A DNA stretch of 64,000 nucleotides from an uncultured delta proteobacterium (lineage in GTDB: Bacteria > Desulfobacterota > Binatia > JACPRU01), in the NCBI GenBank assembly GCA_963745025.1, contig CAVUWD010000002.1, positions 96,001 through 160,000 of the forward strand, written 5' to 3'. The notes beneath the pieces are model-generated. The model did no database searches and had not been told where the DNA came from. It saw nothing but the letters and a program-made list of their open reading frames with translations. Made by a program: the position numbers and the translations under genes. This document shows positions 1 through 64,000 of the stretch, piece after piece (within the stretch, counting starts at the first letter, position 1; the number at the start of each line of letters is the position of its first letter).

Positions 1-2328
1 GTCGAGGTCCCTTACGTGGTGAGCGACGCCGCGGCGCCCGCGTACCGCGAGAGCCGCGGCGTTCTCCGCCTGCTCGGCGAGAACGGCGACGTCGTCGGCT
101 CGACCGAGATCGCGCTCGGTCAGTGGACGCGGCCGGTCGACCTCCGTCTCGGCGCTCTCTACTTGCGGCCGGAGCAGAAAGAGCTCGTGCGCATGAACCT
201 CGGACTGTCGCACGCCACGCTCGCGAAGCTTCGCTCGCTCCGCCTGGAGATCGTTCGCCGAGGGACGGGCGAGACGGCCGCGACCCAGGAGATCCCCGCG
301 ACTCCGGCAGCGCTCGAAGCGCAGCTCGAGCGGGTCCCCGCGGGTCTCCGCGGCGACTTCGCCAACCTGCTGCTCGCCGACCTCGAGGTGTCGCGTCTGC
401 CGATCGAGCCGTTCGTCGGACCGGAGCGGCGCTGGTTCGTGCGCGCGACGGCGATCGGCTTGGATGGGAAGGCCGTTGCCACCGTCGATTCGGCGCCCTT
501 CTGCCGCCAGGCGCATGACGAAGCGCAGGAGCCGGTGCGCACGGTCGAGGTGCGGAAGAACCTTCTCTACGTGAACCGGCGCCCGTGGATCCCTTGGGGG
601 GCGATCTACGGCTTTGTTCCCGCGTACGACGGGCCGGCCGACCCGGGCCCGGGCGGTTACCGCGACCTCCACAACCTCCCGGAGTGGTCGATCTACGACG
701 GCTTCACGAGCAAGCCGTACAACCGGCGGGACAATGATTTCGATGCGCTTCGCGACGTTCCCGCGACGGTCGCGAACGCGAAGAGCCGTGAAGAGATCGA
801 GCGACACTGGAAGGACGACGGGCTCTACGCGGCGACCTATTTCGTGGCGCCGGGTCCCGTCTTTTCGTGGGACGATCTCGCCGCCAAGGCCGGAAGCGCC
901 GACCGGCTGCAGGACGTGCTGCGCTTCGCAGCCGACGCGCCGATGATCGTGTCGACGAGCCCCGGCTTCGAAGAGTCGTTCGGCGCGTTTCACGCGGCCA
1001 CGCCCGAGGAGCTCCGCTCGCTTGCCGAGCTGGTGCGATCTCTCCGCGCCAAGACCGGCAAGCCGGTGATGGTCGGCCACGGCGGCGCGTGGAACCGCTT
1101 CGAATTCGAGAAGGTCCCGTTCTTCGACATCTTCGACCCCGAGACCGAGCCGCTCTTCCCGGCCAACCTACACACCGATCTCTGGCCGCTCGTCGCCGGG
1201 CGCGACCAGGTGATCTGGCTCCGACCCCAGCTCTACGAGTCGGTTCCCTACGAGCGCTGGCGCTTCCACACCTACGTCGAGCTCATGCGCGGCGCGCGCG
1301 GCTGGCAAATGGCGCACGGCCCCGCGGACGCCACGACCTTTCGCGGTCTGCACGGCGAGCTCGCGTCGCTAACGCCCGCCATCTACTCGTCCGACCCGGG
1401 GCCGGAAGTCGCGATCGAGCCCGAGATCGAGCACTGGTCGCGCCGCGCGGGCGGCAAGACGTACGTCATCGCGGCGACGACGCACGCGCTCGCTTTCGGT
1501 CGCTGGCGCTGGAGCGACGATGCGAGATCGCCCGCCGGCCGCGCGCGCGTCAGCGAGCCGTCGCTGCCGCTGCCGAGGAGCGACAACGAGCTCGATCGCA
1601 TCGCGGAGAAGCTGCAGCCGGACTGGATCGTGCACGGCATCGATTCCTTCCCGGATGCGCGCCCGTGGAAGCCGGGAACGAGGCTCGTGCAGTGGGTGCG
1701 GATCGATCCCAGCGATCCGACGCGCGGTCTGGCGCTGGTGGCGCGAACAGACGGGCGCTGGAGCGCGATGGCTTCGTGGGGCGACGCCGAGGTCGAGGTC
1801 ATCCCGAAGGAGCTGCCGCTCGTCTATTGGTTTCTTCGCCGCTTCTATCGCAACGCCGTCGGCTTCATCGGTTACCGGGGCGAGGGCGCGGCGCAAAGCT
1901 TCGCGCATGCGCCCGACACGATACATGCCGAAGGGGCGCTGCCGCCCGCCGGCATCTGGGTCAAGCTGGAGGCGCCGCTCGCCGATCTCGGGGCCGTCGG
2001 CAAGACGCTCGACGGGATCGGCTTCCTCCAGCGCAGCGGCCGTGTATTCTGGGGCCGAACCTCGCTCGTCACGCCGGACGGGTCGGAGACCGTGCTGTGG
2101 GGCGATGCGCTCGGCCGACCCCCGGCCGAGCTCGCGCGCACGCGGGTGAAGGTGGCCGGGCTCCAGCGGGGCGCTTCGGTGCGGGTGCTCTTCGAGGATC
2201 GGCAGATCCGCGCGGAGGAAGGTTACTTCGAAGACGAATTTCGCGGACAGGATCTCTACCAGAGATACGGCGGCGCCGACGGATACGGCGACGCGCCGGT
2301 GGCGTTGCACATCTACGAGGTGCCGTGA
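1..2328 (+). CDS. Large hypothetical protein, 5'-partial (over 770 aa)
   Basis: Frame is open from position 1 to TGA at 2326-2328 with natural, Trp/Tyr-rich protein-like composition. No motif I can name with certainty. Confidence 0.75.
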   Translation, partial: VEVPYVVSDAAAPAYRESRGVLRLLGENGDVVGSTEIALGQWTRPVDLRLGALYLRPEQKELVRMNLGLSHATLAKLRSLRLEIVRRGTGETAATQEIPATPAALEAQLERVPAGLRGDFANLLLADLEVSRLPIEPFVGPERRWFVRATAIGLDGKAVATVDSAPFCRQAHDEAQEPVRTVEVRKNLLYVNRRPWIPWGAIYGFVPAYDGPADPGPGGYRDLHNLPEWSIYDGFTSKPYNRRDNDFDALRDVPATVANAKSREEIERHWKDDGLYAATYFVAPGPVFSWDDLAAKAGSADRLQDVLRFAADAPMIVSTSPGFEESFGAFHAATPEELRSLAELVRSLRAKTGKPVMVGHGGAWNRFEFEKVPFFDIFDPETEPLFPANLHTDLWPLVAGRDQVIWLRPQLYESVPYERWRFHTYVELMRGARGWQMAHGPADATTFRGLHGELASLTPAIYSSDPGPEVAIEPEIEHWSRRAGGKTYVIAATTHALAFGRWRWSDDARSPAGRARVSEPSLPLPRSDNELDRIAEKLQPDWIVHGIDSFPDARPWKPGTRLVQWVRIDPSDPTRGLALVARTDGRWSAMASWGDAEVEVIPKELPLVYWFLRRFYRNAVGFIGYRGEGAAQSFAHAPDTIHAEGALPPAGIWVKLEAPLADLGAVGKTLDGIGFLQRSGRVFWGRTSLVTPDGSETVLWGDALGRPPAELARTRVKVAGLQRGASVRVLFEDRQIRAEEGYFEDEFRGQDLYQRYGGADGYGDAPVALHIYEVP

Positions 2329-2339
2329 AGCGTTGCGGC

Positions 2340-2506
2340 TAGGAGCCAGTCCGAGTAATCGCTCCCGTCGCCGATGAGCCGATCGCCGGCGCCTCGCGCC
2401 CGCAAAAATCCTCGGAATACCGCGAGAGTATTCGTCGGATTTTTGCAGACGCGATGCTTGGCGCTCGGCTCATCGGCTCGGTCCGGATTACTCGGACGGG
2501 CTCCTA
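2340..2506. mobile_element. 167-bp nested inverted-repeat element (MITE/REP-like)
   Basis: Arms: 2340-2360 vs 2486-2506 (20/21 complementary), 2370-2382 vs 2465-2477 (13/13), 2402-2411 vs 2437-2446 (10/10), 2415-2420 vs 2428-2433. TA at both ends. Lies between convergent genes. Confidence 0.65.
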
Positions 2507-3043
2507 CGGCGGCAGCTTTTCTTGCAGGTACTCGCGGATCGCCCGCAGCAGGTCGGGTGGAGCATCGTGCGCCGTCGCGAGCATCTCCTCGATCTGCCGG
2601 CCGCGTGCGAGCACGAACGCCACCGAGTGGTGGGTCGCCCGCGCGATATCCGCCGTCGCCGCCTTGCCGACCATCATTCGCGCGATCGTCGCATCGCTCG
2701 GGAGTAGATGACGGTCGAGGAATTCGAGCCCCGCGCTCGGCGGCGAGGCGGTGGCAGACTGAGAGGGGCTCGGGGTCGCTGCCCTCGGCGGCGGCGCTGG
2801 CGTCTCGGATGGGGGCGCCGCCTGAGAAGCAGCGGGAGGAGGGTTCCTCCGCTCGACCGCTGCGACCTGCCGCGCGAGCGTATCGAGCTCCGCGAGCAAA
2901 TTATCCTTCGTCGCGAGCTGGTCCCGCTCGACGGCATTCATGCGTGCGGTGAGTGGCGCAAACTGCCAGGCGAGGTAGCCGGTGATTGCGGCCAGGACCA
3001 GGACGAGCCATTCGGCTATGGGGGTGGGTTGTCTAGCCGGCAT
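2504..3043 (-). CDS. Membrane-anchored hypothetical protein (TM, coiled coil, Pro/Ala linker, possible C-terminal HTH)
   Basis: 179-aa ORF with hydrophobic N-terminus WLVLVLAAITGYLAW, heptad-like segment, PPPAASQAAPP linker and ADIARATHHSVAFV. Confidence 0.6.
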   Translation of the reverse strand: MPARQPTPIAEWLVLVLAAITGYLAWQFAPLTARMNAVERDQLATKDNLLAELDTLARQVAAVERRNPPPAASQAAPPSETPAPPPRAATPSPSQSATASPPSAGLEFLDRHLLPSDATIARMMVGKAATADIARATHHSVAFVLARGRQIEEMLATAHDAPPDLLRAIREYLQEKLPP

Positions 3044-3162
3044 CGGCGCGGGAGCCTAATCGATCGCGACGGGCGAGCACAATCGGCGCACGTAGACGCC
3101 GAGCCCGGCTCCGACCCCGAGTAACGTGAATCCCGCAGCCGAGGCGGCGCGCGGCCGCGACG

Positions 3163-5139
3163 TCAGTCTTTGAATTGTGCTTCGCGGCTCTTCAGCAGCG
3201 GGCCCAATTCGGGCGACTCGATGACCCTCCGCCGTAGGCCGCGGAACGCCGCCGCCAAGAGCTCGCGCTTTCCGCTCTGCGGATCACGGTAGCCGACGAG
3301 ATCCGCGGGCCAGGTGTTCGGATCTGCGTAGACCGCCTGCTCGACCACTGCCAGCGCCTCTTCACGCCGCCCGACCTGCAGGAGCATGCGTGCGAACTCG
3401 GTACGCAGCCACCCGAATGCGGGCGCGCAGCGGACGGCGCGGCGATGCTCGAGCTCCAGCATGGCCGCGCTGTGGCAGGAGAACGCGAGCGTCCGATGCG
3501 CCGTCGACACGATGGGCGCGGCCTCGACCGCGGCTAGCGCGAGGCGGAAGTCCGGCTGTCCCCCGAACGCGGCGCGCCACGCCGCTCGCTCGAGCACTCC
3601 CCAGTCGTGCGAATCGCCGGGTCGGATCGCCGTGGCAGCTTCGAGCATCCGCGCATCGCGCCATTCGAGCGTGCCGAGACGCATGAGCAGGGCGAGCCCG
3701 GCGACACCTGCCACGGCCGCGAGGACTCGCCGCGAGACGCTCGCCTCGGCGGCTTCGCCGGCTGCGGCATCGCGCCCGGAGGTCTCTCTCCAGAGAAGAC
3801 CGAGGATCGCCGCGAAGAGGAGCGCGTTCGCCGGAATGCGCAGGCCGAAGTCGACCGTTGAATGGAACGCGGCGGCGGCAAGGGCGGCGAAGAGCGCCGC
3901 GCGCCTCTTCGCCGCCTCCATGGGCAGCGGACGAAGGACGCTTGCGAAATAGAGGGCGGCGAATGCGCCGAGCAACCCGAGACCCACCACTCCGGTCTCC
4001 TCGGCCCATTGCACGTACTCGTCGTGTGCGTGGCTGAAGCCGACCGCCAGGAGCGGGTAGCGCTGGTACATGGGAAAGACCTCGGCCCACGTCCCGAGGC
4101 CGGATCCGAACCAGGGGAAATCGCGCAGCACGCCGAAGCTCTGCCGGATGGCGACCAGCCGGATGAGCACGCTCGCATCGCCGCGGTCGAGCGCGATGAG
4201 CTCCGTCCCGGCAGCCGGGCGATGGACCATGTCGGAAGCGATCCACGACGCGCCCGCGGCGAGGACGACGGCCGTGAGCATCACCGCGGCGGCCCGCGCC
4301 CCGCTGGCGCCCCGGCCACGCCCCGGCCAGGCGAGGCTCATGGCCAGAGGGGCTGCCGCCGCGGATGCCATTCCCCCTCGGGATCTCGAGCCGACGAGGG
4401 TGGCCACCATGAGCGCGAGGAGCGCCACGCCCGCGAGGCGGATCACGACCGGACTGCGCTCGGCGCCGGGTGTGGCGAACGCCGACGGCGAGATCGCGAC
4501 GCCGAGCGCGAGCGGCCAAACGAGGTTGATCGCCATCGCGAGGTGGTTGCAGTTGACGAACGGCCACGAGAGCCGTCCGCTCGCCGCAGTCGTCTGCTCG
4601 GCAGGAAACTGCCCGAAGAGGCTTGCGTCCCAGCCGCGCGACAGGTGCAGCCATGCTGCGGCTGCGGTCAGCGCTCCGGCAGCGAGCAGCGCCCAGTGGA
4701 AGAGGCGGCCCCGCCGGGGCAACGTCGCCGTCGCGACGATCACGAAGGCGCTCGCGTAGGCGCCGAGGCGAAGGAGCGCGAGCAACGAAGCGTGAGGGTC
4801 GAGCGACAACGGGAGCCAGCGCTGCGTGTAGCCGAGGAGGTCGCGGTAGAGCGTCGCGCGCGTCGGACTCAACACTCCGAGGACTGCGGCCGGTAGCGGC
4901 ACGAGCTGAAAGCAGAGATAGGCGGCGAGCGCGCCGGCGGCCAGCGCCAAGGTCGAAAGCCTCGTGACGACAGACGCGCCACCTTCACAGACCATGAGCA
5001 TGCCGACGAGGACGAACAGCGCCACCTCGAGCGCTGAGACCGTCCAGGCATGCGTGGAGGCGAAGGGAAGGGGCGCGAGCACGAGGATTGCCGCGGTGAG
5101 GAGCGACGGCGTCGCGCGCGGAATCGACATACCCTTCAC
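3163..5139 (-). CDS. O-antigen ligase (Wzy_C) family membrane protein with C-terminal TPR-like region
   Basis: Multiple TM segments plus FVNCNHLA, SRSRGG, PWFGSGLGTW and HAHDEYVQ motifs. Confidence 0.85.
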   Translation of the reverse strand: MKGMSIPRATPSLLTAAILVLAPLPFASTHAWTVSALEVALFVLVGMLMVCEGGASVVTRLSTLALAAGALAAYLCFQLVPLPAAVLGVLSPTRATLYRDLLGYTQRWLPLSLDPHASLLALLRLGAYASAFVIVATATLPRRGRLFHWALLAAGALTAAAAWLHLSRGWDASLFGQFPAEQTTAASGRLSWPFVNCNHLAMAINLVWPLALGVAISPSAFATPGAERSPVVIRLAGVALLALMVATLVGSRSRGGMASAAAAPLAMSLAWPGRGRGASGARAAAVMLTAVVLAAGASWIASDMVHRPAAGTELIALDRGDASVLIRLVAIRQSFGVLRDFPWFGSGLGTWAEVFPMYQRYPLLAVGFSHAHDEYVQWAEETGVVGLGLLGAFAALYFASVLRPLPMEAAKRRAALFAALAAAAFHSTVDFGLRIPANALLFAAILGLLWRETSGRDAAAGEAAEASVSRRVLAAVAGVAGLALLMRLGTLEWRDARMLEAATAIRPGDSHDWGVLERAAWRAAFGGQPDFRLALAAVEAAPIVSTAHRTLAFSCHSAAMLELEHRRAVRCAPAFGWLRTEFARMLLQVGRREEALAVVEQAVYADPNTWPADLVGYRDPQSGKRELLAAAFRGLRRRVIESPELGPLLKSREAQFKD

Positions 5140-5179
5140 GGCTCACTACTCGGCGCACCGCCGCCGAACACCATATCTT

Positions 5180-6187
5180 CTAAGATGATGCGGCGGCGAT
5201 GTCATCGCGCACCGCGGCGGCGATCTCGAAGGACCGCAGGCGCGCTGCATGGTCGTAGATCGAGGCGGTGATCATGAGCTCGTCGGCCTGGGTCTCCGCG
5301 ATGACCTCCTCGAGGCGGCGTCGGACGGTCGCCGGTGAGCCTTTGACCGCATGCGTGAACGACTGATCGATCATCGCCTTTGCCATCGGCGGTAGACTCT
5401 CCTCGAGGTCGTCGATCGGCGGCCCGAGCAGCCCCGTGTCGCCCGTCGTCCGCAGGCGGAGGAACATCTGCACGAGCGAGCTGAACAGGCGCCGGCCTTC
5501 GGCGTCGGTATCGGCGGCGAAGACGTTGACGCCGATCATCGCATACGGCCGCTCGATCGCGCCGGACGGACGGAAGTTCTTCCGATACGTCTCGAGCGCG
5601 GGCAGCAGCATCTGCGGCGCGAAGTGCGAGGCGAACGCGAACGGCAGTCCGAACGCGGCCGCGACCTGCGCGCTGTAGAGGCTCGAGCCGAGAAGCCACA
5701 CGGGGACGCTGAGCCCGGCGCCGGGAACGGCGCGAACCGGCTGACCCGGCTCGGCGGGCGCGAAGTAGTTGATGAGCTCGACGACGTCTTGTGGAAACGA
5801 GTCCTCGCTGCCCTCGAGGTTTCGCCGCAGCGCGCGTATGGTTGCGGGGCCCGTTCCCGGCGCTCGTCCGAGGCCGAGGTCGATGCGGCCGGGGTAGAGC
5901 GATTCGAGCGTGCCGAACTGCTCGGCGATCACCAGCGGCGAGTGGTTCGGCAGCATGATGCCGCCGGCGCCGACGCGGATCGTCGAGGTGCCGCCGGCCA
6001 CGTGACCGATGAGCACCGCGGTCGCGGAGCTGCCGATGCCGCTCATGCTGTGGTGCTCTGCGAGCCAGTAGCGGCGATAGCCCCAACGCTCGGCGTGCTG
6101 CGCGAGGTCGAGCGAGTTCCGGAACGAGTGCGCAGCGTCGCTGCCTGCGAGGATCGGAGAGAGGTCGAGTATCGAGAAGGGGATCAT
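5180..6187 (-). CDS. LLM-class flavin-dependent oxidoreductase (luciferase-like, YhbW type)
   Basis: [11 protein letters not shown] start, [42 protein letters not shown]. Confidence 0.93.
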
Positions 6188-6314
6188 GGCGGGGTGGGAC
6201 GGCACCCGATTGATGGCGCCGCCGGTGACCAAAGTCGATAGGGGGTTCCGTATGTCGCTCGAAGGGCAGCGGAAATATCGGGAAGCCGCGGATGCCTATG
6301 CGGCGCACTGAGGC

Positions 6315-6369
6315 CAGGAACCTCGCAGGAGCCTCGCGGGAATCTCGCAGGAAGCTCGCAGGAAGCTCG
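6315..6369. repeat. Five tandem 11-bp repeats, consensus CAGGAANCTCG
   Basis: caggaacctcg caggagcctcg cgggaatctcg caggaagctcg caggaagctcg. Confidence 0.85.
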
Positions 6370-6410
6370 GTTGATCGTCCCGAGCGTCGCGAGGCGGAGG
6401 CGCGGGCACG

Positions 6411-6448
6411 AAAAAAAACCTGCGCGCCATTACGTATGCGCGCAGGTT
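6411..6448 (-). terminator. Rho-independent terminator downstream of the 122-aa gene
   Basis: Minus-strand stem CCTGCGCGC...GCGCGCAGG followed by T8 (A8 at 6411-6418 on +). Confidence 0.85.
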
Positions 6449-6471
6449 GGCAGACGGCGGAGCTTCAGCGC

Positions 6472-6840
6472 TCAGTGATTCTCGAATATCTTGCCTGTCC
6501 ACGACCGTGTGGCCAGGTCGATCTCACCTTCGGAGAACACAGTGCGGCCATCAGAGACGTGAACAAGCCCTTGCGTGCGCCAGTGGTGTTTGCCGCTACT
6601 CTCATAGGTGCCAGAACCGGTACCCGAGAGTTCCTCGCCGTTGTCCAGGTGTGCGGTCGCACAATAACTGAACGTCCCGCTTTTGCCGCCCACGAACGTT
6701 CCCGTGGCGAGAACCGTCCCGAAGCCAGTCGCGGTTCCTTCGCAATTGCCTTGCGTGACAATACTGCCGGCTGGTCCGGGAGTGAGCGTGAGCGAAGTGA
6801 ACTTTTGCGAAAATTCCCCTATCTGCTTTCCTTTCGCCAT
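6472..6840 (-). CDS. Small Gly/Thr-rich, probably all-beta hypothetical protein (122 aa)
   Basis: Strong SD (AAGGAG) upstream of ATG 6840, its own terminator and a natural sequence. Confidence 0.8.
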   Translation of the reverse strand: MAKGKQIGEFSQKFTSLTLTPGPAGSIVTQGNCEGTATGFGTVLATGTFVGGKSGTFSYCATAHLDNGEELSGTGSGTYESSGKHHWRTQGLVHVSDGRTVFSEGEIDLATRSWTGKIFENH

Positions 6841-7023
6841 CCAATATCTCCTTACGAAAAAATGTTAGTTGGGCCTTTCGACCCGCGCTAGAAAGAGTAG
6901 CAAACGAACCGTATCACGTGACACAGTCTGCCAAGGCGGTCAACCAATTATTCGGCTCAGAATAAACGGCTGGACGACCTCTTGCGCGTGCGGCCGCAAG
7001 CCGCCCCGGCGTAGCCTGGGTCC

Positions 7024-8739
7024 ATGAGCGCGGCTCCTCCGGTGGTATCGCGGCCTTCCGCCGCAGTCGGGGCGCAGGCCCCGGTCGAGATCACGTGCCG
7101 GCGCCTCGGCTCGCCCCGCGCCGTCGAAGCCTGGAGCGCCGCCACGATGCTCGCGCTGCAGCTCGCGCTGCGCATCGCCTACGACCTGCGCCTGCGCGTC
7201 GACACCGACGAGCCCCAGCACCTGCACGTCGCCTGGGCGTGGACGCAGGGGCTCGTGCCCTACCGCGACGTCTTCGACAACCACGCCCCGCTGTTCCATC
7301 TCGTGATGGCACCGCTGGTCGCGGCGCTCGGCGAGCGCGCGGACCTGCTGATCGCGATGCGCCTGGCGATACTGCCGCTCACCGCGGCCCTGCTGTGGTC
7401 CGTCCGCCGCATCGGCCGCACGCTCTTCTGCGATCGGGTTGGCGTGTGGGCGGCGGTGCTCGTCGGAGTGATGCCGACCTTTCTACTGACCTCGCTCCAG
7501 TTCAGGGCCGACGACCTGTGGGCGGCGTTGTGGCTGGCGGCGCTCGCGACGGCCCTCGGCGGCCCGTTCACCGCGGGCCGTGCGCTGGCCACTGGAGCGC
7601 TGATCGGCGCGACGTTCGCAGCTTCGATGAAGACCTGCATGCTTTTCGCGACCCTGCTCGCCGCCGTCGCCGCGTCGATCGCGATGGATCGCGGACGCAC
7701 GATCGAGCTTCGCGATCGGCGGACCTGGACCTCGGCCGGCGCGTGCATCGCGGGCATGGCGATGGTTGCGACGGCCGTCATCGGTCTCTTCGCGTGGCTC
7801 GGCGCGCTGTCCGAGTTCGGCAATCTCGTGATCGTCCACAACTTCGCCGGGAGAGGGCGATGGGACAACCGCGTAGCGCGTGTGGCGATGTTCGTCGTGA
7901 CGTTCCCCGCGATCATCGGGCTCGGAGCGGCCGTCCTGCGGCACTCTTCGACGCGCGCGTTCGCGCGATGTGTGGTGCTGCTCGGCAGCCTGCTCTACGT
8001 CATTACGCTGACCGGACTCTGGCCGATCGTCACCCCCCAAGACTGTCTGCCCTTCTACCCCGTGCTCGCCGTGTTCGTGGTCGCGGCGCTGCTCGAATTC
8101 ATGCCGGCGCCTAGCCGCAAGACGGCCGCGCTGCTGTCGTCGATCGCGGTCGTGCAGATCCTGCTCACCCTCTGGGTGGCGCCGCTGAGCTGGGACGGGA
8201 CGCGCTTCTACGTGGGTCTCGTCGGCGACGTCTTGCGTCTCACCCCCAAGACGGCTCCCGTCATGGACCTGAAGGGCGAGACGCTGTTCCGCCTCCGCCC
8301 GTTCTTCTACGCGCTCGAGGATCTCACCTTGGAGCGACTGCGGAACGGAGAGATCCGCGACGACATCGCCGAGCGTCTTGTCGCCACGCGCACCTATGTG
8401 AGCGTCGTCGATAGCCCGAGATTTCCGCCCCGGGCCCGCGCCTTCCTGCTCGATAACTACGTGCCGGTCGGCCATTTACGGGTGGCGGGCAAGCTCTTCG
8501 GAGTCGACCCCGCCGGCTACGGCACGTTCACGATCGCCGTTGCTGGCCGCTACGCGGTGCTCTCGCCCGACGGCCCGGCCGCCGGCGTGCTCGACGGCCG
8601 TCCTCTGGAGGGAGCGCGGGTGCTCGAAGCGGGTCCGCATGCCTTTCGGCCGTCCTCGCCCGCGACGATCCTTGCGGTGGTCTGGGCTGACGCGGTCGAG
8701 CGAGGCTTCTCGCCGTTCCACCCCGGAGACGTGGAGTGA
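7024..8739 (+). CDS. GT-C (ArnT/PMT-like) integral membrane glycosyltransferase
   Basis: DTDEPQHLH and PYRDVFDNHAPL motifs after the first TM helix, followed by many TM segments. Confidence 0.8.
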   Translation: MSAAPPVVSRPSAAVGAQAPVEITCRRLGSPRAVEAWSAATMLALQLALRIAYDLRLRVDTDEPQHLHVAWAWTQGLVPYRDVFDNHAPLFHLVMAPLVAALGERADLLIAMRLAILPLTAALLWSVRRIGRTLFCDRVGVWAAVLVGVMPTFLLTSLQFRADDLWAALWLAALATALGGPFTAGRALATGALIGATFAASMKTCMLFATLLAAVAASIAMDRGRTIELRDRRTWTSAGACIAGMAMVATAVIGLFAWLGALSEFGNLVIVHNFAGRGRWDNRVARVAMFVVTFPAIIGLGAAVLRHSSTRAFARCVVLLGSLLYVITLTGLWPIVTPQDCLPFYPVLAVFVVAALLEFMPAPSRKTAALLSSIAVVQILLTLWVAPLSWDGTRFYVGLVGDVLRLTPKTAPVMDLKGETLFRLRPFFYALEDLTLERLRNGEIRDDIAERLVATRTYVSVVDSPRFPPRARAFLLDNYVPVGHLRVAGKLFGVDPAGYGTFTIAVAGRYAVLSPDGPAAGVLDGRPLEGARVLEAGPHAFRPSSPATILAVVWADAVERGFSPFHPGDVE

Positions 8740-8815
8740 GTATGCGGCTGCCAGTCTCCATCATTTCGGAAGCGCGCCGATATTCGCCCCCGGTGCCAGC
8801 TCAGCCGGACCCCGT

Positions 8816-9532
8816 TCAGTCCGAGGTGCCTTGAGTTCTAGAGGACGGCTTTCTGAACCGAAGAATCTCTCCCAAAATCCTCAACCCGTGGTGCCAGCGG
8901 AATTTCTTTCCCTGCCGGAAAGAGCGAGCCCGATAGGGAATCGGTACCTCCTGAATGGGGATCTTCAATCGGCTGGTTCTGGCGTTCAGTTCCACGCAGA
9001 GCTCGAAGCCCTCCGACTCCAGCGTGAGTTGTCGGAGGACGTCTCGATGAAAAACCTTGTGACCGGTCGCGGCGTCCGAGAGGTGAGTGCCGTACAGCCG
9101 ATTCTGTAGCCAGGTTCCAAATCGGTTGGCCATGAAGTTAGCCGGCCGCATGCCGGCCGGATACCAGCGGGATTTGAAGCGGGAGCCGTAGACGACCCGA
9201 GCTTCTCCGCGAACGATGGGGGCGAGCAGATTCGGATAATTCGAGGGAGGGTATTCCAGGTCCGCGTCTTGGATGAGGATCACGTCTCCAGTGGCATGGG
9301 AGAGGCCCGTTCGCACGGCGCGACCCTTCCCTCGATTGACCGGGTGGCGAATGAGCCGGACGCCCGGAAATCCGCCTGCTACTTCAGAGGTCCGATCGGT
9401 TGAACCATCGTCTACGACGATCACCTCCCGTTCCATTCCGAGAGATCTCCAGTCCAGGTGATCGATCTGGGCGAGAACGTCCCCCACGGTTTTTTCTTCG
9501 TTATAGGCAGGGATAATGATTGAAAGCCGCAT
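8816..9532 (-). CDS. Glycosyltransferase family 2 (polyprenol-phosphate glycosyltransferase-like)
   Basis: LSIIIPAYNEE, VVDDGSTD, NRGKGRA, IQDADLEY, VYGSRF. Confidence 0.93.
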   Translation of the reverse strand: MRLSIIIPAYNEEKTVGDVLAQIDHLDWRSLGMEREVIVVDDGSTDRTSEVAGGFPGVRLIRHPVNRGKGRAVRTGLSHATGDVILIQDADLEYPPSNYPNLLAPIVRGEARVVYGSRFKSRWYPAGMRPANFMANRFGTWLQNRLYGTHLSDAATGHKVFHRDVLRQLTLESEGFELCVELNARTSRLKIPIQEVPIPYRARSFRQGKKFRWHHGLRILGEILRFRKPSSRTQGTSD

Positions 9533-9785
9533 GGTGGAGTCATTACGGCGAGAACGATGCAGACGCGTCTTCAAGTGGGGTACAGGCGGGCTCATCCGGC
9601 GGGCGGCGGCGAGCGGTGTGCCGCTGAAAATTGGTTTTCTCGCCCACGGCGATCACAATGAGTTGGCATTGCTCTTTATAAGAAGAGACCGCTGACCGCT
9701 AGATTGAGCGCTTCCGTATGTAGAGCGCATCGTACACGGTCGCATTGCTAGCGGACTTCGCCTGGCGAGCCTTTCGAGCGGTTGC

Positions 9786-11081
9786 GTGGTTGCGGCTCCG
9801 CGGGGCGTCCGTTACGAACCCTCCGTGGCGGCCGAGCTCGACAGTCGACGATGTCGCGTCGCCCGCATCATCGACCGGCTGAACATCGGTGGTCCCGCCA
9901 AGCACGTCACCTGGCTGACCGCCGGTCTCGAGGAGCGCGGCTTTGCGACGACCTTGATCACCGGCCGCGTGCCGCCGGGCGAGGGCGACATGGCATATTT
10001 CGCCGCCGAGGCGGGCATCACGCCGCTGGTGATCGACGACATGAGCCGCGAGCTCACGCCGCGAGACGTGATCGTCGCCTTCAAGCTCTTCGGCGTGCTT
10101 CGCCGCGTCCAACCCGCGATCGTCCACACCCACAAAGCGAAGGCTGGGGCGGTTGGCCGGGTCGCCGCCTGGCTCTACCGCTGGTCGACGCCGTCCGCCC
10201 TGATTCTCCGGCCGCGGCGCTGCGCGATCGTGCATACCTACCACGGGCACGTCTTCCACGGATATTTCGGCGCGCTCAAGTCCTGGGTGATCGTGGCGAT
10301 CGAGCGGCTGCTCGCGCGGACGACCGACCGGATCCTCGTGGTGAGCGAGCAGCAGCGTAGCGAGATCTGCGGGCGCTTCGGCGTCGGTCGGCCGGAGCAG
10401 TTTCGCGTGGTCCCCTTGGGGATCGACGTCGAGGAAGCGGCTCCCGCGCCCGGCTCGTTTCGGCGCGAGCTCGGCTTCAATGCGGTGACGCCGCTCGTCG
10501 CGATCGTCGGAAGACTCAGCGAGGTCAAGAACCACGCGATGTTTCTCGAAGCGGCCGCGCGGGTCCTCGCCATGGAGGACGAGACTTGCCGGGCTGCGTG
10601 CTTCATCGCCGTCGGGGATGGACATCTCCGCGCCGACCTGGAAGGCCGAGCGAGTGCGCTCGGCCTTGCGGACCGCGTGACGTTCACGGGCTTTCGCAAG
10701 GACGCGACGTCGCTCTATGCCGATTTCGACGTGGTCGCGCTGACGTCGGTCAACGAAGGCACGCCGGTGACGCTCATCGAGGCGATGCGCTCGGGCCGGG
10801 CCGTCCTCTCGACCGAGGTCGGCGGGGTGGTCGACATCCTCGGTGCGCGCGGCCCGTCGCTCGACGGCTTCACGGTCTGGGACCACGGCATCACGGTGCC
10901 GAGCGGAGACGTGCAAGCCTTCGCGCGGGGGCTTCGCTATCTGCTTCTCCATCCCGACGTTCGGCGCGAGATGGGGGAGCGCGGAAGGAGATTCGCCGCC
11001 GGGAGGCTGTCGGTCGAGCGTTTGCTCGACGACATCGAGAGCCTCTACCGTGAGCTGCTCGAGTCGGCGAGGGTCGTCTGA
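9786..11081 (+). CDS. Glycosyltransferase family 4 (true start may be GTG 9825)
   Basis: RLNIGGPA, HTHKAKAG, HTYHGH, GRLSEVKN, NEGTPVTLIEAM. Confidence 0.92.
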   Translation: MVAAPRGVRYEPSVAAELDSRRCRVARIIDRLNIGGPAKHVTWLTAGLEERGFATTLITGRVPPGEGDMAYFAAEAGITPLVIDDMSRELTPRDVIVAFKLFGVLRRVQPAIVHTHKAKAGAVGRVAAWLYRWSTPSALILRPRRCAIVHTYHGHVFHGYFGALKSWVIVAIERLLARTTDRILVVSEQQRSEICGRFGVGRPEQFRVVPLGIDVEEAAPAPGSFRRELGFNAVTPLVAIVGRLSEVKNHAMFLEAAARVLAMEDETCRAACFIAVGDGHLRADLEGRASALGLADRVTFTGFRKDATSLYADFDVVALTSVNEGTPVTLIEAMRSGRAVLSTEVGGVVDILGARGPSLDGFTVWDHGITVPSGDVQAFARGLRYLLLHPDVRREMGERGRRFAAGRLSVERLLDDIESLYRELLESARVV

Positions 11082-11228
11082 GACCCGTGTGCCGTGGCTT
11101 CCTTCATTCTCATTCTTCTCGGCAGCGAGCCCGTAGTCGCTGAAGAAGCCGTCGTTGCTCTGCGCCGTTTTTCGGCGACTCTGGCACAGAGATGCTACTG
11201 GGCCTCGGCTGCTGAACGCGTAGTGTCG

Positions 11229-11278
11229 CGTCCCTCTCCCCAACGGGACTACACGTCCCTCTCCCCAACGGGACTACA
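11229..11278. repeat. Exact tandem duplication of a 25-bp hairpin-containing unit
   Basis: CGTCCCTCTCCCCAACGGGACTACA x2 with an internal GTCCC/GGGAC stem. The second copy contains the stop of the adjacent minus-strand gene. Confidence 0.85.
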
Positions 11279-12437
11279 CGAACGAGGTCCCGGCGCTCAG
11301 CCCGAAGTCGGGCCAGGCCCCGGTGACGATCGATTCGAAGATGCCGTGGCCCGTGGCGTCGCCCTCGCGCACGCGCACGATCGAGTCGCGCAATTGATGG
11401 ATGCGTCGCAGCGTCTGCGGCTCGGTGGTGTCGGAGATGCGCTCGCCGTCGATGTGCCGCTCGCCGCGCCACATGCCGTGCTTCTTGCCGTCGAAGCCGA
11501 GATAGAGCGCGGTGCCGAGATAGAAGCCCGATTCGCCGACCACCTCGAGCTCGACGGTGCGGGTCTCGCCGGAGAGCATGTCGAAGTGGATCGCGCCCTT
11601 CTTCGGGCGGCGGGTACGGTCGTCGTACTGGAGCTTGGGGCGCACGCGCCCGATGCGCTCCTGGGTGCCATCGGCGTTGTTGAGATAGCCGGAGAAGTAG
11701 AAGGGGCGGCCGCCCCGCAGCTGCAGGTAGTAGTGGAACTCGTAGCGGGTGCCGTCGGGGCGCTCGAGCAGGAGCGGCGTCCAGTGAAGGAGGAACGACG
11801 AGTCGCCGAACGAGCGATCGCCGAAGTCGCGGGCGGGGCGGATGTCGGTTACGGGCGCGCCGACGTCGAGCCGGACGCCCCACGAGTGGTCGCGGAACGC
11901 GAACCAGTCGTCGGGCCGGATGTTTTCCTTCTTGCCGTCGATCGCGACCCAGCCGGAGATGGTGCCGCCCTGGTGATAGCGGACGACGTTGGAGACGATT
12001 CGGAAGCCGTGCTCGTCGCGCTGCGCGTGGCGATCCTCGAAGTAGGGCGGGAGCTTCTTCTCGAAGGTGACGTCGAACGTCAGGGGGAGAACGTCATTCT
12101 CGTCGAGGCGGATGCGGACTTTGCTGAGCGGCTCGACGACCTCGTAGGTCATGGGGCCGACCGCCGTCCGGGTCGGGTCGCTGGCGAGCTCGCGGCTGGC
12201 GCGGACGGTCCACTGCTCGTTGCCGCGGGAGATGCCGGCAAAGCCGTCCATGACGTTACGGTTCTGGTAGCGGCCGATGCCGAAGTCGATTTGTAGCGAG
12301 CCATCCTTCTTGGGGATCGAGAGCCAGATCTTCTCGGTCCAGGAGAGGTCGGATTCGGCGACGGTGGCGAAGGTGTCGACGATTTGGTGGTTCAGCGCTT
12401 CGTCGACGGAAAGGAGCTTGCCGATGTTGGGGGTCAT
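11274..12437 (-). CDS. Conserved hypothetical protein, tocopherol-cyclase/AttH-like beta fold (387 aa)
   Basis: SD GGAGG before ATG 12437; RYHQGG and FRDHSWGVR motifs typical of this group. Confidence 0.7.
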   Translation of the reverse strand: MTPNIGKLLSVDEALNHQIVDTFATVAESDLSWTEKIWLSIPKKDGSLQIDFGIGRYQNRNVMDGFAGISRGNEQWTVRASRELASDPTRTAVGPMTYEVVEPLSKVRIRLDENDVLPLTFDVTFEKKLPPYFEDRHAQRDEHGFRIVSNVVRYHQGGTISGWVAIDGKKENIRPDDWFAFRDHSWGVRLDVGAPVTDIRPARDFGDRSFGDSSFLLHWTPLLLERPDGTRYEFHYYLQLRGGRPFYFSGYLNNADGTQERIGRVRPKLQYDDRTRRPKKGAIHFDMLSGETRTVELEVVGESGFYLGTALYLGFDGKKHGMWRGERHIDGERISDTTEPQTLRRIHQLRDSIVRVREGDATGHGIFESIVTGAWPDFGLSAGTSFV

Positions 12438-12687
12438 GGTGGGTCCTCCGATCTGTGGTCGTAACCCTGTTGGGAGATGGCCGGCAAGTGATCGAAGGGA
12501 GGAGTGCGATGATCGAGTGGGCGGTGGGGATTCTGCGACGGCGGGTATGACCGCGTCGAGGGGTCCGCGAGCTGCTGCGGGCTCGCATGCCGCTCCATGA
12601 TGAAGAAGGGCGAGCCGATCGGTCTTGCGTTGTTTCGACTGCGAAGGATAACTCTTTGCGGCTACGCCTATGAGAAAGGAGCCACCC

Positions 12688-13068
12688 GTGTCTGATCGAA
12701 GCCGATTCGAGAAAGGAATGGCGATCGTCCAGAAGCTCTTCGGCTCGGCCGCAGCCCGCGCCAAGATGCCGGAAGACTTTCGACGGATTACCGTCGAGAA
12801 CCTCTTCGGCGACATCTGGTCTCGGCCAGGGCTGGAGCTTCAGGAGCGCTCGATGATCACGCTCGCGGCGCTGATCGTGCTGGGGCGCGAGGCGGAGCTT
12901 CGTCTGCATCTTCGTGGAGCACGAAACCTCGGCATTTCTCGGGCGAAGATCGAGGAGATCATGATTCACCTCGCCCACTACGGGGGCTGGCCGGTAGCGG
13001 CTAGCGGCCTGCGCGTGCTCGACGAGGTGTTCGCCGCGTTGGAAGCCGAGGCGAAGGCGAGCGGCTGA
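12688..13068 (+). CDS. Carboxymuconolactone decarboxylase (CMD) family protein
   Basis: FGDIWSRPGL, RSMITLAAL, HLRGA, HLAHYGGWP; SD AGGAG before GTG 12688. Confidence 0.9.
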   Translation: MSDRSRFEKGMAIVQKLFGSAAARAKMPEDFRRITVENLFGDIWSRPGLELQERSMITLAALIVLGREAELRLHLRGARNLGISRAKIEEIMIHLAHYGGWPVAASGLRVLDEVFAALEAEAKASG

Positions 13069-13329
13069 GCGATCGGGACCACACCTCAGGGAGGGTCACC
13101 GCTCGCGGATTTCTGCGTTGGGGTGCATGCCGCCATCGAGCGCCTGCGGCCGCCTGTTCGCGTACCGAGGATTCGACGTGGAGCGATGTCTCGCGTATAT
13201 CCCTGGGCGTGAACCCGCTGCGCTTACTGTTCGAGGTTTCGGCGACGCGCGGGGACTGCCTCGACGGTTGCTGCGAGTGGCTCCGTCCGCGGCTCGCCGG
13301 GCGCAGGCGATAGAGGGGAAGGAACGGCC

Positions 13330-14043
13330 ATGGCGGCGGTGCTGATCCTCGGCTTCTTTCTCGGCGTCAGGCATGCGCTCGAGGCCGACCATGTGGCGGC
13401 GGTGGCTTCGCTCGCCACTCGTTCGTCGTCGTTGGCGAACACGATCCGGGTCGCCGTTGCGTGGGGCGTCGGCCACACGACGACGCTACTGGTCTTCGGG
13501 TCGGTATTGCTCGCGCTCGACGCCTCCCTCTCACCCGGCGCTGCTCGCGTGCTCGAGTCGGCAGTCGGTGTGATGCTGATCGTCCTCGGAGCCGACGTGC
13601 TTCGCCGCTCACGCCGCCAGCGGGTGCATCTGCACGTTCACGAGCACGGGGACGGTAAGCGCCACGTTCACGCGCACGCCCACGAAGAGCGGGCGGTGCA
13701 CGACCCCACGCATCATGAACACGAGCACGTTCGCGGTCTCCTTCCCCGGGCTCTGCTGGTCGGAAGCGTGCACGGAATGGCGGGAACCGCCGCCCTCACG
13801 CTGCTCTCCCTTCAGGCGCTTCACTCGATCGTCTGGGCGGCCGTATATCTGGCGCTGTTCGGCTTTGGCTCGATTCTCGGGATGATGCTCTTTTCGATGG
13901 TGATCTCTCTGCCGCTCCGATTGTCGGCGCGGCATCTGGCCTGGGCGTCGAGCGGGCTCGAGGCGGCGCTCGGCGTGGTCACGATTCTGCTCGGCTGCTG
14001 GATCGCGCTCGAGGCGACGGTTCTCGGGGCGGCGCCCGGCTAG
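13330..14043 (+). CDS. UreH/HoxN-like nickel/cobalt transporter with His-rich loop
   Basis: RHALEADH, WGVGH, HLHVHEHGDGKRHVHAHAH, GSVHGMAG. Confidence 0.88.
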   Translation: MAAVLILGFFLGVRHALEADHVAAVASLATRSSSLANTIRVAVAWGVGHTTTLLVFGSVLLALDASLSPGAARVLESAVGVMLIVLGADVLRRSRRQRVHLHVHEHGDGKRHVHAHAHEERAVHDPTHHEHEHVRGLLPRALLVGSVHGMAGTAALTLLSLQALHSIVWAAVYLALFGFGSILGMMLFSMVISLPLRLSARHLAWASSGLEAALGVVTILLGCWIALEATVLGAAPG

Positions 14044-14322
14044 ACGTTGCCGCCGAGGTTCCGCAAATGACGATGCCGGAGAGCGCCCGTTACTTCGCAC
14101 GCGGCGTGACATCCGTTGAACGCAAGTGCTCATTTCCGCTAGACGGGCCGATCTGAGGCAAATCCTTACACCGACCCAGCGAAACGGATACCGAAAAGGA
14201 GCATACCAAGCCGTGGACAGCGAAGACCGTCCTTCCGTTCCCTCCGATATCGTGCGCGATACTCCAGCGCGCCAAATTCGTGATCGTGTCCGGTTGACCA
14301 ACCCGGTTAGGTTGGCGCTCGT

Positions 14323-15750
14323 ATGAATACCGACTTCGTCATTGGTACGGAACAGCGTCCCCTGCGAGTCGCCATCGTGGGGTCGGGCCCCGGCGGCTTC
14401 TACGCTCTGCAGTCGCTGCTCGACCGTGCTCCCTGGCGCGCCACGTGTGACATGTTCGATCGCCTGCCGACCCCTTACGGTCTGGTGCGCGGAGGGGTTG
14501 CCCCAGACCATGCGAACATCAAGGCCGTCATCAAGGTCTACGAGAAGCTCGGCCGCGACTCACGGTTTCGCTTCTTCGGCAACGTGATGCTCGGCAGGGA
14601 CATCCAGGTCACGGACCTTCGCTCGCACTACGACGCGATCGTCTACGCCATGGGCAACGAGAGCGACACCAAGCTGGGGGTTCCCGGCGAGGATTTGCCC
14701 GGCTGCCACTCGGCGACCGATTTTGTCGGCTGGTACAACGGCCACCCCGATTTCTTGCAGAAGTCGTTCCGCCTGGACGTCGAGAGCGTGGCGGTGGTGG
14801 GGCTGGGTAACGTCGCCATGGACGTCGTCCGTATTCTCGCGCGCGACCCGGAGGAGCTCGCCCCGACCGACATCGCCCAGTACGCCCTCGATGCGCTGCG
14901 CGAGGTGCGCCGGTTGAAGCGGATCTACGTCATCGGGCGACGCGGGCCGGTGCAGGCGGCTTTTTCGCCCAAGGAGATAAAGGAGATCGGGGATCTCAGC
15001 CGCTCGGACCTCATCGTGGCGCCCGAGGAAGTCGCCTTCGAGGCAACTCCCGAGCAGCGCGCCGCTTGGGACAAGGACACGCAGCAAAACGTCGAGTACC
15101 TGCTCGCCAAGGCGAAGGAACCCACGGCGGGGAGCGGAAAGCCGCGTCAGGTTATCCTGCGCTTCCTCGTCTCGCCGGTCGAGTTTCTCGCGGGACCAGA
15201 CGGCGCCGTGGCGAAGGTGAAACTGGAGAAGAACGCGCTACGTTACGACGACAAGGGGCAGGCGCGGGCGCACGGAACCGGCGAGTTCGTCACGCTGGAG
15301 GCCGAGCTCGTGATGAAGGCCGTCGGCTACCGCGGCATCCCGGTTCCCGGCGTCCCTTTCGACGAACGCAAGGGGATCATCCCCAACGTCGACGGCCGCG
15401 TCGTCGCAGGTACGCAGAGCCGGCAGCCGGTGCCCGGCGAGTACGCCGTGGGTTGGGCGAAGCGCGGGCCGACGGGGCTCATCGGCACCAACAAACCGGA
15501 CTCCGTCGCGACCGTCGACGCCATCGCGTCGGACTTCTCGGGAAAGGCTCCGCCGCCGCGGACGGCGTCCACCCCGGCGCCCGAGGCCATGCCCGAGCTG
15601 CTGCGCTCGCGGGGCGTGCGTTACGTGAGCTTCGAGGACTGGAAGCGCATCGACGCCGAGGAGATCGCCCGCGGCAAGGCCAAGGGAAAAGTGCGCGAGA
15701 AGCTTCTCCACCTCGACGAGTTCCTGGCCTTCGTCAAAGAGCGTGCCTAG
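14323..15750 (+). CDS. fprA: NADPH-ferredoxin (adrenodoxin-type) reductase
   Basis: VGSGPGG, PYGLVRGGVAPDH, FVGWYNGHP, GLGNVAMD, GWAKRGPTGLIGTN. Confidence 0.92.
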   Translation: MNTDFVIGTEQRPLRVAIVGSGPGGFYALQSLLDRAPWRATCDMFDRLPTPYGLVRGGVAPDHANIKAVIKVYEKLGRDSRFRFFGNVMLGRDIQVTDLRSHYDAIVYAMGNESDTKLGVPGEDLPGCHSATDFVGWYNGHPDFLQKSFRLDVESVAVVGLGNVAMDVVRILARDPEELAPTDIAQYALDALREVRRLKRIYVIGRRGPVQAAFSPKEIKEIGDLSRSDLIVAPEEVAFEATPEQRAAWDKDTQQNVEYLLAKAKEPTAGSGKPRQVILRFLVSPVEFLAGPDGAVAKVKLEKNALRYDDKGQARAHGTGEFVTLEAELVMKAVGYRGIPVPGVPFDERKGIIPNVDGRVVAGTQSRQPVPGEYAVGWAKRGPTGLIGTNKPDSVATVDAIASDFSGKAPPPRTASTPAPEAMPELLRSRGVRYVSFEDWKRIDAEEIARGKAKGKVREKLLHLDEFLAFVKERA

Positions 15751-15787
15751 ACGGGCGGTTTGAATTCCGCGTGGGTCGCAAGCAGCG

Positions 15788-16948
15788 ATGAGCCCCGGCG
15801 AAGGAATCCGCTTGGGGATCGCCGTTTCGCTGAGCGGGCGCTATGCGGCGTTCGGGCGGCAGGCCCTCGAGGGGTTGAGATGCTTCGTGCGGGAGCGCAA
15901 TCGGGCGGGTGGCGTGAGAGACCCGAGAGCCAATCGCATGGTCCCGCTCATGCTGCTCGCCGAGGATGATTGCAGCGACGGTCGGTGCGCTCGGCGAAGC
16001 GTCGAGAAGCTGATTCGTCGAGACGCGATCGATCTGCTGATCGGTCCCTACGGCAGCGGCCCCACTCTGGCAGCCGCCGAAGTCGCGGAACGCTGCCGCT
16101 ACGTGCTCTGGAACCACGGCGGCTCCTCCGACGAGATCTTCCGGCGCGGATACCACTGGACGGTCGGGATCATCTCTCCGGCTTCGCAGTATCTGATCGC
16201 GGTTCTCGACCTCTGCCGCTCCCTGGACCCGTCTCTCCGCAAGGTCGCGCTTTTTGCGGCGAAGACGGGCTTCGCATCGCAGGTCGCCGCCGGTGCCCTC
16301 GACTGGATCCGGCGAGCGGGGCTCGAGCTGACCGCGAGGCGCTTCTACGAATCCGGTATGAACGACTTCGCGCCGCTCCTCGTCGGGCTCGAGGAAGATC
16401 CGCCGGACGTTCTCGTCGGCGCGGGTCGTTTCGAAGACGATCTTCTGCTCGGGCGACAGCTCGCCGAATCGAAGCCGCCGATCAAGGCGGCGGGACTGGT
16501 CGGCGCGGCGGTCGGTGAGTTCGCGGGAGCACTGGGGGGAGCCTCGGAGGGCTTCTTCGGGCCCAGTCAGTGGGAGCCCGGAGTGGAGTACGCGGTGGAC
16601 TGTGGACCGACGGCCGAGGACTTCCGCGCCAGCTACGCGAGATCCGGGCAGGGATCGATCGATTACCCCGCCGCGCAGGGCTACGCCGGCGGCCTCATCG
16701 CGATTCGCTGCGTCGAGGAAGCAGCCTCCCTCGACCAGGCGGCTCTCCGCGAGGCCGCCGGCCGGCTTCGCTGCACGACCTTCTACGGGCCGTTCGCGAT
16801 CGATCCGCCGACCGGACGCCAGACTGCCCACTCGTTGGTGGTTGCGCAGTGGCAAAACGGCGAGAAGAAGGTGGTCTGGCCGCCTGCCGCTGCCGAGAGC
16901 CGAGCCGACTATCCCGCTTCTCCTGGACGCCGTCGATCACCGGGGTAG
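15788..16948 (+). CDS. Branched-chain amino-acid-type ABC substrate-binding protein (no permease in window)
   Basis: SLSGRYA, EDDCSD, LIGPYGSG, TFYGPFAID, QWQNG. Confidence 0.85.
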   Translation: MSPGEGIRLGIAVSLSGRYAAFGRQALEGLRCFVRERNRAGGVRDPRANRMVPLMLLAEDDCSDGRCARRSVEKLIRRDAIDLLIGPYGSGPTLAAAEVAERCRYVLWNHGGSSDEIFRRGYHWTVGIISPASQYLIAVLDLCRSLDPSLRKVALFAAKTGFASQVAAGALDWIRRAGLELTARRFYESGMNDFAPLLVGLEEDPPDVLVGAGRFEDDLLLGRQLAESKPPIKAAGLVGAAVGEFAGALGGASEGFFGPSQWEPGVEYAVDCGPTAEDFRASYARSGQGSIDYPAAQGYAGGLIAIRCVEEAASLDQAALREAAGRLRCTTFYGPFAIDPPTGRQTAHSLVVAQWQNGEKKVVWPPAAAESRADYPASPGRRRSPG

Positions 16949-16959
16949 GTTACAGCCGC

Positions 16960-17784
16960 ATGCAGCCGCCGGACCCGCTGACGCGCCTCCTTCGCGGCCT
17001 CGATCTCGAGGAGATCCGCGCGGACGTCTTCCGCGCCCGAACCGGCGGAGGCACGGAACGGCTCTTCGGCGGGCTTCTTCTCGCCCAGGCGGTGATCGCC
17101 GCCGGAAGAACGATCACGGGCAGGAATCTTCACTCGCTGCACGCCTCGTTTCTGCGCCCGGGTCGGTCCCGGGTGCCGCTCGAGCTCGCCGTCGAGCGTC
17201 TGCGCGACGGGCGAAGCTTCAGCGCGCGACGGGTGACCGGAATCCAGGCCCATGACGTGACGATCGTCGCCACGGCGAGCTTCACTCGTCCAGGCGAAGG
17301 CGTCTCACACCAAGACCCGATGCCGGAGGCGCCGGATCCGCAGGGTCTCCCCGACTGGGAAGATCTCCGCGCGGCGATGCTTGGAACCGAGCCCCGCCGC
17401 GTCGCGGTCGAGCTTCGCGTCTGCGACGCCGATCCCGAGATCGCCGGTGTCCGCCTGCCGGCCTATCGCCGCGTGTGGATCCGTCCGCGTGGAGAGCTCC
17501 CCGACGACCCGTTGCTCCATGCGGCGATGTTCGTGTTCGCGACGGACCGGACGCTCCTTCGGGTGGCGGCACGCCCTCACGGCCCGATCTGGCGCGTCCG
17601 CCACGCCGCGAGTCTCGATCACGCCGTGTGGCTGCACCATGTCGCGAGATTCGACGACTGGGTGCTGTACGTCTGCGAGAGCCCGATCGCCGAGAGCGGA
17701 CGAGCGCTCGCGCTCGGCGCGATGTACGCTCGCGACGGTCGCCGTCTCCTGTCGGTCGCTCAGGAGGGGCTGCTGCGCTTCTGA
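16960..17784 (+). CDS. tesB: Acyl-CoA thioesterase II
   Basis: LFGGLLLAQA, HSLHASFLRPG, RDGRSFSARRV, SLDHAVWLH, AQEGLLR. Confidence 0.9.
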   Translation: MQPPDPLTRLLRGLDLEEIRADVFRARTGGGTERLFGGLLLAQAVIAAGRTITGRNLHSLHASFLRPGRSRVPLELAVERLRDGRSFSARRVTGIQAHDVTIVATASFTRPGEGVSHQDPMPEAPDPQGLPDWEDLRAAMLGTEPRRVAVELRVCDADPEIAGVRLPAYRRVWIRPRGELPDDPLLHAAMFVFATDRTLLRVAARPHGPIWRVRHAASLDHAVWLHHVARFDDWVLYVCESPIAESGRALALGAMYARDGRRLLSVAQEGLLRF

Positions 17785-17924
17785 GGCGTGCGGATGAGAA
17801 CGGCGTCAGCAAGAGGGAAATTATCCCTCTTGGATTTTCGGCGACCCATCATTCTCGAATCATTGCGACCGTGGGCCGTCTATCTCAGGAGAGGCAGCGC
17901 GTCCAAGCGGCCAACGAGGAAGCC

Positions 17925-19692
17925 ATGGAACCCATGCTGGTAGGAGTCGGGACCGCGCTCGGGGCGCACCGTTACCGGCAAGAGGAACTGATCGAGGGCT
18001 TCCGAGGACTCTGGAGCGCGGACGGCCGCGAGTTTGCCCCGGTCGAACGCTTCCACCGCGCGGTTTGCGTCGCGGCCCGCCATCTCGCTCTGCCGATGGA
18101 AGCCTATCCGCTGCGGAGCTTCGGTGAGGCTGCCCGGGTCTTCCTCGACGCCGGCACCGATCTCGCCGAACGGGCTACGGCCGAGGCGCTCGACGCTGCT
18201 CGCTTTTGGCCCGCTGATGTCGACGCTCTTTTCTTCACCACGGTTACCGGCGTCGCCGCTCCGACCCTCGACGTCCGCCTGGCAAACCGCCTGCGCTTTC
18301 GCTCCGATTTGAAGCGCTTGCCATTTTTCGGATTCGGCTGCGTCGGTGGGGCGAGCGGACTCGCGCGCGTCTACGACTATCTACTTGGATGGCCGGATCA
18401 CGTCGCGGTTCTGTTGTCCGTCGAACTCTGTTCTCTCGGCGAAAGCGCAATGGGATGGGAGGTCGGTGCCGCGGGCTTCTCCGTGGTCCTGTCGCCGACC
18501 GTGCCGATGCTCGTGCGCGAGAACATCGGCAAGAACGTCGACGAGTTCCTGACCGCCCACGGACTTCGCCGCTCGGACATCCGCGCGTGGATCTGCCATC
18601 CCGGAGGACCGAAGATCCTGAATGCTCTGGCCGAGACTCTGGAGCTCGAGCAGGGAGAGCTCGACCTCACCTGGCGATGTCTCCGCGATCTCGGGAACAT
18701 CTCGAGCGCTTCCGCGACTGCGCGCGCTTCCGTTCGAAAGCGTGTACAGCCGTAACGAGAGCAACCCGGAGGTCGACGTCCGCCCGCACGAGGTCGCCGC
18801 CGTGATGTACACTTCCGGCACGACGGGTCGTCCAAGGGCGTGATGATGCCGCACGCGCAGGGCTACTTCGCTTCCGACGAAGGCGCGACCTGGTCGACTC
18901 GGCGAGGACGACGTCTACTACACCTGCAGCCCGTTCTTCCACGTCAACGCGCAGATGCTCACCGTCTATCCGTGTCTGATCGTCGGCGCCCAGGCGGTGA
19001 TCTATCCATACTTCAGTGCCGGCGAGTGGATCAATCAGATCCGCGCGTCGGGCGCCACCGTCGCCAACTTTCTCGGCGTGATGATGGACTTCATCTGCCG
19101 GCAGCCGCCCAGCGCCGAGGACCGTGACAACCGGCTGCGCTGCGTCTTCTCCGTGCCCACGCCAGCCGGCCTCGTCGACGCGTTCAAGCGGCGCTTCGAT
19201 GTCGAGGCCACCGTCGAGGCCTACGGTATGACGGAGATCTCGCTGCCGATCATGCTGCCCTACGGCGAGTATCGGCCGGGCGCCTCGGGAAGGCCGTGGC
19301 CGACTGGTTCGACGTGCGCATCATCGACCCGGACACCGACGAGGAGCTGCCGCCGGGCCAAGTCGGTGAGCTCGTCGTGCGCCACAAAGAGCCCTGGACC
19401 CTCAATGCCGGCTACCTCGGCATGCCCGAGAAGACCGCCGAGGTATGCCGCAACCTCTGGTTCACGGGAGACGCACTGCGGCGTGACGAGGACGGCTACT
19501 TCTACTTCGTCGACCGCATCAAGGATGCGCTGCGCCGGCGCGGAGAACATCTCGAGCGCTTCCGCGCTCTTCGTGTTGCGGGCGACCCTCGCGGAGGGAA
19601 CCTGGCGGCCGGGCTCTCCGGGACTTCTCCTCGCCATGGGACCTGGCTTCTCGGCGGAGCTCGTTCTGCTGAGGAACAGCGGCGAGGCGTGA
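17925..19692 (+). pseudogene. Type III polyketide synthase (SrsA/BpsA-like), internally deleted and split by an insertion
   Basis: Catalytic motifs FGCVGG, CHPGG and GNISSAS in 17925-18716. The C-terminus ALFVL...AMGPGFSAELVLL resumes at 19545-19692. The usual LFGDGA segment between ELCSL and AMGW is absent. Confidence 0.88.
18717..19566 (+). pseudogene. Internal fragment of an ATP-dependent acyl-CoA ligase (CaiC-like), multiply frameshifted
   Basis: MYTSGTTG, PFFHVNAQ, EAYGMTE, TGD, YFVDRIKDALRRRGENISS distributed over different frames. Confidence 0.88.
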
Positions 19693-19794
19693 GCAGCGAG
19701 ACACTCTCTACTGTCGCCGGCAGCTTGAGCGCGAGACTGCTAGGTGGACCAGGCCTCTGCAAGCACACGTTCTGCTGCGGAACAGCGGCGAGGC

Positions 19795-20385
19795 GTGAGC
19801 AGCGAGACGCTCTTCTTCTTTCTGCTCGCTGCCACGGCCTTCGAGCGCCTCGTGGAGCTGGCGCTCTCCCGCCGCAACGCCGCGTGGAGCTTCGCGCGGG
19901 GCGGGAAAGAATACGGCCGCGGCCACTACCCGCTCATGGTCGTGCTCCACGTCGGGCTTCTGGTTGGCGCCCCGGCCGAGGTCCTTTTTCTCTCCCGGCC
20001 CTTCGTCCCCGTTCTCGGCTGGCCCATGCTCGCGCTCGTGCTCGCCGCCCAGGCGCTGCGCTGGACGGCGGTGGGGACGCTCGGCACTCATTGGACGACC
20101 CGGGTGATCGTCGTCCCCGGACACGAGCGGATCCGCTCGGGTCCCTATCGCTTCGTCCGGCACCCGAACTATCTCGCGGTCGTCTTGGAGGGATTCGCGC
20201 TCCCCTTGGTCCACTCCGCATGGCTCACGGCAACGCTCTTCACCGCCGCGAACCTGCCGCTTCTCGCCGTGCGGATTCGCTGCGAGGAGCGGGCGCTTCT
20301 CTGGGGACGGCCGCGGTGCGGGCGTGAAAAGAGACGGCGGCCTCTGAAAGCTATTCCAGTACCTGCTCGACGGTCTCAACCCTGA
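19795..20385 (+). CDS. Isoprenylcysteine carboxyl methyltransferase family (SrsB/BpsB-like)
   Basis: ERLVELALSRRN, HYPLMV, GPYRFVRHPNY, RIRCEERAL; directly downstream of the type III PKS. Confidence 0.9.
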   Translation: MSSETLFFFLLAATAFERLVELALSRRNAAWSFARGGKEYGRGHYPLMVVLHVGLLVGAPAEVLFLSRPFVPVLGWPMLALVLAAQALRWTAVGTLGTHWTTRVIVVPGHERIRSGPYRFVRHPNYLAVVLEGFALPLVHSAWLTATLFTAANLPLLAVRIRCEERALLWGRPRCGREKRRRPLKAIPVPARRSQP

Positions 20386-20814
20386 GCGCATCCTAGTCGG
20401 CGCCGAGGCGGTCGGCATGGGCAAACGGGCGCTCGACGCGCCGTCCGCTACGCCAACGAGCGGATCGTCTTCGGCCGGCCTATCGGGATGAACCAGGGTC
20501 TTCAGTTCCCGCTGGCCGATGCCGCAGCCCGCCTCGAGACGGCCGGGCTCATGGTTTACAAGGCTGCTTGGCTCTACGACCGTGGCTTGCCCTGCGGCAA
20601 GGAGGCCAACATGGCCAAGTACGTGGCCGCCGACGCCGCCTATCAAGCCGCCGACCGCGCGGTGCAGATCCACGGAGGGTACGGCTACATCAAAGACTAC
20701 GACGTTGAACGGTACTGGCGCGAGGCGCGGCTGTTCCGCCTGGCGCCGATCTCGCAAGAGATGGTGCTGAACTATATCGGCGAGCACGTGCTCGGGTTGC
20801 CGCGCTCGTATTGA
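20354..20814 (+). pseudogene. Acyl-CoA dehydrogenase C-terminal fragment
   Basis: LDGLNPERI (frameshift) RIVFGRPIG, ANMAK, QIHGGYGY, ERYWRE; the N-terminal part is absent. Confidence 0.85.
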
Positions 20815-20971
20815 GCGGAGAGGAGAGTCGCATCGAACCGGTCGAGGACATCCCACAAAGAACGACGGCGGCCTCGAATTCGGATCTTTCCGCTCGCGAT
20901 TTAGGACCTGGCGAGATCGCACGCTGGCAAACTTCGTTCCGCGGATGTAATTTGCCCTCTCGGAACCACCC

Positions 20972-22213
20972 GTGACAGATCCGGAAGATCGAGAGGCGAG
21001 CGCCGAGGAAGACTTTGCCGCGCTCCTGGCGCAGAGCGAAGCGGCCGAGAAGCGCCGCCCGCGGATCCGCAGCGGGGACCTCGTGCGCGGGCGCGTGGTG
21101 GCCGTCGGAGCGCAGAGCGCCTTCGTCGCGATCGGCGCGAAGGCGGAAGCGGTGATCGAGCTCGCCGAATTCCGCGATCCCGAGACCGGGGAAGTTCGGC
21201 TCGCGATCGGAGACCAGATCGAGGCGACGGTGATGGACGACGGCAGCCGCTCGGGATCGATCGTTCTCAAACGAACGCTCGGCCGCGGCGGGCACGTCCC
21301 CGGAGAGCTCGAGCAGGCGCTCGAGCACGGCATCGCCGTCGAAGGGGTGGTGACCGGCCAGAACAAGGGAGGATTCGACGTACAGGTCGCGGGGCAACGA
21401 GCGTTCTGTCCCGCCGGGCAGATCGACGTCCGCCGCGGCGATCCCGCGCAGTACGTCGGGCAGCACCTGCGCTTCCACGTGATCAAGATCGAATCCGGCG
21501 GACGGAACCTGGTGGTGTCGCGGCGGCGGCTCCTCGAAGAGGAAGCGGCCGCGAAGGCCGCCGAGACGTGGGAGCGTCTCGAGGTGGGCGCGGTCGTCAG
21601 CGGCACCGTCACGTCGCTTCGCGACTTCGGCGCCTTCGTGGACATCGGCGGGGTCGAAGGGCTCATCCACGTGAGCGAGCTCGGCTACGGTCGAGCGGGC
21701 CATCCCGGCGAGGTGCTCGAGGTGGGCCAAACCGTCGAGGCGCAGGTCGTGAAGCTCGAGCCTGACCCGACCGGGGGCCGTGGGCGCGTCGGTCTCTCGC
21801 TCCGCGCGCTCGCTCCCGATCCGTGGCAGACGGCCGCCGAGCGCTTTCCCGCGGGTGCGACGGTGAACGGCAAGGTCCGGCGCCTCGAGTCCTTCGGCGC
21901 GTTCGTCGAGATCGCCCCCGGTCTCGAGGGGCTCGCCCACGTCTCCCGCCTCGCGCTCGACCGGCGGGTCTCCCATCCGCGTCAGGTCGTCGCGGTCGGA
22001 GACGAAGTCGAAGTGACCGTCGTCTCGGTCGATCCCGAAAAGCGCAGGCTCGCGCTCTCGATGGTCGAGTCCGCCCGGCGCGCCCGCGATGCCGCCGAGT
22101 TCGCCGAGAGCGGCGAGACCGCCGACCTGCTCGCCCGATCCAAGGAAACGAAGAGCTTTGGCACGCTCGCGGAGCTGCTCGCGCCACCGAAGAAGCCGAA
22201 ACGGGGAAGCTGA
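20972..22213 (+). CDS. Ribosomal protein S1-like RNA-binding protein (about four S1 domains; probable paralog)
   Basis: NKGGFDV, RAFCP, DFGAFVDIGGVEGLIHVSEL, SFGAFVEIAPGLEGLAHVS; C-terminal FGTLAELL. Confidence 0.9.
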   Translation: MTDPEDREASAEEDFAALLAQSEAAEKRRPRIRSGDLVRGRVVAVGAQSAFVAIGAKAEAVIELAEFRDPETGEVRLAIGDQIEATVMDDGSRSGSIVLKRTLGRGGHVPGELEQALEHGIAVEGVVTGQNKGGFDVQVAGQRAFCPAGQIDVRRGDPAQYVGQHLRFHVIKIESGGRNLVVSRRRLLEEEAAAKAAETWERLEVGAVVSGTVTSLRDFGAFVDIGGVEGLIHVSELGYGRAGHPGEVLEVGQTVEAQVVKLEPDPTGGRGRVGLSLRALAPDPWQTAAERFPAGATVNGKVRRLESFGAFVEIAPGLEGLAHVSRLALDRRVSHPRQVVAVGDEVEVTVVSVDPEKRRLALSMVESARRARDAAEFAESGETADLLARSKETKSFGTLAELLAPPKKPKRGS

Positions 22214-22331
22214 GTCACCGGCCTGCCGTCCGCCCTCGGCGCGAACCTCGAGAACCGCCGGCAGAATTCGGCGCCGTCTGCGACCTCGTTTGCCACGGCG
22301 ACTCCGACCGCGGTAGAAAATCGGCGATCCC

Positions 22332-23147
22332 ATGAGCCTCATCGTCATCTCCCGCGAGATGGGAAGCGGCGGCACGTTGCTCGGTCGCGCCGTCGCGCAG
22401 CGTCTCGGTTACCGCTTCGCAGGCCGCGAGGTGATCCTCGAAGCGGTCAAGCGCTACCGCGTCCCCGAGGAAAGCCTGTCGCGGCTCGAGGAGGGAAAGC
22501 CGAGGTTCTGGGAGCGATTGGATCGCGAGCGTTACCTCGCCTACCTCCAGGCCGTGATCTACGCCTTCGCCGCGGACGACGACGCGGTGCTCACGGGCCG
22601 GGCGGCGCCGTTCTTCTTCGCCGGCGTCGATCACGCGCTGCGCGTGCGCGTCACGGCGCCGCTTGCGGTCCGCGCGGCGCGGCTCGCCGAGGAGGCGAAG
22701 ATCCCGGTCAGCGAGGCGGAAGGGCGCATCGCCCGCTACGACAGCGATTCGAGCGCTCGCCTCGCGCAGGCGTTGAACGTCGACGCCAGCGACCCGCACG
22801 GTTACGACGTGGTGCTGAACACCGCGCGGGGAACGCCCGACGGCCATGCGGCCGTCATCGCCGAGTTCGTCCAGCATCCCCCGTTCCGCTCGACTCCCGA
22901 GTCGGTCCGGGCGATGCGTGACCGGGCGATCGCGGCACAGGTTCGCGCCGAGCTGCTGCAGACCTCGGGCCTCGACACGCCATCGATCCAGGTGCGCTCG
23001 GAGGGCGGTTACGTATCGCTCCACGGCACGGTCTTCGGACCCGAGTGGGAGGCGCGCGCCATCGCCGCGGCGAGCTCGGTGCCCGGCGTCCGGCGCGTGG
23101 TCTGCGAATCGATCGATCCGGCCGCCGGCTACATCCCGCCTCGCTGA
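22332..23147 (+). CDS. Cytidylate-kinase-like family protein with C-terminal BON domain
   Basis: ISREMGSGG P-loop-like motif, YDVVLNT; BON features GYVSLHGTV...VPGVRRV. Confidence 0.85.
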   Translation: MSLIVISREMGSGGTLLGRAVAQRLGYRFAGREVILEAVKRYRVPEESLSRLEEGKPRFWERLDRERYLAYLQAVIYAFAADDDAVLTGRAAPFFFAGVDHALRVRVTAPLAVRAARLAEEAKIPVSEAEGRIARYDSDSSARLAQALNVDASDPHGYDVVLNTARGTPDGHAAVIAEFVQHPPFRSTPESVRAMRDRAIAAQVRAELLQTSGLDTPSIQVRSEGGYVSLHGTVFGPEWEARAIAAASSVPGVRRVVCESIDPAAGYIPPR

Positions 23148-23181
23148 GCCGTTTCCGCCGCCGGCCGACCGGCCGCCACCC

Positions 23182-24723
23182 TCAGTGTGCCGCGACCATG
23201 GCGCCGCGGCTCCGGCCGAGGAACACGATGAGCGGCAGCATCGCCACCGCCACGAGCGTGAGGATCACGAACACGTCGGAGAAGGCGAGGACCGCCGCCT
23301 CGCGCTGGACGAGCCCGTAGATCATCGCCGTGGCCTGCTGCATGGCGCTCTCCGGCGGCGCTCCCGCGCGCATCGCGAGCTCGGTTCCGCCCTGGAAGGC
23401 GAGCTGCGCGATCGGGTTGGTCGGGTTGACGTGGGTGACCAGGATCGCCTGGTGGAGCTGCGCGCGGCGTACGATGAAGGTGCTGGCGACCGCGATGCCG
23501 ACCGAGGCGCCCGTGTTGCGCATCAGGTTGAAGAGCCCCGAGGCGCTGCCGACGCGCTCGGCGGGGATGGCCGCCAGGGCCGCCGCCGACAGCGGAACGA
23601 ACGTGAAGCCCATGCCGAAGCCGTGGACGAGTGACGGCCACACCATGCCCCAGAAGCTCGACTGGATCGTGAACTGCGACATCTCGAAGCTGCCGACCGC
23701 GACGAAAATGAATCCGGTCGCGAGGATGAATCGGGTGTCGATCTTGCCGTACAGCTGGCCGACGATGAACATGCTCGTCATCGTCGCGAAGCCGCGCGGC
23801 GCCATCGCCAGGCCCGCCTGGAGAGCCGGATAGCCCATCACGTACTGCAAGTAGAGCGGCCACGTCACGAGGTTCCCGTAGAGCGTGAAGGCGAGGAGCG
23901 TGCTCATCGCCGCGCCGGCGGCGAAGGCGCGGAAGCGAAAGAGAGAAAGATCGACGACCGGGTGCTCGCAACGAGTCTCCCACCAGATCAAGGTGACGAA
24001 CGCGATCATCGAGACGCCGAGAAAGACCGAAACCCACGTTGCCTCGAACCAGTCGGCGCGCTCGCCGCGGTCGAGGACGAGCTGCCAGACGCCGATCGTG
24101 ACCACCACGAGGGCGAGCCCGAGGTAGTCGATCCGCTCGATCTTCCGCGCCGGGTGCTTGGACTCGGGGATGAATGCGCCCTGGAGTAGGAAGGCGAGGA
24201 TGCCGAACGGCAGGTTCACGTAGTAGATCCACCGCCAGCTGTAGTTGTCGGTGATCCAGCCGCCGAGCGCGGGGCCGAGGATCGGTGCGGTCATCAGCCC
24301 CATTCCCCAGACCGCCATCGCCAGACCGTGCTGCGCCGGCGGAAAGGCCTCCATGAGCACCGCTTGCGACATCGGGATCATCGCGGCGCCGCCCATACCC
24401 TGAATGACCCGGAAGACGACCATACTCTGCAGGTTCCAGGCCAGGCCGCAAAGCATCGACGCCGCCGTGAAGAGTACCGTCGACGCCATGAAGAAGCGCT
24501 TGCGGCCGAACAGCATCGACAGCCAGCCGGTGAGCGGAACGACGATGCCGTTCGAGACGAGGTAGGAAGTGAGGATCCACGTGACCTCGTCGACCGATGC
24601 CGAGAAGCTCGCCTGCATGTGCGGCAAGGCGACGTTGCCGATCGTGACGTCGAGCACCTCGAGGATCGTCGCGAGCATCGCCGCCACCGCGACGAGCCAC
24701 TTGTTGGTTCCTGTGGAACTCAC
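23182..24723 (-). CDS. DHA2-family MFS efflux permease (EmrB/QacA)
   Basis: LDVTIGNVALPHM, WILTSYL, GPALGGWITDNYSWRWIYYVNLP. Confidence 0.95.
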   Translation of the reverse strand: MSSTGTNKWLVAVAAMLATILEVLDVTIGNVALPHMQASFSASVDEVTWILTSYLVSNGIVVPLTGWLSMLFGRKRFFMASTVLFTAASMLCGLAWNLQSMVVFRVIQGMGGAAMIPMSQAVLMEAFPPAQHGLAMAVWGMGLMTAPILGPALGGWITDNYSWRWIYYVNLPFGILAFLLQGAFIPESKHPARKIERIDYLGLALVVVTIGVWQLVLDRGERADWFEATWVSVFLGVSMIAFVTLIWWETRCEHPVVDLSLFRFRAFAAGAAMSTLLAFTLYGNLVTWPLYLQYVMGYPALQAGLAMAPRGFATMTSMFIVGQLYGKIDTRFILATGFIFVAVGSFEMSQFTIQSSFWGMVWPSLVHGFGMGFTFVPLSAAALAAIPAERVGSASGLFNLMRNTGASVGIAVASTFIVRRAQLHQAILVTHVNPTNPIAQLAFQGGTELAMRAGAPPESAMQQATAMIYGLVQREAAVLAFSDVFVILTLVAVAMLPLIVFLGRSRGAMVAAH

Positions 24724-25781
24724 TCGGTGAGAGCCATTGCCTCTGCGACCGGGCGCTTGCGGACCGGCGTCTCGCCGCTCACGTCGATCGTGGCGACCAC
24801 CGACAGGCTCACCCGCAGCGGACGGTCGATCGGCGGCGGCTCGTCGAGCGCGATCCGCACCGGAACGCGCTGCACGACCTTGACCCAGTTCCCGCTCGCG
24901 TTCTCGGGCGGTAGCAGAGCGAACGCAGCGCCGCTCCCGGGAGCCATGCTCGCGACGTGGCCATGGTAGACGACGTCCGGGTAGACGTCGGCGACGACCT
25001 CCGCGGGCTGGCCGACGCGAACCGAGTAGAGCTGCGTCTCCTTGAAGTTCGCCTCGATGTACACGCGCCCGAGCGGGACGATCATCATGAGCGGCTGACC
25101 GGCCTGGATGCGCTGGCCGAGCTCGATGGTGCGCCTAGCGATCACGCCGGCGATCGGAGCGCGGACGTCGGCGTAGGAGAGCAGAAGAGCCGCCATGTCA
25201 CGCGCGGCGATTGCCTGACGAACGATGGCCGTCTCCGTCGAAGGGGCGTCGAGGGGGATTCCGAGCGCGGCCTGCGCGCCGACGACCTCGTGGCGCGCGG
25301 CCTCGACCCGAGCCTCGCCGGCGCGCAGCGCGGTTCGCGTCTGGTCGAGCCGCTCGACGGACATGGCCTGCCGGCCGGCGAGCTGCTCGGCACGCGAATG
25401 ATCGAGCCGGCGCTGTGCGAGCTCCGCTTCGGCGACCGCGAGATGGCTCTGGGCGGTCAGCACGGCGGCCTTCATCTCCTCCGTGGTGCGGATCGCGTGG
25501 GCGACCGCCGCTTCGGTCTCGCGGAGCTTGACCTCGTACTCCGCGCGGTCGAGCCTCACGATCAAGTCGCCCTCCTCGACGTGCGCGTTCTCCTGGACCG
25601 CTAGCTCGACGATGGCACCCGGGACGCGCGCCGTCACCTGTGCGATGTCGGCTCGCACGTAGGCGTCGTCGGTCGAGACGTGAGTCTGGTAGAAGCGCCA
25701 CCAGCGGACGCCGACGACCCCCGCGGCGACGAGCGCCACGACGACGAGGACGATCAGGGCCGGACGCCGCCAGCGCGTCAT
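24720..25781 (-). CDS. HlyD/EmrA membrane fusion protein
   Basis: STDDAYV, ANFKETQL, LLPPENASGNWVKVVQRVPVRI. Confidence 0.95.
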   Translation of the reverse strand: MTRWRRPALIVLVVVALVAAGVVGVRWWRFYQTHVSTDDAYVRADIAQVTARVPGAIVELAVQENAHVEEGDLIVRLDRAEYEVKLRETEAAVAHAIRTTEEMKAAVLTAQSHLAVAEAELAQRRLDHSRAEQLAGRQAMSVERLDQTRTALRAGEARVEAARHEVVGAQAALGIPLDAPSTETAIVRQAIAARDMAALLLSYADVRAPIAGVIARRTIELGQRIQAGQPLMMIVPLGRVYIEANFKETQLYSVRVGQPAEVVADVYPDVVYHGHVASMAPGSGAAFALLPPENASGNWVKVVQRVPVRIALDEPPPIDRPLRVSLSVVATIDVSGETPVRKRPVAEAMALTE

Positions 25782-26244
25782 AACGACCCGCGACCGACGA
25801 TACGGTGGTCGAGCTCGAAGCTCCGCGTCGGCAAGCGGGCCGAATCGGCATGTCGGGGCTCGGGGCTTCGCGTGTGCGCCATGGCGACGAACGGATCGGT
25901 GGATGAGGGATCCATAGGCGCTGGTTCTTTCGGGTCTCTATTTGCCTGTCAAATGGCGCCAGGACTTGGAGCACCGATGCCGACCGGCTGAGCTTTCCGG
26001 AATCGTCGCGCCACGCGAAGAATTTGGAGAAGCAGTGACAAATCGCAGATTGCGGGCGTCAGCCTGCGCCGAGGCCGCCGAGCTCGCGAGCGGAGCAAGT
26101 CGCAGCGACCGTGACGGAGAAGCCGCTCGAGCAGCGGCGGCGACGGCGGGCGTATCGCCGAGTCGGCGCCGTCCGCCTAGCGATCGAAGATCACGTGCTC
26201 GGCGGTCATGAACACGCGCGACTGAATGCTTCAGCGCTTCGGCA

Positions 26245-27432
26245 TCAGAGCATCTCGATCGCCAGGGCAACCGCCTCGCCGCCGCCGATGCACAGAGTGG
26301 CGACGCCGCGCTTACCGCCGGTCTTGCGCAGAGCGCCGACCAGGGTCGCGGTGATGCGCGCGCCCGAGGCGCCGATCGGATGCCCGAGCGCGCAGGCGCC
26401 ACCGTGCACGTTGACTTTCTCGTGCGGCAAGCCGTGCTCCTTCATCGCCGCCATCGTCACGACCGCGAAGGCCTCGTTGATCTCCCAGAGGTCGACGTCC
26501 TTGGCGCGCCAGCCGGTGCGGTTGAGGAGCGTCTCGATGGCGTAGACGGGCGCGATCGTGAATTCGCCCGGCAGACGGGAATGCGAGCCGTGCGCGACGA
26601 TCTGTGCGAGCGGCTTGAGGCCTCGTCGCGCGGCCTCCGATTGCGGCATGACGACCACCGCGGCCGCGCCGTCCGAGATCGAGCTGGCGTTCGCGGCGGT
26701 GATCGTGCCGTCCTTCTTGAAGGCCGGCCTCAGCGTCGGGATCTTCTCGAGGTTCGCCTTGAAGGGCTGCTCGTCTCGGCAGAGCGTCTCGGTTCCGCCT
26801 TTGCCCGCGACGGCGATCGGCGCGATCTCGAAGGCGAAGGTCCCGTCCTCGTTCGCGCGGCGGGCGCGGGTCAGTGAGGTGATGGCGAACGCGTCTTGCT
26901 CCTCGCGGCCGAAGCCGAAGCGCTCGGCCGTGCGCTCGGCGAAGACCCCCATCGCCGTGCCGCGCTCGTAGGCGTCTTCGAGCCCGTCGAGCGCCATATG
27001 ATCGTAGATGGTCGCGTGCCCGTAGCGGTAGCCGCCGCGCGCCTTCGGCAGGAGGTAGGGTGCGTTGGTCATCGACTCCATGCCGCCGGCGACGATCACG
27101 CGGCACGATCCGGCCCGCAGCAGGTCGTGCGCGAGCATGATCGCCTTCATGCCCGAGCCGCACATCTTGTTGATCGTGGTCGCGCCGGCCGAGTCCGGGA
27201 GGCCCGCGCCGCGCGCCGCTTGACGGGCCGGCGCCTGTCCCAGGCCGGCCGGCAGGACGCAGCCCATGATGACCTCGTCGACGTCGGCGGGTGCGAGCGC
27301 GCTCCGCTCGACGGCCGCTCGGACCGCCGCCGCGCCGAGCTCCGGAGCGGCCAGGCTCGAGAAGATCCCGAGCATGCCGCCCATCGGCGTGCGGGCGACG
27401 GAAGTGATGACGATCGGATCATAGGCGCTCAT
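26245..27432 (-). CDS. Acetyl-CoA C-acyltransferase (thiolase)
   Basis: NKMCGSG, NEAFA, GHPIGASG, LCIGGG. Confidence 0.95.
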   Translation of the reverse strand: MSAYDPIVITSVARTPMGGMLGIFSSLAAPELGAAAVRAAVERSALAPADVDEVIMGCVLPAGLGQAPARQAARGAGLPDSAGATTINKMCGSGMKAIMLAHDLLRAGSCRVIVAGGMESMTNAPYLLPKARGGYRYGHATIYDHMALDGLEDAYERGTAMGVFAERTAERFGFGREEQDAFAITSLTRARRANEDGTFAFEIAPIAVAGKGGTETLCRDEQPFKANLEKIPTLRPAFKKDGTITAANASSISDGAAAVVVMPQSEAARRGLKPLAQIVAHGSHSRLPGEFTIAPVYAIETLLNRTGWRAKDVDLWEINEAFAVVTMAAMKEHGLPHEKVNVHGGACALGHPIGASGARITATLVGALRKTGGKRGVATLCIGGGEAVALAIEML

Positions 27433-27495
27433 GGCATTACCTCCCGATTGAGGATGGACCGAGTCGAGCCACTTGTCGACCTGGAGACGGTTCCG

Positions 27496-28951
27496 TCACG
27501 CGTGCACCCGCGGACGGCGGCCGGACCATGGCGCGGCCTGCTCGATCTGCGCCGCCAGCCGCAGCAGCAGATCCTCGCGCCCGTACGCCGCGACGAGCTG
27601 TACGCCGACCGGTAGTCCGTCAGGTGTCACGTGGAGCGGCAGCGAGATCGCGGGCTGGCCCGCGATGTTCCAGGATGCCGTAAAGGGGCTGATCTCGTTC
27701 AGCCGCACGCCGACGTCGCGCGGATGCTCGCCGGGGCGGGTTTTGAAGATCCCCAGCTCCGGCGCTGGCTGCGCCACCGTAGAAGTCACGAGCACGTCGA
27801 ACCCGTCGGCCCACCATCCGGCCACGGCGCGCGAGAATTCGTTGAACCAGTCGCACGCGGCCAGATACTCGACGAGCTTCAGGCGCCGGCCCCGCTCGAT
27901 CAGGAACCACGTCCACTCGTCGAAATCGTCGGGCCCGACGGTGCGCGCGAGCATCGTCTCGACCGTCACCGCTTGCCGCGCGACGCCGCCGGCGACGACC
28001 TTGCCGAAAGCGGAGCTCAGCGTGGCATCGTCGAGCGCCGGCGGGAACGCTCGCCTCGACCTCGTGACCGAGCGATTCCAGCAATGTGGCCGCGCCGCGC
28101 ACCGCCGCCGCGCATTCGGGATGAAGTCCCGGATGAAACACCGGGGCGCGATCCATGAAGCCGATCCGCAGGCGGCCCGGCGCCTGCCCGACTGCGTCTC
28201 GGAACGGGCGCGCCGGCGGCGGCGCCATCCACGGGTCGCCCGGCATGTAGCCCGCCACCGCGTCCAACGCAGCCGCGGCGTCGCGCACGGTGCGCACGAG
28301 CGCGCCCTCTTCGCAGAGCCCGCGCCAGAACTCCGCATGCGCGGGTCCGAGCGAGGTCCTGCCGCGCGAGCCTTTGAGGCCGACCAGTCCGCAGAAGGAG
28401 GCGGGAATCCGGATCGATCCGCCGGCGTCGCTGCCGTGCGCAATCGGCACGATGCCCGACGAGACCGCTGCGGCCGCGCCGCCGCTCGATCCGCCGGCGA
28501 TGCGCGACGGGTCCCAAGGATTGCGGGTCGCGCCCCACGCGCGCGTCTCGGTCGAGAGCGTCGCGCCCCACTCCGGGACGGTGGTCTGCGCGAGCGTGAT
28601 CAGGCCTGCCGCGCCGAACTTCGCCGCCACGTACGAGGTCGAGTCCGCGATGAGCCCGGCGTCTTTGAACGGCTTCCATCCCCAGCTGAACGGCTCGCCC
28701 GCAATCGTCTGCAAGAGGTCCTTCATCAGGAACGGCACCCCGCGGAACATCCCGGTTTGGACTCTGCTTCGGTCGCGCGCTTGCGCGAGCGCCTTTTCGT
28801 AACGCGCGAAGATGACGCAGTTGAGCTGCGGGTTCAGTCGTTCGATCCGCGCGATCGCGGCCTCGGCCAATTCGGCCGGCGTGACCGCTCCCTTGGCCAC
28901 GAGTTCGGCCTGCGCCGTCGCATCCAGCCAGGTCAGTTCGCTGCGACTCAT
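27496..28951 (-). pseudogene. Amidase-signature family protein with one frameshift near 28050
   Basis: GGSSGG and GSDAGGSIRIPASFCG in one frame; PFTASWNIAGQPAISLP...GLPVGVQL in another. Confidence 0.88.
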
Positions 28952-29201
28952 CGTACGGTTCCCCTTTCGATGCCTCAGGCGGCGCATTCATTCCACAAAG
29001 TCGGGGAGCCGGCGACCCGGGAGCGACCGGCGGAGAAGACGGAGTGCAGACCGCCGAGGAGTCGAAGCCGGGCTCGCTCCGGCGTGCGCGCACGAAGTTC
29101 TGGCCGAAACGAGGGGCGTCTGCTACGCCATCGTGGGTGAAGCGGCAAAACGCCAGATCAGGAGAAGGCGCTAGGCCCGACGCCAGAAGGAAGTGCCAGC
29201 C

Positions 29202-30263
29202 ATGTGCAGCGAGCACCACCCGAGCGTTCATTCGCTGATCCGGATTGCCCCCCGCGAGCCGGCGGGCGAGGGCGAGCCTCGCGAGACGATTCCACTCGCT
29301 CCGGTAGACTCGGTCACCATCACCACACTCTGCGACAACGTCACCGACATGCTGCTACCCGACCAGGGACCCGCCAAGCGTCCGCTCCTCGGCGGGCCGA
29401 AGGTGGCGACGGTCGCGGTGCGCACCCTCGAAGCGGGCGTCGGCATGGATGCCTTTCACGCAGAGCACGGGTTCTCGGCGCTCGTGACCGTTCGCTCGGG
29501 CGGGGGCGTGCACCGCTTTCTCTTCGATACGGGAGTGACGCCGGACGGGATGGTCGAGAACATGCGCCGGCTCGATCTCTCGGCCAAAGACGTCGAAGTG
29601 ATCGTGATGTCGCACGGACACTTCGACCACACAGCGGGGCTCGACGGATTCGTCCGGACGGTTGGACGCGCGAACCTTCCCGTGCTCATCCATCCCGAGT
29701 TCTGGACGCGGCGCCGGTTGAACATCCCCGGGCGCACGCCGATCGAGCTTCCGTCGACCAGCCGTCGGGCGCTCGAGGGAGCGGGCTTCGAGATCGTCGA
29801 GCAGCGCCAGCCGTCGTTCCTCTTCGAGGACATCGTGCTGATCACCGGGGAGGTCGATCGCACGACGGCATTCGAGAAAGGCTTCCCGGTCCACGAGGCG
29901 GAGCGCGAGGGACGGTGGGTCCCCGATCCGCTGATCCTCGACGACCAGGCGATGATCGTGAACGTCCGCGACAAGGGGCTCGTGGTTCTCACGGGCTGCG
30001 GCCACGCGGGCGTCGTCAACATCCTGCGCTACGCGAGGCGGTTGACCGGGGTCGACCGGATCCACGCCGTGATCGGCGGCTTTCACCTGAGCGGGCCGCT
30101 GTTCGAGCCGATCATCGGCCCGACGTGCGAGGGGCTCGCCTCGCTCGCCCCTGACGTGATCGTCCCCGCTCACTGCACCGGCTGGAAGGCGACCCATGCG
30201 CTCGCCGCGCGCTTCCCCGGCGCGTTCATCCAGAACAGCGTCGGCACTCGCTTCGAGATGTAG
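29202..30263 (+). CDS. MBL-fold metallo-hydrolase
   Basis: AEHGFS, FDTG, SHGHFDH, TGCGHAG, GGFHL, PAHCTG. Confidence 0.92.
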   Translation: MCSEHHPSVHSLIRIAPREPAGEGEPRETIPLAPVDSVTITTLCDNVTDMLLPDQGPAKRPLLGGPKVATVAVRTLEAGVGMDAFHAEHGFSALVTVRSGGGVHRFLFDTGVTPDGMVENMRRLDLSAKDVEVIVMSHGHFDHTAGLDGFVRTVGRANLPVLIHPEFWTRRRLNIPGRTPIELPSTSRRALEGAGFEIVEQRQPSFLFEDIVLITGEVDRTTAFEKGFPVHEAEREGRWVPDPLILDDQAMIVNVRDKGLVVLTGCGHAGVVNILRYARRLTGVDRIHAVIGGFHLSGPLFEPIIGPTCEGLASLAPDVIVPAHCTGWKATHALAARFPGAFIQNSVGTRFEM

Positions 30264-30301
30264 GCGCGAGCACGGTCGGGGCAACAAAGGGAGGGAAGCC
30301 C

Positions 30302-32698
30302 ATGCGAGCTCTCGAAGGTCTCCGGGTCCTCGAGCTCGGCGAGATGGCGGCCGCCGCCTACGGCGCGAAGCTCATGGCCGACCTGGGCGCGGACGTCGTC
30401 AAGGTCGAGCCGCCGGGGGGCGATCCGGCGCGATCGCGCGGGCCGTTTCCTGCCGGCAAGCCCGATTCGGAGGCGAGCGGCCTCTTTCTCTACCTGAACA
30501 CCAACAAGCGAAGCGTCACGCTGGATCCGGCGCGCGACCGAGGCGAGCTGGAGCGACTCGTCGCGTGGGCCGACATTCTGATTCACAACTATCCGCCGCG
30601 GCGGATGGCGGAGTACGGCATCGACTACGAGCGCTTCCGCGCGCTGAACCCCCGGCTCGTCATGTGCTCGATCACGCCCTTCGGCCTCACCGGCCCCCAT
30701 TGCGGCTACAACGCCTACGAGATCACCACCGTTCACGGCGGCGGATGGGCGTGGCTGTCGCCGGGCGCCTCGGATCATCCCGACCTTCCGCCGCTCAAGC
30801 CGAAGGGCCACCAAGCGGACTTTCAGGGGGGCCTCGCGGGAGCGCTGACCGCGCTCGCCGCCCATCATCGTGCGCGCGAGACGGGGCAGGGAGAGCACAT
30901 CGACCTGTCGATTCAGGAGTTCGTCGCGTCCTTCCTCGAGCAAAACTTCGTCTACTACACGTACCGTGGCCTCGTCGCTTCGCGTCTCGGCAGGCGCTTC
31001 CTCCATCCGTGGGGGATGTACCCGTGTCAGGACGGAATGATCTTCCTGGTGGTGATCGAGCAGGACCAGCTCACGCGGCTCTACGACTTGATCGGAAATC
31101 CCGAGTGGACGACGTGGGAGATCTTCAAGACCCCCTTTACCTGCGCCGAGAACGCCGACGTGCTGCGGATGCAGCTCGAGGAATCGACCAAGCAGTGGAC
31201 GGTCATGGATCTCTTCCGCGCCGGTCAGGAGAAGCGAGTCTGCTTCGCTCCGGTGCTCACGATGGCGGACCTCGCGAACCAGCCGCAGCTCCGCGAGCGG
31301 GGCTTCCTCGTCGAGGTCGAACACCCCAGGGCCGGACGCCTCCGGCACTTGGGGCCCCCGTACCTCTTGAAGGAGCCGTGGTGGAGCATCCGGCGCGCGG
31401 CGCCGCGTCTCGGCGAGCACAACGGCGAGGTGCTCGGGCGCGAGCTCGGTTCGCCGCCGCGCGCGGGGGCCGCGCGCGGCGCCCGTTCGCTTCCGCTCAC
31501 GGGGATTCGCGTCGCGGACTTCAGCTGGGCGTGGGCGGGGCCGTTCTGCGCCATGCACCTCGCGCATCTCGGCGCGGAGGTCATCCGCGTCGAGTCGAAT
31601 GCCCGCCTCGATCTCGGCCGGCGCCTGCCGATCTTCCCGACCGACGTCGAGCCCGGCCCCAATCGATCCGGTTACTTCAACCAGTGGAATCAGGGGAAGA
31701 AGAGCATCCTGCTCGACCTCCGGCGCCCCGAGGCGCTCGAGGTCGCACGCAAGCTCGTCAGCCGCTGCGACGTCGTGGTCGAGAACTTCGCAACCGGCGT
31801 CATAGAGAAGCTCGGCCTCGGCTACGACGAGCTCACGAAGCTTCGTCCCGACATCATCCTCGCGTCGATCTCCGGTTACGGCCACACCGGACCGCAAAAG
31901 CTCTACATGGGCTACGGTCCGGCGATCGTGCCGCTCTCCGGGATCGCCTCGCTCACCGGTTACGAGGGCTCTCCGCCGCAAGAAGTCGGCATCTCCTACG
32001 GCGATCCGAACGGCGGGATCAATGCCGCCGTGGCGATCTGCGCGGCGCTTCTCGGCCGCAGGCGCACCGGTCGGGGACAGCACATCGACGTCTCGCTCTG
32101 GGAAGCGCTGACCGCGCTTTTGCCGGAGGGCTGGATGGAGTACGCGATGAACGGCACGGAGCCCGCGCGCGAGGGCAACCGCGACCCCTGGATGTCGCCG
32201 CACAACTGTTTCCGTGCCAGGGGCGAGGACGAATGGGTGACGATCGCCTGCGGCAGCGACGACGAGTGGCGTGCGCTCGCGCGTGCCGTCGGTGGCGCCG
32301 ACCTCGCGCGCGACGACCGATTCCGGACCGCCGCCGACCGCAAGCGAAACGAGGACGCGCTCGAGGAAATGCTCACGGCGTGGACCCGCGAGCGCGACAA
32401 ATGGGAAGTGACGCAAACCCTCCAAGAGGCCGGGATCGCCGCTTTCCCCTCGATGAACAGCAAGGACCTAGCCGATGACCGGCATCTGAACGAGCGCGGA
32501 TTCTTCGCGCGTTTGCCGCACGCGGAGGTGGGCACACGCACGCACGCCGGGATCCCCTGGCGGCTCGCGAATTCCCCGAACGGCGTGCGCTCGCCCGCCC
32601 CGCTCCTCGGTCAGCACACGGACGAGGTCCTGCGCGACCTGCTCGGTTACTCCGACGAGGAGATCGGGAGGCTCAGGGCGGCGCAGATCTTCTACTGA
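30302..32698 (+). CDS. Family III CoA-transferase (CaiB/BaiF), two fused domains
   Basis: ADLGADVVKVEPPGGD...NTNKRS, then a second domain WAGP...LGAEVIRVE...NQGKKS...GDPNGG. Confidence 0.93.
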   Translation: MRALEGLRVLELGEMAAAAYGAKLMADLGADVVKVEPPGGDPARSRGPFPAGKPDSEASGLFLYLNTNKRSVTLDPARDRGELERLVAWADILIHNYPPRRMAEYGIDYERFRALNPRLVMCSITPFGLTGPHCGYNAYEITTVHGGGWAWLSPGASDHPDLPPLKPKGHQADFQGGLAGALTALAAHHRARETGQGEHIDLSIQEFVASFLEQNFVYYTYRGLVASRLGRRFLHPWGMYPCQDGMIFLVVIEQDQLTRLYDLIGNPEWTTWEIFKTPFTCAENADVLRMQLEESTKQWTVMDLFRAGQEKRVCFAPVLTMADLANQPQLRERGFLVEVEHPRAGRLRHLGPPYLLKEPWWSIRRAAPRLGEHNGEVLGRELGSPPRAGAARGARSLPLTGIRVADFSWAWAGPFCAMHLAHLGAEVIRVESNARLDLGRRLPIFPTDVEPGPNRSGYFNQWNQGKKSILLDLRRPEALEVARKLVSRCDVVVENFATGVIEKLGLGYDELTKLRPDIILASISGYGHTGPQKLYMGYGPAIVPLSGIASLTGYEGSPPQEVGISYGDPNGGINAAVAICAALLGRRRTGRGQHIDVSLWEALTALLPEGWMEYAMNGTEPAREGNRDPWMSPHNCFRARGEDEWVTIACGSDDEWRALARAVGGADLARDDRFRTAADRKRNEDALEEMLTAWTRERDKWEVTQTLQEAGIAAFPSMNSKDLADDRHLNERGFFARLPHAEVGTRTHAGIPWRLANSPNGVRSPAPLLGQHTDEVLRDLLGYSDEEIGRLRAAQIFY

Positions 32699-32786
32699 AG
32701 GAGTCTGCATCCAGAAGCCCGCGCGACTGCGTCTTGATAATCGACGGGTCTTGCGCGATGCAATCGGGGCGGATAGGAGCGCCCCG

Positions 32787-33743
32787 ATGGACGACGCCAC
32801 CCGGCCCGAGGTTTTTCGCAAGATGCTGCTGTCGCGGCGGCTCGAGGAGCGGATCCGCCAGCTGTCGATGGCGGGTGAGCTGCCCGCGACCCTCCATCCC
32901 GGCGCCGGCCACGAGGCTTGCCAAATCGCTGCGCTCGCCGCGCTGCAGTCCGACGATCCCATGCTCTACGGCCACCGCGGCCTCGCCTACTGGATCGCGC
33001 GCGGTCTTCCCCCGGAGAAGATCCTCTGCGACATCGCCTTCAAGGAGGGCGGCACGAACCGCGGCAAGGGCGGCGTGATGCACGTAGTCGACCCCTCGCG
33101 AGGCATCTTCGGCGAGAGCGGCACGCTCGGCGGCAACTTCGTGATCGGCGCCGGCGTCGCGCTCGCGGAGAAGATGCGGAAGACCGGGCGCGTGGTGATC
33201 GTGTTCTTCGGCGATGGCACCTCGAACCGCGGCCAGTTTCACGAGGCGGCGAATTTCGCCGCGGTGCAGAAGCTGCCGTTGATCTTCTTCTGCGAGAACA
33301 ACGGCTGGGCCGTGTCCGTCTCGGCGAAGGTCTCCACGGCGGTCGAGAACATCGCCGACCGCGCCGCCGGCTACGCGATGCCTGGAACGGTCGTCGACGG
33401 GAACGACGTCGACGCCGTCTACGCGGCGGTGCGCGAGGCCGCGGCGCGCGCGCGCGGCGGCGATGGGCCGTCGTTGATCGAGGCCAAGGTGCAGCGCTTC
33501 CACGGCCACTACATCGGCGATCCCGAGCCCTACCGGACGAAGGAGGAGGTGGCGAAGCTCCGCGAGAAGGACCCGCTGCCGCGCCTGCAGCAGGATCTCC
33601 TGCGGCGCGGCCTCCTCGACGACGCGCGTCTCGCGGCGATGGAGAAGGAGATCGCCTCGGCGATCGATCGCGCCGTCGAATTCACCAAGCGCCAGCCGTT
33701 GGTCGCGCCGTCGACCGCCTTCGAGAGCGTGTACGCCGCATGA
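32787..33743 (+). CDS. TPP-dependent 2-oxoacid/acetoin dehydrogenase E1 alpha
   Basis: GHEA, GDGTSNRG...ENN TPP motif, RFHGHYIGD. Confidence 0.93.
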   Translation: MDDATRPEVFRKMLLSRRLEERIRQLSMAGELPATLHPGAGHEACQIAALAALQSDDPMLYGHRGLAYWIARGLPPEKILCDIAFKEGGTNRGKGGVMHVVDPSRGIFGESGTLGGNFVIGAGVALAEKMRKTGRVVIVFFGDGTSNRGQFHEAANFAAVQKLPLIFFCENNGWAVSVSAKVSTAVENIADRAAGYAMPGTVVDGNDVDAVYAAVREAAARARGGDGPSLIEAKVQRFHGHYIGDPEPYRTKEEVAKLREKDPLPRLQQDLLRRGLLDDARLAAMEKEIASAIDRAVEFTKRQPLVAPSTAFESVYAA

Positions 33744-34714
33744 GCCGCCAGATCACCTACGGGCAAGCCATCCGCGAAGCGCTCGTCGAGGAGATGCGGC
33801 GCGATTCTGCCGTGATCCTGTACGGTGAGGACGTCGCCGTCTACGGCGGCATCTTCCGCGTGCTCGCGGGGCTCAGAGAAGAGTTCGGCGAGCGCGTCTT
33901 CGACACGCCGATCTCCGAGAACGTGATCGTCGGCGCGGCGGTCGGCGCGGCGATGGCCGGGCTTCGGCCGGTGGCCGAGCTCCAGTTCGCGGACTTCGTA
34001 CACTGCGCCGCCGACGAGGTGATCCTCAAGGCCGGCACGTGGCGCTATGCCCACGACGGCGCTTTCGAGCTGCCGCTCGTGATCCGCGCGGCCTCCGGCG
34101 GCTTCGGCTACGGCCCGGAGCACTCGCAGTGCCCGGAGGCCTACATCATGCACTCGCCGGGCCTGCGGCTCGCCGTGCCGTCGACGCCGGCCGACGCCAA
34201 GGGTCTGCTCAAGGCGGCGATCCGCATGAACGACCCGGTCGTCTTCTTCGAGCACAAGCTCCTCTACGGCATGAAGGGCGAGGTGCCCGACGGCGAGCAC
34301 ATCGTCGAGTTCGGAAAGGCGAAGGTGCGCCGCGAGGGCTCCGCGCTGACGATCGTTGCCTGGCAGGAGATGCTGCGCCGCTCGCTCGAGGCCGCGGAGC
34401 GGCTCGCGGCCGAGGGCGTGGAGGTCGAGGTCGTCGACCCGGTCACGCTCAATCCCTTCGACCGCGACGCGATCATCCGCTCGGTGCAGAAGACCGGCGC
34501 CTGCATGGTCGTCGAGGAGGCGTACCGGACGCTCGGAGTCGGCGCCGAGATCGGCGCGATGCTGATGGAGAGCGCCTTCGGCGAGCTCGATCGGCCCTTG
34601 CGTCGGCTCGCCATCCCGGACGTGCCGATCCCGACCGCGCCTCACCTCGTCGACGCGCTCGTACCGCGCGTCGACGACATCGTGCAGGCGGCGCGCGAGC
34701 TGGCGCCGAGGTAG
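33740..34714 (+). CDS. 2-oxoacid/acetoin dehydrogenase E1 beta
   Basis: GEDV, FDTPISE, ELQFADF, HSQ, FFEHK; ATGA overlap with E1 alpha. Confidence 0.93.
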   Translation: MSRQITYGQAIREALVEEMRRDSAVILYGEDVAVYGGIFRVLAGLREEFGERVFDTPISENVIVGAAVGAAMAGLRPVAELQFADFVHCAADEVILKAGTWRYAHDGAFELPLVIRAASGGFGYGPEHSQCPEAYIMHSPGLRLAVPSTPADAKGLLKAAIRMNDPVVFFEHKLLYGMKGEVPDGEHIVEFGKAKVRREGSALTIVAWQEMLRRSLEAAERLAAEGVEVEVVDPVTLNPFDRDAIIRSVQKTGACMVVEEAYRTLGVGAEIGAMLMESAFGELDRPLRRLAIPDVPIPTAPHLVDALVPRVDDIVQAARELAPR

Positions 34715-34740
34715 CCCGCTTCGGGTTTCGCGGCGGCGCC

Positions 34741-35973
34741 ATGTCGACGGAGATCCGCATGCCACGGCTCGGCCACTCGATGACCGAGGGCACGGTGGTC
34801 GCGTGGTTGGCAAAGCCCGGCGATCGCGTGCATGCGGGCCAGATCGTGCTGACGATCGAGACCGACAAGGCCGAATACGAGGTCGAGGCGCCCGTCGACG
34901 GCCTGCTCGCGGAGCCGCTCGTCGCCGAGACGCAAGCCGCTGCGGTCGGTGCGGTGCTCGGTTGGGTGCTCGCGCCGGGCGAGGCAAGACCGAGCGTGGC
35001 GGCCGAGGGCGGGGACGAGCGCGCGGCCCGACCGCGCGAAGCTCCGGCGCCGCCGGGGAGCGCCGCGCGCGGCAAGGTTCGCGCGTCGCCGAAGGCGCGC
35101 CGCCTCGCGGAGAGGCTCGGCATCGAGCTCGCGGCGGTCGCCGCGAGCGGACCCGACGGGCTCGTCACGGAGGCCGATGTCGAGCGCGCGGCTCACGAGC
35201 CGCACGACTCGGGCACGCCGGCCGCCGGCGAGTGGAAGGGGCGGGCCGTCCGCGAGCGGCGCCGGCTCGCGCCGATCCGCCGCACGACCGCGCGCCGCAT
35301 GGCCGAGGCGTGGGCGAGCGTGCCGCACATCGTGCAGATGATCGACGTGGACATGGAGGAGGCGCGCCGTCTGCGCGGTCGCTGGAAGGCCGAGGGCGGC
35401 GAGGCCGCGGCGATCACCTACAACGATCTCATCGTCAAGGCATCCGCGCTCGCCCTGGCCGAGCATCCCGATCTCAACGCGGCCGTCGACGGCGACGAGC
35501 TCGTCGTCTTCGCCGAGGTCAACGCCGGAATCGCCGTCGACACCCCGCGCGGCCTCGTCGTGCCGGTGGTGCGGGGCGCCGATCGGCTGTCTCTCCTCGC
35601 GATCTCGCGCGAGTCCCGCCGCCTCGCGGCAAAGGCGCGCGGCGACGGGCTCGACCCCGAGGACTTCGGCGCCGGCACCTTCACGGTCTCGAACCTCGGC
35701 GCGTTCGGAATCCGCGCCGGCACGCCGGTCGTGAACCCGCCCGAGGCCATGCTCGTGTTCGTCGGCGCGGTGGAGGATCGTCCGGTCGTGCGGGACGGCA
35801 CGATCATGGCGCGCCCGACTGTGACGCTCTCGATCGCCTACGACCACCGTGTCGCCGATGGCGCCGCCGCCGCGCGCGTCACGGCGAGGATTCGCGCGCT
35901 GCTCGAGAGCTCCGCGTCCTGGGCGGAGGCTCCGGAAGCGAGCGAAGCCGCGGCGCCGGCGCCCGGGAGATGA
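34741..35973 (+). CDS. Dihydrolipoamide acyltransferase E2
   Basis: Lipoyl motif ETDKA, E3-binding ASPKARRLA, catalytic YDHRVADG. Confidence 0.93.
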   Translation: MSTEIRMPRLGHSMTEGTVVAWLAKPGDRVHAGQIVLTIETDKAEYEVEAPVDGLLAEPLVAETQAAAVGAVLGWVLAPGEARPSVAAEGGDERAARPREAPAPPGSAARGKVRASPKARRLAERLGIELAAVAASGPDGLVTEADVERAAHEPHDSGTPAAGEWKGRAVRERRRLAPIRRTTARRMAEAWASVPHIVQMIDVDMEEARRLRGRWKAEGGEAAAITYNDLIVKASALALAEHPDLNAAVDGDELVVFAEVNAGIAVDTPRGLVVPVVRGADRLSLLAISRESRRLAAKARGDGLDPEDFGAGTFTVSNLGAFGIRAGTPVVNPPEAMLVFVGAVEDRPVVRDGTIMARPTVTLSIAYDHRVADGAAAARVTARIRALLESSASWAEAPEASEAAAPAPGR

Positions 35974-36110
35974 TCCGGGCTGAGCACTGTTGCTCCGCTC
36001 GCTCATCCGCCAAGGCTCTCCACGACGGCATCGAGACGGTCGGTTGCCGCAGCTCCGTGTCGCGTCGGTTCGTCGCGCGGCGAAGCCGAGGAGGACCAAG
36101 GCTCAGGAAG

Positions 36111-36506
36111 TCAGGTTCGCAGGCGCGCAACCACTTTGATCTCGACCAGGCCACCGGGAATCGCGAGCTCGGTGATGCCGATCGCGGTCCATGCCGGATA
36201 GGGCGCCGACAAGTACTTGTCCTTCACCTTCATGAAGGTCCCCAGACTTTTCTGCAGGCCGACATGAAAGGTGGTCATCTCGACTACCTCGGAGAACGAA
36301 ACCCCGGCCGCCTTGAGCACCGACGACAGAGTCTCGAACGCCTGCGTGAATTGCGTTTCGGGATCAGGCGAGGCCTTGCCGTCGGGGCCGGTTCCGATCA
36401 CGCCCGAACAATAGAGCCGGTCCCCGTCCTTGACGGCGGGCGCGAAATGGAACCGCTCGTACAGGCTCTCCTGGCCCTTGGGAATGACGACGTTGCTCTT
36501 GTCCAT
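36111..36506 (-). CDS. RidA family protein
   Basis: CSGVIG, PYPAWTAIG, LVEIKV. Confidence 0.9.
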   Translation of the reverse strand: MDKSNVVIPKGQESLYERFHFAPAVKDGDRLYCSGVIGTGPDGKASPDPETQFTQAFETLSSVLKAAGVSFSEVVEMTTFHVGLQKSLGTFMKVKDKYLSAPYPAWTAIGITELAIPGGLVEIKVVARLRT

Positions 36507-36593
36507 GATGTTTTCCTCTCGTTGGTAGGAAAGTCGTGACGCGATCGGATTGGCACTACTACCTCACGTTCCTTGCGGGCCACTCGGGCGGGG

Positions 36594-37808
36594 TCATCTG
36601 AGAGTTGTGCTCCCGCGATCAGGTCGCGCTCGCGGGCCTGTCTCCGGGACGAGCAGGAAGAGGAAGGCGGAGCCGGCGTAGCAGGCCGCCCAGAAGCCGA
36701 TGCCGGCGAGCGGCGTTGCCGACGCGAGCGTCGACCCGACGACCGGCGAGACGAAGCCGCCGCCGAAGCCCGCGGTGAGCGCGAGCCCGAGCGCGCTCCC
36801 CGCGTAAGCCGGGCCGACGCCGGCGAGCTCGAGGGGCACGACGAACAGGATCGCCACCACACCTGCCGAGAGGCCCCACGCCACCATCACGGCGGCGAGC
36901 GGCATGCCGGTCATCACGGCCGCCGCGAGGACCAGCCCGGAAGAGAGCAGCATGCCCGGGAAGTACACCCGCTTGCGCAGGCCGAGGCGGTCGGAGAGCG
37001 TGGGCAGCACGAGGCTCCCGGCGATGAAGGCGAGGAGCACCAGGCTCATCATGCCTCCAGCCTTCGCCTTCGACATGCCCTGCACCTTCTCGTAGTAGGT
37101 GGGGAGGTACTGGATCACACCGATGTATGCCCCGAGGAAGAGCATGTAGGCGCCCGAGAGGATCCATACAGCCGGAATGCGCGTGACTGCGCGGAGCGAG
37201 GCCAGCGCATTTCCGCCGCCACCGACCGAGCCCTCGCGATCGCGCAGCGTCACGATCCACAGCACGCCGAGCCCGAGCAGGACCAGGCCGAGCCCCTTCG
37301 TGATCGATCGCCAACCGCCGAGCGGCTCGAGCAGGAGCGGTCCCACCGAGAGCGCGAGCGCCTGGCCTGCGCCGTTGCCCGCCAACCCTACGCCGTTGGC
37401 GAAGCCGAACTCGCGCTGCGGGAACCATTGGCCGAGCGCCTTCGGCAGGTTGGGGGCGACCAGCGCGATGCAACCGCCGAAGAGGACCATCGAAGCGAGC
37501 ATCGAGCCGAAGGTCGGGGCCTGGGCGCGCCACAGGAGCGCTGTGCCCATCAGCAGGATCCCGCCGCCCACGACCTTGCGCACGCCGAGCCTATCGCCGA
37601 GGGCGCCTCCCCCGATCGAGCACAGGAACGCGCCGAGCGAGATCCCGGCCCACAGCTTCGAGAATTCGACGAGCCCGACGTTCAGGTCCTGGCAGACGTT
37701 CGTCACCATGACCACGATGTAGAACCACGCCATCCCGGTCGGAAGGAAGTTCGCGAGCACGACCAGACAGAGCACCCACCAGCGATAACGCGGCGCTTCC
37801 TCGCTCAT
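36594..37808 (-). CDS. MFS transporter
   Basis: About 12 TM segments; GALGDRLGVR and LSDRLGLRK motif A. Confidence 0.9.
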   Translation of the reverse strand: MSEEAPRYRWWVLCLVVLANFLPTGMAWFYIVVMVTNVCQDLNVGLVEFSKLWAGISLGAFLCSIGGGALGDRLGVRKVVGGGILLMGTALLWRAQAPTFGSMLASMVLFGGCIALVAPNLPKALGQWFPQREFGFANGVGLAGNGAGQALALSVGPLLLEPLGGWRSITKGLGLVLLGLGVLWIVTLRDREGSVGGGGNALASLRAVTRIPAVWILSGAYMLFLGAYIGVIQYLPTYYEKVQGMSKAKAGGMMSLVLLAFIAGSLVLPTLSDRLGLRKRVYFPGMLLSSGLVLAAAVMTGMPLAAVMVAWGLSAGVVAILFVVPLELAGVGPAYAGSALGLALTAGFGGGFVSPVVGSTLASATPLAGIGFWAACYAGSAFLFLLVPETGPRARPDRGSTTLR

Positions 37809-38321
37809 TGTCGGCATCCTTTCGGATTAGGCCATCGCACGCTGACGCCTCCGGCGCGCGGCTCTCAGGAACGGGGCGGCCACGCCAGCGTGCGGCGGAA
37901 GCTTGCCGCGACCCGCAGCCCCACTTGGCCACGGGGTCGGGTGGAATCGCGAAGAACTCGGAGGCGGGAGATCACGAGGGTAGACTCCACCGAAAGGAGG
38001 TCGTGGATCAAGGGCACGAAGGGCTGTGCGAGCGGCAGCGCCTCGACCACCGCCTCGACACGGGCGCGCTGCGGCTCTCTTCGACGGACCCTCATCCGAA
38101 CCCGCTTCGCTCGATCGCCGGTTGCGGAGTTGAACCGTGCCGGTGAGCTGCGAAGCTGCGTCGCAGATCGCTCCCGTTGGTCGCGAACCGGCTCCGGCCA
38201 GGCGGCCTACCGAGCTAGGAGGGTGTGTCACGGATCGCGGCCTACGGGCACGATCAAAGGGGATGCGACATCCTACCGAGCTAGCGCCCGCCGTCAGGAT
38301 CGAGGTAGAGAGGATCGAGAC

Positions 38322-39332
38322 ATGAAGGAGGAGAGGTCCGACACCGTCAGGCTGCAGCATCTGTCCTGGTCGTTTGGCGCTTCCGCCGCGCTGTTCGCGG
38401 CACTCGACCTCGACGTCTTCACGAAGATCTCGGAGGGAGCCGTCACCCTCGAGGAGATCGCCCGCAGGACCGCAATGGAGGCGCGCAACGTCGATCGCCT
38501 GCTCGCCGTGCTCCACGCCCTCGAACTCGTCGAACGGGCCGGCGATCGATTCCGAAACGCCCCGGACGTCGAGCGCTTCCTGGTGAAGGGGAAGCGCAGC
38601 TATGCGGCTCCCTGGATCTTGTTTGCAGGCAAGGACTGGGCCGATTGGGGCCGGCTCGCCGACCACCTCCGCCGCAGGGGACTTCCGAGACGGCTCGGCA
38701 TGTACGAGGAGCTGACCATCGAGGGGGCGCGGAGATACCACGAAGCGACCTACAGCGTCGGCCTGGGGGCCGGGCGGCGCTTCGCCAAGCAGGTCGACCT
38801 GTCCCGGCGCAAGCTCTTTCTCGACCTGGGTGGGGGCTCGGGGGCGTACTCGATCGCCGCCGCCTCGGCGTATCCGCAGATTCGCGCGATCGTCCTCGAC
38901 CTGCCGCCCGTCGTCGAGGTGGCCAAGGAGTTCATTGCGCGCCATGGCCTGGCCGAGCGCATCGTGACGGTTGCCGCAGACTTCACGCGCGACCCCTTCC
39001 CGCGCGGTGCCGACGTCGTCGTCATGGCGAGCAACTTGCCGCAGTACGCCCCGGTCGTCATCCAGGAGGTCGTCGGTAAGGCGTTTGAAGCTCTCGAGCC
39101 GGGGGGCGAGATGCACCTGGTCGGCGAGATGCTGAACGACGACCGCAAAGGGCCGCTCCTGGCGGCGCTCTACGCGCTCTACGAGGCCATCTTCGACAGC
39201 GGCGGCGTGGCGCACACCGTCGGCGAGTGCATCGGCTACCTGCGGCAGGCGGGCTTCGGCGGCGTGTGCGCGAGAGAATTCATACCCGAGATCCTCACCT
39301 GCGTTTCGGGCGTGAAGCCGGTGTCCGGGTGA
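38322..39332 (+). CDS. SAM-dependent O-methyltransferase (dimerisation domain plus Methyltransf_2)
   Basis: AALDLDVFT N-terminal domain, LDLGGGSG, LDLPPV, ADF. Confidence 0.9.
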   Translation: MKEERSDTVRLQHLSWSFGASAALFAALDLDVFTKISEGAVTLEEIARRTAMEARNVDRLLAVLHALELVERAGDRFRNAPDVERFLVKGKRSYAAPWILFAGKDWADWGRLADHLRRRGLPRRLGMYEELTIEGARRYHEATYSVGLGAGRRFAKQVDLSRRKLFLDLGGGSGAYSIAAASAYPQIRAIVLDLPPVVEVAKEFIARHGLAERIVTVAADFTRDPFPRGADVVVMASNLPQYAPVVIQEVVGKAFEALEPGGEMHLVGEMLNDDRKGPLLAALYALYEAIFDSGGVAHTVGECIGYLRQAGFGGVCAREFIPEILTCVSGVKPVSG

Positions 39333-39375
39333 AGGCCACGACGACCGAGCCTCGGGTCGCCCCGGAGGAGGAGCC

Positions 39376-40242
39376 GTGACGACCAGCGCCAAGGAACCTT
39401 ACGCCACGTTCTCGCCCGACGAGCTCGCGAGCTTGCCTACGGTGTTCCGCGAGGGCCTCTTCCTCGATCGGGTGATCGTGGTGACGGGGGGAGCCGGGGT
39501 GATCGGCACCGCGCTGTGCGTTCTCTTCGGTCGCCTCGGTGCGACGGTTGTCGCATGCGGCAGGAGCCGTGAGCGGCTCGACGAGCTCTCCCGGCACCTC
39601 ACCCGGCTCGCCATCCGCCACTCCACGCATGCGCTCACGGTCCGTGACCCCGAGCAGGTATCCGCGTTCGTGGACGAGGTCTGGCAGCGCCACGGCAGGC
39701 TCGACGTGCTCATCAACAACGCCGGCGGTCAATTTGCGGTCCCTGCGGCGGAGATCACGCCGAAAGGGTGGAGCGCGGTGGTCGAGACCATCCTCTACGG
39801 TACCTGGTACGCGAGTCAGGCGGCCGCCCGGAGGTGGATCGGCAAGAATGCTCCCGGCTCGATCGTAAACGTGACCACGGTGCCCGGCTTCGTAGCCGTC
39901 GGCATTCCACATACCGTGGCGGCTCGCGCGGGGCAGGTGCAGCTGACGCGCGCCCTCGCCCTCGAGTGGGCACCGCACTCGATTCGCGTCAACGGGGTCG
40001 CCGTCGGCGTCGTTTCGGGACCCTCGCTGCATCACTATCCGCCGAACGCGAAGCCGTTCTTCGAAGCGAACCCGATGCGGCGCGTCGGCGACGTGGTCGA
40101 CGTTGCCGAGGCGTGCGCATACCTCGCGGCGCCTTCGGGGAAATTCCTGACGGGCGTGGTTCTTCCGGTGGATGGAGGCGGGTCGGTTTGGGGCGAGTTC
40201 TGGCCGCTCGGCAAGCCGGACTACTTCCGCATCGAGGATTGA
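39376..40242 (+). CDS. SDR oxidoreductase (enoyl/dienoyl-CoA reductase-like)
   Basis: TGGAGVIG, NNAGGQF, HTVAARAG, ALEWA. Confidence 0.88.
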   Translation: MTTSAKEPYATFSPDELASLPTVFREGLFLDRVIVVTGGAGVIGTALCVLFGRLGATVVACGRSRERLDELSRHLTRLAIRHSTHALTVRDPEQVSAFVDEVWQRHGRLDVLINNAGGQFAVPAAEITPKGWSAVVETILYGTWYASQAAARRWIGKNAPGSIVNVTTVPGFVAVGIPHTVAARAGQVQLTRALALEWAPHSIRVNGVAVGVVSGPSLHHYPPNAKPFFEANPMRRVGDVVDVAEACAYLAAPSGKFLTGVVLPVDGGGSVWGEFWPLGKPDYFRIED

Positions 40243-40244
40243 AC

Positions 40245-41885
40245 GTGCCGACGATTCGATTCGACGCCGACCCTTCGCAGTACCGCCACTGGAAGCTCGA
40301 CGTCCGGGGCGAGATCGCGACGCTCGCGATGAAGGTCAGCGAGGACGGCGGCCTCGTGCCCGGCTACTCGCTGAAGCTCAATTCCTACGATCTCGGCGTC
40401 GACATCGAGCTCGCCGACGCGATCCAGCGGCTGCGCTTCTCGCACCCCGGAGTGCGCACGCTCGTCGTGACGTCGCTTCGCGACCGCATGTTTTGCGCGG
40501 GCGCCAACATCTTCATGCTCGGGCAGAGCTCGCATCCGTTCAAGGTGAACTTCTGCAAGTTCACGAACGAGACCCGCCTCTACCTCGAGGAGATGAGCCG
40601 CGAGTCGCAGATCAAGACGCTCTGCGCGCTGAACGGCACCGCCTCGGGGGGCGGCTACGAGCTGGCGCTCGCCTGCGATGAGATCCTGCTGGTCGATGAC
40701 GGGTCCTCGGCGGTCTCCCTGCCCGAAGTCGCGCTGCTCGGCGTGCTGCCGGGAACCGGTGGCCTGACCCGCATGGTCGACAAGCGCGGCGTGCGGCGCG
40801 ACCACGCCGACTTCTTCTCGACGACGGTCGAAGGTGTTCGCGGCCAGCGCGCGGTCGACTGGCGGCTCGTCGACGAGGTGGTGCCGCGCTCGCGGTTCGA
40901 GGCACGCGTGGCGGAGCGCGCGGCCGCGCTTGCCCGGCAGAGCGATCGCCCGGCGGGCGGCCGAGGCATCGAGCTTCCCCGCCTGAAGCGCAGCGAGACC
41001 CCGCAGGGGATCGACTACGAGCACGTCGCGCTGACGATCGATCGTGCTCGCCGTACGGCGACGATCACGATCGGCGCCCCCCGTGGCCCGGAGCCGACCG
41101 ACCCCGAAGCGTTCGTGCGCGCGGGCGCGGCCGCCTGGGCCATCGCCGCCTGGCGCGAGCTCGACGATGCGATCCTGCACCTGCGGGCGAACGAGCTCGA
41201 GATCGGCCTCGTGCTGCTCCGCACCGAGGGAGACCCCGCGAAGGTTCTGGAGGTCGACCGCACCGTCGCCCGCCACCGCGATCACTGGCTGGTGCGCGAG
41301 ATCCTGCTGCTGCAGAAGCGAGTGCTGAAGCGGATCGATCTCACCGCTCGCACGTTCTACGCGCTCGTCGTGCCGGGCTCGGCGTTCGTCGGCTCGCTGT
41401 TCGAGCTCGCGCTCGCCGCCGATCGGTGCTACATGCTCGCCGACCCCGACGGCTCGAACCGGGTGGGGCTCTCTCCGCTGAACGGTGGCCTGCTACCGAT
41501 GAGCTCTGGGTTGTCGCGCCTGCAGGCGCGGTTCTTCGGCGAGGTGGAGCGCGCGGCCGCGCTCATCGGCCACGAGGGATCGTTCGACGCGCACGCGGCG
41601 CTCGACGCCGGCCTCGTCACGTTTGCCCCCGACGACCTCGACTGGGACGACGAGGTTCGCCTGGCGATCGAGGAGCGCACCTCGATGAGCCCCGACGCGC
41701 TCACCGGCATGGAGGCGAGCCTTCGCTTCGTCGGTCCGGAGACGCTCGAGACCAAGATCTTCGGCAGGCTCTCCGCCTGGCAGAACTGGATCTTCACGCG
41801 CCCGAACTCCACCGGCGAAAAGGGCGCAGTGACCCTCTACGGCAAGTCGGGCCAGCGCCCCGAGTTCGACTGGCGCCGCACCTGA
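40245..41885 (+). CDS. boxC: 2,3-epoxybenzoyl-CoA dihydrolase
   Basis: LKLNSYDLGVDIELADA, KVNFCKFTNETR, KIFGRLSAWQNWIF. Confidence 0.95.
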   Translation: MPTIRFDADPSQYRHWKLDVRGEIATLAMKVSEDGGLVPGYSLKLNSYDLGVDIELADAIQRLRFSHPGVRTLVVTSLRDRMFCAGANIFMLGQSSHPFKVNFCKFTNETRLYLEEMSRESQIKTLCALNGTASGGGYELALACDEILLVDDGSSAVSLPEVALLGVLPGTGGLTRMVDKRGVRRDHADFFSTTVEGVRGQRAVDWRLVDEVVPRSRFEARVAERAAALARQSDRPAGGRGIELPRLKRSETPQGIDYEHVALTIDRARRTATITIGAPRGPEPTDPEAFVRAGAAAWAIAAWRELDDAILHLRANELEIGLVLLRTEGDPAKVLEVDRTVARHRDHWLVREILLLQKRVLKRIDLTARTFYALVVPGSAFVGSLFELALAADRCYMLADPDGSNRVGLSPLNGGLLPMSSGLSRLQARFFGEVERAAALIGHEGSFDAHAALDAGLVTFAPDDLDWDDEVRLAIEERTSMSPDALTGMEASLRFVGPETLETKIFGRLSAWQNWIFTRPNSTGEKGAVTLYGKSGQRPEFDWRRT

Positions 41886-41906
41886 GCCGCAGGGCAAGGA
41901 ACCACG

Positions 41907-43319
41907 ATGAGCACCGTTTCGCTGAACGAGAAGATTCCCAACAACGTCGCCCTCTCCTCGGACAAGCGGTTGCAGCGCGCGCTCGAGCAGTGGCAGCCGC
42001 GCTTCCTCGATTGGTGGCGCGAGATGGGCCCCGACGGCTTCCAGGAAGATGACGTCTATCTCCGCACCGCGATCTCGGTCGACTCGGCCGGCTGGGCGAA
42101 CTTCGACCACGTGAAGATGCCGGACTACCGCTGGGGCATCTTCCTCGCGGACCCGGAACCGGACCGCAGGATCGGCTTCGGCGACCACATCGGCGAGCCG
42201 GCGTGGCAAGAAATTCCCGGCGAGCACCGGAACTCGCTCCGCCGCCTGATCGTCACGCAAGGCGACACCGAGCCGGCGTCGGTCGAGCAGCAGCGCGAGC
42301 TCGGTAAGATCTGCCCCTCGCTCTACGACCTGCGAAACCTCTTCCAGGTGAACGTGGAAGAAGGCCGTCACCTCTGGGCGATGGTGTATTTGCTGCACTC
42401 CTACTTCGGGCGCGACGGCCGCGAGGAGGCGGACGCGCTCCTCCAGCGGCGTTCCGGCAACCCCGACAAGCCGCGCATCCTCCAGGCGTTCAACGAGCCG
42501 ATCGAAGACTGGCTGTCGTTCATGATGTTCACGACGTTCACCGACCGCGACGGCAAGTTCCAGCTGCTGTCGCTCGCGGAATCGGGCTTCGATCCGCTGT
42601 CGCGCACCTGCCGCTTCATGCTGACCGAGGAAGCGCATCACATGTTCGTCGGACAGACCGGCATCGCGCGCATCGCGCAGCGCACCGCCGAGCTCGTCCG
42701 CCAGGGGAAGGATCCCGAGAAGGAAGGCGCCATCCCCTTCGACTTGCTGCAGCGCTACCTGAACTTCTGGTACACGGTCTCGCTCGATCTGTTCGGCTCG
42801 GAGATCTCGACGAACGGCGCCAACTACTTCGGCGCCGGCCTGAAGGGCCGCCCGAAGGAAGACCGCTTCGCGGATCACGTGCTGCTCGAAGGCACGGCGC
42901 GCGTGGAGCTGCTCGAGGACGGCCGGATCGTGGAGCGCGAGGTCGCGCCGCGAATGGCGGTGAACCTGGAGGTACGAAACGCCTACGTCGAGGACTGTGA
43001 ATTGACGGTCGAGAAGTGGAACCGGGTAGTCCAGGACGTCGGCATGAAGTTCACCCTCCCGTCGCAGCGCTTTCACCGAGGTGTGGGCACGTTCGCCGGC
43101 GCGTTTTTCGATCCGCAGGGCCGTCGCCTGAGCGAGACCGAGTTCCGCCATCGCGAGGGCGAGTTCCTTCCTTCGGACGCCGACAACGCCTATGTGCGGA
43201 GCCTGATGACGAATCCCGTGACCGAGCCCGGCAAGTTCGCCAACTGGATCGCGCCGCCGGCGCGAGGCATCGACGGCCGGCCGATCGACTTCGAGTACGT
43301 CCGCTTCAACGAAGCCTGA
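41907..43319 (+). CDS. boxB: Benzoyl-CoA 2,3-epoxidase subunit B
   Basis: IPNNV, TQGDTEPASVEQQR, di-iron motifs NVEEGRH and TEEAHH, WIAPP. Confidence 0.96.
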   Translation: MSTVSLNEKIPNNVALSSDKRLQRALEQWQPRFLDWWREMGPDGFQEDDVYLRTAISVDSAGWANFDHVKMPDYRWGIFLADPEPDRRIGFGDHIGEPAWQEIPGEHRNSLRRLIVTQGDTEPASVEQQRELGKICPSLYDLRNLFQVNVEEGRHLWAMVYLLHSYFGRDGREEADALLQRRSGNPDKPRILQAFNEPIEDWLSFMMFTTFTDRDGKFQLLSLAESGFDPLSRTCRFMLTEEAHHMFVGQTGIARIAQRTAELVRQGKDPEKEGAIPFDLLQRYLNFWYTVSLDLFGSEISTNGANYFGAGLKGRPKEDRFADHVLLEGTARVELLEDGRIVEREVAPRMAVNLEVRNAYVEDCELTVEKWNRVVQDVGMKFTLPSQRFHRGVGTFAGAFFDPQGRRLSETEFRHREGEFLPSDADNAYVRSLMTNPVTEPGKFANWIAPPARGIDGRPIDFEYVRFNEA

Positions 43320-43334
43320 GATGGGAGGCGCGCG

Positions 43335-44525
43335 ATGAAGTACTCGAAGGCATGCATTCCGCTCGGCGGCGCATGGTCGTCGCCGTTCGTACGCTGGCAA
43401 GGAGCGCTCGCCGAGATATCGAGCCTCGACCTCGCGGTGTCCGTTACCGCACGCGCGCTTCGCGACCGGGAAGTTCCGATCACGGAGGTGTCGGAGCTCG
43501 TGCTCGGCTGGACGGTCCCGCAGCCGGGAATCTTTTACGGAGCGCCGACGGTGGCCGCTAGGCTCGGCGGCACGTCGATCAGCGGCCCGATGATCTCGCA
43601 AGCGTGTGCGACCGCGGCGGTGGCCATCGCTCATGCCGCGACGGCCACCGAAGCCGGTGACGAGGGCGTGCGGCTCGTCGTGCTCACCGACCGCACGAGC
43701 AACGGGCCGCACCTCACGTACCCCGCGCCGTCCGCGCCCGGCGGCACGCCGATCTCCGAGAATTGGGTGCTCGACGGGTTCCGGCGCGATCCGTGGGCCG
43801 GCAAGGCGATGGTCGACACCGCCGAAGCGGTCGCGGCCGAGGAAGGGATCTCGCGCGAGGAGATCGATGACGCGACCGCGCTGCGCTACGAGCAGTATGC
43901 CCGTGCACTCGCCGACGACCGGGCGTTCCAGCGCCGCTACATGGTGCCGATCGAGATCCCCGGGAAGCGCGGCGAGACGAAGCGGATCGACGCCGACGTC
44001 GGCGTCCACCCGACGAACCGTGCGGCGCTCGCCGAGCTGAAGCCGGTCGCCGCGGGCGGCGTCGTCACCTACGGCAGCCAGACCCACCCCGCCGACGGCG
44101 CGGCCGGCGTGCTCGTCACGACCGAGGGGCGGGCACGGGCGCTCGGTGCCGAAGGGATCGCCCGCATCCTCGGATTCGGTACGTCACGGGTCGAGAAGAG
44201 TCGCATGCCGAAGGCTCCGCTGCCCGCGGCGCGCGCCGCCCTCGAAGCCGCCGGCCTCGGCTTCGATGCGGTCGACGCCGTGACCACACACAACCCGTTC
44301 GCCGTCAACGACGTCTACTTCACGCGCCACTCGGGGGTTCCGCTGGCGAAGATGAACGCCTACGGGTCGAGCCTGGTCTACGGTCACCCGCAAGCGCCGA
44401 CCGGAGCCCGAGCGCTCGTCGAGCTCGTCGAGACGCTCCGCGAGCGCGGTGGCGGCATCGGCCTCTTCACCGGTTGCGCCGCGGGAGACACCGCCGCGGC
44501 GATCGTTCTGCGTGTCGACGGCTGA
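43335..44525 (+). CDS. Thiolase-family protein (atypical motifs)
   Basis: SQACAT, HNPF, GHPQAPTG, TGCAAG. Confidence 0.88.
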   Translation: MKYSKACIPLGGAWSSPFVRWQGALAEISSLDLAVSVTARALRDREVPITEVSELVLGWTVPQPGIFYGAPTVAARLGGTSISGPMISQACATAAVAIAHAATATEAGDEGVRLVVLTDRTSNGPHLTYPAPSAPGGTPISENWVLDGFRRDPWAGKAMVDTAEAVAAEEGISREEIDDATALRYEQYARALADDRAFQRRYMVPIEIPGKRGETKRIDADVGVHPTNRAALAELKPVAAGGVVTYGSQTHPADGAAGVLVTTEGRARALGAEGIARILGFGTSRVEKSRMPKAPLPAARAALEAAGLGFDAVDAVTTHNPFAVNDVYFTRHSGVPLAKMNAYGSSLVYGHPQAPTGARALVELVETLRERGGGIGLFTGCAAGDTAAAIVLRVDG

Positions 44526-44528
44526 GCC

Positions 44529-45405
44529 ATGGCGACGAGCGAGGTCGTCGGCGCCGGTACGATGGGAGCCGGCATCGCGCAGGTCGCGAGCACCGCAGGG
44601 TGCGGCGTCGTGCTGTTCGACGTTCGGCGCGATCGCGGCCGTCACCACGGCGCCCGAGCGTGTCGCGGGGATGCACTTCTTCAACCCGGCGGCGATCCTG
44701 CCGCTCGTCGAGGTCGTGCGAGCGGAGCAGACCGCCGCAGCCACCATCGAGCGCCTGGTCGAGATCTCGCGCGCCTGGGGCAAGACGCCCGTGCGCGTGC
44801 GTGACACGCCGGGATTCATCGTCAACCGAGTCGCCCACCCCTACTACCTCGAGGCGTTTCGCATGCTCGAGGAAGGCGTGGCGCCGATCGAAGCGATCGA
44901 TGGAGCACTCGAGGGCGCCGGTTTCCGCATGGGGCCGGCGCGACTCGTCGACCTGATCGGCATGGACGTCAACTGGGACGTCTCGTGCTCGGTCTACGAA
45001 GGCTTCGACCGATCCCCGCGCTTCGAGCCGAATCCGATCCAGAAGCGCATGCGCGACGAGGGGCGGCTCGGGCGCAAGAGCGGCCGTGGCTTCTACGTCT
45101 ACGGGGAAGCGCCGGGACGGCCCGAGCCAAGCCCGGCGATCGATCCCGCCCTCGCCGAAACGATCGTGCTGCGCACGGTCGGCTGCATCGTCAACGAAGC
45201 CGCCTGCGCGCTCGGCGACGGCGTCGCCTCGGCCGACGACATCGACGTCGCCATGAAGCTCGGCACCAACTACCCGAAGGGACCACTGGCCTGGGGCCGC
45301 GAGCTCGGCTCGGATCGTATCGTCGCGGTGCTTCGCCGCCTCGGCGAGCGTCGGCCCGAGCGCTATCCGATCGCTCCGCGCCTGCTCGAAGGAAACCTGC
45401 AATGA
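44529..45405 (+). pseudogene. 3-hydroxyacyl-CoA dehydrogenase (PaaH-like) with internal deletion and frameshift
   Basis: GAGTMGAGIAQ...LFDV jumps to GAIAA...[22 protein letters not shown]. The middle of the NAD domain (EAxxE...NTS) is missing. Confidence 0.88.
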
Positions 45406-46694
45406 CCGAAGCCGTGCTCGTCGACGCCATTCGCACCCCGATCGGACGCCATGGCGGCGCTCTCTCTCGAGTCCGCCCCGACGACTTGGCAGCGATCCCG
45501 ATCCGCGCGCTTGTCCAGCGCACCGGCATTGATCCGCGGACGATCGAAGAGGTCGTACTCGGCTGCGCGAACCAGGCCGGCGAAGACAACCGTAACGTCG
45601 CGCGCATGGCGGCTCTACTCGCGGGTTTGCCGCCCAGCGTCGCCGCGGTGACGATGAATCGCCTGTGCGCCTCGGGGCTCGCGGCGTTGAACGCCGCGGC
45701 ACGGGCGATCAAGGCAGGCGAAGGCGACGTCTACGTCGCGGGTGGCGTCGAGAGCATGAGCCGCGCCCCGTATTCGGTGCCGAAGCGCGAGCAGGCCTTC
45801 CCGACCGGCAATGTAACCGCTTGGGACACGACGCTCGGCTGGCGGTATCCGAACCCGGCGCTCGAAGCGCTGTTTCCGCTCGAGGCCATGGGCGAGACCG
45901 CCGAGAATCTCGTCGAGCAAGCGAGCGGGACGTTCTCGCCGGCGGAGGGCTCACCGGCGATCCCCGGCGGGCCGATCACCCGCGAGGAGCAGGACGCGTT
46001 CGCGCTCGAGAGCCAGCGGCGCGCAGTGGCGGCCATGGATTCCGGCCGCTTCCGGGACGAGATCGTCCCGGTTCGCGTCCCCGGCCGCGGCGGGGCGACG
46101 CTCGTCGAGCGCGACGAGCATCCGCGCTGCCGCGTGGAGGGCGATCACGTGCTGCTCGACACCGACGCCGCGCTGCTCGCGTCGCTGCGGCCGGCGTTTC
46201 GCAAGAACGGCAGCGTGACCGCGGGCAACGCCAGCGGCTTGAACGACGGCGCGGCGGCGGTCCTGCTGACCTCGGCGGAGCGGGCGCGAGCGCTCGGTCT
46301 CGCGCCGATGCTCCGCATCGTCAGCTCGGCAGCCGTCGGCGTCGACCCGCGCGTCATGGGCACCGGCCCGGTGCCGGCCGTCGAGCGAGCGCTCGCACGT
46401 GCCAGGATCCGCATGGCCGACGTCGGCCTCGTTGAGCTGAACGAGGCGTTCGCAGCGCAGGCAATCGCCGTCATGCGCGCGACCGGCATGCGGCCCGAGA
46501 TCACAAACGTGAACGGCGGCGCGATCGCCCTCGGCCACCCGCTCGGTTGCTCGGGAGCACGCATCTTGACGACGCTCGCGCACGAGATGAAGCGTCGAAA
46601 CGCCGCCGGGGTGCGCATCCGCTACGGCTTGGTCACGCTCTGCGTCGGCGTCGGGCAGGGCGAGGCGACGGTCGTCGAGTGGATCGGACGATGA
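45402..46694 (+). CDS. 3-oxoadipyl-CoA thiolase-like (PcaF/PaaJ)
   Basis: [40 protein letters not shown]. Confidence 0.93.
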
Positions 46695-46840
46695 GCGACG
46701 GCTCTCCGATCCTCGTTCGACCGCAGGGCGACGTCGTCCTGTCCTTGCATCGCCCTGAGCGCGGCAACGCGATCGACCGGGCCATGGTGGAGTCGCGGGA
46801 GTCCATGGCGGCGTTCCTCCATCGTGGCTGGAAGCTCGCT
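46691..46840 (+). pseudogene. Enoyl-CoA hydratase remnant (N-terminus fused to C-terminus)
   Basis: SLHRPERGNAIDRAM is followed immediately by ESRESMAAFL; ATGA overlap with the thiolase. Confidence 0.7.
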
Positions 46841-46884
46841 CGAGGGGCGCCCCGATCCCTGGGTGCCCGCTCCGGCGAAGGCGG

Positions 46885-47283
46885 TCAGCGGCCGAAGGCC
46901 GCAGTGACGAGCTCGGTGTCGAGGTACTCGGTGATCTGCTTCACCTTCCCGTCGCCCATGCGGAACACCAGGCAGTAGGTGTTGTCGTACGGCTTGCCCG
47001 CCTTGGTCGTCGACCGCCCGCGCGCCTGCATCACCACGTAGTCCCCCTCTGCAACGAGGTTCTCGGGCGCGACGGCGATGCCGCTCTGCAGCTCGGCGTT
47101 GAGGCGTCCGAAGAGCCGCTCCACGACGTCTTTCTTCCCGTTGTACGTCCCAGAGTACTTGGTGGTGCCGATGATCGTGAAGCGGACCTCGTCGGCGAGG
47201 CCCGCGAGGTAGCCTTCCGCGTTGCCGCGTGAAAGCTCCGCGAACATCTTCTCGATGACCTTCTTGTTCTCGGCTGCGCTCAT
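46885..47283 (-). CDS. NTF2/SnoaL-like protein
   Basis: AEGDYVV, YDNTYC, EYLDT; SD AAGGAG. Confidence 0.9.
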   Translation of the reverse strand: MSAAENKKVIEKMFAELSRGNAEGYLAGLADEVRFTIIGTTKYSGTYNGKKDVVERLFGRLNAELQSGIAVAPENLVAEGDYVVMQARGRSTTKAGKPYDNTYCLVFRMGDGKVKQITEYLDTELVTAAFGR

Positions 47284-47440
47284 GAGAATCTCCTTCCGGT
47301 CGCTCGGCGGGACCTTAGGCCCGGGCCGGCCGGCGATCAAGCCGGCGCCCGGCCGCGGCGGCCAAGTCAGGGGCGGGCGGAAAGCACAACATCTTCGCGA
47401 AACGAAAAGAAGCGACCGAGCAAGAATCTATCCCCATCCT

Positions 47441-47728
47441 TCAGTCTACCTCGGTCAACCGAAGGATCTCGGGGCGACCGGCCATGAACTCTCCCATGCT
47501 TCTCCCGATCGACTTGAAGTAGTCGGTCTGACGATGTGCTTCGACCGCCGCTTCGTCGACGTAGCGCTCGAGGAAGACGTAAGTGTCGGGCGTCTCCGCG
47601 CGGTGGAGGGCGTAGAGCTTGCATCCCGGCTCGCCGGCTCGCACCTTGGCGACGAGCTGCTTCGCGAGCGCCTCGAACTGCGGGCCCGTGCCCGGCTTCA
47701 CCTTGATCGTGGCGACGATTCCCAGCAT
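47441..47728 (-). CDS. Antibiotic-biosynthesis monooxygenase (ABM) family protein
   Basis: EPGCKLY, FLERY, AHRQTDYF. Confidence 0.9.
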   Translation of the reverse strand: MLGIVATIKVKPGTGPQFEALAKQLVAKVRAGEPGCKLYALHRAETPDTYVFLERYVDEAAVEAHRQTDYFKSIGRSMGEFMAGRPEILRLTEVD

Positions 47729-47857
47729 GGTTTGGTCCTCCCTTCAGGCGTTTCGGACACGAGTCCCTTATCTTTCGCGGCACGCTCGCTTCGTCAATGC
47801 CTCGTTCGATGAAGCCCGGGCTGGGACGAGACGCGCGATCTCGATAGCGTGAGAGCG

Positions 47858-48565
47858 ATGTCGCTTGCGGAGTATCGAAAGAAGCGCCGCTTCCGCGTGA
47901 CGCCGGAGCCGAAGGGGAAGAGGACTTCGACTCGGCGGCGTAAGAAGCTCGTTTTCGTCGTCCAGAAGCATCGCGCGGCGGCCCTCCACTACGACTTTCG
48001 TCTCGAATGGAAGGGAGTGATGCTCTCCTGGGCGGTGCCGAAGGGGCCGTCGTACGACCCGGCGGTCAAGCGCCTCGCCATGCGGGTCGAGGACCACCCG
48101 CTCGAATACAATGAATTCGAGGGCATCATTCCCGCCGGCGAGTATGGGGGCGGCACGGTGATGATCTGGGACAAAGGGACGTGGACCCCGGAGACGCCGG
48201 ACGTCGACGGTGCGCTGCAAGAGGGGGAGCTCAAGCTCTCGCTCGACGGCAAGAAGCTCCGGGGTTCGTGGGTGCTCGTGCGGACGCGTCCGCGGCGAGG
48301 CGAGTCGCGAGCCCCCTGGCTTCTGATCAAGCACCGCGACGAGTGGGCGAGCAGCGAGGACATCGCCGAGCTCGCGCCCCGTTCGGTCGTCTCCGACCGA
48401 CTGTTGATCGAGATCGCGCGTGACGAGGGCGGCGACATGAGGAAGGCCGCGGACGGCGATCCGCCCGCCGTGCTCAGGAAGATTCTCGACGACCCGACGC
48501 TCCTCGCGCCGCCGAAGAAGGGGCGGAAGAAATCCGTCTGGCATTCGAACCGAGGGGTGTCCTGA
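47858..48565 (+). CDS. Stand-alone LigD 3'-phosphoesterase domain protein
   Basis: VQKHRA..LHYDFRLE, SWAVPKGPS, EDHPLEY, YGGGTVMIWD. Confidence 0.93.
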   Translation: MSLAEYRKKRRFRVTPEPKGKRTSTRRRKKLVFVVQKHRAAALHYDFRLEWKGVMLSWAVPKGPSYDPAVKRLAMRVEDHPLEYNEFEGIIPAGEYGGGTVMIWDKGTWTPETPDVDGALQEGELKLSLDGKKLRGSWVLVRTRPRRGESRAPWLLIKHRDEWASSEDIAELAPRSVVSDRLLIEIARDEGGDMRKAADGDPPAVLRKILDDPTLLAPPKKGRKKSVWHSNRGVS

Positions 48566-48667
48566 CGGACGCCGAGGTTCCGATGGACAGCCGATTTTAC
48601 GAGGTAGGCGGGGAAAATCGGGCGCCGGCTTCCCTCGGCGGGCCGCCGAGTATAGGCAGGAATCGCC

Positions 48668-49882
48668 ATGCTCTCCGCAGAACCGCTGGTGTACAATCCC
48701 TATCTCCCCGGCGTGCGCGCCGATCCGTATCCCCACTACGCCGATCTGCGCAGGGAAGCGCCGATCCACTGGAGCCCGGCCGGCTTCTGGGTGTTCGCAC
48801 GGTACCGAGACGGTGCGGAGATCCTCGGCGACCGTGGCTTCGCCACCACCGAGCCCCGGCAATGGGGAAACGCGGCGACGTTCGGATACGAAGGCGCTGC
48901 ATTCGAGCGGGTGGTCGACAGCCTCTCGCACATGATGCTGTTCAAGAATCCGCCCGACCACACGCGCCTTCGCGGCCTGGTGAGCAAGGCATTCACCCCC
49001 CGGGCGGTCGAGGGGCTGCGGGGCCGGGTCCACGAGATCGTCGGAGAGCTCGTCTCTGCGGTGCGCGAGGCGGGTCGCATGGACCTGATCGCGGACCTCG
49101 CGTATCCGTTGCCGGCGATGGTGATTGCCGAGATGCTCGGCGTGCCGGCGGAGGATCGCGGCCACTTTCGAGCGTGGTCGCGCGATCTGGCGCCGACGAT
49201 CGATCCGATGATCCTCCCCGATCAGCTCGACCGTGCCGCCGCCGCGATTGACCAGTTCGCCGACTACTTCACGCACCTGATCGCCGCGCGGCGCGCCGAG
49301 CCCCGCGGCGACTTGCTCTCGGCGATGATCGCCGCGGAGGAGCAGGGCGACAAGCTCTCGCAGGACGAGCTCGTCGCCAACGCGATGCTGCTGTTGAACG
49401 CCGGCCACGAGACCACGACGAATCTGATCGGCAACGGCACGCTCGCGTTGCTCCGTAACCCGGATGAGCTCGACCTCCTGCGCCGTGAACCCGCACGAAT
49501 TCCGGGCGCGACCGAGGAGCTGCTTCGCTACGACAGTCCCGTGCAGATGACCGGGCGGCGCACGCGAACCGAGCGGGTGATCGGCGGCACGAAGATCGAA
49601 GCCGGCCAGGACGTGGTGGTGCTGATCGGCTCGGCCAACCGCGACCCGGAGCGGTTCGCCGACGCCGAGCGCCTCGACGTCCGCCGCGGCGACGACGAGC
49701 ATCTTTCCTTCGGAGGCGGGTCGCACTATTGCCTCGGGGCGAGCCTCGCGCGGCTGGAGGGGCAGATCGCGATCGGCGCGATCGTCTCCGAGCTGCCGAA
49801 GCTTCGCCTCGCCACCGAGGAGCTCGAGTGGCGCGAAACGCTGACGCTGCGCGGGCTGAAGGCCCTGCCGGTGGAATTCTGA
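48668..49882 (+). CDS. Cytochrome P450
   Basis: PPDHTRLR, AGHETT, EELLR, heme motif FGGGSHYCLG. Confidence 0.96.
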   Translation: MLSAEPLVYNPYLPGVRADPYPHYADLRREAPIHWSPAGFWVFARYRDGAEILGDRGFATTEPRQWGNAATFGYEGAAFERVVDSLSHMMLFKNPPDHTRLRGLVSKAFTPRAVEGLRGRVHEIVGELVSAVREAGRMDLIADLAYPLPAMVIAEMLGVPAEDRGHFRAWSRDLAPTIDPMILPDQLDRAAAAIDQFADYFTHLIAARRAEPRGDLLSAMIAAEEQGDKLSQDELVANAMLLLNAGHETTTNLIGNGTLALLRNPDELDLLRREPARIPGATEELLRYDSPVQMTGRRTRTERVIGGTKIEAGQDVVVLIGSANRDPERFADAERLDVRRGDDEHLSFGGGSHYCLGASLARLEGQIAIGAIVSELPKLRLATEELEWRETLTLRGLKALPVEF

Positions 49883-49949
49883 TCATGACGCCATCACTCG
49901 GTCCGTCGCTCGCCCGCCCCGGTTCGCGCGCTGAACAGGGGGGAGAAGA

Positions 49950-50630
49950 ATGAGTGAGATCGTGAAACTGGTCATCTGGTTCAAGCGGAAGGCGGGACTC
50001 TCCGTCGAAGCGTTCCAGACCGAGTGGCGGGGCGCTCATGCCGAGAAGGTGCTACGCGTGCCGGGGCTTCGCGGATACGTGCAGAGCCACGTGCTCCTCT
50101 CCGGTTATCGCAAGGGCGAGCCCTTCTGCGACGGCCTCGCGGAGATGTGGTTCGCCGATGCCGGGGCGGTCGACGCCGCGCGCGCGAGCCGCGCGTTCGC
50201 CGAGGCGCGCGCCGACGCCGACCGCTTTCACGAGAGCTCAGCGGCGGGCGCGATGCTCACGATCGAGCGCCTGATCAAGGACGGACCGAGGCCGCCGTAC
50301 GGCGTCAAGAACGTCGAGTTCGTCGTCCGGCGGCGGGATCTCGAGGTCGGGGAATTCCACCGCTATTGGCGCGAGCAGCACGGGCCGCTGGCCGCGAGGA
50401 TCGCCCCGATTCGCCGCTACGTGCAAAGCCACGCCGTCGAAGATCCGCGCACGCGCGCCTACGACGGCATCGCCTCGACGTGGTTCGACGACACCGATGC
50501 GATGCGGGCTTCCGCCGCGACCGAGGAGTACCGCCTGACGCGTGAGGACGAGGCGAACTTCGTTGCCGGCCATCTTCCGTTCGTCATCACCCGCGAACAC
50601 GTCTTGATGGAGCCGCCGCGACCCGCCTGA
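49950..50630 (+). CDS. Tandem EthD-domain protein
   Basis: Two repeats of F..W...H....YVQSH...DG...WF. Confidence 0.9.
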   Translation: MSEIVKLVIWFKRKAGLSVEAFQTEWRGAHAEKVLRVPGLRGYVQSHVLLSGYRKGEPFCDGLAEMWFADAGAVDAARASRAFAEARADADRFHESSAAGAMLTIERLIKDGPRPPYGVKNVEFVVRRRDLEVGEFHRYWREQHGPLAARIAPIRRYVQSHAVEDPRTRAYDGIASTWFDDTDAMRASAATEEYRLTREDEANFVAGHLPFVITREHVLMEPPRPA

Positions 50631-50988
50631 TGGGCCGGACGTCTTCGTGGCTCGCGAGCGAGAGCTCGAGAAGCTCGTCGCGCTGCTCGCGCGCGCGCCG
50701 GCGAGCTGCTATCCGAGCTGCCTGCGCTGTGATCGTCACCCTATGAGGTTTCCAGAAACAGGAATCCCGCCTCAACCAGCAAGTCAAAAGCCCCGTCGGG
50801 GATGTCGAACTTACTGCGCGTTCGGGGAGCGAGCATTGCAACCACCGGCCTCTGACCTTTGCCGCTACCCAGCGAAAACACGACTGAGACGACCCCATCG
50901 GCCCGGCTCGCGGCGCCTGAGGGGGTAGTCAAGGCATGAAAACGCATACAAGCCTTCGCCGATCCGACTCGATCGCAACGCTCCCGAC

Positions 50989-51402
50989 TCACGGGTCCGT
51001 GCCACCCTCTTCGGCTCTCTCCGCCCGGGGCTTTTCGCTGAAGCTGAGCTCGACGAGGGTCCATTCCGGTTCGCCATCTGCGAAGGTGACGTCGCACGTC
51101 AAGTAATTTCTGAGCATGGCGCCAGATCCATTGGGCGAGTCGACGTGCGCGGTTACCTCGAATCTCGGCGGATTTTGCCCGATGAGCCAGGCCCTCGATT
51201 CGCCGTCCTCAGGGTCGTCGAGAGACGAGAACTTCGAGGTCGCCGACACCTTCAGGCGTTGTGACGCGAATCGCACGCACGCCTTGAAGGCACCGTTCGG
51301 CGTGGGACCGGCGCCGTTCGTGTCGAGTTGGCCGAAGATGGCCAGGATGACGACAACGAGCAAGACAAGGGCCCCCCAGGCAAGGATTCGTGAGGTACGC
51401 AT
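50989..51402 (-). CDS. Membrane-anchored hypothetical protein (137 aa)
   Basis: N-terminal TM; AC..F...LK....A.F and VDSPNGSGAMLR patterns resembling accessory-region hypotheticals. Confidence 0.6.
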   Translation of the reverse strand: MRTSRILAWGALVLLVVVILAIFGQLDTNGAGPTPNGAFKACVRFASQRLKVSATSKFSSLDDPEDGESRAWLIGQNPPRFEVTAHVDSPNGSGAMLRNYLTCDVTFADGEPEWTLVELSFSEKPRAERAEEGGTDP

Positions 51403-52035
51403 GACCCTGTTCGCTCTCGGCTAGATGCGCCAAGCTCAGCAACCAGTGCGGCGCGTCTTTCCCTGGCAAGACCCTCAAGGGACTCGCTGAGACGCCTCCC
51501 TGACCCCGCGCGAGCACTCTATCGAGGTGAGAAATCCTGCCGCACAGGCGGCAACGGAATTGACGGACTTTGCGGCTACCATCGCCACCGCGGAACCTGC
51601 CACCAGAACCGTCACGAGAGATGCCGGTAGTACTGGAAGGCGTGCCTGGCGAATCGAAGGCGCCAGAATTTCCCGAGAAAGGGTCTCATGAGCCAGGTAG
51701 GCGCGCGATCGAGTGGAAGTGCAAGGCTCATCGGATTTGCACGCGGTGCTTCGGTCGGCCGATTGCCCTCGCGGCATGCGGAGCGGACCCAGAAAAGATC
51801 GGTGAGTGCCCGGATGTGCTCCGCGTCGGAACCGACAACCTGGCCTTGAAGCGAAAATGCTTGGACCCGTGGAGCGTGCCGAGCCCGCACCGATGGCGTC
51901 GTGGAGATCGAGCCGCCCGTGTTCTCGCCCTGCGACGAAGGAACTGAGGTACGCCGAGGGGTTGCGTCGACCAAAAGCGCGCTGAGATTGGCTACTCTCT
52001 CGCGGGGCGCGTTTGCAGCCTTTTTCTCCGCCGCT

Positions 52036-53148
52036 TCAAGGAACCAGCGCCGCACGGGCGATCGTCGTCGTGTCGTGCGCCTTCCACTCGCTGTCGGCGA
52101 ACGCTCTGTCGATCTCCGCGAGCGGGTACTTGTGGGACACCAGCTTCTCGAAGGGCCAGCGCCCGCGGTTGCGGACGAGGAAATCGAGCGCTCTCGGAAT
52201 GACCCACGGATCGTACTGGATGACCCCGATGATGCGCTTCGCGCCCCAGACGAGCTGCGCGGGCTCGAACTCGACCTTGGCCCCCCGGCTGATCGTGCCG
52301 ATCTCGAGGTAGGCGCCGCCGCTGCGCAGCATCTCGATCCCCTCGAGGATGACCTGAGGAAACCCGACGAAGTCGCACGCGACGTCGGCGCCGACCCCTC
52401 CGGTCAGCTTGCGCACCAGATTCACCCGCTCCTTCTTCTCCGGCATCTGCCGCAGATCGATCGTGTGGTCGGCGCCGAACTCGCGCGCGAGCGCCAGCCG
52501 TCCCGGAATCTGGTCGACGACGATCACGGTCTGCGCGCCCATGTCTTTGGCGACCGCCGCGGCTTGGATGCCGAGGCCGCCCGCGCCTTGGATGACGACA
52601 CTGCCGCCAAAGCGCAGCCCCGCCTGGTGCAGGCCGAAGATCACCTGGCAGAGCGCGCAGTTCACGGGCGCGACCAATTCATCGGAGAGCGAGTCGGGAA
52701 CCAGGAAGATCGCGCCGCCGGGACGCAGGTAGTAGTACTCGGCGAAGGCGCCGTGGAAGTGCGGGAAGTCGCGCGGCCCCCGCGGCCGCTCGATCTTGGC
52801 CGGGCAGTTGGCGGGCTCGTTGTTGAGGCAAACGTAGCAGCGCCCGCAGGGATAGAAGTAGGGGTAGGTGACCCGATCGCCTTCCTTGAGCGGCCGCCCG
52901 AGCGAGTCGGTCTTGATGCGCGAGCCGAGCTTGGCGACCCGGCCGGTCATCTCGTGCCCGAAGATCCACCCGTCCTCGGGCAGGCGGAGCGGAGCATCTC
53001 CTCGCCAGAAATGCAGGTCCGACCCGCAGATGTTGGCGAGCGAAACGCGAATGAGGACCGCTTCGGGCTCGACCTCCGGCAACGGCACGTCGCGGAACTC
53101 GAACGGCTTGCCCGGTCCCAGGAAGACGGCGGCTTTGCCGGTGTTCAG
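52036..53148 (-). CDS. Zinc-binding alcohol dehydrogenase (probable CTG start at 53148)
   Basis: ICGSDLH, GHE, CGRCYVC...C, GAGGLG; an in-frame N-terminus NTGKAAVF follows SD AGGAG. Confidence 0.92.
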   Translation of the reverse strand: MNTGKAAVFLGPGKPFEFRDVPLPEVEPEAVLIRVSLANICGSDLHFWRGDAPLRLPEDGWIFGHEMTGRVAKLGSRIKTDSLGRPLKEGDRVTYPYFYPCGRCYVCLNNEPANCPAKIERPRGPRDFPHFHGAFAEYYYLRPGGAIFLVPDSLSDELVAPVNCALCQVIFGLHQAGLRFGGSVVIQGAGGLGIQAAAVAKDMGAQTVIVVDQIPGRLALAREFGADHTIDLRQMPEKKERVNLVRKLTGGVGADVACDFVGFPQVILEGIEMLRSGGAYLEIGTISRGAKVEFEPAQLVWGAKRIIGVIQYDPWVIPRALDFLVRNRGRWPFEKLVSHKYPLAEIDRAFADSEWKAHDTTTIARAALVP

Positions 53149-53632
53149 GTGGGTTCTCCTCGTTTGCGTCGTGAGGGACGGTCGCCGGGAGGAAACCCTT
53201 GCTCCGCGCCGGCGAGATCTCGTGCCTTCTCCCCTCCGCTAATTCGAGTTCGCGCCGCCTGTCAAGATGCGTCGCGGCAGATGCGTCGCGGCATTGCCTC
53301 GGCGTCGGATCCTCCTAAAGCGCGTATCAAGGAGGGCGAAGTCAGGGATGCTCGGCCACTTCAGCGATTGTGCAGCCGGGTCCTCGAAAGAACGTCCGGT
53401 CCCTTCCCGGGGCCGCATCTGCGTTCGAGATTTGACTCGTCGACCGACCGCATGTGATCGTTATCGACCGCCGGATGGACGGGGACAGAATTCCGCAAAT
53501 GCTCGGCCGAGCTTCGAGCGAAGATCGCGCGGCGCGGCGGAGATCTTTTCTCGTCTTCGCTATCGGTTGAACCAGCGTAGCCGGCAATCGCTGTACGGGA
53601 ACTACCTGAAGTCCGGTCCTCCACGAGTTGGG

Positions 53633-54184
53633 ATGATGCTGCGAATCGTCAAGTCGGAAATCCCCGAGGTGCTGCTGATCGAGCCGGAGGTGTTCGGCGA
53701 CGATCGCGGGTTTTTCTACGAAAGCTACAACGAGCGCGCCTTCGGCGCAGCCATCGGCCCCGGTGTCCACTTCGTCCAGGACAACCATTCACGCTCGGCG
53801 CGCAACGTGTTGCGCGGCCTGCATTACCAGGTCCGGCAGCCCCAGGGGAAGCTCGTGCGGGTGACGGCCGGCGAGATCTACGACGTGGCGGTGGACATCC
53901 GCCGCCGCTCCCCGATGTTCGGCAAGTGGACTGCCGCCGTGCTCTCGGCGAGTAACCGCAAGATGTGCTGGGTGCCTCCCGGATTCGCGCACGGCTTTCT
54001 CGTCGTGAGTGACCACGCCGAGTTGCAGTACAAGACGACCGATTACTGGGCGCCGCAGCACGAGCGCTGCATCCTCTGGAACGATCCTGACCTCGCCATA
54101 CGCTGGCCGATTCAAGACGAGCCAATCCTGTCCCAGAAAGACCGGGTAGGCCTGCCCCTGAGGCAGGCCGAGGTATTCCCGTGA
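53633..54184 (+). CDS. rmlC: dTDP-4-dehydrorhamnose 3,5-epimerase
   Basis: DDRGFFYE, QDNHS, LRGLHYQ, VDIR, GFAHGF. Confidence 0.96.
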   Translation: MMLRIVKSEIPEVLLIEPEVFGDDRGFFYESYNERAFGAAIGPGVHFVQDNHSRSARNVLRGLHYQVRQPQGKLVRVTAGEIYDVAVDIRRRSPMFGKWTAAVLSASNRKMCWVPPGFAHGFLVVSDHAELQYKTTDYWAPQHERCILWNDPDLAIRWPIQDEPILSQKDRVGLPLRQAEVFP

Positions 54185-55077
54185 CCAGGATCCTGGTCAC
54201 GGGCCGCACCGGACAGATCGGCTGGGAGCTGCAAGGCGCGCTGGCGCCGCTCGGCACGGTGATCGCACTCGATCGCAGCGCGATGGACTTGGCGAGTCCG
54301 GACTCGATCCGACGTGCGATCCGGGACGCGAGACCGGAAATCATCGTCAACGCAGCAGCCTACACCGAGGTGGACAAGGCCGAATCCGAGCCCGATCTCG
54401 CATTGAAGGTCAACGGTGTTGCACCCGGCATCATGGCGGAAGAGGCCAAGCGCCTCGGGGCGATCCTCGTCCATTACTCGACGGACTATGTGTTCGACGG
54501 CGAGCTCGACCGGCCGTACGTCGAGGACGATCCACCCAACCCGGTGAACGCTTACGGGAAGACCAAGCTGGCCGGAGAGCTCGCGGTCGCTGCGGTCGGG
54601 GGCCGTCACCTGATCCTGCGTTCGAGCTGGGTCTACAGCGCGCGCGGCAGCAACTTTGTGCTCACGGTACTGCGTCTCGCACGCGAGAAGCCGGAACTCG
54701 CCATGGTGGACGACCAGACCGGCTCTCCGACCTGGTCCCGCGCGCTGGCGGAGGCCACGGCAGAGCTGTTACGCCGGAAGGACCGCGTACTCGGTCGCAG
54801 CGGGGTGTATCACCTCGCGGCCAGCGGACACGCATCCCGTTATGAGTTTGCGAAGGACGTCATCCGCATCATGCGGGACGTTTGCGGAGAGGTAGGCGGC
54901 TGGGCAAAGGTAAGACCGATCACCAGCGGCGAGTATCCATTGCCGGCGCGGCGCCCGCGCAATCCGGTCATGAGCCAGGACAAGGTCAAGCGGATTCTCG
55001 GCGTCGAAATGACGCACTGGAGGGATGTATTGCGGTCGTTCCTCGTGGATCTCGCCCCGATGAAGGTGGCGCGCTGA
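54181..55077 (+). CDS. rmlD: dTDP-4-dehydrorhamnose reductase
   Basis: TG..GQIG, NAAAYTEVD, STDYVFDG, YGKTK, DQTGSPT. Confidence 0.96.
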   Translation: MTRILVTGRTGQIGWELQGALAPLGTVIALDRSAMDLASPDSIRRAIRDARPEIIVNAAAYTEVDKAESEPDLALKVNGVAPGIMAEEAKRLGAILVHYSTDYVFDGELDRPYVEDDPPNPVNAYGKTKLAGELAVAAVGGRHLILRSSWVYSARGSNFVLTVLRLAREKPELAMVDDQTGSPTWSRALAEATAELLRRKDRVLGRSGVYHLAASGHASRYEFAKDVIRIMRDVCGEVGGWAKVRPITSGEYPLPARRPRNPVMSQDKVKRILGVEMTHWRDVLRSFLVDLAPMKVAR

Positions 55078-55229
55078 CGGTGTTCGCCGGGGACTTCCCG
55101 TAGTTTGAGGGCGGCGGCCATGGCGCGATGGCCGGGGAAGAAAACCTCCCGGAATCCGCAGACGTCCGACGTCGGCTGCGGTTGTGCCCGTGCCGCGCGA
55201 AGCCTAGCTTAATGGTGCCGGAGTTCGCC

Positions 55230-55862
55230 ATGTTCGACCCTCTCGCCGAGGAGCGCAAGGAAATCTCCGCCCGAACGCTCGAATACTACGAGCGCGTCGC
55301 GGTACAGTTCCGCGAAGGGACCTGGGACCATGACGTCCGGCAGAACATTGACACCCTGCTCCGGCACATCGAGGCGCCGGCCCCATTCACCATCCTCGAC
55401 CTCGGCTGTGGCCCGGGGCGAGATCTGGTCGCTTTTTCGGCTCTCGGCCACGTCACCATCGGCCTCGAAGGATCGGCGGCACTCGCGCGCATGGCCCGCG
55501 CGGCATCGGGCTGCGAAGTTCTAGAGCAGGACTTCCTCGCGCTCGATCTCCCCGCGCGGCGGTTCGACGGCATCTTCGCGAACGCGTCGCTGTTCCACGT
55601 TCCGAGCCGCGAGCTGCCCGGGGTGCTCGAGCAGCTCCGCACGGCTCTCCGTTCGCACGGCGTGCTCTTCTCCTCCAATCCGCGCGGCAGCGGCGAAGAG
55701 GGTTGGTCGCGAGAGCGCTACGGCTGCTACCACGACCTCGCGGGATGGCGAGGGTTCCTCACGGCCGCGGGCTTCGAGGAGCTCGAACACTACTACCGGC
55801 CCCCCGGTCTTCCGCGGGAGCGGCAACCCTGGCTCGCGACCGTGTGGCGGCGGTTGAGCTGA
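55230..55862 (+). CDS. Class I SAM-dependent methyltransferase
   Basis: LDLGCGPGRD, FDGIFANASLFH. Confidence 0.9.
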   Translation: MFDPLAEERKEISARTLEYYERVAVQFREGTWDHDVRQNIDTLLRHIEAPAPFTILDLGCGPGRDLVAFSALGHVTIGLEGSAALARMARAASGCEVLEQDFLALDLPARRFDGIFANASLFHVPSRELPGVLEQLRTALRSHGVLFSSNPRGSGEEGWSRERYGCYHDLAGWRGFLTAAGFEELEHYYRPPGLPRERQPWLATVWRRLS

Positions 55863-55888
55863 CGGGACGTTCCGCAGAGGTGCATGCG

Positions 55889-56263
55889 ATGCTCGTCAAT
55901 GAGGAAGACGACCGGTTCTACGTCGCGAAATCGACCCTGCCTGGCGCGGGGAGCGGCCTGTTCACGAAGGTGCCGCTCCGCAAGGGCGACCGCCTCGAGG
56001 TCGTCGGCGTGATCGTGCGCCGCGACTCGGTTTCGGACCGCTGCACGCACTTCTGCGATCACCACAAGTTCCGGATCGGGGAGAGCCAGCTGCTGATCCC
56101 GCTCGGCTTCGGCGCAATGGTGAACCACTCGCCTACTCCCAACCTGCAGAAGGTCTTCGAGGGCGACCGTCTCTACCTCGAGGCGCTGCGCGACCTTCCG
56201 GCGGACGAAGAGGTCTTCTTCACCTACACGCCGTATGCGCAAGAAGCGTTCGGTCTGCTCTGA
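55889..56263 (+). CDS. Minimal SET-domain protein (124 aa)
   Basis: S..PGAGSGLF, MVNHSPTPN, ALRDL..DEEVFFTY. Confidence 0.88.
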   Translation: MLVNEEDDRFYVAKSTLPGAGSGLFTKVPLRKGDRLEVVGVIVRRDSVSDRCTHFCDHHKFRIGESQLLIPLGFGAMVNHSPTPNLQKVFEGDRLYLEALRDLPADEEVFFTYTPYAQEAFGLL

Positions 56264-56953
56264 TCAAGCGGGCATGACCGCGTAGCGCGTACGATCGGAC
56301 ACTCCTGCCTCCACGAACGCCTCGTGGCGCTCGTGGCACTTGAGACAGGCGCCGCAGTGCAGCGGACCTAGGGGGCCGCCTTCGTCGAGGGTCGTGCCCG
56401 CCTTCTGGCCGATGCAGGTCAGGGTGAGATGCAGCGGCAGCTCGCGGTGAGCGCGGATGAGATCTGATTTCTCCATGCCGCGGTACGGCGCGACGACCTC
56501 GATCGCGTGGCGGAGGGCTCCGCTCAGCAGCCGGCCGTAGTCGGCGAAGAACTCGGGCGTCGCGTCCGGGTAGGGATTCTGCATCAGCGATCCGAGCGCG
56601 ATCCGGTGAACGTCGTGAAGGGCGCACCAGACACCGGCCACGCCGAGCAAAAGGATGTTCCGGCCGGGAAGGTAGTCGGCGTCGATGCGGGCGTCGTAGT
56701 CCGGAACGTCCTCGCCCGTGAGGCTCCAGTGGCGTCCGTAGAGACGGTCGACGGGCACGGCGAGCGTCGCCAGCGGCGCGAAGCGCCGGCCACCGAGCGC
56801 CGCAAGGTAGGTTCGCAGCGCCTTTTGCTCGGCCGCCTCCCATGCGAGGCCGAACTCGACGTAGAGCGGGAAGACGTCGGAGTTTCGAGCGAGGTCGGCG
56901 ACGAGCACCGCGCTATCGAGGCCGCCGCTGGTGAGGACGGCTACGCGATCCAC
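56264..56953 (-). CDS. queC: QueC-like 7-cyano-7-deazaguanine synthase family protein
   Basis: PP-loop SGGLDS, LPGRN, YPD, Zn site TC...HCGACLKC..R. Confidence 0.85.
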   Translation of the reverse strand: MDRVAVLTSGGLDSAVLVADLARNSDVFPLYVEFGLAWEAAEQKALRTYLAALGGRRFAPLATLAVPVDRLYGRHWSLTGEDVPDYDARIDADYLPGRNILLLGVAGVWCALHDVHRIALGSLMQNPYPDATPEFFADYGRLLSGALRHAIEVVAPYRGMEKSDLIRAHRELPLHLTLTCIGQKAGTTLDEGGPLGPLHCGACLKCHERHEAFVEAGVSDRTRYAVMPA

Positions 56954-57015
56954 GGCTCGCTCCCGCAAACGGCGTCGCTCTTCGCCGTCGGATCGCCGAC
57001 CATCGGATGACAGCC

Positions 57016-57795
57016 CTAGGCGCTCGGGCGCTGGCCCTTGAGCCTCGTCCCGACGATGTGCCTGCCCGAGTCGACGCGGATGTTCTCGCCGGTCACGGTC
57101 TCGAGCTTCAGCAAGGTCACGACCAGCTCGGCCATCTCTTCCTCGGACGACTCGCGGTGGAGCGGGGTCTGCGCGAGCGCGGCCTTCCATTCCTCGCTCG
57201 ATACCAGAGCAGGGTCTTGCACCGTTGGCCCGGGGGAGATCGTGTTGACCAGAATGCCGTGGGGCGCGAGCTCGAGCGCGAAAGCGCGGGTCATGAAGTG
57301 AACGGCCGCTTTGGCGGTGAGGTACGGTAGGTAGTCCGTGTAAGGCGTCTCTTCCGCGGCCCAGTCGCCGAAGAAGACGATGTGGCCGCGCGTGGGGCCG
57401 GCATTGCCCTGCATGGCGCGGCCCGAAGCCAGCGCGAGCAGGTAGGCTCCCTTCGCCGAAGCCATCGCGTGATCCCAATCGGCGGCGGTGAGCGACGGGT
57501 AGGGCGTGCGCGGATAGTCGAACGCGGCATCTACGCAGAACGAGAGATTGCCGAGCTGGCGGCGCGCCTCGTCGACGAGGCGCAGCACGTCTTGCGGTGA
57601 GGCGAGGTCCGCCTGGATGACGCAGGCCCGGTCGACGGCGTCACGGACCGACGCGCAGAGACCGTCGGCGACGTCACGGGAGCTGCGATAGACGATGGCG
57701 AGATTGACGCCTTCGCGAGCGAGGCGCTTGACGACCGTCGCGCCGATGCGTCGGGTCCCCGCGACGATCGCGCCGCGGCCTTTCAGCTCAACCAT
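57016..57795 (-). CDS. SDR, pteridine-reductase (FolM/PTR1)-like
   Basis: GTRRIG, FFGDWA...PY..YLPYLTAK, ALELAP, VNTISPG. Confidence 0.85.
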   Translation of the reverse strand: MVELKGRGAIVAGTRRIGATVVKRLAREGVNLAIVYRSSRDVADGLCASVRDAVDRACVIQADLASPQDVLRLVDEARRQLGNLSFCVDAAFDYPRTPYPSLTAADWDHAMASAKGAYLLALASGRAMQGNAGPTRGHIVFFGDWAAEETPYTDYLPYLTAKAAVHFMTRAFALELAPHGILVNTISPGPTVQDPALVSSEEWKAALAQTPLHRESSEEEMAELVVTLLKLETVTGENIRVDSGRHIVGTRLKGQRPSA

Positions 57796-57929
57796 GCGGC
57801 CCCCGCGTCATGCCGACCTCGGTATAGGAGAAACTACCGGATGTCGACACGAGGACCGCGGGCTCGGCACGCTCTGCGGGTCCAGTATTTTCGCTTCGAG
57901 GCTGGGTCGTCCCGTCGTCGCGGACAGCG

Positions 57930-59697
57930 TCACGACACCGCGGGCTCGCACGCGCTCACCGACCGGATGAGCGTCGCGGGGGGTACGCCGTGTCGCCGCA
58001 ACAGCCGGCGCATCTGCAGATTCATCTCGTAGAAGGTGGGCGGCTCATAGGTATGTCCCGCGCGCAAGAGTCGTTCTTCGCGGTGCAGCTTCCACAAGGC
58101 AAAGCGCCCGGCCAGCGGCGCCACCACGCGGGCCCGAAGGCCCACTTCCCGCTTGATGTCGGTCAAGAGCCGGCTCAGCTTGGTCACCAGCGCAGGGTTG
58201 CGCTCAGCAAACCAGCGGCGGGCCGCCCACAACGCCGCGGGATACATCACGGTCAGGTCCCGCGCCTCCCACGCGAAGCGTTCCCGAATGCGCCGGTCCG
58301 TGTGGTCTTTGTAGCGCCGCCATCCCTGCAGCAAGGTCCTGGCGATGCGCAGCACGCTGGGCCCGTTGACTTCGAAGTCCCGCTGAAACGCGCTCAAAAT
58401 CAGCTCCGCTTCCTTCCCGGGAGAGATCGACGGATGGAGATGCCGAAAGTGGAGCTGCCCGTGGATGTCCGCCTCGTGGTAGCTGTCGGGCTCCCGCAGC
58501 GTCCCGTTGGCCAAGTGCTCGGCATAGAGCGGCGTGCCGGGAACCGGCGTGTAGAGCATGAACTGGTGGAAGTCCGTCTCGTGGCTGACGGCATGCTCGA
58601 TTGCCTCGACGATGTTCTCGGGTGTGTGCTCCTCCAAGCCGATGATGCTCGAGCCCAGAACCCGGATGCCGTGCGACTGGAGCGTGCGGACCAGCGAGAC
58701 GGTATCCACCCCGGAGAGCTTGGCATACCGGCTGTTCTTCCCCTCCAGGCCCATCCACACCCATGAGATGCCCAACCGGACCAGCTCCTCGATCGCATAC
58801 GATTGCAAGACCCGGGCGGAGCTGAACACGTAGAGCGACCACGACTTGCCGTGGTGCTCAATCAGCTCCAACAGGCGCAGCGCGCGTTGGCGGTGCAACA
58901 GGAAGTTTTCGTCCATCACGAAGAAGGAGCGCACCTGCATCCCCTGCTCCAGCCCGCACATCACGCGGAAGAGCTCATCGCCGCTTTGGTAGAAATTCAC
59001 GGACTGGCCCTTGCCGCCGAACATCGCGGAGGTCGAGCAGAAGTTGCATCCCACCGGGCAGCCGACCGACGGGATCAGCGTGGCGGCACACGACCGCCCG
59101 GCACTGCTGCTCTCAAAACCCATCACGCGCGTCCGGACCGCGGAGGAGATCTGCGGATGCCGGACCGGCTGCGCGGGGTCCTCCCCCAGGAACTGCCGGA
59201 ACCAGCGCACCCCCTCGCCGCGCACAATGTAGTCCGCATCCACGCGCTGGTCCAAATCCTGGCAGTTGGCGATGTGCCCGCCCACCACGATCGTGGCCTG
59301 CGGCTGATGCCGCGCGGATGAGCTGGCACATCTTCTTGACCTTCTCGACATTCGGCAGGATGGAGCTGATGCCGATGATGTCGTACTCCGCGGAGCACAG
59401 CTCGTCGGTAAAGCGCTCCAGCGTCGGAAAATCCAGCAGCGTGCAGGGCGCGTCGATATTGGCGTGGATGAGCATGATGCCCCACGACCGGTGGAACATG
59501 CGCAGTGAAAACGGGCCCTGGCCGCGGGTCACCTGGTTTTGGTACAGCTCCATCGGGTTGAGCGCCCGGCTGCCGTAGTCGTCGTCTTGCGCATACGGGC
59601 CGAAGACGCTGCTCAGCAGGATGCGGGCGCGCGATCCCAACGGATGCTGGGGCACCGCTTGGCCGGAGCGGGGCGCCGCGTTGGTTACGATTGCCAT
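57930..59697 (-). pseudogene. Cobalamin-binding radical SAM protein, frameshifted near 59315
   Basis: YDIIGIS in one frame; IVVGGH, GEG, GCPVGCNFC, MDENF, MGLE, TPVPGTPLY in the next frame. Confidence 0.88.
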
Positions 59698-60004
59698 GAT
59701 TCACGACTCCTTCTGATAGCGTCACACGGTCTGTGCACGACGGAGGTAAACCACCCTGCATTCTATGACAAAGGACACGGAGGCGCTAGGTCAGGCGCGC
59801 AGATCGGCGGCGTCGCCGGGCAGGAGCAAGGGCGTGCCCCGCTGGGTGGAATCGTCGTGGCGCGAAAATTTGTCGGGGCCGGACGCTTGGAGGCGGAGGG
59901 AGGCGGAGGATAGGAGGATAGATTCTTTCTCAGTCGTAGCTTCTTTGCGTTTTGCGGCTCGGGCGCTATACGACGGGAGCCGAATATACTCGAGGAGGCG
60001 AGCG

Positions 60005-61018
60005 ATGAAGAGATACGAGCTGCGCACCACCAAAGGCGTCGAAAGCCTGAAGGCCGCAGATGCACCGATGCCGAGCCCGGGGCCCGGGCAAGCTCTGGTG
60101 CGAGTGCATGCCATCTCCCTGAACTATCGCGACCTGCTCGTCCTCTCGGGCATGTATCCTGGTAGCCTGCCGCTGCCTTTGGTGCCGACTTCCGACGGCG
60201 CCGGCCAGGTCACCGCAGTTGGACCCGGAGTCGACCGCGTGAAGGTCGGCGACCGCGTCGCGGGAACCTTCTTCGAGGGTTGGGCGTCCGGACGGCTGAC
60301 CGAGCGCGACATGGCGACCGCGCGTGGCGGAGCGACGCAGGGCATGCTCGCCGAATACGTCTTGTCGAGCGCGGATGCCCTCGTGCGGATACCCGATCAC
60401 CTGTCGTTCGACGAAGCCGCTACCTTGCCCTGCGCGGCGGTGACGGCGTGGCACGCTTTGTTCGAGGTCGATCCTTTGCGTCCCGGCGAGACTGTGCTCG
60501 TGCTCGGAACGGGAGGGGTGTCAATCTTTGCTCTTCAGTTCGCCGTCATGGCGGGTGCGCAGGTGATCGTCACTTCGTCGAGCGACCAGAAGCTCGAACA
60601 AGCTCGAGGGCTCGGAGCGGCGACGACCATCAACTACAAGAAAGCTCCGAACTGGGAGATCCCCGTCCGCGAGGCAACTGGGGGGATCGGGGTCGATCGC
60701 GTGATCGAGGTCGGCGGTCCCGGCACCTTCCAGAAGTCGCTCGCGTCTCTGCGCATGGGGGGACGCCTGTCGGTGATTGGCATCCTCACCGGCTTTAGCG
60801 GGGGAGTGGAAATCGTCCCGATCCTCGTCGGCAGCCTCCACGTGGACGGAATCTACGTCGGGAGCCGCGAGATGTTCGAGTCGATGAACCGAGCGATAGC
60901 CCGAACGAAGATGTCGCCGGTGATCGATCGGGTGTTCTCCTTCGCCGAGGCCCCAGCCGCGTATGAACACCTGCGCTCCGCTCGGCACTTCGGTAAGGTC
61001 GTGATTCGAATCGACTGA
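60005..61018 (+). CDS. MDR-family NAD(P)-dependent oxidoreductase
   Basis: SLNYRD, SDGAG, LPCAAVTAW, GTGGVS, HFGKVVI. Confidence 0.93.
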   Translation: MKRYELRTTKGVESLKAADAPMPSPGPGQALVRVHAISLNYRDLLVLSGMYPGSLPLPLVPTSDGAGQVTAVGPGVDRVKVGDRVAGTFFEGWASGRLTERDMATARGGATQGMLAEYVLSSADALVRIPDHLSFDEAATLPCAAVTAWHALFEVDPLRPGETVLVLGTGGVSIFALQFAVMAGAQVIVTSSSDQKLEQARGLGAATTINYKKAPNWEIPVREATGGIGVDRVIEVGGPGTFQKSLASLRMGGRLSVIGILTGFSGGVEIVPILVGSLHVDGIYVGSREMFESMNRAIARTKMSPVIDRVFSFAEAPAAYEHLRSARHFGKVVIRID

Positions 61019-61123
61019 TGCAGCGCCCACGATGCCAGGCAGATGCTGGTGCGCTCGGGCGCCTTGGCAGGACGATCTTACGGAAAATCCTCGGTCCATC
61101 TCGCGGGAGACTAGGAGGATGCG

Positions 61124-61640
61124 ATGAACGGTCCGATCGCAGGCAAGGTCGTCGTCATCACGGGAGCGAGCAGCGGAATCGGCGAGACGACCGCGAAGCA
61201 TCTGGCGGCGTCCGGGGCGCTGGTCTCCCTCGGAGCGCGCCGCAAGCATCGGCTCGACGCGTTGGTCGATCGACATCAACGTCAAGGGCGTCCTCTACGG
61301 AATCGCTGCCGTGCTGCCGATCATGAGAGAACAAGAGAGCGGTCACATCATCAACGTCTCTTCCGTCGCGGGCCACACGGTGAGACCCGGAAACGCCGTC
61401 TACGCGGCGACAAAGCATGCGGTTCGTGTGATCTCCGAGGGTCTCCGGATGGAAGTCAAGCCGTACGGAATCCGGACCACGATCATCTCCCCGGGTGCCG
61501 TCGCGACGGAGCTCGCCGACAGCGTGACCGAGCCCGACCTCCAGGAGCGGACGCGCGCTTTCTATGCGCTGGCGGTCCCAGCGGACGTGATCGCCCGCGC
61601 GATCGCCTACGCGATTTCCGAGCCACCCGATTCTCGAACC
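61124..61640 (+). pseudogene. SDR oxidoreductase with internal deletion
   Basis: TGASSGIG...RLDALV jumps with a frameshift to DINVKG...SSVAG...YAATK; the NNAG region is missing. Confidence 0.85.
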
Positions 61641-61714
61641 AGACCTGCCCAGAGAAGCAGGAAGGTAAGCGATCGGCACCGAGGATCCAGTCGGTGCAGG
61701 GAGGGACGACTGGG

Positions 61715-62590
61715 GTGACGCAAAGACCGACGCGACTCGACGCGATCGTTCAGGCGGAGCGGCGCTTCGTGTGGCTGGACTGCATGGCCTACGCGCGACG
61801 GCTGTTCGCTCCGAGCGAAGACGTCTGGGGAGAGGTGAGTCGGTTCATCGACGTCGTCCGGCAAGCGCAGCGGCTGGTGGCATCCGAAGTGATCGAGATC
61901 AGTTTGGACGCATTTCATCGGGCTGCGCTCAAGCCGACGTCTGGAGCCGATTCCCGTACCGATCCTCGCGCGGTGTCGTCCCTTCGCCGGCTGCTGCGAG
62001 ACGGAGCGCCCACGAAGCGAGCCTCGGAGAGCATTCGCGGGTTGCACGCGCTCTACCCCGACGTTCCCATCGTCCTCGTGCTGAAGGGCGGTGCCCGCTG
62101 GCTTTCGCTGGCTTCCAACGACCTCGGGTTCGAGAAGTCGTGGGATCGTGAGGACGTGGACGCCAGCAGCGTGTACTTGGCGGATCTCGTGCGATCGTTC
62201 TCGAACGTCGGGGTGGCAGGCATCGTCGTCGACGTGCGAGGCCAAGACGCGGCCTCGGCGCCGGAGCAGGTCGAGCTGCATCGCCCACTGTTCAACGTCG
62301 CGCAGCATTACCAGTGGGTCAAGGGCGTGATGACCGATCCGCCGGCGCTGTTCGATGGATCCGCGCTCGCCGGCCTCGTCGATCTCGTCCTGTGCCCCGA
62401 AATCGATCTTGCCGCGGTCGCCCGACCGGTCGACGGCGTTCCTGTCGGCGGTGGTCTGAATGAGCGGTTCTGGCTGGCAGAAGAGTGTCCCGAGCTACCA
62501 GAGCGGGGCCTATGCTACGGCGAGATCCCCGAGCATGCCGAGCCGGAACAAGTGCTCTCCAGACTGGCCCGACTGCGCGCTCGCGTCTGA
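61715..62590 (+). CDS. Hypothetical protein (about 291 aa)
   Basis: GTG after GGAGGG and a natural-looking sequence; no motif recognised. Confidence 0.65.
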
Positions 62591-62678
62591 CGCCACCGAA
62601 GCACGTTAGCTCGGCACCATCGCTTCCTGGGGCCTGTCGGGTAGGGACCGGTGCCTGACAGGGCTTGCTCGCTGTACC

Positions 62679-63458
62679 TCAAGCTTTCCGCGCGAGGACG
62701 TTTACTCCATGGACGCCGAACTTCCGTGCGACATTCTCCTTTGAGGTCCCACAGAAGCAATCAAACCGGTCGGTAATCTTCGCCTCCGAAAACCCGACCG
62801 CAGTAAGTAGCGAGAGGAGCTCTGCCTCCGGCAGAGCACCGGCAATTCACGCGGTCCACAAGTCGATGTCGCGGCGCGCCTCATCTGAAACCGCGCTCTC
62901 AAGCGCAATGTCCGCCAGGAACAGCTGCCCTGCGGGCTTGAGCACACGATACATCTCGCGCGCTGCGGTTTCCTTCTCTGGGACCAGGTTGAGGACGCCG
63001 TTCGAGATCACCACGTCAACACTCTCGCTCTCGATGGGTAGCGCAACGGCATCGCCACTCCGCACCTCAACGTTATCGAGACCGGCCGCGCAGGCCCCGC
63101 TGCGCGCTTGGGCGGCCATCGCCTCGGTCATCTCGATCCCAATGGCCCGCCCGCTCGGACCGATGGCGCGGGCCGCAAGCAGCAAGTCCAGGCCGGCACC
63201 ACACCCGACATCAACGACCGTCATCCCGGTCTGCAGCGGCGCGACACGAAGCGGATTGCCGATGCCACTAAACGGGGCGGTCACCTCTGCAGGGAGCGTC
63301 GCGAGCGCCGCGGCGCTGTAGCCCAGTACGGCGACGGCGTACTCCGGGCCGCGGTGAAAATGGAACGTTCCCTGAGGTTCCGTCACCACGCGCGTGTACA
63401 TGGTGTGGATCGCCTCCCGCAGGCGTTGCCTATCCACATCACACGGTAGCGCGATCAT
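62679..63458 (-). CDS. ArsM-like SAM methyltransferase, probable selenoprotein (UGA at 62847-62849 read as Sec204; 259 aa)
   Basis: GNP, VDVGCGAG.D, ISNGVLNL, VLKP.G. After LWTA-TGA the frame continues IAGAL...GF for 55 codons to TGA 62679-62681. Confidence 0.85.
62819..62837 (-). promoter_or_regulatory. Candidate bacterial SECIS hairpin
   Basis: GCUCUGCC-GGA-GGCAGAGC, a perfect 8-bp stem with a G-containing loop, starting 9 nt after the in-frame UGA. Confidence 0.75.
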
Positions 63459-63591
63459 TTGAGGCCCTGTTCCGGCGGACTTTAATGTAGCACTCCAGCG
63501 ACTTCACGATACCATGGCCCGTTACGGGTGGATGTGGCGTTGAACCTGATCCAACCATTCGGTAGGGAATGCGCCTTGAAGGAGGGCACGA

Positions 63592-64000
63592 ATGAAGTCC
63601 ATTACGGATGTCGGCCTGCAAGACGTTACCGCCGTCTACAGTGGAGCAGAAGGAGACCTGTGGGAACTCCTGATGGGTCACCAGATTCACATCGGTGGCT
63701 TCAAGTCTTCGATGGACCTGGCGGAGCGAGCCGGTATTGGCGCAGGGCTCCGCGGCGTCGACCTCTGCTGCTGCAATGGTGCCGGCATGCGATTTCTCGT
63801 GCGCTTCCGTGAGGTCGCCGGCATGACTGGTGTTGACGCGACCGAAACCGTGGTGAACCGCGGGCGTCAACGCTGTCAGGAGGAAGGCCTCGCCGACCGG
63901 ATTCGTTTCGTCCTTGGAGACGTCTGCAACAGCGGGCTGCCGGCGGGCAGCGCCGATTTCGTCTGGGGCGAGGATGCCTGGTGCTATGTGACCGACAAGC
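63592..64000 (+). CDS. Class I SAM methyltransferase, 3'-partial (not in the ORF track)
   Basis: SD AAGGAGG; MKSITDVG...HIGG...VDLCCCNGAG...GVDAT...GD...DFVWGEDAWCYV, open to the window end. Confidence 0.85.
   Translation, partial: MKSITDVGLQDVTAVYSGAEGDLWELLMGHQIHIGGFKSSMDLAERAGIGAGLRGVDLCCCNGAGMRFLVRFREVAGMTGVDATETVVNRGRQRCQEEGLADRIRFVLGDVCNSGLPAGSADFVWGEDAWCYVTDK

What the first reader, a model, noticed from the sequence alone, without database searches (positions are those of the whole stretch)
62679..63458. Hidden selenoprotein: ArsM-like methyltransferase with in-frame UGA and SECIS-like hairpin
Seen: the 203-aa ORF stops at DIDLWTA-TGA, but the same frame continues IAGALPEAELLSLLTAVGFSEAKITDRFDCFCGTSKENVARKFGVHGVNVLARKA. 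A perfect hairpin GCUCUGCC-GGA-GGCAGAGC begins 9 nt after the UGA, with its G-containing loop about 17 nt away. Known: arsenite methyltransferases carry W..CIAGAL here with an As-binding Cys, and bacterial Sec insertion uses a stem-loop directly 3' of the UGA. Seen: the other ArsM cysteines are gone (GCGNP is GIGNP, SNCVINL is SNGVLNL), and a CFC motif appears only in the read-through tail. Inference: a Sec-dependent methyltransferase whose chemistry differs from canonical ArsM, for example single-selenol methyl relay or metalloid/thiol methylation. Standard gene callers would truncate it. I cannot tell from here whether this subfamily is already catalogued.
Basis: partly seen in the sequence, partly recalled or inferred. 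Interest (0 to 1): 0.88.

Follow-up and report, generated by a model that had tools for sequence, protein, structure and literature searches.

The report
Selenocysteine ArsM-like methyltransferase gene
This is a real but truncated-by-annotation gene for a methyltransferase that carries selenocysteine at its active site; it belongs to a selenoprotein family known since 2007, in a branch that has lost the other arsenic-binding cysteines.

Summary
The minus-strand ORF 63458..62847 stops at a TGA (62849-62847). The same frame runs on for 55 codons to a second TGA (62681-62679). A perfect 8-bp hairpin with a GGA loop starts 9 nt after the first TGA.

The TGA is almost certainly a selenocysteine (Sec) codon:
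- All 84 orthologous loci examined carry TGA at this site, followed by a conserved tail.
- The hairpin is kept through compensatory changes: 96.9% of cells paired, 4 of 8 pairs covary, 0 of 500 shuffles reach this.
- The Cys-encoding sister clade (76 loci, TGC/TGT) lacks the hairpin.
- The genome has selD-selB-selA and tRNA-Sec.
- The tail folds as an integral part of an ArsM-like structure (pLDDT 94.6).

Sec204 aligns with CmArsM Cys224. The Cys72 and Cys174 equivalents are Ile66 and Gly154.

The kind is not new. "Arsenite methyltransferase, UxxG" is a catalogued selenoprotein family (Fomenko 2007; later reviews), and NCBIfam holds three ArsM-type selenoprotein models. This gene scores below all their cut-offs. 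It sits in a distinct "FHFHRG" clade that is probably not a true arsenite methyltransferase: the same genome has a canonical Cys ArsM beside ACR3. Its substrate is unknown.

The parts
62679..63458 (-). Whole selenoprotein gene: 259 codons (Met1 to Ala259, with Sec204) plus the terminal TGA stop
   Evidence: Orthologs align over residues 1-259. The AF2 model of the 259 aa has pLDDT 94.6.
62847..62849 (-). In-frame UGA, read as Sec204; equivalent to CmArsM Cys224 / human AS3MT Cys206
   Evidence: TGA in 84 of 84 orthologous loci. TGC or TGT in 76 of 76 sister-clade loci that matched the motif. Alignment to PDB ArsM chains. No other letters listed at these three positions in the 4 runs laid.
62819..62837 (-). 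SECIS-type hairpin: 8-bp stem, GGA loop, 9-nt spacer after the UGA
   Evidence: -13.4 kcal/mol. On 81 sequences, 96.9% of cells are paired, 4 of 8 pairs show compensatory change in 34 cells, and 0 of 500 shuffles reach this. It meets the four bSECIS constraints quoted in PMC13188914.
62682..62846 (-). Read-through tail, residues 205-259 (IAGALPEAEL...FDCF...VNVLARKA)
   Evidence: Conserved in orthologs. Third codon positions vary most: entropy 1.69 against 1.12 and 1.02 bits. It forms helix 211-221 and strands 223-232 and 250-258 of the model.
62679..62681 (-). Second TGA: the true stop codon
   Evidence: Sequence after it is not conserved. None of the 47 orthologs (of 84) that also end in TGA has a UxPK-stop or any other shared extension. 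Close orthologs end within a few residues.

Best explanation
The gene encodes a 259-residue SAM-dependent methyltransferase of the ArsM/AS3MT superfamily in which codon 204 (UGA) is decoded as selenocysteine.

How decoding most likely works: an 8-bp hairpin with a GGA loop, 9 nt downstream and inside the coding sequence for GALPEAEL, recruits SelB carrying Sec-tRNA(Sec). Translation then continues for 55 more codons, which build a helix and two strands that complete the fold.

Sec204 occupies the position of the arsenic-binding Cys224 of CmArsM, next to the SAM site. The other two As(III) ligands are absent (Ile66 and Gly154). The enzyme therefore offers one selenolate, possibly helped by the invariant F-H-F-H-R-G motif and a conserved N-terminal Cys, to hold a soft substrate for methyl transfer.

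Shown here: the conserved UGA, the conserved tail, the covarying hairpin, the Sec machinery, the fold and the residue equivalences.
Inferred: actual Sec insertion, SelB binding, and everything about the substrate.

My odds for the substrate:
- about 0.35 a chalcogen species (sulfane sulfur or selenium, H2S/H2Se, or a methanethiol-type thiol)
- about 0.3 an already methylated or organic trivalent arsenical that needs fewer ligands
- about 0.1 inorganic As(III)
- the rest something else

The confidence given below is for the selenoprotein claim, not for the substrate.
For: UGA and tail:
- The UGA and an open downstream frame are present.
- 80 of the 80 best genome-contig loci (of 388 relatives found) have TGA at this codon followed by a conserved tail. 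78 were found by regular expression; L062 and L071 were read. A wider expression gave 84 of 84 when G000, G016 (two copies) and G017 were added.
- These loci come from records titled Binatia, Acidobacteriota, Myxococcota, Gemmatimonadota, Dormiibacterota, Chthonomonadales and Proteobacteria.
- Full-length homologs have Cys at this column. In the sister clade, 76 of 80 metagenome loci matched the motif: 66 TGC, 10 TGT, 0 TGA.

Hairpin:
- 96.9% of cells are paired and 4 of 8 pairs have changes on both sides, in 34 cells. Some of these changes alter the protein (PEAEL to PEGEL together with CUG to CUC). 0 of 500 shuffles reach this, and slid controls pair in only 30-53% of cells.
- In-register pairing is 7.75 of 8 in 83 distinct TGA forms against 4.15 of 8 in 67 distinct Cys forms. 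The 19-nt segment folds at -12.0 against -2.8 kcal/mol.
- The hairpin meets the published bSECIS constraints: loop 3-9 nt, stem 4-16 bp, G within the first two loop positions, spacing 16-37 nt, MFE at most -7.5 kcal/mol (passage read; values).

Sec machinery:
- selD (itself with one TGA), selB and selA lie together on contig C20.
- tRNA-Sec with anticodon tca.
- selA is found in 35 of 41 related genomes, including all 7 of the same family.

Fold and expression:
- AF2 gives pLDDT 94.6 and pTM 0.92, with the tail as ordered helix and strands.
- The best Foldseek matches are ArsM/AS3MT structures, TM 0.66-0.77 normalised to the query.
- A 151-nt contig from a metatranscriptome library (2 mismatches) spans 62749-62899, across the UGA.
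Against: - There is no direct evidence of selenium in the protein.
- Rfam has no matching family (0 hits).
- The genome is a metagenome bin with 7.6% contamination. The sel genes and tRNA-Sec lie on contigs (C20, C15) other than the window's (C2). This is mitigated by selA being present in all 7 same-family genomes.
- Two database homologs have Trp (P0039) or Arg (P0051) at the site, so the residue is not indispensable for an open frame everywhere.
- The RNA-library contig could derive from DNA carried over into the library.
- On the substrate, context is heterogeneous and weak. The window's own neighbours are unrelated: rhamnose synthesis, radical SAM, dehydrogenases.
Confidence: 0.93

Rival explanations
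1. It is an ordinary arsenite methyltransferase (ArsM) that happens to use Sec at the Cys224 position. It methylates inorganic As(III) as part of arsenic detoxification.
For: - The best structural and sequence matches are ArsM/AS3MT.
- The best NCBIfam hits are ArsM-type models.
- The literature lists 'arsenite methyltransferase, UxxG' as a selenoprotein family.
- JGI names many homologs arsenite methyltransferase.
Against: - It scores 207.6 bits against the NF008823 cut-off of 263.
- The Cys72 and Cys174 equivalents are Ile and Gly; position 154 is Gly in at least 90% and positions 65-69 hold G-x-x-N-P without Cys in the 68 sequences of A3.
- Passages read in PMC4211708 name three Cys as the As(III) binding sites.
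- The same genome has a canonical Cys ArsM (CC, GCGNP, SNCVINL, WSGCIAGAL) next to an ACR3-like transporter on C18.
- Canonical Sec-ArsMs that keep all the other Cys exist in the same phylum (8 loci). They fall on the other side of a branch with 99% support.
- No ars genes lie near it in the window.
Confidence: 0.1
2. The TGA is a nonsense mutation or sequencing error, so the gene is a pseudogene, or the 203-aa product is the real protein.
For: - Gene callers stop there.
- Many database entries are 203 aa.
Against: - TGA is at the same codon in 84 of 84 orthologs from several phyla.
- The downstream frame is conserved with a coding-type substitution pattern.
- The hairpin covaries.
- The tail supplies two strands and a helix of the fold.
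- No variant letters are listed at the codon in the 4 runs laid.
Confidence: 0.01
3. The UGA is read through by something other than the Sec pathway, such as near-cognate Trp or Cys insertion or a reassigned code.
For: - Homologs with Trp or Arg at the site exist.
- No direct Se evidence exists.
Against: - The gene itself ends at a TGA with no conservation beyond it, so TGA is a stop in this organism.
- Homologs have Cys, the usual Sec counterpart.
- A hairpin that fits the bSECIS model is specific to the TGA forms.
- The full Sec machinery is present.
Confidence: 0.03

Closest known systems
Arsenite methyltransferase selenoprotein family (PRK11873/NF008823, Sec motif UxxG). Listed as experimentally verified, citing Fomenko et al. 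2007 Science, in Table 1 of PMC13188914 and PMC9312934. Counted in PMC2398784 (8 Sec sequences in GOS) and PMC5029168 (39 organisms, 41 genes).
   Same: - Same superfamily and fold.
- Sec at the same position (the Cys224 / AS3MT Cys206 equivalent) with the same motif: U-I-A-G here.
- Bacterial SECIS directly after the UGA.
   Different: - This protein is below the NF008823 cut-off (207.6 against 263 bits).
- It lacks the N-terminal CC, the GCGNP and the SNCV cysteines, which canonical Sec-ArsMs of the same phylum keep.
- It falls in a separate, well-supported clade.
- I could not see the sequence of the listed representative (WP_011987699.1), nor the Fomenko paper, so I cannot say which clade it belongs to.
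CmArsM / CrArsM / human AS3MT (solved structures 4fr0, 4fs8, 6cx6, 5evj, 8xt7)
   Same: - N-terminal, SAM-binding and substrate-binding domains superpose (TMq 0.66-0.77).
- 26-31% identity.
- Sec204 aligns with Cys224.
   Different: - The solved enzymes are about 60-120 residues longer, with an extra C-terminal domain.
- Their Cys72 and Cys174 are Ile66 and Gly154 here.
- An invariant FHFHRG motif sits roughly where, by offset of the alignment, the Cys44 region of CmArsM lies. This placement is an inference; that region was not aligned.
NCBIfam multi-Sec ArsM-type models: NF041537 (ArsM/AhpD), NF041536 (ArsM/DUF2284), NF047649 (methyltransferase/UXPK-star), from Haft & Tolstoy 2025 as cited in PMC13188914
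   Same: The methyltransferase part aligns over about 220-240 residues at 199-215 bits, with the same UxxG Sec site.
   Different: - All three cut-offs (510, 575, 460) are missed.
- The protein has no AhpD or DUF2284 domain; it is only 259 aa.
- There is no second Sec and no UxPK-stop end (0 of 84).
Thiol/sulfide S-methyltransferases MddA and MddH (PMC11445057)
   Same: - They may work alike: SAM-dependent methylation of a small soft nucleophile.
- mddA homologs lie beside members of this clade in 8 of 80 Cys-form and 4 of 83 Sec-form loci. One scores 340.5 bits against the NF045656 cut-off of 270.
   Different: - It is not a member of either family. MddA is a membrane protein. MddH is described as a UbiE-family protein (passages read).
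- No activity data exist for this clade.

Membership tests
Bacterial selenoprotein (SelB/SECIS-dependent UGA decoding) | In-frame UGA at a position where homologs have Cys | tested here: met
   Cys in full-length homologs. 76 of 76 motif-matching sister-clade loci have TGC or TGT.
Bacterial selenoprotein (SelB/SECIS-dependent UGA decoding) | UGA and the downstream reading frame are conserved among orthologs | tested here: met
   84 of 84 loci have TGA. Tail conserved. Third codon positions most variable.
Bacterial selenoprotein (SelB/SECIS-dependent UGA decoding) | bSECIS model: loop 3-9 nt with G in its first two positions, stem 4-16 bp, 16-37 nt from UGA to loop, MFE at most -7.5 kcal/mol (PMC13188914, Fig. 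2 legend) | tested here: met
   Loop GGA, 8-bp stem, 17 nt spacing, -13.4 kcal/mol. Covariation shown. The hairpin is absent from Cys forms.
Bacterial selenoprotein (SelB/SECIS-dependent UGA decoding) | Genome encodes selA, selB, selD and tRNA-Sec | tested here: met
   All lie on contigs other than the window's, in a bin with 7.6% contamination. selA is present in 35 of 41 relatives.
Bacterial selenoprotein (SelB/SECIS-dependent UGA decoding) | Selenium shown in the protein (75Se labelling or mass spectrometry) | not testable with these tools
   Needs a bench experiment.
Arsenite methyltransferase ArsM (NCBIfam NF008823 / PRK11873) | Score at or above the curated cut-off (263 bits) | tested here: not met
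   207.6 bits. Cys-form relatives P0078, P0060, P0028 and P0088 score 200.7-213.
Arsenite methyltransferase ArsM (NCBIfam NF008823 / PRK11873) | Three As(III)-binding cysteines equivalent to CmArsM Cys72, Cys174 and Cys224 (passages read in PMC4211708) | tested here: not met
   Ile66, Gly154 and Sec204. The whole clade lacks the first two.
Arsenite methyltransferase ArsM (NCBIfam NF008823 / PRK11873) | ArsM-type fold | tested here: met
   Top 13 Foldseek matches are ArsM/AS3MT entries.
Arsenite methyltransferase ArsM (NCBIfam NF008823 / PRK11873) | As(III) methylation activity | not testable with these tools
   Needs an enzyme assay.
[quoted passage not shown] | Score at or above 460 bits, and a second Sec in a C-terminal U-x-P-K-stop | tested here: not met
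   204.1 bits. No UxPK end in 0 of 84 orthologs, and the sequence after the terminal TGA is unconserved.
ArsM/AhpD (NF041537) and ArsM/DUF2284 (NF041536) selenoproteins | Score at or above 510 / 575 bits, and a fused second domain with further Sec | tested here: not met
   215.3 and 199.4 bits. Matches cover only the methyltransferase part (profile positions 7-228 of 345 and 8-229 of 459). The protein is 259 aa.

The most novel reading that the evidence does not exclude
The 'FHFHRG' clade is not an arsenite methyltransferase. It is a separate, ancestrally Sec-dependent enzyme family, widespread in soil and sediment bacteria, especially Acidobacteriota. It uses a single selenolate (with His33, His35 and an N-terminal Cys) to capture a substrate that needs only one soft ligand. 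That substrate would be sulfane sulfur or selenium bound as a Se-S or Se-Se adduct, or dimethylarsenite. The enzyme would methylate it and feed volatile products to partners such as MddA. That would make it an unrecognised selenium-dependent step in S, Se or As volatilisation.
Probability: 0.3. Interest if true: 0.6.

Novelty: new member of a known kind. Interest (0 to 1): 0.3.

Why it matters
- Annotation. Public records truncate this gene at the UGA. One example is P0053, 203 aa, named 'methyltransferase domain-containing protein' by NCBI. Proteome and metabolic inferences for many soil and sediment genomes therefore miss a full-length selenoenzyme.
- Arsenic surveys. Automatic 'arsenite methyltransferase' labels on this clade are probably wrong, because two of the three arsenic ligands are missing. 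This matters for surveys that count arsM genes as a proxy for arsenic methylation.
- A clean example. The clade offers a neat natural case of SECIS constraint shaping protein sequence: Ala to Gly and Pro to Leu changes are paired with synonymous changes on the other arm of the hairpin.
- What it does not do. It does not open a new kind of system. Sec-containing ArsM homologs have been in the selenoprotein catalogues since 2007-2008.

Tried and rejected
- Rfam. An E-value-mode search of 62600-63000 gave 0 matches up to E = 10. No curated model covers this SECIS type, so this says nothing either way.

No earlier findings were used.

- Papers not held. Haft & Tolstoy 2025 and Fomenko 2007 are not held. 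What I say of them comes from the table and reference list of PMC13188914 and from passages of PMC4211708.

- BSepDB paper (PMC13326102): 0 occurrences of methyltransferase or arsenite in the main text.

- MddH and the two actinobacterial S-methyltransferases. MddH is described as UbiE-family. PMC12904073 has no mention of ArsM or arsenite. I reject membership and keep only the adjacency of mddA as a weak functional hint.

- Phylum-wide search with P0001. It found 2 of 401 genomes at E <= 1e-60, but only 6 candidates per genome were scored. The gene is patchy in its own phylum; this is not proof of absence.

- L118. It was flagged '1 TGA', but that TGA is merely the terminal stop. I therefore fetched 12 further loci. 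Eight have TGA at the Cys224 site (L147, L148, L150-L153, L156, L157). Two belong to the sister clade (L154, L155). Two have Cys at the site, with a TGA only at or beyond the end (L146, L149).

- Tree. The careful search did not finish, so the result is the quick IQ-TREE tree with SH-aLRT support only and a midpoint root. My group labels used the literal string FHFH. As a result, 11 metagenome rows and L076 that sit inside the FHFH clade are labelled 'canon'; this is a labelling artefact. I gave the tree every second locus of each set, 106 rows in all. The hint that Sec is ancestral and the Cys clade derived depends on the root and is tentative.

- Structure. I could not measure distances between Sec204, His33, His35, Cys6, Cys234 and the SAM site.

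- Neighbourhood. No neighbour is conserved across the clade.
  - Sec forms, of 83 loci: ArsR+rhodanese 17, MFS 17, MBL-fold 16, second methyltransferase 13, LysR 9, 1-Cys peroxiredoxin 5, globin 5.
  - Cys forms, of 80 loci: an unnamed 315-aa protein 38 and a 139-aa membrane protein 24.

- Laid reads. Parts of the gene had no cover in some runs; nothing is concluded from that. The promoter and terminator scan found nothing above the shuffles.

Full report
WHAT IS THERE

On the minus strand an ORF runs from ATG at 63458 to TGA at 62849-62847 (203 aa). Read with TGA=U, the frame stays open for 55 more codons, to a second TGA at 62681-62679. Nine nucleotides after the first TGA lies GCUCUGCC-GGA-GGCAGAGC (62837-62819).
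- Alone the hairpin folds at -13.4 kcal/mol, z = -4.14.
- In a 66-nt context, z = -2.21.

Pfam sees class-I methyltransferase domains. The best NCBIfam matches are ArsM-type models, all below their cut-offs:
- NF041537: 215.3 of 510 bits
- NF008823: 207.6 of 263 bits
- NF047649: 204.1 of 460 bits
- NF041536: 199.4 of 575 bits

IS THE UGA A SEC CODON?

Homologs. In the protein database, 56 of the 120 best clusters (63-97% identical) are 201-207 aa long, which means they were cut at this very codon. This is my count from the table. Full-length relatives at 50-60% identity cover 96-99% of the read-through protein and have Cys at column 204, followed by I[AG]GALPE...FDCF...VN.FARK.

DNA level. The 80 best loci of 388 relatives in the species-genome collection all carry TGA at the site, with a conserved tail. 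78 were found by pattern; L062 and L071 were read directly. With the copies in G000, G016 (two) and G017, a wider pattern gives 84 of 84. The record titles span Binatia, Acidobacteriota, Myxococcota, Gemmatimonadota, Dormiibacterota, Chthonomonadales and Proteobacteria.

Tail. It evolves like coding sequence. Column entropy by codon position is 1.12, 1.02 and 1.69 bits.

Hairpin conservation. On 81 distinct sequences:
- 96.9% of pair cells are standard pairs.
- 4 of 8 pairs show changes on both sides, in 34 cells.
- 0 of 500 shuffles reach the covariation score.
- Slid registers pair in only 30-53% of cells.

Several compensations cross the protein level. Leu CUG to CUC goes with Ala GCA to Gly GGA (PEAEL to PEGEL). 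Pro CCG to Leu CUG goes with Glu GAG to GAA.

Control clade. As a control I fetched the Cys-encoding sister clade from metagenomes.
- 76 of 80 loci matched the motif: 66 TGC, 10 TGT, 0 TGA.
- Only 4.15 of 8 in-register pairs form there, and the segment folds at -2.8 kcal/mol.
- The TGA forms have 7.75 of 8 pairs and fold at -12.0 kcal/mol.

The hairpin meets the four constraints of the published bacterial SECIS model (Fig. 2 legend of PMC13188914, read).

Sec machinery.
- selD (with its own TGA), selB and selA lie side by side on C20.
- tRNA-Sec (anticodon tca) is on C15.
- The bin has 7.6% contamination. However, selA is present in 35 of 41 related genomes and in all 7 of the same family, so the trait belongs to the lineage.

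Expression. A 151-nt contig of a metatranscriptome library bridges the UGA (62749-62899, 2 mismatches). None of the four runs laid shows another letter at the codon. DNA carry-over in that library cannot be excluded.

WHAT THE PROTEIN IS

With a 68-row alignment, AlphaFold2 gives pLDDT 94.6 and pTM 0.92. The tail forms helix 211-221 and strands 223-232 and 250-258, so the 203-aa product would lack part of the fold.

Foldseek's top 13 matches are ArsM/AS3MT structures (5evj, 6cx6, 4fr0, 8xt7 and others; TM 0.66-0.77).

HMMER alignments to these chains place Ile66 under CmArsM Cys72, Gly154 under Cys174 and Sec204 under Cys224. Passages of PMC4211708 give Cys224, Cys174 and Cys72 as the As(III) sites.

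The loss of two of these is a property of the whole clade, Sec and Cys forms alike. What the clade conserves instead:
- F32-H33-F34-H35-R36 is invariant (G37 in at least 90% of the rows).
- An N-terminal Cys is present in 75 of 80 Sec forms.
- Cys234 of FDCF is present in 62 of 80.

RELATION TO CANONICAL ARSM

- The same genome has a canonical 275-aa ArsM with CC, GCGNP, SNCVINL and WSGCIAGAL, next to an ACR3-type transporter on C18.
- In the phylum, NF008823 is over its cut-off in 113 of 401 genomes.
- Eight fetched loci are canonical ArsMs with TGA at the Cys224 site that keep all the other cysteines. These are what the catalogues call the arsenite methyltransferase selenoprotein.
- In a quick maximum-likelihood tree, the canonical group (22 rows, Cys and Sec) and the FHFHRG group (84 rows) are split by branches with 99% SH-aLRT support. 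Within the FHFHRG group the Cys clade is nested among Sec forms. The root is tentative, and some labels are artefacts; see Tried and rejected.
- The terminal TGA is a true stop. Nothing beyond it is conserved, and no UxPK end exists.

CONTEXT AND FUNCTION

The window's neighbours are unrelated to arsenic or selenium: rmlC/rmlD, a QueC-like protein, radical SAM, a zinc dehydrogenase and a broken SDR. A divergent methyltransferase lies upstream.

Across the loci there is no universal partner.
- Among 83 Sec-form loci: ArsR+rhodanese regulators (17), MFS transporters (17), GloB/ETHE1-like MBL hydrolases (16) and a second methyltransferase (13) recur.
- mddA (methanethiol S-methyltransferase, 340.5 bits against a cut-off of 270) lies directly upstream in 8 of 80 Cys-form loci, and within 3 kb in 4 of 83 Sec-form loci.

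This leans towards handling of reactive sulfur or selenium rather than arsenic, but it is weak.

The abstract of PMC3877260 (search listing) states that arsenite binds three cysteines, MMA two and DMA one. A one-ligand site could therefore equally suit a methylated arsenical. I cannot decide between these options.

WHAT IS KNOWN

- 'Arsenite methyltransferase' (PRK11873/NF008823, motif UxxG, one Sec) is listed among experimentally verified prokaryotic selenoproteins, citing Fomenko et al. 2007 (Table 1 passages of PMC13188914 and PMC9312934).
- It was counted in the GOS selenoproteome (8 sequences, PMC2398784) and in 39 organisms in PMC5029168.
- NCBIfam holds three fused multi-Sec relatives.
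- My searches for 'selenoprotein' with 'arsenite methyltransferase', for 'ArsM' with 'selenocysteine', and for the representative accession found no paper that discusses a cysteine-poor FHFHRG clade. This covers the held library only, without supplements and without the two key papers.

VERDICT

It is a new member of a known selenoprotein kind. There is an open and moderately interesting question about what the cysteine-poor clade methylates.

Noticed in passing
window 61124-61718 (+): A short-chain dehydrogenase is split over two frames. The N-terminal part matches profile positions 1-49 in one frame and the C-terminal part matches positions 120-192 in another (61311-61718), only about 19 nt apart. 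This suggests an internal deletion plus a frameshift: a pseudogene or an assembly error.
   Followed up: partly
window 63592-64000, continuing to L022:3214 (+): A divergently transcribed 267-aa class-I methyltransferase lies 133 bp upstream of the selenoprotein gene. Homologs lie beside the Sec gene in L037 and L038 too (3 loci in all). Its best NCBIfam match is the DVU_1556 family at 48.9 bits, well below the cut-off.
   Followed up: partly
G000:C20:20417-25012 (L001, L002, L009): selD, selB and selA lie together, and selD itself contains one in-frame TGA, so it is a second selenoprotein of this genome.
   Followed up: no
G000:C18 (L034:135-2800): An ars-type cluster in the same genome: a canonical Cys ArsM (275 aa), an ACR3-like 403-aa transporter, and a 194-aa protein upstream.
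   Followed up: partly
P0039 and P0051 (database proteins): Two full-length homologs have Trp or Arg at the Sec position. TGG and CGA are each one base away from TGA, so these may be recent losses of the Sec codon.
   Followed up: no
L154, L155 (G341:C34, G232:C7): A more distant Sec-containing sister group with FHFHTG, SNGVINL and UIAGGLPC, that is, a Cys five residues after the Sec. It also lacks the Cys72 and Cys174 equivalents.
   Followed up: partly
L158-L237, e.g. L183:522-1469 and L204:2758-3177: In the Cys-form clade, an unnamed 315-aa protein (38 of 80 loci) and a 139-aa membrane protein (24 of 80) are the commonest neighbours. Neither matches Pfam or NCBIfam.
   Followed up: partly
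L217:708-1481 and 7 other Cys-form loci; L046, L071, L074, L091: mddA (methanethiol S-methyltransferase) lies next to members of this methyltransferase clade in 12 of 163 loci.
   Followed up: partly
window 62817-62878 and 62972-63033: In sediment and wetland metagenome contigs, many short high-depth pieces from other organisms match just the UGA-plus-hairpin stretch and the SNGVLNL stretch. These are the most conserved DNA of the gene.
   Followed up: no
window 61790-62590 (+): The convergent downstream ORF (266 aa as translated) has no Pfam or NCBIfam match.
   Followed up: no
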